Source: Eledone cirrhosa
Taxonomy: Eukaryota
Length of the DNA: 64,000 bases
Assembly: GCA_964016885.1 (NCBI GenBank)
Contig: OZ024746.1
Location: 18,972,001-19,036,000 of the forward strand
Direction: 5' to 3'
In this document: one piece after another, positions 1 through 64,000 of the stretch
Layout of the letters: the number at the start of each line of letters is the position of its first letter
How positions within the stretch are numbered: the stretch's first letter is position 1
Position numbers and translations under genes: made by a program
The notes under the pieces: model-generated
The model's input: only the letters and a program-made list of their open reading frames with translations
What the model was told of the DNA's origin: nothing
Databases searched by the model: none

Positions 1-330
1 GTAACTACAGAGACATTATATTGATGAACCAGGTCATGAAAATTGCTGGAAATGTTATAGTACAACTAATTAAGGATAAAATCAAGTTAGATGAGATACA
101 GTTTGACTTTATGCTATGTAGGGATACCACTGATGCCTTGTTTGGTGAGACAAATGCAAATGAGGTACTTAGCTATGACTAAGCCACAGTACCTGACATC
201 TGTAGATCTGAAGAAGACCTTTGACAAGAGTCCCCTACTCTGGAGAGCACTTAGGAACCTAGGTGTAGAAAATAGTTTGAGGGCTATGCAAGCCATCTAT
301 AAAGGTGCAAGCATGAAAAATAGATGTTAA
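1..330 (+). mobile_element. RTE-type LINE reverse transcriptase fragment (degenerate)
   Basis: Frameshifted peptide QFDFM..RDTTDA.. / VRQMQMRY..VDLKKTFD..LWRALRNLGV matches the RT region of RTE LINEs (QxGF..TxDAIF.LRQL.EK..VDLEKAFD). Confidence 0.75.
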
Positions 331-454
331 ACAGTGATGATGAGGATAATGATACACACACCTAATTTGACATTAACATACTGTCATTTACTGAGACAGA
401 TTTGCAACACACACACATGCATGCTTGCTTGCTTCAACTTTACTGTTCTAAACC

Positions 455-490
455 TGAGAGAGAGAAAGAAAGAGAGAGAAAGAGAAAGAA

Positions 491-521
<31 letters not shown>

Positions 522-568
522 ATGAAAGAGAGAGAAGGAAAGAGAAAGAGAGAGAGAAAGAAAGAGAA

Positions 569-632
<64 letters not shown>

Positions 633-652
633 GGACAGAGAGAGAGGGGGGG
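455..652. repeat. (AG)n/(AGAA) microsatellite
   Basis: Direct inspection. Confidence 0.95.
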
Positions 653-2349
653 GAGTAATCTTCCTGTATCAAATCAGTTTTTAATGGGTGCAATTTATTT
701 ATCTTCATCATCATAGAGATGGAAATTTTCACTGCTTTATATAAAAAAGAAAACTCCAACACATTGCACAGCCAGCTCTCAGTTATGATTAAAAATAATA
801 ATAAATAAAAAAGAGAAAGCAAAAGAAGCTGAATACAAAACCAAGCTTCTGTCCCTGCATCTATTACTTTAACACTTATACATAAACTTATTATCTATAA
901 GACATTTAAAATATACTTTAATACATAACCCTTTTATAATCCAAGAAGCTTCAATTAACATTGCACCATTGCAAGGGTTACATTGCTATTAATTCTTATG
1001 AAAACAAAACAAAAAAACATTAAATATTTTTAAAAGTCTATCATAGAATAAATACTCAGAAAAAAAAAACTATATATATAATAATCGGTTGATCTTCTCT
1101 CTATTCAGAGTAGACTATCCTGACAAATTACCTGCCTATTTAAACAGAATATAAATATAATCTTGAAGTAAATAATTGCACAGTATTGTGTAAAACGCGA
1201 AACAAAAATAATAAAATAAATAGAAAGAAAAAAAATCTTCAATTGCAAACTATTTTTATCACATAAAAATTATCGATTCCTTCGAGGTATAAAACTATTT
1301 GCTTTTCAGTAAAATGCCTACAATCTTTAGTTCCAAGCTTCTAAACAATTGACATCTTGACCTACTATTTAAATGATATGCATTGCTGCATTCTGATATT
1401 TATGTTAAATACAATTCAGAAGAAGTGACTTAAACATCTTAAATGTGTTGTTCTTTTGTACAGTAAGGAAACCATAGTAGTAGTTGTTTTGTTGACTGGT
1501 TTCGTTGTAACTATAATGGTTCACTTTTTTAATCTCCACCAAACCTTTTGCAGAGGAGTGCACATGGATTTAACCCTTTGGTTACCAGAGACATACTAAT
1601 CAGGTCCTGTATTAGTATGTCCCTGGAAAGACACGAAGATGAACTGGTATCAGACAATCGACAGAAATCTGAAACCCCATCAACAAAAGTTGGAACAATG
1701 TATTGATAGATGCAACTGACCGTGGTCATTGGAGCACTTTGGCTGCCTCATGTGTCTGAAGATGCAAGAGCTTCTAAGTCTAAGTTACCATATTTCAAAT
1801 AAAAGATATTACCAATGATTGTAAAATAATTTTGAAAATAATAGAGAATTTGTAAAGGTTTAGTCTTTCTCATTATAAAACTGACAGTTGGACTATAACT
1901 TAACAAAGGTACATACATAGAGTTATGATAGAAGGTATGCAAAAAAAGTGTCATTGAAAGATACAATATTGCATGGCAGTCCCAATTAGTTCAAGGTAAC
2001 ATGGAAAACAGACATCAATGAATTCAAAATTGACAATACAATAATTATATTTAGTGTAATCATAGATTAGAACAAAAAGTAAGCAGACAGTATTTTGTTT
2101 TATGAACATACACAGAAACAAGGTTGAGGATCATAACCTTGATCAAATTTACTACTTCAAAACTCAGACCATCAAAGACCTTGCTGCTTTTAAAGTGGCT
2201 TTAAAATGTAGTGATTCATAAATATATATTTATCACAGTTGTTGATTAGATTTAGGCCAGTCATGATAAGATAAACATATGATCAACAGCATTTCAGTCA
2301 TGACTACACCATCTTTCGCAGACATAATGTATCCAGTATCACATTGTTC

Positions 2350-2670
2350 CTAGGCAGCAGATCTTAGAACATCAGATAGAATGCTTTGCAGTATTTGTTT
2401 CAGCTATTTGTTCTCTGGGTTCAAATCTCACTGAGGTCAACTTGGCCTTTCATCCATTCAAGATCAATAAAATATGTACAGGGCTTGATTCTTCCTTTAT
2501 ATCTCTTTCTTACTTCCTCTCTTTCATCATCTCTATCCTTCTCTGGAAGAAATCTGCTGTATTCAAACCTGGAGAGGAGATGGCACTCTGCCAGGCTTAG
2601 AAAATTACCCTAGAAATGGTGTATGCCAATGTGGCACCCCTATGACTCCCTAATGAGTTACGGATCCATA
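2350..2670 (+). mobile_element. SINE family B (long-tail variant), diverged
   Basis: Shares ggttcaaatc..gaggtcaact..gcctttcatcc core and ctggaagaaa..gtattcagacctggagaggagatg tail with copies at 11724-12020, 36000-36330 and 36445-36740. Confidence 0.75.
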
Positions 2671-2674
2671 TATA

Positions 2675-3240
2675 GGCACATGGCTTAGTGGTTAGAGCAT
2701 TGGCTTTGCAATCGAAAGGTTGTGAGTTCAATTCTCAGACCGGGTGATGTGTTGTTTCCTTGAGCAAGACACTTTATTTCACGTTGCTCCAGTTTACTCA
2801 GCTGTAGAAATGAGATTATAGGGACTGGGATCCCTATCACTCGTGGAGGTGCCACGGCAAAAAAGCACCCAGCACTCACTGTAAATGAGGTTGGTGTTAG
2901 GAAGGGCATCCAGCTGTAGAAATCAAGCCAGAATCAGTTCCAGTCCCACCCTTGCAAGCAGGGAAAAGTGGACGTAAAATGAAATGATAAAATGAAATGA
3001 TATATATATAACACATTGCTCCAGTTTACTCAGCTGTAGAAATGAGATGATAGGACTGGGGTCCCTATCATTCCACTGCAAAGTGGTCGTGGAGGTGCCA
3101 CGGCAAAAAAAGCACCCAGCCCACACTGTAGATGAGGTTGGTGTTAGGAAGGGCATCCAGCTGTAGAAATCAAGACAGAATCAGTTCCCGTCCCACCCTT
3201 GCAAGTAGGGAAAAGCGGACGTAAAATGATGATGATGATG
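2675..3240 (+). mobile_element. SINE family A: tRNA-derived head, CORE-like middle, RTE-like tail; one full copy followed by a 5'-truncated copy
   Basis: A-box tggcttagtgg, B-box gagttcaattc, ccttgagcaagacactt motif, (atga)n/(gat)n tail; near-identical copies elsewhere in the window. Confidence 0.9.
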
Positions 3241-3613
3241 AAAGAGGGTGTGGTAAGATACCAGGTGGACCATAACGCACCAGAGTACTCAATACTTAGG
3301 GTAGTAGAGTGGGTAATAGGAAAAAAAAGTCAGGAGTCCGACGGCAGAGCTCCGGCCGTTTTGACAGCTAGATCCTATATATCATCATCATCGTTTAACG
3401 TCCGTGTTCCACACTTGCATGGGTTTGGACGGGGGTTTTCCCACTTGAGGCAAGAGTGATTGTCTTGCTCGCATAGGACTGTCTGGCGGGTTTTCTACAG
3501 CTGGATGCCCTTCCTAACACCAACCACATTTACAGTGTGGGGCTGGGTTTTTTTTACCGTGTTGCCTACACTATATATATATGTATCACATTATCTGATG
3601 TATTATATTTAAT

Positions 3614-4454
3614 ACTAGCAGAATGGCCCGGCGTTGCTCGGGATTCTAAACATAGATTGGCATGTTCATCCCCCCTTTCTGAAACAGAGAAGTACAGAAT
3701 ACCTCGGCCTGGGGATGGTGTCTACATTTTGTGCTTATAAAAAAAAATCGTCGTAGATTACCAGGGGTTTAACTTAATTGGGTGCCTGAGAGTAAAATGT
3801 TCAACCGACAAAAGCCAAGACGATAGGGTTAAGTAAAAAGGCATTCAACAAACCGAACATGTATTTGTTGTGCTATGGTACAATGAAAGCAATAGTTACA
3901 GAGCAGTGGTGGAAAGCATGAAGGAATTTAGTTTGATACTTTTAAGGTTACAGGCCCTAACGCAACCAAAATGCTAAACAATGCAGTCCCCAGGCAAAAA
4001 TTTGAAATCTTTTTCAGTCAAGAAAATTTGTGAAACATAAGTAATGCATATGCAAAATAAAAAAAAAAAACGGTTGGGTACTTCCTGAGTTACAGGCCCT
4101 AATGCAACCAAAATGCTTTTAAAAAATCAGTTTTTCTCCAGTGGTACCTGGAGCAAAAAATGACAAAATCTTTTTTGCTCAAAACACTTTAAATGACATA
4201 AGTAATGCAAATGTTGAAGAAATCGCCTGGATTATTGTTCTGTTATGCCTCAAAAAAGCCTTTAAAGCCTAAAATATGCGGTTTTTCGCCTAATGCAGTC
4301 CCTAGGGCATTGAAAATTTGCAATATTTTTTGGGCTCAAAACACTCACACAACCATAAGTATTACATGTGTAAAGTTTGAAAAAAATCGGTTGGGTGGTT
4401 CTCGAATTTTAGGGGGACTGACAGACAGACATTCTCTGTTTTAGATATATAGAT
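3614..4454 (-). mobile_element. Helitron/Helentron-derived non-autonomous element (HINE/DINE-1-like)
   Basis: One end is actag (CTAGT on minus) plus hairpin cccggcgttgctcggg; the other end is (acag)n..ttttagatatatagat; internal repeats such as gttacaggccctaa..caaccaaaatgct (twice). Confidence 0.7.
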
Positions 4455-4954
4455 GATAAGATGTGATTTAAAAGAGAATTCTTGAAAGATCAGCAGCCAA
4501 GTAGAGACTCCATTGTCAGCATGTTAATATATAGTAAAATTTATGTCTTAATATTTAACACTAGTTTAAGGGGCCACTGTCTGCTGATCTTGTAAAAACC
4601 TGACTGTATTTTCACTGAATATATATATAATCAATGGACTTAAACTAAATTGACCGAAAAATACAAAGCAGCTGCTATTATCTCTTAAGTAATAATTAAT
4701 AGCAATAAATTTTAAGTGCTAATTAATCCAAAGCAGTTCAAGCCATGGGGATTATTCCCATTGAGAAGCTTAGGTAAATAAATACTCAAGTGAGAGTCAA
4801 CCTTATGAAATTTGCTTTCAAGTTTAATCTCAGAGATGAGTTAGTAAGGCATGTACAAATCCTTTGAAGACTTTAGTCATGCAAATTTAAAATTTACTGA
4901 AACAATCAAGTTATGTACATGTCTAGTCTAGTTGTTTCTCGTTTTCTAATTATA

Positions 4955-5380
4955 AACCTTTTCTTCTCCCACTTATTCCTGGGAAGGTCATGGGAACAGA
5001 GTCCTCAAACACTCTTTCCAGTGGGTCCTGTCAGAAGTAACTGTCTCCAATTGATCTGACTGATTCCTCAGGCGAGACCAGCCAAGCTTATGGATGTTAT
5101 CCAATCATCTTGCTTGAGGTCTACTCCTGGGTCTCTTGCAGGTTGGTTTTGCCTGTAAAATCTGTCCAGCAATTCATTCCTGAGATATTCTAATTACATG
5201 CCCATAGTATCAGAGCTGTGATCTCTCAATTTGGAGAAGTAGCGGCTCTACCTGGAGCAGCTCTCTGATCTCCGAGCTATGCATTTTATCAAGTAACGTT
5301 ACTTCAAAGTCCTTTCAGAGGAACCCCATTTCAGGTGCTTGTATTCGCAATTGTATTCTTTTGTTCATTACCCAAGATTG
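4955..5380 (-). mobile_element. RTE LINE 3' fragment
   Basis: Minus-strand remnant of IERSQL.YYGHV.R...RPRSRP...W.D; same family in + orientation at 48885-49140. Confidence 0.7.
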
Positions 5381-6957
5381 TGTCTCCCTCCAACACACAA
5401 CCAATGTTTTTGTGTTCTTGGTTTTATTTACACTAATGTGTAATTAATTAAACCTTCCTCTGCAAAAAAATCTTAGGTAGTTAATTGACAGTGTAAATAA
5501 ACACAAGAACATTGATTGTTGGAGAGGCAAACACACACAAACAAGCAGGGAAAAGCGGACGTGAAATGAAATGATTATGATGATATGTTCCTTAAGGGTT
5601 AATTTTATACTGGCCTCGACCGCATGTGCAAGCATTTTCTTTGCTGCGTTGTGGTTTTCGGGGGTCCGTATGGCTCTGGTCCACCCGTTCCATCTTTTTC
5701 TGTGGGTCTTCTTGGCCATTGAGGTAATGGTGGGTGGTTGGGTGGTCAGCCTCTTTCTGACCTTGCGTCTAAGTATTCCCTATTCTACAAGAGTTTTAAG
5801 TAGGGGTCCCAGCTCACTGGCATCAATCCCAGAATTCCAAAGTAAAATCAACATTGATGGATGGGTATAGGGCCAAGAGGAGGTGAGCAATCACAGATAG
5901 GTTAGTCCAATGGAATGATATACAACATATGATAAATACAGAACATGTTTGACAATTCTATGAATCGTAAAATTGTATGTTTTCAAAATACATCTTATAT
6001 TCATTGCATCCTCTCCCTACAATTGAAAATGCTTTTACATATCGGAATGTTTAAATCTTGTAATGATTTTGCAGGAAATATCTAAAAATGGATTAGTGAA
6101 TTATATTAGTATTTATATTAGTATTTATATTAGTATTTATATTACTCTATATTTACTATTGTATTTTTATGGTGAAGGCTTTACCTCACATAATTATCTC
6201 GCATAATATTGAATCTATGAGATTTTAATGATATCTATTTTGAGAACAATACCAGTTACAGCCAGTTTGAACAGAAAGAGTTGAGAGAATTCTGGCCAGA
6301 TTTAGCTGGTTTAAATGCTAAAGGGTTAAGGTACCTTTACTGGTGAACAGATTATTGTGAAGATTTGCAGTAAACTACAATAAAGACAATTTTTAATGTG
6401 ATGCAGTCAGTGTTATTTTGTACTTTTCAAGAATATCTTGTTAATGTGGATTCATATAGTAGAAGACATTAACAGTTAAATGCATCATAGCAGTACTTCA
6501 TTCATAAATGTGGAAATTAGCGTGAGAAAAACAAATTTTAAAATAAAATAAAATCTAAACGAAATCTTAGCATAAATGAGTAAAAAAAAAAAATGAAAAA
6601 AAAAAAAGAAACCTAGAAAATGTCATCAGATGCTTAAAACAATTCCAAAAGACAATAGATAATAATAGCAGCCATAAGAATAAATCCTGCAATTCTTAAT
6701 ATTGTAACTGATCTAAATAAATCTACACATGCAAAAAATATCATAAATGTAATTTCTTAAAAAGTAATCTTGAAGTAATTATAACTTTAGGTCAACATTA
6801 TCTACGAATTAAAATCATGGATCATCTGGGGAAACTATAAAGATTAAAATTGCTTAAGGCATCTTATAATCAAAATACAGAAAATAATTTTGATTGGTAG
6901 TCACATGTCTAAAAAGAAAAAGAAAATATAAAGCAACCATATTGATAGTAACAGGTA

Positions 6958-8750
<1,793 letters not shown>

Positions 8751-9934
8751 TGTTTATTTAATTAATAAAAGGTAAAAACAATTTTGCTTCCAATAAAGAT
8801 AAATTATTTGATAAAACCTGTAGAAACTTTCTTGGAACCCCAAAAAACAATTTGGTTTTTATTTTCATTCAATGTTTTGCTTCTTTGTTTTTTTTTTGTT
8901 TTTTTTTCAAGGAGAGATAGTGTATGTGTGTATGTATGTGTGTGCATGTGTGTATGTATGTGTGTGCGTGTGGGGACATTGATAAGCAAGCATAAAACAG
9001 AATAACAGGAAGAAATAAAGAGGAGAAAAGAGGAGAATCTTTGCATGCGATGTATCTTGAAATATTTCATTAGTTTTACACTGATGGAATTCATAAATAT
9101 TAAAATATATTTGTATCATTTGCTATCTTATCAGTATTACTTATTTCCATTTCAGAACATTTCCCCCTCCTCCCTATCTCCTCCCATTTCCATCTTTATT
9201 ATCACCATTCTAGTTCCCACCTATCTTTCCTTAGTTTCCTCTGTTGCTATCGTAGTTTTTTCTTTGTCCTTTTTCTGTTTGTGTTTTTACCCTCTTCATT
9301 GTTCTTACATATTCAATGTAGCTTCAAAGTAAATAATGCCAGATTGATAATTAGCTTTCCTGAGATACTTGTAGAACAACGGCAGCCTTTACAATATTTT
9401 CTTACTAATTTTCTTCAGCAAGAATGAAGCTGAATGCTTCATACCTAACAGAAAAAAACATTATAAGTGGTACTTTTTCCATGGCTTGCTGTTCACAACA
9501 AAGAAGAATTGGGCCAAATTTACAGAGCTATAATGATTAGTTACTATATCTTAACAGATGCATATACCATAAAATAGATGTTAAACGATGATGTTGATGA
9601 TGATATTTTGAAGAGAATCTACAGAGATAAATACAGTAATGGAGATGCTGTGATGACTGCATTGATCAACCTTCTAAGGAGGCAACTTATCGTCATTATT
9701 TTACATCCGTTCTTCTCACACATGCATGGGTTGGACAGGCCCTTCTCAGTACAGCATCCCTCCACTTGTCATGTTCCTTTGTCATCTTATCCATGAGAAA
9801 TTTGCATTAGCTAATATTATTAAAGTTGTCTCTCTTGCTGATTGTATTTAGATTTTATATACCTCTAAATGGAGTTTTTGTCTTCTAATTGCAAAGGTAA
9901 CCTCAGTTACTTAAAGTTAATCAACTATAATGGT

Positions 9935-10100
9935 TTCTGATTTAGGCCCAAGACCAACAATTTTGTGGGAAGGGAAAGTTGATTAAATCACCCCAGTGGG
10001 TTACTAGTACTTTCCTCGGCAGGATTTGAACTCAGAATGTAACGGGCCATTACTGTCACAAAGCATCTTGTCCAATACTCTACTGATTACTGCTAATCCA
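9935..10100 (-). mobile_element. SINE family B, diverged
   Basis: ggcaggatttgaactcagaatgtaa..gggcc; reverse complement of the family B head. Confidence 0.75.
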
Positions 10101-10509
10101 ATGAGATTCTACTATATGCCTAAAACTCAATGTCTGATTTTCTATATTGGTTTGCATGAAATAATTTATTTTCATTAATTTCATCTCACTCTGTAAATTC
10201 ATCAATAATATTTAATTCCGTGAATATGAGCATATATCATCAAAGAGTTAACGAGTTTGACGAAATATGATTTACAATAATATTTATTATTTATATCTAT
10301 GTACAAGGAAACTCTGTATGGTGATGATGATGATGGTTTATATCTATTATATGAAATAAAGTGTTGATGAAAATTTCATTTCTAATTTTCATTCCTCAGT
10401 AAACAAAAACAAAAAAAAGACTTCATTTCTTCTCTGTAGTGGAACATGCCGGAGCTAATTATAAACAAATCACACTCTAAAAATATATTATCAACAAAAT
10501 CCAATATGA

Positions 10510-10860
10510 TGTGTGTGTGCGTGTGCATGTGTGTGTGTGTGTGTGTGTGCATACTCATATGTTCATACACATATGTCTGTACATACACATATTGGTTGTA
10601 TGTCAAGCTAAAAATATATTATGAACAAAATCCAATATGATGTGTGTGTGTGTGCATATGTGCTGTATGTGTGCATCTGTGTATATATGTGTGCAAGTGT
10701 GTGCGTATATGTGTATGTGTGTATCTGTGTATATATGTGTGTGCAAGTGTGTGCGTATATGTGTATGTGTGTGTGTATATGTGTATGTGCATGCATGTGT
10801 GTATATGTGCATGCATGTGTATGTGTGTATGTGTATATACGTGTGCATGTAAATGTATGT
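10510..10860. repeat. (TG/TA)n degenerate microsatellites with duplicated flank aaaatatatta..aacaaaatccaatatgat
   Basis: Direct inspection. Confidence 0.85.
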
Positions 10861-11723
10861 AACAAAATATCCTTATAGTAATATATCATTTTAATTCAGT
10901 TATGCAATAAATAAAGCCAAATTCCTATGAGGAATCTACTCAAATTTTCTGTTATTTTTCCAGTGTAGTGTGTTTGCAAGACATTAAATATTTAAGTCAG
11001 ATAATACCCCTTCTATTCAGTAATGTTAGTATTACAAGTAAAAGGTGCTATTTACCAAAAGAAAGACAACAAAAAAAATCCATTTTAAGTATCAGCTTCC
11101 ACTGCTCACTCAAGTTTTAACAGTAAACATAACATAAATATGAAGCTACCACTTAGAGACACTGTACTTCTTTTCACAAATATTGATCTTTTAAATATAA
11201 TTATAAATCTTACAGTAATAAAGTATTGATTTCCAAATTGTTATACACCATGTGCACACATACACTGCAAACACAACTATACACCATGTACACATACATA
11301 CATTACAATAACAACACACTCACATTACAACAATAACACATACACACACTGCAAAAGCAGCAACAACAACAACATCACGTCCAGATTCTTGATAACTTGA
11401 GAAGATTAAAAGTGGGGCAAGAAATTGAATTGAAAAAAATAAATAATAATAATAAGCAACAACTAGCATTGATAATGGAAGATAAAAGTTTTATAAAATA
11501 AAAGAACATCTAACTGCTATTATTCAATGTGCTGAAGCTGTTGTAGTCTTGTCTGAAATTATTTCTTCTAGAACAATCTTAAATATGTTCTTGTTTACAC
11601 CAAAACTTTATTCTAAAAACATCCAATGTTTAAATACAAAAATGTTTAAATATTATTGTGAACTTCTGAAACAAACTATAAATTTAGAAACCAATATTTG
11701 GTTTTCTTTTACACAGATATTTA

Positions 11724-12020
11724 AGGCAGCGAAGTAGCAGAGTTGTTAGAGTGTTGGATAGAATACTTTGCAGTATTTGTTCCTGCTCTTTGTTCTCTGA
11801 GTTCAAATCCTGCCATGGTCAACTTTGCCTTTCATCTATTCAAGATCAATAAAAAGAAAAGTGCCAGTCTAATACTGGGGATCAATCCTTCTCTGGAAGA
11901 TATTTTCTGTATTCAGACCTGGAGAGGAGATGGGCTCTGCCAGGTTTTAGAAAATGCCCTAGAAACACCATATATCAATGTGGCACCCCTATGACTCGTT
12001 CGGGAGTTACAGGTCCATAT
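11724..12020 (+). mobile_element. SINE family B (long-tail variant)
   Basis: ctgagttcaaatcctgccatggtcaactttgcctttcatc core. Confidence 0.8.
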
Positions 12021-13192
12021 TAAATAAACCATACATCATTAAAAAATAGGTTGGTTTTTTGTTGCTACCCTTCTTCCATCTATATAAATTATCAATAACT
12101 TATTATGAACAATCTTTAGCATTGATTTTCATAAATATATTATTGAGCTGCAAACTAAGAGAGAAAAAAACAAAAGATTTTAAATTTGTTGACTACAAAA
12201 GATAAACTATCTGTAAAAGATAAACCAGAAGATTGATCGTTAGACACTATGACTGCCTATTTATCAGGAATATAAAATCTTTTATAAAAAATCAACTCTA
12301 TAGACCTAATATTAAACAAACCCAACATAAAAAGAAACTGTGTGAATTTAGCACTTTATTTTATTAGCTTTGTCAAAATACAATAAGTTCCTAAAAATAG
12401 CTTATATCAGCACATGCCTCTTACATATTTTCTATTCTGATGACAAAAATACCTTTGTTAATAAATAAACAAAGGTTTAATAATCAACATACTGAGAAGA
12501 ACCACCTCAAATATTTAAACTGAAATAATCTCCTGTAAAAACAATGCATCATACTCTGAAAAATCCTTATCATGAAATAGCTATTATGTAAACAATAACA
12601 GACATTAAGGGAAGACAAATGTTTTACATATTTCTATAAATTATAACTGTTTCAGATATCATTTTTAACTATTAAACAACTTCATTTGACTAATGTTAAA
12701 AAAAAAAAAACCATCACAATGAAATACCAAGCCACATGGCTTAGTGGTTTGCGAACTGGAGTAGCAATCCTGAGGTTGCAATTTTGATTCCCGTATTGAG
12801 CAATGCGTTATGTCCTTGAGCCAAGACACTTTATTTCATGTTGCTCTTTCTGCCAGGAGTTGTGACCGGTAGATAGTATCAACAATGAAAAGATCAATGG
12901 AAACATTGCTTCCTTGGTCTAATAAGAGAAGTTCTACACCCACACAGTAAGTAAATGAGATCTGGGATCTTGTCAATCGATTACAAACATCAATAATATT
13001 CATACAAATGAAATTATTACACAAATAAAAAAAAAGAAGAATTCTCAGCAATTAAACAAAAACACAAAAGTACATACACATTTTTACTGGTTTTCTTAAA
13101 ACAAAACTTATTTTCAATAACATCAAAATTATACATTTTAAACCACAAACTGAAGTGTTTAAATGATTTAATTGGAATTATAAGACCACTTA

Positions 13193-13357
<165 letters not shown>

Positions 13358-13430
13358 TTAGACATGCTGTTTTTATTTACAAGTAAAAAAAATATGTAAA
13401 AAATATATTTCTGATATTATTTAATGACAT

Positions 13431-13612
13431 GGGCAGTGATTGGCAGAGCTGGTAGAGGGTTGGACATGCTTTCCAGCATAGTTACGTCCCTTTACGATCT
13501 GAGTTCAAATCCCGCCAAGGTTAACTTTGCCTTTCATCCTTACGAGGTCGATAAAATAAAGTACCAGTAATGTACTGGGTAATTGCTGGCCTTGTGCCGA
13601 AAGTAGAAACAA
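13431..13612 (+). mobile_element. SINE family B, young copy with TSD
   Basis: High identity to 61561-61743; flanked by direct repeat attatttaatgacat. Confidence 0.9.
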
Positions 13613-15369
13613 TTATTTAATGACATGGGTTTTAAGATTTAAGAGGATTTGTTTAGATATAGTTTGATATACAAAGAATGAAAATAACACAAAGTTGATT
13701 CTATTACAAAATTCAGGCATAGCTGATACTTTTCATATCTTGTTTCTGGAATAAAATGAAATACAGAATAAAGAACAAGACAGCTAATCTTAACCTAATT
13801 TGTTCATAACCACCCACTGTTCAGTTTAAGTACATCATAATCATTAGAACCAGCTCTACAGAGAAACATATATAGAAAATTCAATACTAATTTATATATT
13901 TTGATCAAGATACACAGAATCAATATTAACAGCAAGTAGCCGACACATCCATATTTAGCACCACCCATTTAGTACCCCAAATTATTAAAACCGTATGAGA
14001 GTTGTGTCCCTTTACAGTTGTGGAGAGTTTCCCTGGTAACTCCAATTCTGTAACCAATTCATCTAATACTTTTTTAATACTTTCTCAATAGAAATTCATA
14101 TAAAATTTAAGTATATTATTATTATTTCATACGTTGTGTCTCAAATACGATGCAGAACATAATGGTTTAATATATCTCCACTAAAAGCTATATTAATACT
14201 CTATTAGTGTGTGGTATTTATTAAGTTGATGCAAAATTAACAATTGCATTGTTGTAGAAAGAATATTATACAAAAAAATAATAATAACTGCAGTTGTTAA
14301 TTAAATTAATTAAACATAAAATTGGTCGTTAATTTTACATTATCCCTATAATTTAGGTTTTATTCAAATGATAGGTATTCTATGTTATCGATTAGTTAAA
14401 TTTACATAACTATAACAGACAGCATATTCAGTTAATTCATATACCTTAATTTCTCACATCCCACTCCCAATAGAGACATTTGTTATTGCTTTTCAGATTG
14501 TGCTGAACACTGGAGTCATCTAGTCACCCATTTAAAGCACTCAATATTTCTCATTTGTCATTTTGAAATTACTCTATTAAATAAACTTTACTGTTTTTGA
14601 AAAAAAAAAATAATAAATAGAAGTGTAATTTGCTCCTAAAAAAAGAGAGAGAGAAGTCGGGGTCTTGGATTCAATGCCCTGGTATTTGATCGGGCTTATT
14701 GCTACACACAATGTATCTAAAATTACATTATCTCGTGTATTGTACCATCTATGTGATATAATGTGTGCATCTACAACTACATTATCCCAGGTATTTTTTA
14801 AGATGGCGAGATGTTGTTTGAGAAAAATTGTGGAAACTCTTTCATTGGCTCATAGGTAATGTGACATGTATACTTTTAGAGGCATAAGTGAAGTTGTTTC
14901 AATTGCAAATCTATAATTAATCAGGATCTATTTGGAGTTTATTTATTGATTACCATATTGATGATATAGATTATGTTATGTAGCTTTTGTTGTTGTACAG
15001 TCCACATTTATTCTATTATTTACAAGAACAATAAGCCTAACAAAACTGAACTGAATTGAAAGAAAAGACTTTTTCACTTCTAAAGTAAATTTTTGTTAGT
15101 GGAGGTTAGCATCTTACATGTTACAAAATATATCTATTTATTAACGTTTGTATATTCTCTATCTCTTCTACCTTCTCTTTTACTTCTTGGTTAATCAATA
15201 TGTTAGGTGTAGTTGATATTTCTTCTTTTCAGTTACAGCACATAGGTTTGTAGCATAATTTCTCTTATTTGTAAATAATTGAAAGACTATTGTCTTGTCT
15301 TGTCATTCTTACTCATCATGTTTATGGAAGTAAATCTATTCTACATTCCACCACCATAAATGAAACTTA

Positions 15370-15730
15370 AGGGCCAGTCTGCCTCATGGTCTCAGCCAAC
15401 AGGATGGAGAAGACATTGGTCCAGAGGACAGCAATGGAGATGTGCTGTAATAGCCACTCCACCTCACAGGACTTTCACTTGGAGGTAGCCTACTCTGCTC
15501 TCATAGCAGTAAGGATGTGGTCCAGGAGCCTAGAAAGCCAGAAGTTTCCACTACCCAGGCTCAACCATAAACTTATCAAAGAGCAACCAATACTTTGACA
15601 GTTTGCACTCTTCAGCCTGGCAAGCAACAAGATGGAGAAGACATTGGTCTGGAGGATGGCAAGACATATGTGCTGTAGCAGCCACTCCATCTCACAGGGA
15701 TCACATTTGTGGGTAGCCAACGCTGCTCTA
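15370..15730 (-). mobile_element. Two tandem degenerate LINE 3'-end fragments
   Basis: gatggagaagacattggtc...tgtgctgta..agccactcca.ctcacagg occurs twice about 230 bp apart. Confidence 0.55.
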
Positions 15731-15892
15731 GATTTGTTATCTTGGAGAAAAATGTTCTAGCTTGTTACAAACAACTAAGTAAATCAGAGTTGCCTAAGAA
15801 ACTAACAATTAAAGCCAGCTATTGTAGAATTTATTTTTTTACTACAACATTCATTTCAAGCTAGAGATTGTGTGTGTGCATGCGTGTGTGTA

Positions 15893-16293
15893 TCATCATC
15901 ATCGTTTTACGTCCGTTCTTCCACACTAGCATGGGTTTGACGGGTTGTCCTGTTGTGGGCAGTGTCTGGTCGGCTGACCATGCCTTGCTCATACAGGAAC
16001 TGATTCTGGCTTGATTTCAACAGCTGGATACCCTTCCTAACACCAACCTCATTTACAGTGAGTGCTGGGTGCTTTTTTGCCGTGGCACCTCCACGACCAC
16101 TTTGCAGTGGAATGATAGGAAATGAGATGATAGGGACCCCAGTCCCTATCATCTCATTTCTACAGCTGAGTAAACTGGAGCAATGTGAAATAAAGTGTCT
16201 TACTCAAGGAAACAACACATCACCCGGTCTGAGAATTGAACTCAACCTTTCGATTGCAAGGCCAATGCTCTAACCACTAAGCCATGTGCCTCC
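15893..16293 (-). mobile_element. SINE family A, full length (long-tail variant)
   Basis: Reverse complement of the 2675 and 37936 copies; (cat)n tail. Confidence 0.9.
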
Positions 16294-17821
16294 AGTATAC
16301 TCAGCTGAAATGAGTACCAGCAATAGCTGGGGGTTTAACCCTGTGATGGATTGGCATCCTGTCCAGAGGCAAGGGTGTCTTAACTCTCAGTTGCTCCATG
16401 CCACAGAAACTAGGATAAGTACTGGCCTGTTGAGTTTCCCATCTTGAAACAGACTTTATACTTTAGAACCATATTATTGCCTTTAATCTTTCACGTAGAA
16501 AAGGGACGTAAAGACGATGATGATAATACATATATACCATTTATACATCATTTTACGTCCGCTTTTCCCTGCTTGTGTGTGCGCGTATATATATATATAT
16601 TCTTACCAGTATAAACATATTCAAAATAAAAATGACATGTCTCTCTCTCTCTCACACACACACAAACAAATAGAAGGTAATTTTGATAAAAAAAAAAAAA
16701 AAAACAGTTGTAAACTCACAAAGGTAATCTAAACTGAGACAAATGTCTGTACAGCTGTCACAGCATGAAATCTAAATGAAATTGTTATTTTCCCTTTGTC
16801 AGAGAAAATACAATGAAATAATTTTACACACTGTTGCTTGTTTGTGAAATACAATAACAGCAAAGAAATCAGGAAACAAATCAAATTATCCAAGTAAATC
16901 TAAGCAAAGTACAGGTAAGGAAGATAATACACATAATTTAGGTGAAGTATTGACTTAACTAATATGTCAAGTTGCTCTTGAGTGCTACATGTAAGAAAAT
17001 CATCATCATCATCATCGTTGTCACTGTTTAATGTCCATTTTTCACGCTAGCATGGGTTAGACAAGTAGTTCCATTGTGAGACAGGTCAGATAAGATGACT
17101 GTGTTTTGTTCATACAGAACTGTTTCTGGCTTGGTTTCTACGCCTGGATGCTTTTCCTAACATATATTGACTTAACTAATGTCAAGTTGCTCTTGAGCAG
17201 CACTGGTAACATGTAACTCAGTACAAAATGAACTGAAAATTAATGAGATAAATTCTTACTACCTTCACCAGTCAAGGTTCACAAAATATAATATATTCTG
17301 TGATAATTTTTATCATTCCTATTTCTAAGCATCTTGATACAAACCTGGCCAAAACTGAACCACTAATTTTAACAAGTTCCTATTCAAATTAAAATCTTCC
17401 AACATAATTTTATTTTAGAACCAAATATATGTATGTTAATTTATCATCTTAGTAATGAAATACTGAATATACGCAAATATAGGCCGAGGAATACATGACC
17501 CCCCCAAAAAAAATCAATGGTAGAATGGGTGTTGGCATATATATGCCATCTAAACAATGAGTTGGTTAGCTGCTTTGGCTTATAAATGAGGTTTGGATTT
17601 TTGCCTATTTCTCAGACATAAAATATGGGGTTGGTTTATATTCAAGTTATTTATAATTTTAGTAAGTTCTTCAAAATTCTTAATTAATTAAATGAAATAG
17701 AATGTATTTCACTTGGAATACATGAGTGAAAGGGGTCCACTTTATTTAATCAGCAATGACTAACTAAACCTCAGCACTTCAAACTAATAACTGTCAGGTT
17801 CAACATCCAATATATATATAC

Positions 17822-18022
17822 TACATGAGGGTTGGCCGAAAAGTTCATAGGCTGACCAAGATACGCTCATGGAATGACCAAAAGACGTTTATTTTTCAAC
17901 ATAGTCCCTGGAAAGAAACAATGCAGTTAATAAGAAGAGTTGAAATTAATGCATGCAAGATTTCACAGCTCTAGCATCACTCTTTCATAGCCAGCCTATG
18001 AACTTTTCAGCTGACTATCATA
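17822..18022. mobile_element. Tc1/mariner-type MITE
   Basis: TIRs ..gaaaagttcataggctg / cagcctatgaacttttc.., TA flanks. Confidence 0.75.
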
Positions 18023-18468
18023 TATATATATATACATTTATATATACACACAAACACATACATAAATTTTGATCCCTCTTGCAATCTGGAAAATATGGTC
18101 AATATTGGGCCTTGAAATCTTAGGTAGAACTTTTGTTCTGTGTATGAATATATATATACACACACACACATATATGTGCGTGTGTTAAATGATGATGATG
18201 ACACAGTGTTCTCAATAAAAACTTAGTTTTATTCACATGTTTTGTGTTACTTCTCCACAATAGTAACAGTTTATACCTTGAAACATATGAACTTAATAAC
18301 TGAGCTGATTATCCTTAAAACATTCACAATAGAAATAACTTGAGACAGTTTTTTAATAAGCTGCTGCTTCATTCTTGTTATACGAAGGAATAAATACTTT
18401 TAAAATTAAACAATATAACTTCCTTCATGTGTTATGACAAAAAAATACATATTATTTGCCTTCCAGAC

Positions 18469-19160
<692 letters not shown>

Positions 19161-19454
19161 ATAAATAGATAGATTTCTTTATTAGCCACAAGGGCGCAAC
19201 AAGAAAGGGGGACAATACAAAGACATGCCGGGGATTTTACATACAGTCGTGTAAAAAAATATAAAAAACAAAACAATTTCAACAAAATAGATAGATAGAT
19301 AAGTAGATAGAGTGAAAGAGAGAATAAAGAACAGATTAGAATTTTAATGTCGTGATTGTCACTTATTTTTAAAGCAAACTGATGTCAACTTATCTCTAGT
19401 CAGTATGTGCCTCAAATATATAATGTCTATGTTAGTTCTTTATAAAATGTTATG

Positions 19455-19576
19455 ACTATCAATGTTAGTTTTTCATGTACATAGTACGTTATATACATGA
19501 ATATACATATATTAAAATGTATATATAATATCTATCAATGTTAATTTTTCATGTATGTAGTATGTTAAATACATGA

Positions 19577-19613
<37 letters not shown>

Positions 19614-19748
19614 AATGTTTATATAATGTCTATCAATGTTAGTTTTTCATGTATATAGTGTTATACACATGAATATACATATATTAAAATGTATATATAA
19701 TATCTATCAATGTTAATTTTTCATGTATGTAGTATGTTAAATACATGA

Positions 19749-19785
<37 letters not shown>

Positions 19786-19920
19786 AATGTTTATATAATG
19801 TCTATCAATGTTAGTTTTTCATGTATATAGTGTTATACACATGAATATACATATATTAAAATGTATATATAATATCTATCAATGTTAATTTTTCATGTAT
19901 GTAGTATGTTAAATACATGA

Positions 19921-19959
<39 letters not shown>

Positions 19960-20030
19960 AATGTCTATCAATGTTAGTTTTTCATGTGTATAGTGTTATA
20001 CAACATGAATATACATATATTAAAATATCT
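19455..20030. repeat. Higher-order AT-rich tandem repeat (period ~170-180 bp, two related subunits, with embedded (TA)n)
   Basis: ctatcaatgtta(g/a)tttttcatgta... recurs seven times in alternating forms. Confidence 0.85.
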
Positions 20031-20202
20031 ATGCATGTTCGTTCTTCAATTTTAATTCCTTTAAAAACGTCATTCAATAGAACACCCAGTATCTAACACA
20101 GATAATTATTTATATATTGTATTTAAACGACAATAAACTAAGTAAAATATTGAAACATTAAAAAAGGTTTTCATACTTTAAAAACACCATAAATCAGCTA
20201 CC

Positions 20203-20545
20203 ATCATCATCATCATTTCATTTTACGTCCGCTTTTCCCTGCTTGCAAGGGTGGGACGGGAACTGATTCTGGCTTGATTTCTACAGCTGGATGCCCTTCC
20301 TAACACCAACCTCATTTACAGTGAGTGCTGGGTGCTTTTTTGCCGTGGCACCTCCATGACCACTTTGCAGTGGAATGATATGGACCCCAGTCCCTATCAT
20401 CTCATTTCTACAGTTGAGTAAACTGGAGCAATGTGAAATAAAGTGTCTTGCTCAAGGAAACAACACATCACCCGGTCTGAGAATTGAACTCACAACCTTT
20501 CGATTGCAAGGCCCAATGCTCTAACCACTAAGCCATGTGCCTCCA
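20203..20545 (-). mobile_element. SINE family A, full length
   Basis: Reverse complement of the family A consensus. Confidence 0.92.
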
Positions 20546-20659
20546 TATTTAAAGAATTCAAGTTTTTTAGGTATAAATATTCTTTAACCATTGTAAATCT
20601 TTTTTGCTGACTTGCTTGTTTTATTCTTATAAAAATGAAGAAAATAACACCTAGTGAAT

Positions 20660-21090
20660 AACTTTCTACTTTTGGTTCAAGGTCAACAATTTGAAGGGAA
20701 GGAGAAAGTCAAGTAAATTGCTCTCAGATTTAACTGGTATTTTATGTTATCAACCGATGGAAGGATGAAAGGCAAAGTTGGCCTTGGTGGGATTTAAAAG
20801 TCGTAACTAAACACTACAAAGTATGTTGTCCAACGCTCTACTGATACTGCCAATCTACTGCCCCTAATAATTGTTTCTACTTTTGGCACAAGGCCAACAA
20901 TTTGAGGGTAGGGGAAGTCAATTAAATCGACCCCAGTGTGTTACTGGTTCTTTATCTTACTGAACCCGTAAGGATGAAAGGCAAATCTATCTAACTATGG
21001 TGGGATTTGAACTCAGAACGTAAAGGGCCATAACTATGCGGCAAAGCATGGAGTGTGATGCTCTACTGATACTGCCAATCCACAGCCCTT
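20660..21090 (-). mobile_element. Two tandem SINE family B copies
   Basis: tttctacttttgg..caagg...ggatgaaaggcaaa...ctctactgatactgccaatc occurs twice. Confidence 0.85.
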
Positions 21091-21187
21091 ATAACAATAA
21101 TAATGATATTGTTATTAACCACGAAGGGTGCATAAGAAGAAAACATTAAGGATGACAATAAAGATGATGATACAATGTGGGATTTTT

Positions 21188-21224
<37 letters not shown>

Positions 21225-22953
21225 TTAACAAAATAACAAACATGTAAAAAATTTCAAAAAAAGGAAATTCCCCAAGTAGTGCGGAGACTTCCAAAGCCCA
21301 AAAGAATCCATGCCCCCCCCCCCCCCCCCACTGCTAGTGCAAGCTACCCTACCTAGTTGTCCAATCTACAGGCACATACTGAGAGCAGGCCTGTTCACTC
21401 AAACCTTTCTGTTGCCACACCTAAATAATGGAATTCCCATCCTCCATCCAAATCTAAGGTACCAGAGCCATGGAACTTAACTAATAGTAATAATTTCTTT
21501 ATTAGACACAGAAGGGAACTAAGTAATTTGTAATGCAGCAAATGTAGTTATAATTAAACATACTTATTTATTTACTAAAGGTGAGAGGATATGGCATGTA
21601 TTTGAATGTCTTACAGTTTGGAGTTCAAATCTCACCAACATCAACTTTGTATTTCATGCTTGTGGGAAAAATAAATCAGTAAGAAATATGGAAGGTAATT
21701 AAATTTACTATAACCTTTTTTTCTTTTACTTACAAAAAAAAAAAAAATAAAATCTTATCCATTTGGTAAAACATTAAGTGTTTAGTTATTTCTAATGCAA
21801 CTAAATAAAAGATTATTTCTAACAAACTGACAAGTCTTTTGGCACAAGGGACCGAGTGCCAGACAAAATACTTTCAGGTTTTAGTTTTGTTTCCCATATT
21901 CCAGTATTCAAATCCCAGTGGAATTGTCTTAACATTTCAACCCTCAAGAGTATGTAAAATAAGTACTAATATATTGAACTTGAATCTAATCACTATATAC
22001 GTCTTCTAGATCGAAAAGCCACTCTTTCATACTTAACACAGTAAAAGACATTCAATGAAATCATTTCTTCCTTCCTTGTTTCCTCCTCCCTCATCTTCTT
22101 TCCTTCCTTCCTTTCTGAGTTCAAGCAGTACTCTGATTAAAGTTTCGAAATGTAAACTTGAACTTCCTTATGTAGACATATCTAAATTACATTAACTATT
22201 GTGTATGAAGACATTTGTTATATAGACTTTTTGTTTTGTTTTTGTTTTTCCTTTCCATCTAAGTTGCTGTACATATGGAGCATTAATTACATCTCAGGTA
22301 TTTTGTTGTTATGCCAAGTCAATCTTATCTCAGAATTTATAAGGGATGGTGGCTGTTCTGTTTTGATGTAAACATTCCAAATGATCGACAAGTCCTAGAA
22401 CTCATTTATTTAGTGAGTGGGTTGGAACTTGTCAAATTGGACCAAGGAAACAACGTTTTCATTGATATTTCCATTCTTGATACTATCTACTGGTCACAAC
22501 TCCTGGCAGAACTGTTTTGATATAAACATTCCAAATATATATTGACTGTCTTTTCAGTTAGTAAAACCATTTTAAGTTCAAACAATCTATGAACCCCAAT
22601 ACAACAAATATCCAACCCATCCAGGCCTTTCTCTCTCTCTTGTTAGAGGAACCCCTCTTGGTTGACCTCCACCTCTTTCTGTTTGGTTTTGGTCATGTCT
22701 TGGGTGTGGCCATACTCACCATGCTAGGCCAATTGTGGGTTGTGAAGAATAGTCATTGACTCTGAGGAGTTCATCTGCCCTTTTAACAGCTGTTTTTTTT
22801 TGTTTTGTTTTTTTGCTGCTGTTGTTCCACTTACCCTCCTCACCAGACCACTGTCTGGTGGGGGAGCCATATTAGTCCATAACCACTCAACCATGAAACA
22901 AGTTGTACTGGATTACATGGTACCAGTAGTAGGCAGAAGCCGATATGACAGAC

Positions 22954-23087
22954 CAGGCATGTCAAACATGCAGCCCGCACAAAGGTTTTTACAGCGCGAA
23001 CATGTTTTATCTTCATAAAATTAATTGTAATGTGCGCAATTACTTTTGTGTGGCCCTCAGACAACACGTGTGTCCCATGTGGCCCTC

Positions 23088-23120
<33 letters not shown>

Positions 23121-23131
23121 TGACATGCCTG
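22954..23131. mobile_element. hAT-type MITE
   Basis: Perfect 14-bp TIR caggcatgtcaaac / gtttgacatgcctg; degenerate 8-bp TSD tgacagac/acatagac. Confidence 0.8.
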
Positions 23132-23261
23132 ACATAGACAACAGATATACTTATGACTTAAATATTTTACTGGTCCTTATTCCACCAACATTTCAAGAAA
23201 TAAAATATTTCTGATATAAGTAAAGTTTGCACTGAAATCATGTTTAACTCAGATTTAACAA

Positions 23262-26200
23262 AAATTATTAACTGGAGATGAAGGAGGCAGTAGGAGGCTA
23301 GAGTAGCTTTTGTCCTTCACATTCAGTACTTGTCATTACACTGACTACAAATTATTAACTGGAGATGAAGGAGGCAGTAGGAGGCTAGAGTAGCTTTTGT
23401 CCTTCACATTGAGTCCTTGTCATTACACTGACTACAAATTATTAACTGGAGATGAAGGAGGCAGTAGGAGGCTAGAGTAGCTTTTGTCCTTCACATTGAG
23501 TCCTTGTCATTACACTGACTACAAATTATTAACTGGAGATGAAGGAGGCAGTAGGAGGCTAGAGTAGCTTTTGTCCTTCACATTCAGTACTTGTCATTAC
23601 ACTGACTACAAATTATTAACTGGAGATGAAGGAGGCAGTAGGAGGCTAGAGTAGCTTTTGTCCTTCACATTGAGTCCTTGTCATTACACTGACTACAAAT
23701 TATTAACTGGAGATGAAGGAGGCAGTAGGAGGCTAGAGTAGCTTTTGTCCTTCACATTCAGTACTTGTCATTACACTGACTACAAATTATTAACTGGAGA
23801 TGAAGGAGGCAGTAGGAGGCTAGAGTAGCTTTTGTCCTTCACATTGAGTCCTTGTCATTACACTGACTACAAATTATTAACTGGAGATGAAGGAGGCAGT
23901 AGGAGGCTAGAGTAGCTTTTGTCCTTCACATTGAGTCCTTGTCATTACACTGACTACAAATTATTAACTGGAGATGAAGGAGGCAGTAGGAGGCTAGAGT
24001 AGCTTTTGTCCTTCACATTCAGTACTTGTCATTACACTGACTACAAATTATTAACTGGAGATGAAGGAGGCAGTAGGAGGCTAGAGTAGCTTTTGTCCTT
24101 CACATTGAGTCCTTGTCATTACACTGACTACAAATTATTAACTGGAGATGAAGGAGGCAGTAGGAGGCTAGAGTAGCTTTTGTCCTTCACATTCAGTACT
24201 TGTCATTACACTGACTACAAATTATTAACTGGAGATGAAGGAGGCAGTAGGAGGCTAGAGTAGCTTTTGTCCTTCACATTGAGTCCTTGTCATTACACTG
24301 ACTACAAATTATTAACTGGAGATGAAGGAGGCAGTAGGAGGCTAGAGTAGCTTTTGTCCTTCACATTGAGTCCTTGTCATTACACTGACTACAAATTATT
24401 AACTGGAGATGAAGGAGGCAGTAGGAGGCTAGAGTAGCTTTTGTCCTTCACATTCAGTACTTGTCATTACACTGACTACAAATTATTAACTGGAGATGAA
24501 GGAGGCAGTAGGAGGCTAGAGTAGCTTTTGTCCTTCACATTGAGTCCTTGTCATTACACTGACTACAAATTATTAACTGGAGATGAAGGAGGCAGTAGGA
24601 GGCTAGAGTAGCTTTTGTCCTTCACATTGAGTCCTTGTCATTACACTGACTACAAATTATTAACTGGAGATGAAGGAGGCAGTAGGAGGCTAGAGTAGCT
24701 TTTGTCCTTCACATTGAGTCCTTGTCATTACACTGACTACAGATTATTAACTGGAGATGAAGGAGGCAGTAGGAGGCTAGAGTAGCTTTTGTCCTTCACA
24801 TTCAGTACTTGTCATTACACTGACTACAAATTATTAACTGGAGATGAAGGAGGCAGTAGGAGGCTAGAGTAGCTCTTGTCCTTCACATTCAGTACTTGTC
24901 ATTACACTGACTACAGATTATTAACTGGAGATGAAGGAGGCAGTAGGAGGCTAGAGTAGCTCTTGTCCTTCACATTCAGTACTTGTCATTACACTGACTA
25001 CAAATTATTAACTGGAGATGAAGGAGGCAGTAGGAGGCTAGAGTAGCTCTTGTCCTTCACATTCAGTACTTGTCATTACACTGACTACAAATTATTAACT
25101 GGAGATGAAGGAGGCAGTAGGAGGCTAGAGTAGCTCTTGTCCTTCACATTCAGTACTTGTCATTACACTGACTACAAATTATTAACTGGAGATGAAGGAG
25201 GCAGTAGGAGGCTAGAGTAGCTTTTGTCCTTCACATTCAGTACTTGTCATTACACTGACTACAAATTATTAACTGGAGATGAAGGAGGCAGTAGGAGGCT
25301 AGAGTAGCTTTTGTCCTTCACATTCAGTACTTGTCATTACACTGACTACAAATTATTAACTGGAGATGAAGGAGGCAGTAGGAGGCTAGAGTAGCTCTTG
25401 TCCTTCACATTCAGTACTTGTCATTACACTGACTACAAATTATTAACTGGAGATGAAGGAGGCAGTAGGAGGCTAGAGTAGCTTTTGTCCTTCACATTCA
25501 GTACTTGTCATTACACTGACTACAAATTATTAACTGGAGATGAAGGAGGCAGTAGGAGGCTAGAGTAGCTCTTGTCCTTCACATTCAGTACTTGTCATTA
25601 CACTGACTACAAATTATTAACTGGAGATGAAGGAGGCAGTAGGAGGCTAGAGTAGCTTTTGTCCTTCACATTGAGTCCTTGTCATTACACTGACTACAGA
25701 TTATTAACTGGAGATGAAGGAGGCAGTAGGAGGCTAGAGTAGCTTTTGTCCTTCACATTCAGTCCTTGTCATTACACTGACTACAAATTATTAACTGGAG
25801 ATGAAGGAGGCAGTAGGAGGCTAGAGTAGCTCTTGTCCTTCACATTGAGTCCTTGTCATTACACTGACTACAAATTATTAACTGGAGATGAAGGAGGCAG
25901 TAGGAGGCTAGAGTAGCTTTTGTCCTTCACATTGAGTCCTTGTCATTACACTGACTACAAATTATTAACTGGAGATGAAGGAGGCAGTAGGAGGCTAGAG
26001 TAGCTTTTGTCCTTCACATTGAGTCCTTGTCATTACACTGACTACAAATTATTAACTGGAGATGAAGGAGGCAGTAGGAGGCTAGAGTAGCTTTTGTCCT
26101 TCACATTGAGTCCTTGTCATTACACTGACTACAAATTATTAACTGGAGATGAAGGAGGCAGTAGGAGGCTAGAGTAGCTTTTGTCCTTCACATTGAGTCC

Positions 26201-28746
26201 TTGTCATTACACTGACTACAAATTATTAACTGGAGATGAAGGAGGCAGTAGGAGGCTAGAGTAGCTTTTGTCCTTCACATTCAGTACTTGTCATTACACT
26301 GACTACAAATTATTAACTGGAGATGAAGGAGGCAGTAGGAGGCTAGAGTAGCTTTTGTCCTTCACATTCAGTACTTGTCATTATACTGACTACAAATTAT
26401 TAACTGGAGATGAAGGAGGCAGTAGGAGGCTAGAGTAGCTTTTGTCCTTCACATTGAGTCCTTGTCATTACACTGACTACAAATTATTAACTGGAGATGA
26501 AGGAGGCAGTAGGAGGCTAGAGTAGCTTTTGTCCTTCACATTCAGTACTTGTCATTATACTGACCACAAATTATTAACTGGAGATGAAGGAGGCAGTAGG
26601 AGGCTAGAGTAGCTTTTGTCCTTCACATTGAGTCCTTGTCATTACACTGACTACAAATTATTAACTGGAGATGAAGGAGGCAGTAGGAGGCTAGAGTAGC
26701 TTTTGTCCTTCACATTCAGTACTTGTCATTATACTGACCACAAATTATTAACTGGAGATGAAGGAGGCAGTAGGAGGCTAGAGTAGCTTTTGTCCTTCAC
26801 ATTGAGTCCTTGTCATTACACTGACTACAAATTATTAACTGGAGATGAAGGAGGCAGTAGGAGGCTAGAGTAGCTTTTGTCCTTCACATTGAGTCCTTGT
26901 CATTACACTGACTACAAATTATTAACTGGAGATGAAGGAGGCAGTAGGAGGCTAGAGTAGCTTTTGTCCTTCACATTGAGTCCTTGTCATTACACTGACT
27001 ACAAATTATTAACTGGAGATGAAGGAGGCAGTAGGAGGCTAGAGTAGCTCTTGTCCTTCACATTCAGTACTTGTCATTACACTGACTACAAATTATTAAC
27101 TGGAGATGAAGGAGGCAGTAGGAGGCTAGAGTAGCTTTTGTCCTTCACATTCAGTACTTGTCATTACACTGACTACAAATTATTAACTGGAGATGAAGGA
27201 GGCAGTAGGAGGCTAGAGTAGCTTTTGTCCTTCACATTGAGTCCTTGTCATTACACTGACTACAAATTATTAACTGGAGATGAAGGAGGCAGTAGGAGGC
27301 TAGAGTAGCTTTTGTCCTTCACATTGAGTCCTTGTCATTACACTGACTACAAATTATTAACTGGAGATGAAGGAGGCAGTAGGAGGCTAGAGTAGCTTTT
27401 GTCCTTCACATTCAGTCCTTGTCATTACACTGACTACAGATTATTAACTGGAGATGAAGGAGGCAGTAGGAGGCTAGAGTAGCTTTTGTCCTTCACATTC
27501 AGTACTTGTCATTACACTGACTACAGATTATTAACTGGAGATGAAGGAGGCAGTAGGAGGCTAGAGTAGCTTTTGTCCTTCACATTCAGTACTTGTCATT
27601 ACACTGACTACAAATTATTAACTGGAGATGAAGGAGGCAGTAGGAGGCTAGAGTAGCTTTTGTCCTTCACATTCAGTACTTGTCATTACACTGACTACAG
27701 ATTATTAACTGGAGATGAAGGAGGCAGTAGGAGGCTAGAGTAGCTTTTGTCCTTCACATTCAGTACTTGTCATTACACTGACTACAGATTATTAACTGGA
27801 GATGAAGGAGGCAGTAGGAGGCTAGAGTAGCTTTTGTCCTTCACATTCAGTACTTGTCATTACACTGACTACAAATTATTAACTGGAGATGAAGGAGGCA
27901 GTAGGAGGCTAGAGTAGCTTTTGTCCTTCACATTCAGTACTTGTCATTACACTGACTACAGATTATTAACTGGAGATGAAGGAGGCAGTAGGAGGCTAGA
28001 GTAGCTTTTGTCCTTCACATTCAGTACTTGTCATTACACTGACTACAGATTATTAACTGGAGATGAAGGAGGCAGTAGGAGGCTAGAGTAGCTTTTGTCC
28101 TTCACATTCAGTACTTGTCATTACACTGACTACAAATTATTAACTGGAGATGAAGGAGGCAGTAGGAGGCTAGAGTAGCTTTTGTCCTTCACATTCAGTA
28201 CTTGTCATTACACTGACTACAGATTATTAACTGGAGATGAAGGAGGCAGTAGGAGGCTAGAGTAGCTCTTGTCCTTCACATTCAGTACTTGTCATTACAC
28301 TGACTACAGATTATTAACTGGAGATGAAGGAGGCAGTAGGAGGCTAGAGTAGCTTTTGTCCTTCACATTCAGTACTTGTCATTACACTGACTACAAATTA
28401 TTAACTGGAGATGAAGGAGGCAGTAGGAGGCTAGAGTAGCTTTTGTCCTTCACATTCAGTACTTGTCATTACACTGACTACAGATTATTAACTGGAGATG
28501 AAGGAGGCAGTAGGAGGCTAGAGTAGCTTTTGTCCTTCACATTCAGTACTTGTCATTATACTGACCACAAATTATTAACTGGAGATGAAGGAGGCAGTAG
28601 GAGGCTAGAGTAGCTTTTGTCCTTCACATTCAGTACTTGTCATTATACTGACCACAAATTATTAACTGGAGATGAAGGAGGCAGTAGGAGGCTAGAGTAG
28701 CTTTTGTCCTTCACATTCAGTACTTGTCATTATACTGACCACAAAT
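23262..28746. repeat. Minisatellite, 87-bp unit, ~63 copies
   Basis: Unit aaattattaactggagatgaaggaggcagtaggaggctagagtagcttttgtccttcacattcagtacttgtcattacactgactac. Confidence 0.98.
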
Positions 28747-30187
28747 TCCTTCCAGACTCAACTTTATATTTCACTATATGTGGTTTGAATATCATTTCAA
28801 TGAGATGACTGCTGCCATCAAACTAGCTATCTGTAGGGAGGGCCTGAATATATAGCTGGTGCACTTAGAACCTTCGTTGAGGAGACTGCTCCACAGACAC
28901 CGACCTACATACAATATGTGCACACTTCTTAATTATCCCATCAACAATGCAGAAGTGAGCATGAGAATGTATGTTTTAAACCGTTTCTGCTTCACATTTG
29001 ACAATAGGGTTATAACCCTGAAATATGTTGAAATATACTGGGTAAAACATTACTGTTTTGTTTTATTTGTCACCCTTTGCCCTTTATATATTTCTACCAC
29101 ATTGTACTGGCTTTTTGAAACTTATCAGTCTTTTGTCTGTCTATATATATAAAACACCTGATTATGAGCAATGGTGGTGTCAATTGAAATATTGAGTAAA
29201 TGTATATATATATGATAATAAACAGTCCAAAAATATTTAGTTTTATTAATAACACAAATTTAAACATTTAGTCATTCGGCAATTTTTGTACTTTGTACAT
29301 CTATATTTTGACACATTTTCATTTGTTTATGTTTAACAGTGAGATACTTTCCCTTTTCATATTTTATTTCTCTAATCAAAACACAAAGGAGTAATTAGGT
29401 TTGCTCAACCTGTAGGAAATAGCAGCCAAATTGCCCTCAATTCACACCCAAATAATCTTGAATTAAGAAAGAGCATATTAAACAACAAGAGCACCATACT
29501 AAATGTTTTACAGTATTCAGAGTTGTACTTTATTGTTATGTATTTAAGTTACTCCAACATTGATTTTGTCTTCTATTTCTTACTTGTTTTTGTTTTATGT
29601 AAAATAAATACCTATATAATAGCTACTTCTTTGATCTAATATATATCTAAAACAAAGCAGTTTTATGTCCAGACACAAAGAGAGAACCACCAAGTAGCTG
29701 GCCAACCTACCAGAAGTAGCACCTAATTCTTCAAACCACAATACCCATCATAAAAAAAGTCACACTGGGCTATGCAGTTATACATATAAAAAAATCAAGT
29801 GATCACAGCTGGAATTCTTTTGAGTACATATATATATGTAACCTCGACTTAAATGCCAAATACTGTCTGATGAAGCCATGCCAGCTTAAGTTATGATTAT
29901 GTAACAGCTAAGTGGTGGCATTACAGAATAAAGAATTATGTAATAACATAACCTTGCCACAAAGTTTGTGTGTGGGGTATCTGATCAAAGATAAAAGATC
30001 AAGGAAAACAATGTTCAATCTATAGATAGTTTCATACACTTAACATGTATGTACGACCATTGGTATTGGGGTCCAATATACAATGGTGGCCATAACTGGA
30101 CCCCGATACCAAAACTATATATATATATTACGAATAAATGTTAAGACAGGCTTGTTTTATTACATAATTCTTATTATTCATTATTAC

Positions 30188-30239
<52 letters not shown>

Positions 30240-31099
30240 TGACACCAAACCTTTTATTTTCTAAGCTGTGTTCTGGAACTGTAAAGTACAATTACATGCT
30301 TTCTGTATTGAACTAACATTCCAATACCTTTTCCAAAGGTCAATTAACCAAATGACTGACATGCTGTAGCTTATCCCTCCCTCCCCCAACCACACCAACC
30401 AACAACAACAACAAAAAGAATTCATAAGAGAAAGTGTTTTCAAAGCTAACTTCCAATGTTTAAAGTAATTACGTTTATCATATTTCTTGTTTGAAAATAT
30501 AAATAAATAATATGACCTTTTAATCTTAGACAGTTGTAAGTATATAAAAGGTTTAGTAAATACTAATATCGTTTTCCCCTGTGGTAAATAAGATAACAGA
30601 TGTTCTAACTGACGTTAGTAAGGAGCAGAATGTGTCAAATTATATATATATATATATATAATTTGACACACACACACACACACACGTGTGTGTATGTTTT
30701 TTTTTCAGATCAATGTCAAATGTGTTGATTTCAACTTGACATTGATGGGATTTTCAGTCGTTTATTTTGGAGCTACTTTAATTTCTTAAACAAAAGATGA
30801 ACATTTTTTTTATATTGCTTACCATAAAACAAATGTCAATTTATTTTAGTGAAAGAGTTTATCTTTAAAGTTTGGAATTAACTAAATAGCTGGCAAGAGA
30901 TTCTTCAAGGCAGAGGAATTGCTAACTGAGTAGTTAAGGGGTTCATTTTGTTACCATATGGTTCTTTTTTCACTCCCACTGTGTAGCACCTAGGGCAATT
31001 GAATTCTATGTTTTTAGGTTGACTTATGACTTCTGAGTGGAACTTGGAAGATGGAAAGCCTGTCGTACATACACACATATATACATATACATACACACA

Positions 31100-31163
<64 letters not shown>

Positions 31164-31654
31164 CATAAATAAGCAAATAGGACTGTCCAACACCTAAATC
31201 TGAACATAGATACACCTAGATCAAATGCAAATTACTGAATGTCCCAATACATAAATAATACACTCTGAAAACAAAGCCAACAATAAACAAAACACCCAGG
31301 AGATAAGACCATTAAATGCCAGCCAAACTCATAACTATTACACTCATTAAAACAGACTAAATGTCTATACTATATCCAAGACATCCATAATTCTTACCTC
31401 AAACTCTGAAAACCCAACCATCAACCCATTCTAAATATCAGTAGTATGTGTGTGTGTATGGGGGGGGGGGGGGGTCCAGACTTTTTCAGATAGTAACTGA
31501 GGAGGTCACAGAATGTGTGACGGAAGAGCTTTGACAATCAACACTTAAACAACCATCCAGTTATTAAACTAACCAACTGGGAGTTTCTAAAATAAGTGAA
31601 GTGAAATCCAAAAGGTGCATGTGTTTTTATTGGCAGCATGACCCTCCCAAATTA

Positions 31655-31699
<45 letters not shown>

Positions 31700-31701
<2 letters not shown>

Positions 31702-32100
31702 TGGTTAGAGCATTGGGCTTGCAATCGAAAGGTTGTGAGTTCAATTCTCGGACTGGGTAATGTCTTGTTTCCTTGAGCAAGACGCATTATTTCACATTGC
31801 TCCAGTTTACTCAGCTGTAGAAATGAGGATAGGACTGGAGTCCCTATCATTCCACTGTAAAGTGGTCGTGGAAGTGCCACGGCAAAAAAGCACCCAGCCC
31901 ACACTGTAAAGTGGATGTGTAGGCGCCACGGAAGAAAAGCACCCAGCACTCACTGTAAATGAGGTTGGTGTTAGGAAGGGCATCCAGCTGTAGAAATCAA
32001 GTCAGAATTCAGTTCCCGTATGAGCAAGACAAAGTCAGCCAACTGGACACTGCCCACAACAGCGTGGAAGAATGAACGTAAAATGGTGGTGATGATGATG
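31700..32100 (+). mobile_element. SINE family A with internal duplication and long tail
   Basis: gccacgg..aaaagcacccagc..cactgtaaa is duplicated. Confidence 0.9.
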
Positions 32101-32664
32101 ATATAGTGTGTGTGTGCTGCACTAATTTCATATATACTTCATTATCTTTGTGATTTATTTTGTGTAGTAGCATGGCATGGCTATCAATAATGATTAAAGA
32201 CATATAGAAGAAGAAATTGTTTACCCACTACCTTGTTATTTATTTCTTAGCTAAAAATAAATAATAAAAAATGAATGGAAAGAGAGGTAAAGAGTCCAGA
32301 GAGGAGACAGTGTAGAAAATGACACAGTTTTAAAAAAATCAATATGACATATGCTTGCTTCTCTTCTTGCTTAGCTATAGAAACATTTCACGTTTCATAC
32401 ACTTTATCTATAGCATTCATTCAAGTGCTTTTTAAAGAAATGTATTAATTTAAAATCAATATTAGCTTAATATAGATACATTAGTAAGGTGATACTATGT
32501 AGCTTAGAGCAAATAGCATTCTTTCTCATGAAACATCACTTACCAAGGACTTTTAACTTTTAAGTTCCATTAGCAAGTTAATTTGTGGGCTAGAGACAAG
32601 CAAACAGATAGGTAGGTTTGTCAGTTAAGAGAAGAAAAAAAATGGTTTTGTAACTAACTATTAA

Positions 32665-33000
32665 TAACTAAGAGGTTCTATGCCATTCAAAGACAACTAC
32701 AATTGAAACAATGAATTGGAACAACCATCTCAGATGACTCGGTCATGTATGCCAAATGGAAAATAGTCGCATTCCAGAGCAACTTTTGTTTGGTGAATTA
32801 GCAAGTGACAAGAGAAGCAACGACCATCTTCAGAAGCGCTGGAAGGACTGTATTAAAGAGGATCTGAACTCTTTCGGCTTCAACCTCTCAACATGGCACA
32901 ACCTGACTGCAGATCACAGAGCCTGCAGGAAGCAGACAAAGAATGGCTGCACTCTTTCAGAAGTGCAACTTGCCCAGCGAGCAGAAAGGCAGCGAAGATG
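32665..33000 (+). mobile_element. RTE LINE ORF2 C-terminal fragment
   Basis: LR*LGHVCQMENSRIPEQLLFGELASDKRS..KRWKDCIKEDL, typical of the RTE C-terminus. Confidence 0.85.
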
Positions 33001-35009
33001 ATGCCATTATGGGAGTCATCAATGATGATGGGGACAAGAAAAAAGGCATGCCCCCCCCCCCCCCCCCCATCTTGTCTCAGACTATGACAACCTATCTAAT
33101 CCATGCCAGCATGGAACAAATGTAAGATGGTGGTGGTGTGTGTGAGTGTGAGTGTGTGTGTGTGTGTGCATTATTCTTGTCAATGTTTCATATAAAATTA
33201 GTTTTGCAATCCTATTCTTTTAATATCGATAATATCCAGTTCTTCAGTGAAATCTAAAATCCCCATTTTGTCAGTTCCATTTTCAATGGTTTCTGATTTC
33301 TAGAATTGACTGGTTGGATCCCATCCCAGACACCATGATGAATAGGAACCTCCAGTGGTACACAATATTTTCTATAATTACCTCATGTGGCAAATCTCAT
33401 ATTTCCCCACTTCTAACTTTCCTTCTTTCTTTTGTCCCATAACTCCTGAGGGAGTTATAGGGGTGACATATACAGAGACATATACAGTGACATATACAGT
33501 GTTTCTTGGATATTTTAAGCCTGGCAGAGCCTATCTCCTCTCCTGGAAGAATCCAGAGAAGGATATAGAAAATGAGAGAGAGATCAGAGGAAAAATTGCC
33601 CCCAGTATTAGACTGGTACATTTTTTTTTATTAACTTGAAAGGATGAAAGGCAAAATTGACCTCAGTGGAATTTGAACTCAGAGTGTAATAGCAATGAAA
33701 AAAAATTAAAAATAACATTTCATGATATATTCTAATTTTACATTCAGACAGACAAGATAATGAATTCTAAGGTACAATGTGATGGCATTTGGGAGACGTG
33801 CATAGTGAATTTGGTTGACCTCAGTGCTTATCTGGTATTTATTTTATCATCCCATAAAGACTGTCTCATATGTGCTTTGATGAGTCAACTTAATCCCATA
33901 GAGATATTAAACTTCCTATGAAAGTTGTACCAGTGCAATTGACAAATGATTAACTTTTAATATCCTCTAATGATTTACTAGGAAATATTTTAAATGAGTT
34001 TGTTAATTCAAATGTTTATAGTCTCTTATTAGTGAACAGGTTGTTGTGAAAATTTGCAGTATTAGTAAAGACTCTGTTAATGTGATGCAGTTGTAGTACT
34101 GTTTTATATTTTTCAAGAATGTCTTGCTAATGTGGTTTTGTGTCGTTAAGAGTTGATTTATTTTCTGTACCATACTGGTCATGAATTAAAATATTTCTTT
34201 TTTGTCCTCTGAATATCTGAATTACATACGAAAAAAACAAACAAAAAATTACTTGTTTATATTTTTCTCACACAAAACTAGGTTCAGCAATACTTTTTTT
34301 TCCAATTCAACAACATTTAAAAGTCAAAATAACTCTAAATAGGTGAGATTCCCAAACCAACAACAGTAACATCTTTATTTGAAGAGTTCAAGGCTATTAC
34401 TATTTAAGTAAGCATAACAATGGTATTACAGAGAAATAGGGGTTTTTCCAATAAATTGTATGGTAATCAGAATTACTAAAAACTAATAATTAGCCAAATA
34501 CTAATGCTGTAATTGGAACTAAACAAAAAATATCAGTGAAATTCAAATGAGAAACAGCTTAACTTGCCTGAATAATGATGATGATAATAATGATGGCAAC
34601 AATGACAACAACAACAATAATAATAATAATGGTTTATAAATTTGGCACAAGGCCAATTATGTTTTTTTTTTTAAATAAAGAATACAAATTCTAATATGCA
34701 TTTTACTTTGCAAGTAATTAACTTAAACTTGAAAATGTTTAAAGTTTACTATTACAAATCTGCAACAGACTTTTTAAAAAGGTTTAATTCTTAATAGGCA
34801 GGAGTCTCGTATTTTTTCAGTTTTTCCAGATGTTTAATTTTATATCAGTCTATTCTTTTGTTTGTTTTGTTTTTTCCACACAATAAATGAATAATTTCCA
34901 AACAAGCTTCACAGTACTTAGTAATTTAAAGGGTTACTTCGAGATTAGTATTAAAATTAAATCTCCTCTACATTTTTTTAATCCAAAGAACAAATTGCAG
35001 TAGCAACCA

Positions 35010-35355
35010 TGATTCGCTGGATGCACAATGTCAATGTGAGAGAAAAGCAGAGTTCGGATGAACTGAGGGAGAAACAGGGTTTAAAAGAAATCTAAAGTGA
35101 TGTGCAGGAGAGAAGAGTGCATTGGTAAGGACATGTGATGTGCATGGATGATAATCACTGGGTGAAGAAGTGCCAGGAAATCCCAGTGAAAGGAAGCCAC
35201 AGTAGAAGTAGACCAAGGAACACCTGGGAAGGTGGTGGTGAAAGCTGATCTCAAATCACAGACTCACAGAGGAGATAATAAAGGAATGCAGCAAATGGAG
35301 AGATGCTATGCATAGAAAAACAGACGTAAAAATGATGATGATGATGATGATGATG
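35010..35355 (+). mobile_element. RTE LINE 3' end fragment
   Basis: ggacatgtgatgtgcatggatgat.. motif with (gat)n tail; related copies at 38370-38712 (-), 47390-47620 and 48100-48300. Confidence 0.75.
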
Positions 35356-35999
35356 GAGTAAATTAGAATGAAGGCATGGCTGAGTAAGATGCTCAAAAAG
35401 GAAAACTATGATCAGTAATTGAGATGCACTCAGAAGAACACAAGACTATATGTAAGTGAGATGCAAGGCCCAGGCTTGTCTAGGAAGTCAGTAGCTCTGC
35501 TTGAGTATGTACTCAGTCTGAAGATTCATCTAACCCTTGCTAGCAGGGAAAATGAACATGAAATGGCCTTCCTTAATTTACTGTTATCTTTATATACTAT
35601 TTTGAATAGTTAAAGAGAAAAATAAAACTCCTGTGCAGCTAATACACAAAAATCCTTTAAATGCTTCTGTCCACAATTTATTCTTTTAATCAATGTAGGC
35701 TTTACTACTTCTTATAAAATATACAAATTTTGCTTCAAAAAAGATTAGCAAATATTTTACATTTTGACAGAATAAATATTTATCTGAAAATTTGATTATG
35801 GAATATTTGAGAGACTGTGCTGATTCTATTTTAATTATTCTATTTTAACTGACTCTCATAATAAATTAACTGTTTATCTTGAGACCTCTATATAATAGGA
35901 AGGCTTGGACAAAATGGAGAGAAAACATTTACATAAAATATTTCTAAAAACAAACTCTTGTCTTACAAGATAATTTAGGTATATGTATAAACTTCTATA

Positions 36000-36740
36000 G
36001 AGACAGCAAAGTAGCAGAGTTGTTAGAACATTAGATAGAATGCTTAGTGGTATTTGTTTTGGCCCTCTGCTCTCTGAGTTCAAATCCCACTGAGGTCAAT
36101 TTTGCCTTTCATCCTTTCAAAGTCAATAAAAAAAAAAAGTACCAGTCTAGTACTGGGGTCAATTCTTCCTCTTTATCTCATTCTCAATTCCTTTCTCTCA
36201 TTCTTTCTATCCTTCTCTGGAAGAAATTTGCTTTATTCAGACCTGAAGAGGGGCTTCACCAGGTTTTAAAGTGCTACAGAAATACTGTATATCAATATGG
36301 TATGCCTACAACTCCCTCAGTAGTTACAAGACCTTGTATGCATGCATAAACCTTTTGGGAATTCTACTTTTAATATAGAATATGGAATCATATTAAAGGG
36401 CAACAATTTGCAACTTAAACTCTTTAAAGATGTTTTCCTTTTCACTCTTGGGGGAGTCTTAGGGGTGCCATATTGACACATAGCATTTCTAGGGCTTTTC
36501 TTTTTTAAACCTGGTTCCACCAGGCCTGAATACAGCAGAAGGATAAAGAATAAAAGGAAGGGAGAAAGAGATGTAGAGGAAGAATCGACCCCAGTACTTG
36601 ACTGTTACTTTTTTTTTATTGACCTTGAATGGATGAAAGGCAAAGTTGACTTTGGCATGATTTGAACTAAGAAAGTAGAAAGTCAGAACATATACTACAA
36701 AGCATTCTATCAGACATTCTAACAACTCTGCCAATTTGCC
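36000..36740. mobile_element. Inverted pair of SINE family B copies (+ 36000-36330, - 36445-36740)
   Basis: Both contain ctttgcctttcatcc.ttcaa.gtcaataaaaaaaaaagt in opposite orientations. Confidence 0.8.
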
Positions 36741-36925
36741 GATTAATAACAGTGAAAAGTTAATGCAACTGTGACAGTTCTAATATGACTGCAAACTTGT
36801 CCCTCTTTTTCCCTATCACTATTAATATGTCATTTTAAAACATATTTACATAAAATAGGTTATAGTTTTACACAAAACTTCCTGACATATAATTAGAGGT
36901 AACTAATGAAATACATTTGTGCATG

Positions 36926-36958
<33 letters not shown>

Positions 36959-37935
36959 ATGTATATATATATAAATATATATAAAATACATATTTATTAT
37001 ATACATTATATACATATCTATATGTATTATATGTAAATGTGTATTTGTTTAAAGTTTATGTATTATATATATATATACATGTGTTTATTTGTTTAATGTA
37101 GAGTGTACATTTGGATCAGTATGTACATATCTATGTTTGAGAATAAATGACAATTTTCTTTCGCAATTAAATATATGTGTGCATATGTTTGATATGGACG
37201 AAATCTATGTAGATGCTTTTTTGAGGTGAAAGTGAATGTATGCACATTTTTGTATGTAAATGTATGATGTGTGTGAATGGTGTCAAATTATATTTCTGAT
37301 GGTATGATGTGAATACTGAGCATATGTAATAGGCTTTCACATGAACACATAAGAAAATAAGTGTGGGAAATTGGACATGGTGTTGTATGTGAATACACTG
37401 AAATACTGCTTCTTCAATTGCCAACTCCATGTTTACTTTTTTTCTTCATTTAGATGATGTTTCAAAACCTATAGTATTGGAACAGGTCTGTCATATGTAG
37501 ACAAATGAAAAAATGCAAAGCAATTATAGTGGAGGTATACTGCCAATGCACCACCATTTATATGATATAAATAATCTAACACTATATAAAGATTTACTGA
37601 TAATAATAATTATTATATTAATTACATTTAAATATTTCAACTTAATTAAATTAATAAACACTTCATTTGGTAATTAATATTCATAAATTTAGCAACTAAT
37701 TCAATGGTTACTACTTGTGAAAATTGAATAGGGGGAAATAGGCAACATTATGAAATAAAACAAAATATGAAACAAAATAAAATAATTCCTATAGTCCACA
37801 AGAGAAGAGGATGTTATGCAAGTAAAGAGATATAGAGAATATGAGAATAACAGGAAATAATCTTCACAAATATCATTATCTTCCACCTGTTAATAATAGT
37901 ATAGTTAAGCGATTTAAGATCAGCTCTCACCACCA

Positions 37936-38340
37936 TGGAGGCACATGGCTTAGTGGTTAGAGCATTGGCCTTGCAATCGAAAGGTTGTGAGTTCAATTCT
38001 CAGACCGGGTGATGTGTTGTTTCCTTGAGCAAGACACTTTATTTCACTTTTTTTCACTTTATTTCACTTTATTTCCAGTTTACTCAGCTGTAGAAATGAG
38101 ATGATAGGACTGGGGTCCCTATCGTTCCACTGTAAAGTGGTCGTGGAGATGCCATGGCAAAAAAGCACCCAGCACTCCTGTAAAGTGGACGTGTAGGTGC
38201 CACGGCAAAAAAAAGCACCCAGCACTCACTGTAAATGAGGTTGGTGTTAGGAAGGGCATCCAGCTGTAGAAATCAAGCCAGAATCAGTTCCCGTCCCACC
38301 CTTGCAAGCAGGGAAAAGCAGACATAAAATGAAATGAATG
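37936..38340 (+). mobile_element. SINE family A, full length with internal duplication
   Basis: Family A head, core and tail. Confidence 0.92.
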
Positions 38341-39533
38341 AAAGAGGGATGTGTGTGCATGTCCGTATTTATCATCATCATCAATTTATGTCCGTTTTTC
38401 CACACTTGCATGCATTGGATGGGTCCTTCTCAGCACAGCATCTCTCCATTCGCCGCATTTCTTCGTCATCTCTGTGAGTCTCAGCAATTTAAGATCAGCT
38501 CTCACCACCTCTGTCTAGGTCTTTCTTGGTCTACTCTACCTCTAATGCGACTTCCTTCCATTGGCATTTCCTGGCACTTCTTCACCCATCAGTCATCATC
38601 CATGCACATCACATGTCCATAAAAATGTAGTCTTCTCTCCTGCACACCACCTCAGATTCCTCTTAAACCCAGTTTCTCTCTCAGTTCATCCAAGCTCTGC
38701 TTTTCCCTCACGTGCATGCATGTGTGCATGTCTGTGTCTGTGTGTGTCTGTTTTTCACAAGCTGCTATTATGGGAGCCAACTCACTGGAGACAGAAGAGG
38801 AAGACCACCTCGAACATCCATTGATCAACTCTCAGATGATACAAACTTCAGTAGGGAGTAGTTGCCAGGAGCAATGGAGAATCAGGAATTGTGGAGAGAC
38901 TTTGTGAAGAATGTTCAACTGTGGTTGCAATGATGATGATATCATGGGTGACATGAAATGATTTTGAGACAGCAATCTATAGCCATAAGCCCTTCATGAC
39001 AACAATCATTGATAAATGCCACAAGTGAGAAATTGAAGTCACCATAAAAGTGATGGAGAGGAATGTGGGGAATCTAAGATTTAAGGATGCCTTAATTATA
39101 AACACACAGAAACCACTAATAAACAATAGAATGTAGCTACATGAAGCAAAGTGGCTTTTATGACAGCTCCACATGTACAATCCACACACACAACATAGGA
39201 AAGGTCTGATAGAGGAGGCCGCACCGTTTTTTTTTTTTTGTAATTTGAAAAAAAACACATTCACCTTGAAATATAATGAAATACTGCGTAAAAAAACATT
39301 TTGTTTTACTTTATTTGTCATCCTTAACCCCAATACCACCTTTAAATACATATTTCTATCCACATTATACCAGCTTTCTGAAGTTCTTATCACTTATTAC
39401 ATATCTTACAATACTTTGTTAACTATACTGCATTACAAATGTTTTTCACATAATTTCCTGAAATAATCAATTTCTTTCCCCCACCAACAACTTATATTTC
39501 ATAAATCTTCCAATAAATATTTTGGGTGCCTAC

Positions 39534-39605
39534 CTGACTTTAGATGTTCCAATGTTCTGAATGGAACCACAGTAGTCCTGACTTTTATCAACATGTTGCA
39601 GTAGA
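39534..39605 (-). CDS. Candidate 72-nt phase 2/2 exon upstream of the WW exon
   Basis: ttttattttatatag|T CTA ... GTC AG|gtaggc; open frame LLQHVDKSQDYCGSIQNIGTSKV(R) joins in frame to 13295; no homology recognised. Confidence 0.5.
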
Positions 39606-39697
39606 CTATATAAAATAAAATAAAAAGAACGAATATTGTTATAAAAACAGAAAATATTTTCTGTACAATTTCTTAAAATCCTTTTTACTTAAGGTAA

Positions 39698-39900
39698 CCC
39701 TTTAGCATTTACATTACTCTATATATACTATTGTATTTCCACGGTAAAGGCTTTATCTCAAATAATGTTGTATGTATGAAATATTTATATTCATTTTGAG
39801 AACAATACCTTAACATCAATGTGTGAGCATTTACGGCTAGTTTGAATAGAAATAGGTGAGATAATTCTGGCCAGATACAGCCAGTTTAAATGCTAAAGGG
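39698..39900. mobile_element. piggyBac-type MITE
   Basis: TIR ccctttagcattta / taaatgctaaaggg with (g)taa / ttaa flanks; partial copy at ~6140-6329. Confidence 0.8.
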
Positions 39901-41891
39901 TTAAAGAAAAAAAAAATCATATTGAAAGTGAACAAAGGAAAATTATTTCATAATTTTAAAACTGATTTTTAAATAACGGTTTTTGAAAACTAATTTTCAC
40001 ATGTCCTATATTTCCTTTCTTACTGGAGATCACTTATCGCATTGTTCTAAAATATTCTGTATTAATTACTAATTCAATTATTATAAAATAAAATGTTTCC
40101 AAGTACAAAGAAAATAGTAAATTTATTAATTTATTAGTTCCAAGGCAGGGTAAAAAGTTCAATTTATCCAAGCTGCAACTAATTAAGTAGAAATCAAAAA
40201 GAAAATAATTATGAAAGATATAGTAAATATGCTAATAGACATTTAAATTGACCCTTATATAAAATTTGGTTGAAATACTTTCTTAAAAGCTGCAACATGT
40301 AAAATAGTGGGAAAGTTAAAGTTTTATTATTCCCAATGTTAAACAAAACAAGAAATAATACTGAGCTATTCTGCTAGAGAATGGGTCGCAGGTGGTGGAT
40401 AATGATACAACCACCAGATAGGATGGTTAGTTGTGATATAAACAGGCAACTGCTGGACGAATAAGGAACCCTGGACCAACAGATGTAAACTACAAGGGGA
40501 GATGGAGCAATGGGTGTCACCTTTAGATCCCAAGAATCTCTCACACCACAGTGATGTAGTTATGTGAAGGTGAGTAAATGCTGCCTCTAAAAAAGCCTAG
40601 TCTTTGCAAGTCTGGGAAAGTAATACTTGTTAACATCTCTTATTTCAAACAGACTGACTGTTTACTAAAATAAATACTATTCAAATCAAAATATGTCTAA
40701 ATTACAAAAGTGAAAAATGGTGCCATGAAATACGTTTTTACAAACATATCTTGCCTATTTTTTAAAAAACTCATACTTGCATACTTTTTTAACATGTTCA
40801 TAACACTTTAAATCTCATTAAAACATTTGTTTGATATTTGAAATGTGTGCATCCCAATGTAAGTGACTTTAATAATAGTTAAATACTATAAACCATAGTT
40901 GAGAAAATTGGGTAAAGTATCCTTTGAGAGAGAAGAAGGTGGACAGAGATGCTTGTGAGGAATCAAATTCCTCATCTCTCAGATGCTGTGTGAATGTGTT
41001 AACCACAACACTACAGAGCCTCTGGACAAGGCCAAGAAATCATATCGGTGATACGTGGTAAAAAAACTCAGAACAGCTGACCAGTAGCTCTTCAGAGAAG
41101 GAAACCTCCACTCAAGCAAATGTTTCAGCCCCTATCAGATGTCAGGACCTTTTATTTTTCATTAAGAATGGAATTGCGTAAGAAAACTCAACAGATGAAG
41201 ATATTTTACTTTTTTAATAAATTGTATGAAAATTTGAAAAAAAAAAAAAAAAAAAAACTTTCGAAAGTACACACGATTTATGTCACTAGGTTAGAGATAA
41301 TGCTCTCTAAGTAATATCAATAAACTTCTTCCTTTGTTAAAACATTTAATTGATCCCAACACTAACTTTGTACTACATGACCTTTCCTCAAAATTATCAT
41401 TCCAATAACCCAGATATAAATACCCCACACACACACAGATATATATATATTTCCAGGTTAAAAAGTGTTTCATCTGTTGTCCTATTCAGTTTATTCAGCA
41501 TAGTACCCATGTCTTCATTCTAGTTTCCAATACATTTTAGCCTTAAATTCAATCATTTTATTCAGTTATATAAATAACATTACAAATTGTTCACAATTCT
41601 TTCAAAATGAAAATATAAATTCAAATATAAACATATATAATATACAATTAACTATAAACCTTACAAATACAATGCACCCCAATATACGATCAAAGCGAGA
41701 GAAAGATAAAAAGGAAGAGCCAAAAATTTCTGTTAACCCTTGTGATGTGCTCCCGATTGTCGCACTTGGTGAATTGATAGTCAATTTTGCTTTCTCTCTC
41801 ACTTTCATGGTATATTTAACCTTAATAAAATGAATATTTAAACTCTACTTCGGTATTGAGTACTCTTTTCTCTCAGTCATCAACCCCATAC

Positions 41892-41943
<52 letters not shown>

Positions 41944-42002
41944 GAGTCCAGAAATAGCCATCGGAACAGCTTGAGCTTTGCCGTCGGGGTCTTGAACACT
42001 TT

Positions 42003-42045
<43 letters not shown>

Positions 42046-42379
42046 TTACAACAATTTCATAACATGAAAGCAAAAGAAATCCAAGAGATAAAACTGTCAA
42101 TAGTTTTTATAATAATTATTTAAAGCAGCTCTTCTTTCTTCCTCTTAATATATATACTTGAGCATGTGTATATCTGTGTATGTACCCGTAACTCTTGGTG
42201 GAGTTGTAAGGGCATTTTTTAAAACCTGGCGGAGTCCATCACCTCTTCAGTTCTGAACACCACCAATTTCTTCCAGAGAAGGAGTGCAATAGATATAAAG
42301 ATATAAAAAGATACAGAGGAAGAATTGGCCTCAGTACTGACCTGGTACTATTTTTATTGGCGTGGTGAATATATATATC

Positions 42380-42412
<33 letters not shown>

Positions 42413-42479
42413 CATGCATCATATATATGTATATCTATAATGCATGCATGCATCATACATATATACATATATATATATT

Positions 42480-43004
42480 CAGGTTTGTGGTTCACCACTG
42501 TATAGAGCTGGTCTATTCCGTATGGTCAATCGTAATGTAATAATATAGAGAGTACTCAACGTAAGGCAGTTCAACCGTCTTTGTTTTTGTAGTTGGTGGT
42601 GCTATTACGGAGTTAAATATTATAATGAAATGACAGGAGGCTGGATTTGGGTAAATCCTTGAAAGGTTTATTATACTATGATCATTTCAATGACCGGGTT
42701 CCGTATGAATCCGGTGATATCATCAGGTATTCGAAATATAATACGTGAATGTAATAGATAAAATCCATGGGGTTGAAAATCGAGGACCCGAGGGCGACCA
42801 GCTAAGATAGAGGGTGCAAGATAGCGGTCGCCCTCGGGTCCTCGATTTTCAGCCCCAGGGATTTTATCTATTACATTCACGTATTATATTTCGAATACCT
42901 GATGATATCACCGGATTCATACGAAACCCGGTCATTGAAATGATCATAGTATAATAAACCTTTCAAGGATTTACACAAATCCAGGCTCCTGTCATTTCAT
43001 TATA
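42480..43004. mobile_element. Fold-back element (~180-bp arms plus ~140-bp one-sided tail) between (TA)n tracts; Penelope-pLTR-like
   Basis: 42621-42799 is the near-perfect reverse complement of 42826-43004; tail contains gagagtactcaa; CTGATGA..GAAAC..GTC motif in the right arm. Confidence 0.75.
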
Positions 43005-43089
43005 TATATATATATATATATAATGCATGCATCTATCATCTTAATTTGTTTTCAATGCACTGTGTTAAAAATGCCACTTTTCTTCTACT

Positions 43090-43950
43090 CTTAAAATTCT
43101 CCTCCCTAAATTTCTATCTCTGCATAAACACATTGTGTTTAAATGCCAAGTCCTTTCCTGGAGAAGAATGTACCTCCCAACACAGAATAGTAGTCAGTCA
43201 CCTTAGAATGAAGGCTTGACAGGATACAAAACAATAGCCAGTCTTGAGAAGGAAGGCACGGAAGCTGAAAGAACTCTCTGTAGGTAACAGATTTAGAGAA
43301 AACCTACTTGATGCCTTTGACAGCAAGGAAGATAAGATGGAGATATAAACAGTGAAAAATTGAGAATTTCTGCAGGACCATATGCTAAAAGCCACAAACC
43401 AGGTCTGTAGCTGGAACAAGATCCTAACAAGATGAAGGATAACATGGTGATGGAATGATAGAGAAGATAGAAGTATAAAAACAAAAAGACAAGCCTGAAG
43501 AGACAGTAGGATAGGGGAAGACATGGAGCAATACCAGATAGCTAGGAGACAGGCCAGGTGCCAAATATACCTGGCAAGGGTAGTGGTAGGAAAGAAGTTT
43601 ACACATGTCTTGGATCATGAAGAAATGAGGCATGAAGTATCCTGGATTCCAAGAAAGTGTGCTAGAGAAAATCGTGATGTGGTTGGGGAAAGTGTAACCA
43701 AAATGATAGTGGAGCACTTGCCCTGTTTGATGCCAAAAAGAAAAAGTAAAGAGGCATGGAAGACTTACTATGAGAGACTGTTGGATGAGGAGAATAAATG
43801 GGATAGTGAGGGCCTACTACATGTAGACAAAAACTGAGGGATCAGCTATAAAAGTTGACAGCAGTAAGATAATTAAAGAAATTAAGGTAGGGAAGACAAC
43901 TGGACTATCTGGTATAGTTGCTGAGATTCTAAAAGCAACTGGCTAGTCAG
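43090..43950 (+). mobile_element. LINE (RTE-like) ORF2 remnant, endonuclease end and linker
   Basis: ECTSQHRIVV.. / RITW*WND.. / WKTYYERLLDEENKWD with stops and frameshifts. Confidence 0.8.
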
Positions 43951-44059
43951 GCACATAATCCATCAAGTAATAGTCAGCTGGTATTTGAAAGATATGGAGG
44001 TCGATACTTCATAGCAACTGCTGATCACTTTTTTCCAGCTATTTACAGCAACTGCATTT

Positions 44060-44540
44060 ACAGTTATTCTGCATCGGAGTTTCCCTATGTTTTTTATGAA
44101 CCAATAATCTCTTTGATAGATATTGCAACAAGTTTAGCATCATCAGCTAAGAAATGGTCATATATCATTGCCATTCCAACAAGTTTTTTGCTTTAAAGCA
44201 CTGGTGATTGTAAAGAGCTGCCATTGGTATATATTGGACATCAGAATCAAGGTCACTATAAGCAGCACGCCTGTAAAGAAGATTGCAGAAAAGAACTGGG
44301 ACCATGACACAACCTTGTTTTGTATCATTCAGAATGTAAAAAGAGTCTGAAAGTTGATCATCTGTTAAAACAGATGCTTATACTCTTTCTTGAAAGGAAA
44401 TTAAGGCATTTATAATTTTATGAGGTATACAAATTATAAGAACTGTCCAAATTATAAGACCGTTGAAAGGTTTGGTTAGAGCTATCAAACCATATACAGT
44501 CCATAATTTTTCTAACAAACACTTTTTCAACAATATGATG
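44060..44540 (-). mobile_element. LINE reverse transcriptase core fragment
   Basis: Minus strand KQGCVMVPVLF and FLADDAKLV (QG and YADD motifs). Confidence 0.8.
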
Positions 44541-45686
44541 AGGTGAAAAATTCATATATGTATGTGTGTATCTTACACACACAATTATAAATTCTCACAC
44601 ACAAATTGTATATACATTTATGTGTATCTAGATACACAAACATATGTGCACGCGTGCACACTCACACACAGTGATGATATTGAAATATTAATGAGATATT
44701 GTCTTGCCAGAAATAAATTATTTAATATTTATTTTTTTCTTTAAATTTATAACTCTAACTTTACTTTATAACTCTTAACATCCTGTAATAATTTAGAAAA
44801 TATCTAAAAATGGGTTTGTCAATTCAAATGTTTATAGCATCTTTATTAGGAGAGATTATTGTGAAACTTTGTAGTAAACTAAATTAAAGACTTTAGTTTA
44901 ATATGATTCAGCCATAGAGCTTGGTTTGTACTTATCAAGAATGTCTTGCTAATGTGATTCCATGTGGTGCAGGGTATTAAGAATAAATTTACATTCATTT
45001 TAATCCTATTCCAACACAAGAGCCATATTTTTATTTCATTTGAGGAGCAATTAAAACAACTCAATATAAATAAAATGTAAAAAAACCCAAAAAGCAGGAC
45101 ATCTTGGATATAAGACATACTGAGTGTTTGTGTGTGTGTGTGTTTGCATGCATACGTAGATGCAATACATGAGAGAACAACAAATTAAATGGGAATCACC
45201 AATCTAGTCAACAAAAGGATGCTCTATCACATGCAAACTAATAATACTAATTACTAGCAACACATACAACACATTCCATCATTTAATTCAATAAGTGTGA
45301 GTTGTTTGACAACAAAAATAGAGAACAACATTAAAACAAGGCAAAAATAAATATATCAAATCAACAACATAGTGACAACAGTATATCCACTATATAATAA
45401 TCATTACACACACACACACATACACTTACACATCAATAGACAGACACAAAGTGACAACAGCATATCCACTATATAATAATTATTACACACACACACTCAG
45501 ATACACTTACACATACACAGCAATAAACAGACAGACAGTCACAAACACAAATAGAAATACACTATGATTAGCTGTTTTTGAGTGTGACTAAACACGAAAG
45601 AAAACAATGAAACCAGTGCAGTACAGATGCAGGAAATAATTACTAGATGGGAGCAGTTGCAAATGTCAGTTCTTTTGTTTGGAGTT

Positions 45687-45717
<31 letters not shown>

Positions 45718-45734
45718 CACACTATATCTATTTG

Positions 45735-46290
45735 TTGAGTTTGGGAAGATGGGTGGTTTGTGTTTGGTTTGTGTTTAGTTTGGGAAGATGGGTGGTTGGT
45801 GTTTGGTTTGTGTTTAGTTTGGGAAGATGGGTGGTTGGTGTTTGGTTTGTGTTTGGTTTGTGTTTAGTTTGTTGAGTTTGGAAAGATGGGTGGTTTGTGT
45901 TTGGTTTGTGTTTTGTTTGTTTAGTTTGGTGAATTTGGGAAGGTGGGTGGTTTCTGTTTGGTTTGTTGAGTTTGGGAAGATGGGTGGTTTGTGTTTGGTT
46001 TGTGTTTAGTTTGGGAAGATGGGTGGTTGGTGTTTGGTTTGTGTTTAGTTTGTTGAGTTTGGAAAGATGGGTGGTTTGTGTTTGGTTTGTGTTTTGTTTG
46101 TTTAGTTTGTTGAATTTGGGAAGGTGGGTGGTTTGTGTTTGGTTTGTTAAGCTTGGGAAGATGGGTGGTTTGTGTTTGGTTTGTGTTTTGTTTGTTTAGT
46201 TTGTTGAATTTGGGAAGGTGGGTGGTTTGTGTTTGGTTTGTTGAGCTTGGGAAGGTGGATGAACCGTGTTCGGTTTGCTGAGCTTAGAGG
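45735..46290. repeat. GT-rich minisatellite (~39-55 bp variable unit)
   Basis: gtttgggaagatgggtggtttgtgtttggtttgt repeated more than 10 times. Confidence 0.9.
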
Positions 46291-46402
46291 GTTTGTCACA
46301 AGTTGGTTTAACAGGAGTCATGAGTGCAAGTTGGCATTCAGTTTGGGGTGTTTGCTCAGAGTTTTGTGGACAGATTGGAGCAGGAACAGTCTTATTTAAA
46401 TA

Positions 46403-46443
<41 letters not shown>

Positions 46444-46444
46444 T

Positions 46445-46479
<35 letters not shown>

Positions 46480-46612
46480 CATTATCATGTCAAGTTCCCT
46501 CAGACAACGTTGATAATCATATATCTTCACTTGTCCCTATCCAGCATGGTTTCTACTAGTTCATTCTTTCTAAAGTCTTTATGATGTCTGTAATCAGTCT
46601 CAGGATGGATGG

Positions 46613-46644
<32 letters not shown>

Positions 46645-46660
46645 TTTTCTATACCTTTCA

Positions 46661-46717
<57 letters not shown>

Positions 46718-46993
46718 TTTTTTTTTTTTGTCAAATAAGTTTACCAACAAAGTTATCAAGCAAACATAAAATATTTTTTATGCTGAAAAAGCTAAAAGTA
46801 CTTAAGTGTTGATAGACATCATTTAGAGAGGCTAACTGCAATAAGTATGACAGAGATTAGATTTTCACAAGAAACACCCACTTTATACTGTCAACTAGTT
46901 ACTGATAACTGAAAAACTACTGCTAACAATTAGCAGATGCCTAAATATTTATGGATAAATTTAAAATTATCTGATTAAATATAATATAAGCAT

Positions 46994-47040
<47 letters not shown>

Positions 47041-47055
47041 CATATGCGCACACAT

Positions 47056-47310
47056 TCATTTCATTTTACGTCCGCTTTTTCGCTGCTTGCAAGGGTGGGA
47101 CGGGAACTGATACTGGCTTGATTTCTACAGCTGGATGCCCTTCCTAACACCAACCTCATTTACAGTGAGTACTGGGTGCTTTGTTGCCGTGGCACCTCCA
47201 CGACCTCTTTGCAGTGGAATGATAGGGACCCCAGTCCCTATCATCTCATTTCTACAGCTGAGTAAACTGGAGCAATGTGAAATAAAGTGTCTTGCTCAAG
47301 GAAACAACAC
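47056..47310 (-). mobile_element. SINE family A, head truncated
   Basis: Reverse complement of the family A core and tail. Confidence 0.9.
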
Positions 47311-49689
47311 ACACATACATATATATATATATACTCACAGATGTGTGTGCGTGTGTGCGTGTGCACGTGTGTGTGTGTGAAAGAGACAGGGCAAGCTTGC
47401 TCCAATACATGTACATGAACAATAAAGCATTAATGAGCTGAGAGAAAAACTGGATGCAGTGAACAAGGAAGAAGTCAGCATTGGTATGGACATGTGATGT
47501 GTATGGAGTATGACAGCTGCTTAAAGACATACAGGGCAATCAAAGTTGATGGAAACTGTGGAAGGGAAGACATAGGAAGACCTGGGACAATGTGAAGGCT
47601 GATTTTATGAAGCCTTCATATGGCCAGGCATCACAAAGGGTTCTGCTCACATTAAAGAAAGGTATTTTAGCCATGTCATCATCAGCATCATCATCACCGT
47701 TTTACGTCCGTTCTTCCATGCTAGCATGGGTTAGACGGTAAACGTATATATATACGCTAAATGTATATATATATGGTAAATGTATATATATATATATCCA
47801 CCAATCTTGTGATTTAACCAGATAAAATTTGTTAAGTCCACTTCGTAAAGTAATAGTGCTGGGGTTATGAGAAACTTAACCCAGTACAAATAGTAAAGTG
47901 GTTGGCATTAAAAACTACATCCAGACATAAAAACGCTCCCAAAATGGAACATATGAGCAAATCTTGCTGATACAACCTGTCTCGTTTCAAAGTGTGACAA
48001 CCAAGTCAGCTTAAAAAAGTATCATAAAACAGTAACGATAATGATGGTGATACATACACATGTACAAATACACAATGACACACACATATATATATTAGTA
48101 TGAACATGTGATGTGCATGGAAGATAACAGTGGCATAAAGACATGCAGAGAAGCCTTAGTGGCTAGAACTTGTGGATGAGGCAAACCCAGGGATGAGGTT
48201 ATGAAGATCAACCTTAAAAAACTAAACCTCACAACAGAAATGACTAAGGATTGCAAGAGCCCGTGCTATGCTGTGCTGAAGGAGATCTGACCTACAGCAT
48301 ATAATGTGGCCTGACTTATCCCTGTGTCTCTGCCTTCCACTAGCACTCACTAACAGCTCTTCTCACCTTCCCATGCCCTCAACATTCACTCGTCAGCTGC
48401 TTCTCCCTTAAAAGTCTCTAGACTCCCTCATTATGGGACTAATAGCCACTTTCCTCGCTCTTAAGCACTCTACCCATGCCCTTACAATCTGGACCCATCT
48501 AACCCTTGCTAGCAGAGAAAGTGGATGTTAAAATGACAGTAACGATGATATATATATATATATATATGTATATGAAGGGGTTGAGAAGTGAGTCCTTTTA
48601 ATGGATTGCTGCTAGAGATGGATTTTCCTCAGCTTCCTTAAAACAATGCTTACTTTCTATGTTAAAAGTTATAGTTCTTTTAAACACAATCTCCTTCACT
48701 TCTACTCAATGTAATAGCATTTCTGTTGCATGTGAGGCATAAATGAAATAACTATGTAGTTATTCAAAAATAACAATATTTTAAGATTAAAGAAATAAAA
48801 ATACATAATAGTATAAATAATTTTAATTGCAAGAGATTGAATGCACAATATTCAATAGACTTTATGATAATTTAGGACTAATAAGAACATATGATACTAT
48901 GGGCATGTGGTTGGAATGTCTCAGGAAAGAATCACTGGACAGATTTGATGGGCAAAACCAAGCGACAGGAGAGCCAGGAATTGACCTCTGAGCAAGATGG
49001 TTGGATAATATCCATGAACTTGGCTGGTCTCACCTGTGGATCCAGCCAAATCAGTTGGAAACAGTTACTTCTGACAGGACTGACTGGAAGAGTGTTTGAG
49101 GACTCTGTGCCCATGGCCCTCTAAAGAATAAATGGGTGAAGGTGAAGGGAACATATAACAATGTTGAGAAAATTTAAACGATCTTTAAAAATATCTCATA
49201 CATGAAGCTTAGGCAGTAGACTTGTATACTTTAATTAGTATTTAGAAAAATTCACTATGATCAAAGCATACAAGGTCTGAAACTAAACATAGAAGAAAAA
49301 CACAAACAAACAATACAAAAAAAAAAACTTTAAAAAATCCAAACAGACAGACAGACAATTAACTGACTTGAATGTGATTGTTTATAGTCTGATTATAAAA
49401 GAACTTTGGGCCAAAGAATGTTAGTAATCATCAGTGTAGTTTGAACTAAATCATACAACAAAGACAAACAACAGTGGCAGTGGTGGTGAGGAGTTGAACA
49501 GTAGTAGGGAGGTAGTGAGGGGTGTGTAAACAGTGGACACAGGACACAGTTGACAAATAAACAAAGAAGTAGTGAGAGAAAACCTGGATGATGTTGAAGA
49601 GTCAGATAACTGTGAGGATTCTGCTGATGATGAAGTAAAGCTAAAAAGAAAAATGTAAATCAAACATTATCATAAGTAGCTGAATAAAT

Positions 49690-50030
49690 AATAATAATAA
49701 TAATAATAATAATGATTTCTACTTTAGGCACAAGGCCATTAATTTTGGGGGAGGAGATAGTCGATTAAATCGACCCCAGTACATTACTGGTGCTTTATTT
49801 TATCGACCCCGTACGGATGAAAGGCAAAGCTAACCTCGGCGGGATTTGAACTCAGAATGTAAAGGGCTGTAACTACATGCCACAAAGCACATTGTTCAAC
49901 GCTCTACCGATATTGCCAATAATAATAACGATGATTGTAATAATAAAAATAATAATGATGATAATAATTATAATGATGATGATAATAATGATGATAATAC
50001 TAATGATGATGATAATGAAGATAATAATGA
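49690..50030 (-). mobile_element. SINE family B embedded in (AAT/GAT)n
   Basis: ggatgaaaggcaaagctaacctcggcgggatttgaactcag. Confidence 0.85.
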
Positions 50031-51794
50031 TAAGCGCAGCAGCAGTAGCAACAAAAAAAAAAAAACCAAAACAAACAATAAATAAATAAAAAGAAGAATT
50101 TATTGAATCCTTATTTGAAATAAAAACCAATGTAAGTTTGATGTAGTTGAATCTTCCTCCTCATAGTTTTATTTTTTTTCAAATGTAAACTGTTCAATTA
50201 TCTTTAACATTTTTTTATATTAATCTTAAAAGCATTTTATATCCTTTTTAATACTTTTCTCACCAATTTCATCTGAATACATTTGATTATTTTTTTCTGC
50301 TAACTTCGTTTTGGCAATCTAAGTTGGGTAAAAGTATTTTTTCAAAAAAACAAGCATATGAATTCTTTATAAAATGGATTTGATTTGATTTTTATGTAAA
50401 TAATGTTTTATTTATAGTCAGTAAAGTAGCATAGACATGCATGAAACCTTAAAATATACAGGTTTTCATACCGTTTCATTTACCCAATTCTGTTCACAAA
50501 GCATAGCAAACTTAACTATATGGCCATGTCTGTACCATGAACTGAGTGGTTGGTAAACTCTCTCTAACCATAATTGTGACCAGTTTCATTCTAGTTGGTT
50601 ATTTTATTTCATTTACACTGTATACCTGTTACTTTTGGTTGTTGTCAACTTGGTTAGGCTTGGCTCCTCTAGGCTGTTTGTCTTTATTCTTGACAGACTG
50701 TATGAAATAAAGTCTCTAGTGACAGAATTATCCTTTAAAAGATACAAGTCATTTTCATTCTCCAATTCCATCTAGCATATTTGAATGTGAATAAGGCACA
50801 TTGTACTTTTTTTTAAATAATCTATCCCAAAATTTTACTGTTCAAAATAATTTACTACATCATGGAAATATCCTTAAGAACGGTGTCCTTATCTCTGAGA
50901 TTAACTTAAACACCGACATCTATGAGATGTGAAGTGGCAGATGATACATTACGGTTCTTCTTTGTGCTGCTGTATGTAAAGATGACAAGACAACATTTCA
51001 TTTGAAAAAAAGAAAGGTAACAGCGATATTGTGCAAATGCAATTTGATCTAGAAATTCAACTGTAATAAAAGATCATCTAGAGCCTTATAATTCTGCTAA
51101 CAACAGAATAGAAGAGAAGGTAGTAGAGAGAAAGACATTCATTGGCTAGTATTACAGTTGAGGTAGACAATGAAAATAAAATAGAAAGTAAAAACAGTCG
51201 ACAAGATCATACAAAATAGAAAACTGTTGTGTGAGGAATTAGAATGATGTCGAGATAAATAGAAAAGTTTAAGACAAACAGCAGCATAGTGACAAATCCA
51301 AATCAGTTGAAGCTGTTTCATTGAAATTTGAATGTTCTAAGGCAAAGCATACAAAACACAGACTTTCATAACCAATTTAACTGTAGAAACACAACTTCAA
51401 AACTTTACCTCCATGCTGGTTATAATTGTATTCAGACCCATCCCTCTCTAACTCAATATAATTGAGATGACTTGAAATCAGTGTTGCAAATTATACTGTG
51501 AAGCTCCCCACCTACCTCCACCCTGCTAATATGCAAGTCAGTTATATACATTACATGATGTAAAGAAAGAAATATATATATCTTAAACAAGAAAGTTCAG
51601 TTTGTGGTTTATCCTCAAATATTTGTTCAACAATTCCTATGTTAAACGAAGGCACAAACAAAACTATGACTCATTAACCATAACAATTATAACAGTTTAA
51701 GATAGCATATACTATCTTACACTATCTTTCAATGTTTGTAAAAACTAAAAGTCTGTTCTAAATTGAAGGCTCATCAGGTCAGTTTCCTCAACGT

Positions 51795-54330
51795 TCAGCG
51801 ACTGAGAGTACAAGACTCTCCTAGCTACTGCTGGTACTCATCTCTCAGCGACTGAGAGTACAAGACTCTCCCAGCTACTGCAGGTACTCATCTCTCAGCG
51901 ACTGAGAGTACAAGACTCTCCTAGCTACTGCTGGTACTCATCTCTCAGCTGACATGTTCTCAGCGACTGAGAGTACAAGACTCTCCCAGCTACTGCTGGT
52001 ACTCATCTCTCAGCTGACATGTTCTCAGTGACTGAGAGTACAAGACTCTCCTAGCTACTGCTGGTACTCATCTCTCAGCTGACATGTTCTCAGTGACTGA
52101 GAGTACAAGAATCTCCCAGCTACTGAAGGTACTCATCTCTCAGCTGACATGTTCTCAGTGACAGAGTACAAGAATCTCCCAGCTACTGCTGGTACTCATC
52201 TCTCAGCTGACATGTTCTCAGTGACAGAGTACAAGAATCTCCCAGCTACTGCTGGTACTCATCTCTCAGCTGACATGTTCTCAGTGACAGAGTACAAGAC
52301 TCTCCTAGCTACTGCTGGTACTCATCTCTCAGCTGACATGTTCTCACCGACAGAGTACAAGACTCTCCTAGCTACTGATGGTACTCATCTCTCAGCTGAC
52401 ATGTTCTCACTGACTGGGAGTACAAGACTCTCTCAGCTACTGCTGGTACTCATCTCTCAGCTGACATGTTCTCAGTGACTGAGAGTACAAGAATCTCCCA
52501 GCTACTGCTGGTACTCATCTCTCAGCTGACATGTTCTCAGTGACTGAGAGTACAAGACTCTCCTAGCTACTGCTGGTACTCATCTCTCAGCTGACATGTT
52601 CTCAGTGACTGGGAGTACAAGGCTCTCCTAGCTACTGCTGATACTCATCTCTCAGCTGACATGTTCTCAGTGACTGAGAGTACAAGACTCTCCTCGCTAC
52701 TGCCGGTACTCATCCCTCAGCTGACATGTTCTCAGTGACTGAGAGTACAAGACTCTCCTAGCTACTGCTGGTACTCATCTCTCAGCTGACATGTTCTCAG
52801 TGACTGAGAGTACAAGACTCTCCTAGCTACTGCTGGTACTCATCTCTCAGCTGACATGTTCTCAGTGACTGAGAGTACAAGACTCTCCTAGCTACTGCTG
52901 GTACTCATCTCTCAGCTGACATGTTCTCGGTGACTGGGAGTACAAGACTCTCTCAGCTACTGCTGGTACTCATCTCTCAGCTGACATGTTCTCAGTGACT
53001 GAGAGTACAAGAATCTCCCAGCTACTGCTGGTACTCATCTCTCAGCTGACATGTTCTCAGTGACTGAGAGTACAAGACTCTCCTAGCTACTGCTGGTACT
53101 CATCTCTCAGCTGACATGTTCTCAGTGACTGGGAGTACAAGACTCTCCTAGCTACTGCTGGTACTCATCTCTCAGCTGACGTTCTCAGTGACTGAGAGTA
53201 CAAGACTCTCCTAGCTACTGCTGGTACTCATCTCTCAGCTGACATGTTCTCAGTGACTGAGAGTACAAGACTCTCCTAGCTACTGCTGGTACTCATCTCT
53301 CAGCTGACGTTCTCAGTGACTGAGAGTACAAGACTCTCCTAGCTACTGCTGGTACTCATCTCTCAGCTGACGTTCTCGGTGACAGAGTACAAGACTCTCC
53401 CAGCTACTGCTGGTACTCATCTCTCAGCTGACGTTCTCAGTGACTGAGAGTACAAGACTCTCCTAGCTACTGCTGGTACTCATCTCTCAGCTGACGTTCT
53501 CAGTGGCTGGGAGTACAAGACTCTCCTAGCTACTGCTGGTACTCATCTCTCAGCTGACATGTTCTCAGTGACTGAGAGTACAAGACTCTCCTAGCTACTG
53601 CTGGTACTCATCTCTCAGCTGACATGTTCTCAGTGACTGAGAGTACAAGACTCTCCTAGCTACTGCTGGTACTCATCTCTCAGCTGACGTTCTCAGTGAC
53701 TGAGAGTACAAGACTCTCCTAGCTACTGCTGGTACTCATCTCTCAGCTGACATGTTCTCAGTGACTGAGAGTACAAGAATCTCCCAGCTACTGCTGGTAC
53801 TCATCTCTCAGCTGACATGTTCTCAGTGACTGAGAGTACAAGACTCTCCTAGCTACTGCTGGTACTCATCTCTCAGCTGACATGTTCTCAGTGACTGGGA
53901 GTACAAGACTCTCCTAGCTACTGCTGGTACTCATCTCTCAGCTGACATGTTCTCAGTGACTGAGAGTACAAGACTCTCCTAGCTACTGCTGGTACTCATC
54001 TCTCAGCTGACATGTTTTCAGCGACTGAGAGTACAAGACTCTCCCAGCTACTGCTGGTACTCATCTCTCAGCTGACATGTTCTCAGTGACTGAGAGTACA
54101 AGACTCTCCTAGCTACTGTTGGTACTCATCTCTCAGCTGACATGTTCTCAGCGACTGAGAGTACAAGACTCTCCCAGCTACTGCTGGTACTCATCTCTCA
54201 GCTGACATGTTCTCAGCGACTGAGAGTACAAGACTCTCCCAGCTACTGCTGGTACTCATCTCTCAGCTGACATGTTCTCAGTGACTGAGAGTACAAGACT
54301 CTCCCAGCTACTGCTGGTACTCCTCTCTAT
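51795..54330. repeat. Minisatellite, 65-bp unit (63- and 49-bp variants), ~39 copies
   Basis: Unit gttctcagtgactgagagtacaagactctcctagctactgctggtactcatctctcagctgacat. Confidence 0.97.
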
Positions 54331-54664
54331 TGACATGTTCTCTGATGGCCACGGACTACACTTGTAGGCTATTGACATGTTCTCTGAGGGCCACAAACCT
54401 TTTCAAAGTTTATATGTAAGATATGATGTAATATACATGTGGACCATGTGAAAAACTAAAAACTAAAATCTAAAAACTAAAAACAAAAAATTAAAAATGG
54501 ACTATTACAAAAGGATGTTACTGAATCATTATACACAAATAAAGTAAACAAACAGGTCTGTTGGCATGTTTAAAGACAGGTGAACTGTAATGTATTTAAA
54601 ATGGATTGAACATGAAGGATGGAGTATGACAAACAAAATAATCGAATGGTCATTGAGATCAAAG

Positions 54665-54724
<60 letters not shown>

Positions 54725-54939
54725 ATGTGCGTGCGTGTGTGTGTGTGCATGTGCGTGCGTGTGTGTGTGTGTGCGTGTCTAAGTCACATAACTTAAGTGT
54801 TTTAACAAAACCAAAAAAAAAAAAGAGAGAGAGAGAGAGAGAGGGAGAGATTGACACAAAACAGCACTTGGCAAAATTTACAAATATTTAGTGCACTGGA
54901 ACATTACAGCCAAACTGTTGCTAACTTCCGGAGAACAAT

Positions 54940-55935
54940 ATGATCTGATAACAAAGTAGTGCTGGACCATCTTTACTATGAAATTGTAGTGAACTAATTT
55001 TTCTCCATGAATTTACCATAATGTTTAAAGGTGATCGACTTTTGATGTATGAATCTGGACCAGTTGAGAAGCATTTAGTGTAATATTTGCAACAAGATGT
55101 AATGAGAATGCTTGTCATAAAGTGAGCATTTGTATGCTGATAGAACATTTAAAACTGTTCCTTTATTATTCTATCAGCTGCATACCCTGCATGGATTAAA
55201 ATAAAAAGCTTCAATGTCATTTGTCTTTGCTTTATTACCTAACAAATCAAAAGAAACATACATAACATTTTTACAAGAGAGGAAGGAATTAGTCGACATG
55301 TGTGCTCTTGTCAATAATTTATTTTGAAAAAAAATTACCCAATGTAAAACAGAAAGGATGCTTTTTCTATTTTACACAATGTATTTTATGTAGAATTAAA
55401 AGCAGCGACTTGAAACAACAATATGAAACAGATCCAAATTTTTCTTTGAGTCTATGTATGTTACCAGCATTAGTATTTCTACCAGTAGACACAGTGATAG
55501 AGGTATTTGAGTTATGTGATAACATCTCTCCTGAAGGCCACAAGGTTCTGAATTATTTCAAAGACATGTGGATTGGGTGGTCAGGCAGAAGCCCGGCTCG
55601 ACAACCACCACATTTTTCACACACACACAATATGGAATTTGTACATTGAAGTTCTCCAGATGTTACCAAAAGAAAGAAAAAAAACAAGAACAAATAACTC
55701 AGTTGAAGGTTGGCACAGAGGTTTCCAAGCACAAGTGGCACTTCACTACCTCAATATTTCGATATTCATTAATTGTTGGAAAAAAAAAGAACAGAATTAT
55801 ATTGAGGCACAAACAGAGCAATATATATCAGGAAGGGAACCAGAAAAGTCAAATAAGTGATACAGTGAGCATAGTCAAAGCATTAAAACTTTCATCCTGT
55901 GGACATCCTCAACTATATTCATATAATTGCCCTTA
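54940..55935 (+). pseudogene. Decayed MULE/Mutator-like transposase
   Basis: Frameshifted motifs LLMYESG, HLYAD(R)TFKTVPLLFYQLHTLHG, GCFFYFTQ, YFKDMWIG, RTNNSVEGWH. Confidence 0.88.
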
Positions 55936-56404
55936 ACTTTTCATATTAACCAACAATTGATTTTTATGTATATGTACACAGAATTTTGTTCTTTGTTCTT
56001 TCATTTAAGCATTAAATTATATTAATTCTAAAATAAAGTAAGCCTTTCCTTTCCTTTTTTAGTTAAAATGTAGATAACATCATCTATATCTTATTTTATA
56101 GTGAAAACATGAATATAGATAAACTAGTTCAAAATTTAAAGGAATTATGTTAAATGAATTCACCAGACAGACACCCATATATATATGCATATATATATAT
56201 AATATATACATATCTATATATCTATACACACATGTCTATACATATACATATATATACATTAATGTTCTTCCCAATTAGAACTTGATGTAGTATTGACGTG
56301 AATATCTCATTAAAACAAAGCAAAATTTCATTTTTTGTGGAAAAGTAGTATCTTAATATGCCGAGTTTTCAAAAACTACAAAGCCCCCCTCCCATATATA
56401 TATA

Positions 56405-56717
56405 TAGTAGAAAGTGAGGTTTTTTTACAAAATGAAAAATAACCGAGGTGTCCTACACGAGTGAAAGTATAAAGAAAAAAGGATGAAATCGAAAATGCAA
56501 CTGGAGTCTTATTTAAAAAAATATTTATATATTTATTTGATTCCTTTACTGGTTTCACAGTTCTTCTGGTCTGTGGTTTTTCTCACATCTCACATCTGTG
56601 AGAAAAACCACAGACCCTCCATCTCAATTCTACTTTTGAAAAGCAGAAGAACTGCGAAACCGGTAAAGGAACCAAATAAATATATATATATTTTTTTTAA
56701 ATAAGACTCTAGTTGCA
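56405..56717. mobile_element. Branched fold-back element 1 (Penelope-pLTR-like)
   Basis: Outer IR 56496-56568 / 56644-56717; inner hairpin 56568-56616; one-sided tail 56405-56495; (TA)n flanks. Confidence 0.75.
56628..56671 (+). ncRNA. Minimal type I hammerhead ribozyme, U3-A8 variant (predicted)
   Basis: ttc(ta)ctt-TTGAAAA-gcag aagaa ctgc-GAAA-c cg g-TA-aaggaa: stems I and II pair, stem III is the palindrome ACCGGT, cleavage triplet GUA. Confidence 0.65.
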
Positions 56718-56727
56718 CTCTCTCTCT

Positions 56728-56768
<41 letters not shown>

Positions 56769-56774
<6 letters not shown>

Positions 56775-57130
56775 TAAAGAAAACGAAAAATCAGTGATGC
56801 ATCTGGACTTAATTTATTGCGTGTTACAATTGTTTCGCCGGCAGACACGGGTATTTCGCTCGGAGCAAATTTTATCAGTGATAAAATTTGCTCCAAACGA
56901 ACTACCCGTGTCTGAAAGAACCTGCAGCCGTAGAATCAGCCAGACCCATACAAGGACCATGTCTCGAGCTACCTGCCGGCGAAACAATTGTAACACACAA
57001 TAAATTAAGTCCAGATGCATCACTGATTTTTCGTTTTCTTTATACTATCTACACTCTACTCTGCTGAATATCGAGTGCTAATTTTGGCATACCGCCTATG
57101 GAAGCACCATAGCTACCATTATACACAACT
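56769..57130. mobile_element. Branched fold-back element 2 (Penelope-pLTR-like)
   Basis: Palindrome centred at 56878; outer arms 56769-56844 / 56973-57048; tail 57049-57130; (TA)n on both sides. Confidence 0.8.
56908..56996 (+). ncRNA. Degenerate minimal type I hammerhead ribozyme
   Basis: gtgt-CTGA(A)AGA-acctgcag...ctgccggc-GAAA-caattg-TA-acac; one extra A in the core and two stem II mismatches. Confidence 0.6.
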
Positions 57131-57150
57131 ATATATATATATATATATAT

Positions 57151-57554
57151 GGTGGCTGCCAACTCGTTTTCGAGTACGGCCACTACTTTATATCCATGTA
57201 GGAGAACCCCTACTGATGCGCTGAACGAGTGTGACTTTTTAGTCCAGCCAGCGACTTGAAAGCTCTGGTACAAACACTACACTTGTGACAATTATTGACA
57301 CATAGTGCTGGGCCCATGGTACCATGTGACGACAAATGCAGAGAGATCTCCAGATATAAAGCAATGCCTGTGCCGTGAAGCTTTTATAGTGAGCAAAGGC
57401 ACTGCACAAAGCCAGTCCCACTCTCTTAACCAAGATGATATTTACCAAAAAGAAGAACAAGTCAACATCATTGGATACCATCAGGGTTGCAGGTGTTATA
57501 TCAGAGTTTTCCTTCTCCATATATATATATATATATACATACGCATATATATAC

Positions 57555-57617
<63 letters not shown>

Positions 57618-58425
57618 CATATATATACATACACATGCATATATATATACACATATATACATATATACATATATATATATATACATATATATATACATAT
57701 ATATATACATATATATATACACACACATACATACATATACATATACACATATATATATACATATATATATATGTATATATATATACATATATATATATAC
57801 ATATATGTATATATGTATATATGGTGGCTGCCAACTCGTTTTCGAGTACGGCCACTACTTTATATCCATGTAGGAGAACCCCTACCGATGCGCTAAACAA
57901 GTGTGACTTTTAGTCCAGCCAGCGACTTGAAAACTCTGGTACAAACACTACACCTGTGACAATTATTGACACAGTGTTGGGGCCTTGGTACCATGTGACG
58001 ACAAGTCTAGAGAGATCTCCAGATACAAAGCAATGCCTGTGCCGTGAAGCTTTTATAGTGAGCAAAGGCACTGCACAAAGCCAGTCCCACTCTCTTAACC
58101 CGAGTTGATATTTACCAAAAAGAAGAATAAGTCAACATCATTGGATACCATCAGGGTTGCAGGTGTTATATCAGAGTTTTCCTTCTCCTAGAATTCTGCC
58201 TTGACAAAGGCTAAGGGGTCATCTCTCCCGGTGATTTTGGATGGCCATTGACTCTTAAGAGCTCCTTTGCCCTTTTACAGGTTTTGTTTTTAGTCCTGCA
58301 GGATGTCCAAAGTCACCCTCCTCACCAAGAATCCTTGGTGGGGTTGCCAGTTTAGTCGCCAACAACCCGACCATGGGACAGGTTGTACTGGGATACATGT
58401 TACCAGTAGCACCAACTGGTGACCT

Positions 58426-58430
<5 letters not shown>
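57151..58430 (-). mobile_element. RTE-like LINE 5' region with a ~370-bp tandem duplication
   Basis: 57151-57518 is nearly identical to 57823-58188; the gagttttccttctcctag..aaggctaag motif resembles RTE 5' leaders (recalled). Confidence 0.65.
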
Positions 58431-58457
<27 letters not shown>

Positions 58458-58581
58458 CTAGCAAGAAACTGAAGAAAAAAAACAAAGAAATGAACTATAT
58501 TTCATTTCCTCTGTCACCTACTCATACTAATGTGAACATTCTGAGAAATTAAGAATTAAATCAACATCACTTAAATTCTGC

Positions 58582-58626
<45 letters not shown>

Positions 58627-58930
58627 ATTGTGCATTTAAATATTTACATTATTAATCAATATATCCATTCCTATTTCAAATCTAACAAAGGAATGTCTGA
58701 TAAATTATTGATGTGTCAGCTTTTAAGAGCATAGTTCATTATGTATTTGTTATTTGTTCAATTCTTCAAATTACCCCCCACCCTCAACCCCAGCCACCAT
58801 AGCTGAAATTGAGAATAGTGTCAAACAGACAAAACAAGATAATTACTTTGATCCATACATGCAACTCTTTACCATTTGTTAGCCACTTTCTACACTTTGT
58901 TGAAATTAAATAAGATTGCTTATTATCAGT

Positions 58931-59330
58931 GTCAGGCTTTTGCCTGCTACTGGTACCATGTAACCTAGTACAACCTGCTTCATGGTCGGTTGGTCAGGCT
59001 TCTGCCTGCTACTGGTACCATGTCACCTAGTACAACCTCTTCATGGTCAAGTGGTTGGTCAGTCAGGCTTCTGCCTTTTACTGGTACCATGGTACCTAGT
59101 ACAACCGGTTTCATGGTCTAGTGGTCAGTGACTAAACTGGCTCCCTCACAAGACTCTGGTCTGGTGATGAGGGTAAGTGGAACCCCAGCAGTGGAACCCC
59201 AGCAGTGGAACCAACACAAAATTAGCCAAGCATGCCCTGAAGACATGACCAAACCCAAACAAAGTGGTAGAAGTCAACCAGGGTTGAGGGTTTCTCCAAC
59301 AACAGAGAGAAAGCTCTTGATTGAATATCT
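58931..59330 (+). mobile_element. Related element 5' end with a triplicated ~62-bp head
   Basis: tcaggctt.tgcct..tactggtaccatg..acctagtacaacc occurs three times; homologous to the reverse complement of 58340-58428. Confidence 0.65.
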
Positions 59331-59344
59331 ATAGATTATATAAT

Positions 59345-59528
59345 TGTTTCTACTTTAGGCACAAGGCCAGCAATTACCCAGTGCATTACTGGTACTTTAT
59401 TTTATCGACCCCGTAAGGATGAAAGGCAAAGTCAACCTCGGCGGGATTTGAACTCAGACCGTAAAGGGACGTAACTATGCTGGAAAGCATGGCGTCCGAC
59501 CCTCTACTGATACTGCCAATCCACCGCC
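59345..59528 (-). mobile_element. SINE family B, young copy with TSD tagattatataat
   Basis: Three substitutions and one indel versus the reverse complement of 61562-61743. Confidence 0.92.
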
Positions 59529-60489
59529 ATGCTAGATTATATAATGTATGCATGAATGAATGAGAGATACTTCATTTCAAAGAAAACACAAGTTATCACT
59601 AGAAACTCACTAAAAGAAAGTATTTGCTGAATGAGATGAAATGAGTAAATATTTGTGAATCAAACACTGAATCAATGAAGCAAATATATCACCCAGCAAC
59701 ACTTTCTTCAAGTTCAGACTTGACAGAATATGACAGGAAATCAAAATTTGCTGCTTTTGTCATTTGCAAATCTAGAAAATTGATTATCAATAAATGAGAA
59801 AGTGAAGACTAACATACTAACATATAACTAAACCAAATGATGCACTAATTATTACTAATATTCGTTAGAAATGAAATAGATAAAGACAAGAAACAGTTAT
59901 AAAACAAAAACATGCAAGTGTAAAAAAAAACGGTGGTGGTGGTGGAGGTGATTGTGGTGATAATGGAGGGGTTAGTGTGTGTGCGTGGAGTGGTGGTGGT
60001 GGAGGTGATCGTGGTGATAATGATAGAGGTGGTGGTGGTAATATTGAACCACCACTGCTTAGCATTGAAAAATAAATAAATATTGCAAGCTAATGATTAG
60101 ACTTTAAAAATATGAAAATTATCTGAAATAATGAATTTATCAATAAATGCTTCACAAGACAAGATAGATAGATATATTAATCTTTGTAATAAATATCTAA
60201 TTAGCTGCTGACAAAACTAAAAGTATTAACATGTTGATGTGTATTTAATTATCAGGATACAAAATTCAGGTGGAACTGATGCCTTATCTAATTTAAAAGT
60301 CAACATTTATGAATTGATGTCAACCATAGAGAACAAAGTCTAAAAAAAAAACTAAATATAAAATTAAAATGAGAATTCTCTGATAAAATCTGTTGGAAAA
60401 CAATGGCGATATGTTTTGATATATATTAAAATAGACTATCATGCAGAACTTATTGGAATTGACTAATAATTCTTAATTAGTTGTCAAGG

Positions 60490-60815
60490 TATGTGGCTTA
60501 GTGGTTAGAGCAGTGGATTCCCACTCATGAGGTTGTGAGGTCAATTTCTGGACTGGATGGTGTGTTGTGTCCTTGAGCAAGACACTTTATTTCACGTTGC
60601 TTCAGTTTACTCAGCTGTAAAAATGAGTTGTGATGTCACTGGTGCCAAGATGTATTGGCCATTGCCTTTCTCTTGAACAACATCGATGGTGTGAAGAGGG
60701 GAGGCTGGTATACACGAGTTAGTGCTGATCTTCCACAAAAATACCTTGCTCGAGCTTGTGTCTCAGAGGGGAACCTTCTAGGCGCGAAAACCATGGTCAT
60801 TTGTGAATAAAATAG
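60490..60815 (+). mobile_element. tRNA-derived SINE with family A head/core and a different 3' half
   Basis: gtggcttagtggttagagc..gtccttgagcaagacactttatttcacgttgct; related pieces at 12730-13000 and 63860-64000. Confidence 0.8.
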
Positions 60816-61039
60816 GTCTTAAGACTGTCAATCACCAACAAAAAGCGTCATTTGTCACAATAACATATCTCAAGCAGTAAATAACCTAAGTTGCATGCCA
60901 AGAATGTACTCAATTTCCATATTATCTTAAACTTTGAAAATATCCATAATGCTTCATTTTCGAAATAATAACTTCATAACTGTGAAATTGTATTAAAAAA
61001 AAAAAAAATGGAGAATATTAACTGTATAAGAGCACTAAC

Positions 61040-61244
61040 GTCAGGTTAGCATAATCTGAATCTCCAACCAGAAGATGTAACAAGACCCAGGGCCATGTTT
61101 AGGACCTTGTGGAGCGCTGGGCAGTTCGGGTCTGGGGGAGCTCAGAGCTGTTCCTAGAGGGAGGATGGGGGAGGCTCTGTTTGACAGTAGGTGGCCATGG
61201 CATTCACCCCTTCTGCTCCTTGATAAATCTAGCCCTGACAAAAC
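61040..61244 (-). other. Candidate 205-nt exon (5' UTR or interrupted coding) of the same gene
   Basis: GC-rich unique island bounded by cttttatgatag| and AC|gttagt; its end phase is compatible with the 39605 exon, but all three frames contain a stop. Confidence 0.4.
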
Positions 61245-61560
61245 CTATCATAAAAGATATTTTTAGAAATGAAGAAAAATAAGCAGTTCCTATGAATGTA
61301 GATGGTTTAACATATTTATATTAAAATGTCAATTAAAATTTGAATGAATATATGTAATATGTGTGTGTGCATGCATGACATCATCATCATCATCGTTTAA
61401 TGTCCATTTTCTACGCTAGCATGGGTTGCTTAAAAAAATTAACCAAGAAACTAAGCTTTTAAAAAGAAGACTTAAAATAATGAATAAAAATATTCTTGTT
61501 AAGATAAATAAATACTATATATATACATATATATATATATATATTATATATATATATAAA

Positions 61561-61740
61561 GGGCGGTGAATTGGCAGTATCGGTAGAGGGTCGGACGCCA
61601 TGCTTTCCAGCATAGTTACGTCCCTTTACGATCTGAGTTCAAATCCCGCCGAGGTTGACTTTGCCTTTCATCCTTACGGGGTCGATAAAATAAGTACCAG
61701 TAATGCACTGGGTAATTGCTGGCCTTGTGCCTAAAGTAGA

Positions 61741-61743
<3 letters not shown>
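61561..61743 (+). mobile_element. SINE family B, young copy in (TA)n
   Basis: Family B consensus-like. Confidence 0.92.
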
Positions 61744-61778
<35 letters not shown>

Positions 61779-64000
61779 CTTAGCCAAATACTGGTTTTAC
61801 TGATTTACATTCCAAAGAGAAAATTATAGTTGAGATAAATCTGAAACCTAATAAGCATATTTAGGAAATATTACTTTCAAATTATATCCAATATTTTGGA
61901 AAGAATTGTTTGGTTTTTTTAAACAAAAAGGGTCAGAAAATATTAAGGTCAGAGATATATCAATCATTCTTCTCTGATTCTAAGAAAACAGAAATACCAA
62001 CAGCAATATACTGTTATTTGCATTCTCGAAATAAAAGGGAATCAGAGCAATGATAAGGTATTATCAAAAACACTGAAAAAAAAAATATGGATAAAAGCCA
62101 AAAATAGAATCTTCTTCAAAGATGTTCAGAAACCTCCCACACTTTAATTGCTCCCTCCCAAAGAAAAAAAAAAAATTTAAACCAAGCACAAGTTTAACTT
62201 CAAAATTCTAAGCCAATATAACAGACATTTTTATGGTTTTCAAAAGGAATACTTAATTGATAATTTCATCATGTCAAAATATATTCCAAAACAAATTAAA
62301 ATTTTCCAATTTTGTTTGTTTTGTCTTTCCTTTTCTAACATGTAGGATTTTATTTGTTTAATTAAAGACTGTCTCCTCAACAGATCTGCTATCTGTAATA
62401 TTTTCCATCTCCAGTATCTTTCAGTAACTGGCTTTAATAAACTGATTAATCCTGTGCCAGAAATAAACAGAGAAACTATACAAAATAAGGTTGTAATCAT
62501 ATATTTTGTAATTACACACACACACTCACACTACAAAAACCAAAACCGCTTGGCACCATGGTCGGGATTTTACCTAACTCAATACCCACTCTGCATCTCC
62601 CCATGCATTGAATACTTCCATGATTAGTGGTCTCCCTGGTTTCAGTGCCACAGACTCACACCCCCACACCCCCACCCCACACACTTTTAATGTTCTATAA
62701 AAACAAACCCCTAAAAATAACAGGAAAAACAAGGTTACTTGAAGTCATAAAAAAAAAAAAAAGAAATAGAAAAGAGATTTCCTTTTCAAATAAACTGAAC
62801 CATCACAATATTTGCTAAGTAACTAATCTAGTGGAGCAGCCAAGTGTTGATAATGTGCACCAGTTAGAGAGACCTAGTTTACATCCTATAAATAAATATA
62901 AAATCTGAGATTTTTGGTGGAGAGCTCATTTTCTTAGTTTAGTAGGAAATGGTTTTGTAGATAAGCAGTGAACTATATTGCAAATAATATTACAAATGGT
63001 AGAAAACTGTCAGTTCCCTACTTTAGTTAAAAGGTACATACATACTATCAGTATGTCTTTAAATTGATACCAAAGACAAAACCATTGACTAAAATAGAAC
63101 CAACCCAATTCTTTTTTTTCTACTATTTACTTCAAGTCTTAAACTTTTTTCCTTCTTTACTTGCAAAGCAAAGTGTACAAAGATATGTGTATATCTTTAT
63201 AAATGAAACTGTTCACATAAACATGATGTTAAATATGTTTTTTAAACCAATGAAGAATGATTTAAATATTTTCAAAGACTCTTTGATGATGACAACTGAA
63301 AACAAAAAGGTAAACTCTTAGTAAACCGAGTCCAGGAATCAGTATAGTTTTGCCATTTTGTCCTACAGGGCACAGCAGAAACACCACTCTGACTTAGGTG
63401 TAGAGTCGGTCACCCCTCCCTCTTCTCCCTTTCATTGCTTAACAATCCTTTTCGATTCCCTCCCTTTTGTTGTTTGTTTTTTTTTCTTTTTGTTAACTAC
63501 ACTGTAAATGTGGTTGGTGTTAGGAAGGGCATCCAACCGTAGAAAACCTGCCAGACGAGCGAGATATGGTCACCCAACCAATCTTGCCTCAAGTAGGACA
63601 ATTCCCGTCTAAACCCATGCTAGCGTGGAAGATAGACGTTAAACGATGATGATCATCATCATGACACCTCTCAACATTGGACTATTTTATTTTTATGTAT
63701 ATATCATTATATAATTATTTTTATGTATATATCATTATATAATTATATAATAAAAGAAAAAATAAATGGATTTCCAGATTAAAACAGACTTTCATTCTTA
63801 AAAAAAAAAAAAAAAATGATACATCATTATAATCTTCACCATAATTAACATGTAGCTTAAATATGGCCTAACAGTTAGGATGTTTAACATATGATCATAA
63901 TGCTGTTGGTTCAATTCCTGGACTGGGAGACTGGATTGTCTTCTTGAGCAAAACATTTTATTTCATGTTACTCTAGTACACTCAGTTAAGTGTGTGTACC

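Follow-up and report, generated by a model that had tools for sequence, protein, structure and literature searches.

Hammerhead-bearing inverted repeats beside (TA)n in Eledone cirrhosa: probable Penelope-type insertions with likely copy-specific gaps in one arm

Introduction

Two long inverted repeats lie next to each other in the genome of Eledone cirrhosa, at positions 56405-57130 of the 64-kb stretch of contig OZ024746.1 analysed here (the window). Both stand beside (TA)n and both carry a tail on one side only. In each, one arm contains a hammerhead-like motif and the other arm is missing the segment that would hold the ribozyme core. How do two neighbours come to share so particular a defect?

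The setting is familiar from Penelope-like elements. Their insertions include an inverted, 5'-truncated copy and an optional tail, and they are biased toward (TA)n; the tail marks the 3' end of one arm (PMC8557442; PMC3846280). A curation guide treats inverted pLTRs and short 3' extensions as standard features (PMC8969392). For the hammerheads of these elements, a palindromic helix III and pairs of motifs 100-700 bp apart on opposite strands have been described (PMC4209133). In vitro, a Penelope-type protein extends both nicked strands, and the tail is the stretch between two reverse transcriptase (RT) start sites (PMC11167929). The way in which the inverted arm is made is still open (PMC8557442).

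An initial annotation of this locus proposed that the two elements share one architecture: a class of short elements, Penelope-derived or retrozyme-like, defined by recurrent loss of the core from one arm. Here we report an analysis of that proposal. The hairpins are real structures of a known kind from new families, further examples of a described insertion structure. We think it probable that the hammerhead-bearing ends of two different Penelope-like families inserted here as short, 5'-truncated copies, and that each copy lost a piece of one arm in a copy-specific skip over a hairpin. This reading starts from the geometry of the elements, two fixed family ends, TA/CA flanks, a copy-specific centre and an intact third element. 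As it stands its significance is small. What it offers is a method: where hairpins are young, differences confined to one arm can tell fold-back copying apart from two separate primings.

Materials and Methods

A loose type I hammerhead descriptor with palindromic helix III was run over the 64 kb, with 200 dinucleotide shuffles as the control; a strict version required a 4-bp helix II. Reading frames (stop to stop, at least 62 amino acids, low-complexity sequence removed; 150 frames in the window) were compared with Pfam. The family test covered element 2 only: positions 56872-57129 served as the reference at 80% likeness, and four of 23 listed sequencing runs were aligned to it. These were X1 (2248 contigs), the RAD run X21 (3140 raw reads, anchored at AATT sites), and X4 (23 contigs) and X6 (5 contigs), both from other organisms; X1, X4 and X6 give 2276 contigs in total.

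Results and Discussion

Geometry of the two elements

The description of both elements as palindromes beside (TA)n with a one-sided tail holds (Table 1). So does the statement that their sequences are unrelated: there is no extended similarity between them, and the best match is 15 of 16 AT-rich bases. Shuffled sequence folds much less well than either of them (z = -17.0 for element 1 and -21.9 for element 2, with none of 100 shuffles as good). The gaps in the left arms are also real features of the assembled sequence. In window coordinates, the left arm of element 1 is without 28 bases, the equivalent of 56616-56643, at a microhomology of 1 base. That of element 2 is without 61 bases, the equivalent of 56912-56972 or 56915-56975, at a CTG microhomology. 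In each element the one-arm gap results in the Y-shaped predicted fold that the annotation had described.

Table 1. Features of the three inverted repeats (positions in the window)
Feature	Position	Strand	Remarks
Third element, unrelated, same build	42479..43012	.	Tail on left; arms about 42621-42798 and 42825-43004
Element 1 tail, about 89 bases	56407..56495	-	One-sided, ends in (TA)n
Element 1 tail-bearing arm, gapped	56496..56587	-	28 missing bases = helix I 5' strand, core and first helix II base
Element 1 centre	56588..56596	.	9-base loop within a 7-base direct duplication
Element 1 tail-less arm, intact	56597..56717	+	Followed by (CT)n and (TA)n
Minimal type I hammerhead motif, element 1	56633..56668	+	Sole strict descriptor match in window
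(TA)n tract separating elements 1 and 2	56730..56770	.	Likely insertion target
Element 2 tail-less inverted arm, gapped	56771..56877	-	Limits approximate; gapped by 61 bases, junction about 56842-56844
Element 2 tail-bearing arm, intact	56876..57048	+	Limits approximate; similarity to family begins at 56876
Degenerate hammerhead-shaped motif, element 2	56908..56996	+	Loose descriptor
Element 2 tail, 79 bases	57049..57127	+	Family-wide end in TA/CA microsatellite

The two elements part company over which arm is gapped. On the minus strand, the gapped arm of element 1 leads into its tail, which lies on the left; in element 2 the tail lies on the right and comes after the intact arm. With the tail taken to mark 3', it is the tail-bearing arm that is gapped in element 1 and the tail-less arm that is gapped in element 2. 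The common "left arm" of the annotation is thus a different arm in each element, and the claim of a single architecture fails on this point. The outer end of element 2's left arm is the mirror of 57048, which is a family end point (see below).

If the gaps are set aside, 5 of 91 positions and one single-base indel distinguish the arms of element 1, and 4 of 108 positions those of element 2. Each element has two CpG-type changes, confined to one arm (the gapped arm of element 1, the intact arm of element 2), a pattern such as neutral decay gives. One of the two in element 1 disrupts the helix III palindrome of its gapped arm.

A third, unrelated element in the window serves as an internal control. 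It has TA flanks and a 135-base tail, and its core, GAAA, palindromic helix III and AATAAA are intact in both arms. An open frame of about 44 codons runs across the hammerhead in its arms, with the stop codon within AATAAA. Its central spacer is about 26 bases long, compared with 9 in element 1 and 3 in element 2. Palindromes with short spacers are less stable (PMC7999016), and the two gapped elements are the ones with short spacers, though three cases make this no more than a hint. The centres of element 1 (56588-56596) and of the third element (about 42799-42824) contain 7-base direct duplications, possibly the scar of re-priming at the turnaround.

Could a strong hairpin have caused an error of sequencing or assembly that shows as one or both gaps? 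Both are known solely from the window's assembly, both fall in the left arm by assembly coordinates, and no independent read in the element 2 runs gave its junction, the best of those runs containing 0.60-0.62 of the sampled words. Against this, the gapped arms have substitutions of their own, CpG-type changes included, and clean microhomology joins, and the third element, a longer palindrome, was assembled without a gap. We regard an artefact as very unlikely.

Hammerhead motifs

The loose descriptor found four sites in 64 kb, all within the three long palindromes and two of them in the third element (shuffles: mean 0.16, maximum 3). The strict descriptor matched once, in element 1 (shuffles: 0.01). 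A CUGANGA-type core had been reported for both elements. Element 1 bears this out in variant form: in its core (56636-56642) C3 and G8 are replaced by U3 and A8, two positions reported to covary in this way in Schistosoma Penelope-like elements (PMC4209133). It is accompanied by a 4-bp helix II closed by G-C, GAAA at 56656-56659, a palindromic helix III, GUA at 56663-56665 and a contiguous 3-bp helix I. Judged by these sequence features, element 1 is a good candidate for a minimal type I hammerhead, with the conserved core in its U3-A8 variant, GAAA, NUH and G10.1-C11.1.

For element 2 the report does not stand. Its motif has a 4-bp helix I, an interrupted helix II (56921-56927 with 56973-56979), GAAA at 56981-56984, a palindromic helix III and GUA at 56990-56992. 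The 8-base core (56912-56919) contains one additional base, and A faces C at 10.1-11.1, where G10.1-C11.1 is expected; the element thus lacks the conserved core and closing pair of a minimal type I hammerhead. In a natural hammerhead variant, an insertion after A6 resulted in low activity (PMC3088659). AATAAA follows each hammerhead motif, and the palindromic helix III, which would allow folding as a dimer, is present in the intact arms of all three elements. A comparison with Rfam, suggested as a check, returned no hammerhead family among 54 matches in the whole window (E up to 1) or among 33 matches in 56560-57060 (E up to 10).

Would the gap leave one cleavable strand, as had been suggested? 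The predicted energies speak against it. Forcing the hammerhead helices in a single-arm transcript is predicted to cost 4.0 kcal/mol for element 1 and 5.5 for element 2; in the whole-element transcript the cost rises to 33.4 and 46.9 kcal/mol, because GAAA, helix III and the cleavage site remain in the long duplex. A hairpin transcript would therefore be predicted to lock the ribozyme off, gap or no gap. Insertion in vitro did not require hammerhead cleavage (PMC11167929).

The family of element 2

The family of element 2 is very abundant. Its contig depths add up to as much as 4 x 10^5, where single listed contigs have 8-13; this sum is not a copy number. Two end points are fixed. At 57048, 21 X1 contigs run into a (TA)n microsatellite; at 57127, 79 bases away, 35 contigs and 874 reads run into a TA/CA microsatellite. 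These ends agree with the in vitro result, in which the tail is bounded by two RT start sites. They also extend the proposed TA targeting from the locus to the family. Two further opposite-strand joints are among those listed.

The fold-back point of the present copy is not general, since other sequence continues 5' of 56876 in 24 X1 contigs, one X4 contig and one X6 contig, that is, in three organisms. With the family running on 5' of this copy's centre, the label "non-autonomous" is unproven.

The core varies among the reads. T is replaced by C at 56913 in 138 of 389 and A by G at 56917 in 230 of 396. There is also a second subfamily: 272 reads have different sequence before 56932 with more core changes (agreement 0.66), among them changes of U4 and A6. 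In one X4 contig, changes at 56926 and 56974 together appear to be a compensatory replacement of A-U by G-C in helix II. From these alignments, helices I, II and III seem to be retained in the family as its core bases drift. The hammerhead-shaped fold may no longer cut. Such drift would fit cleavage being dispensable for insertion in vitro (PMC11167929).

Kinship to Penelope-like elements

We hold with high confidence that the hairpins are of Penelope type, as had been proposed. The minimal hammerhead with palindromic helix III, the inverted tail-less copy and the tail all point this way. Both arms form a head-to-head inverted, 5'-truncated pair, the truncation being evident from the family of element 2; that family has an optional one-arm 3' tail arising from two fixed end points; and three of three elements are flanked by TA, in addition to the microsatellite ends of the element 2 family. 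Described Penelope-like insertions (PMC3846280; PMC8557442) likewise have a head-to-head inverted copy, a one-arm tail, a (TA)n target and a palindromic junction. The present elements differ from them in having arms of just 100-250 bases, no ORF that we could see and, in two of three, a one-arm gap; their tails are 79-135 bases long, whereas 30-40 are described for Penelope-like elements.

The motifs resemble the minimal hammerheads of Penelope-like elements (PMC4209133) in their type I layout, short helix I, palindromic helix III and opposite-strand neighbours, and element 1 also in its U3-A8 core. Element 1 differs from the account given there in its 4-bp helix II and the lack of a bulged base after A9. 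Element 2 differs in the extra core base, the A/C at 10.1-11.1, the long interrupted helix II and a core that varies.

Non-LTR retrozymes (PMC7229834; bioRxiv 10.64898/2026.07.22.740005) are also short and non-coding, with a type I hammerhead motif and a proposed Penelope origin. They are head-to-tail tandems with one hammerhead per unit, whereas the elements here are single head-to-head pairs: self-comparison of the window, searched for head-to-tail tandem units, gave solely inverted matches for elements 1 and 2. The description "retrozyme-like" is therefore unproven.

It is highly improbable, in our judgement, that the elements are instead remnants of fold-back DNA transposons, or other repeats with chance hammerhead-like words. 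Such an origin would agree with the missing ORF link, the empty Rfam result and the non-canonical core of element 2. It does not explain why four of four descriptor matches fall in three palindromes (shuffle mean 0.16) with AATAAA after each, nor the one-sided tail and copy-specific centre, nor the apparent compensatory change in helix II. The one-sided tail and a centre that other copies do not have in common likewise led us to reject a MITE or fold-back DNA transposon; target duplications are unreadable within (TA)n.

Linkage to RT and GIY-YIG frames, another suggested check, was not found: neither domain is among the Pfam matches of the 150 window frames, which comprise four weak matches below the cut-off. 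The element 2 frame had no homologue among longer proteins (best Atlas score 0.76, uninformative). Two matches of the third element's frame, both to repetitive, unrelated proteins, were rejected as repeat-driven. A motif of 17-19 bases had three metagenome and three viral matches, which were dropped as chance because the flanks showed no similarity to the elements; other motif scans gave 0 matches. Three short motifs are absent from the supplement text of PMC8557442, with cells searched to 400 characters.

Are the gaps recurrent?

If the missing core defined a class, it should be met again in other copies. No joint skipping 56915-56975 is among the joints listed in any of the four runs, nor do the joints listed for 3140 raw reads and 2276 contigs include one, of whatever length, that skips the core. 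The raw reads cover 56913 to a depth of 389 and 56917 to 396, so coverage does not step down at the gap. In X1 and X21 the inner arm is covered less than the core segment, the opposite of what is expected were half of all arms gapped; subfamily divergence also lowers inner-arm depth. The test is a blunt one, in that even this locus's own gapped arm is absent among the listed joints and the raw reads stop at AATT sites, and a small gapped subfamily may exist.

A class defined by recurrent core deletion thus finds no footing: the gapped arm differs between elements 1 and 2, the third element keeps both cores, and among the joints listed for the element 2 family the gap does not show as a trait. 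We consider it quite likely that the gaps are copy-specific. Microhomology deletions are reported to disable Penelope copies in Adineta (PMC3846280). A description of one-arm core deletion in Penelope hairpins was not found in the literature covered, which lay outside subscription papers and Repbase.

A stronger form of the class proposal would have the Y-shaped elements move as they are, as a non-autonomous family whose core-less arm is fixed and useful. Clean gaps in two adjoining elements invite this idea. It is nevertheless scarcely credible, since the gapped arms are opposite relative to the tail, other copies of element 2 run on 5' of the centre with no fold-back there, core-segment depth in that family is not below inner-arm depth, and the whole-element ribozyme fold is predicted to be disfavoured by 33-47 kcal/mol.

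How surprising is it that both gaps cover the core? A randomly placed gap of the observed length does so at 22 of 73 positions in element 1 and 23 of 89 in element 2; with weighting by microhomology the figures are 445 of 844 and 25 of 78. The joint chance is 0.08-0.17, with the intact third element left out of the count. Two gapped elements in three are above expectation, yet not significantly so.

There is one regularity. A local hairpin, predicted from weak folds, accompanies each gap: one end of the gap falls inside the hairpin's 3' strand, and the other end lies 7-12 bases 5' of it. Such geometry fits polymerase slippage across a hairpin, whether by the element's RT or by host replication. 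In element 2 the hairpin is helix II; in element 1 it is an alternative hairpin of 9 bp, which spans the core on the minus strand. The suggested template switch at stem II therefore keeps its hairpin but, for element 1, not its stem.

This regularity also raises the possibility that the Penelope RT itself recurrently skips the structured hammerhead region when one arm is made, so that core-less arms, with varying breakpoints, would be a by-product signature of insertion. In addition to the two gapped elements in three and the shared hairpin geometry, this idea can draw on the extension of both nicked strands in vitro (PMC11167929), by which the two arms could be independent products, and on position 56902, where the arms of element 2 differ by what is a common dimorphism of the family (101 of 265 reads), as if from two templates. 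The absence of a skip joint over the core among those listed for the element 2 family counts against it; so do the different helices cut by the two gaps and the chance of joint coverage given above. We judge it unlikely. If it were true, a gap confined to the tail-bearing arm, as in element 1, would mean that the arms come from two independently primed strands and not from fold-back copying.

How the hairpins may have formed

Under the preferred reading, a copy-specific skip in each of two Penelope-type insertions, the events would run as follows. A Penelope-type protein would nick (TA)n, and reverse transcription would begin at the outer end of the tail and halt after 100-250 bases. An inverted second arm, ending at the inner, tail-less point, would be made at insertion, either as the new DNA folded back on itself or as a second strand was primed. 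One arm would then drop 28 or 61 bases between microhomologies of 1-3 bases as a polymerase skipped over a small hairpin. For element 1, whose gap lies in the tail-bearing arm, the loss would fall after insertion, provided that the first arm served as template for the second; we infer that either the gap is later than the copying or the arms were made independently.

Other features of the window

Several further repeats were seen in the window. A 369-base unit occurs twice (57150-57518 and 57822-58188) at 95% identity with a TA-rich microsatellite between. Broken frames at 55293-55860 resemble a MULE transposase remnant; Atlas scores are 0.97 to unnamed eukaryotic clusters and 0.87 to the nearest named cluster, in which 14% of members have PF10551. 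Pfam gave no MULE match there in the filtered window frames, and the resemblance is best treated as a lead. The loose inverted repeat at 36006-36739, about 730 bases long and 69% identical, perhaps consists of two opposed repeat copies. Three sub-threshold tRNA matches of 27.5-28.1 bits (2681-2738, 16230-16284 and 37946-38003) are probably the heads of tRNA-derived SINEs, and a near-perfect short hairpin of 42 bases lies at 16119-16160.
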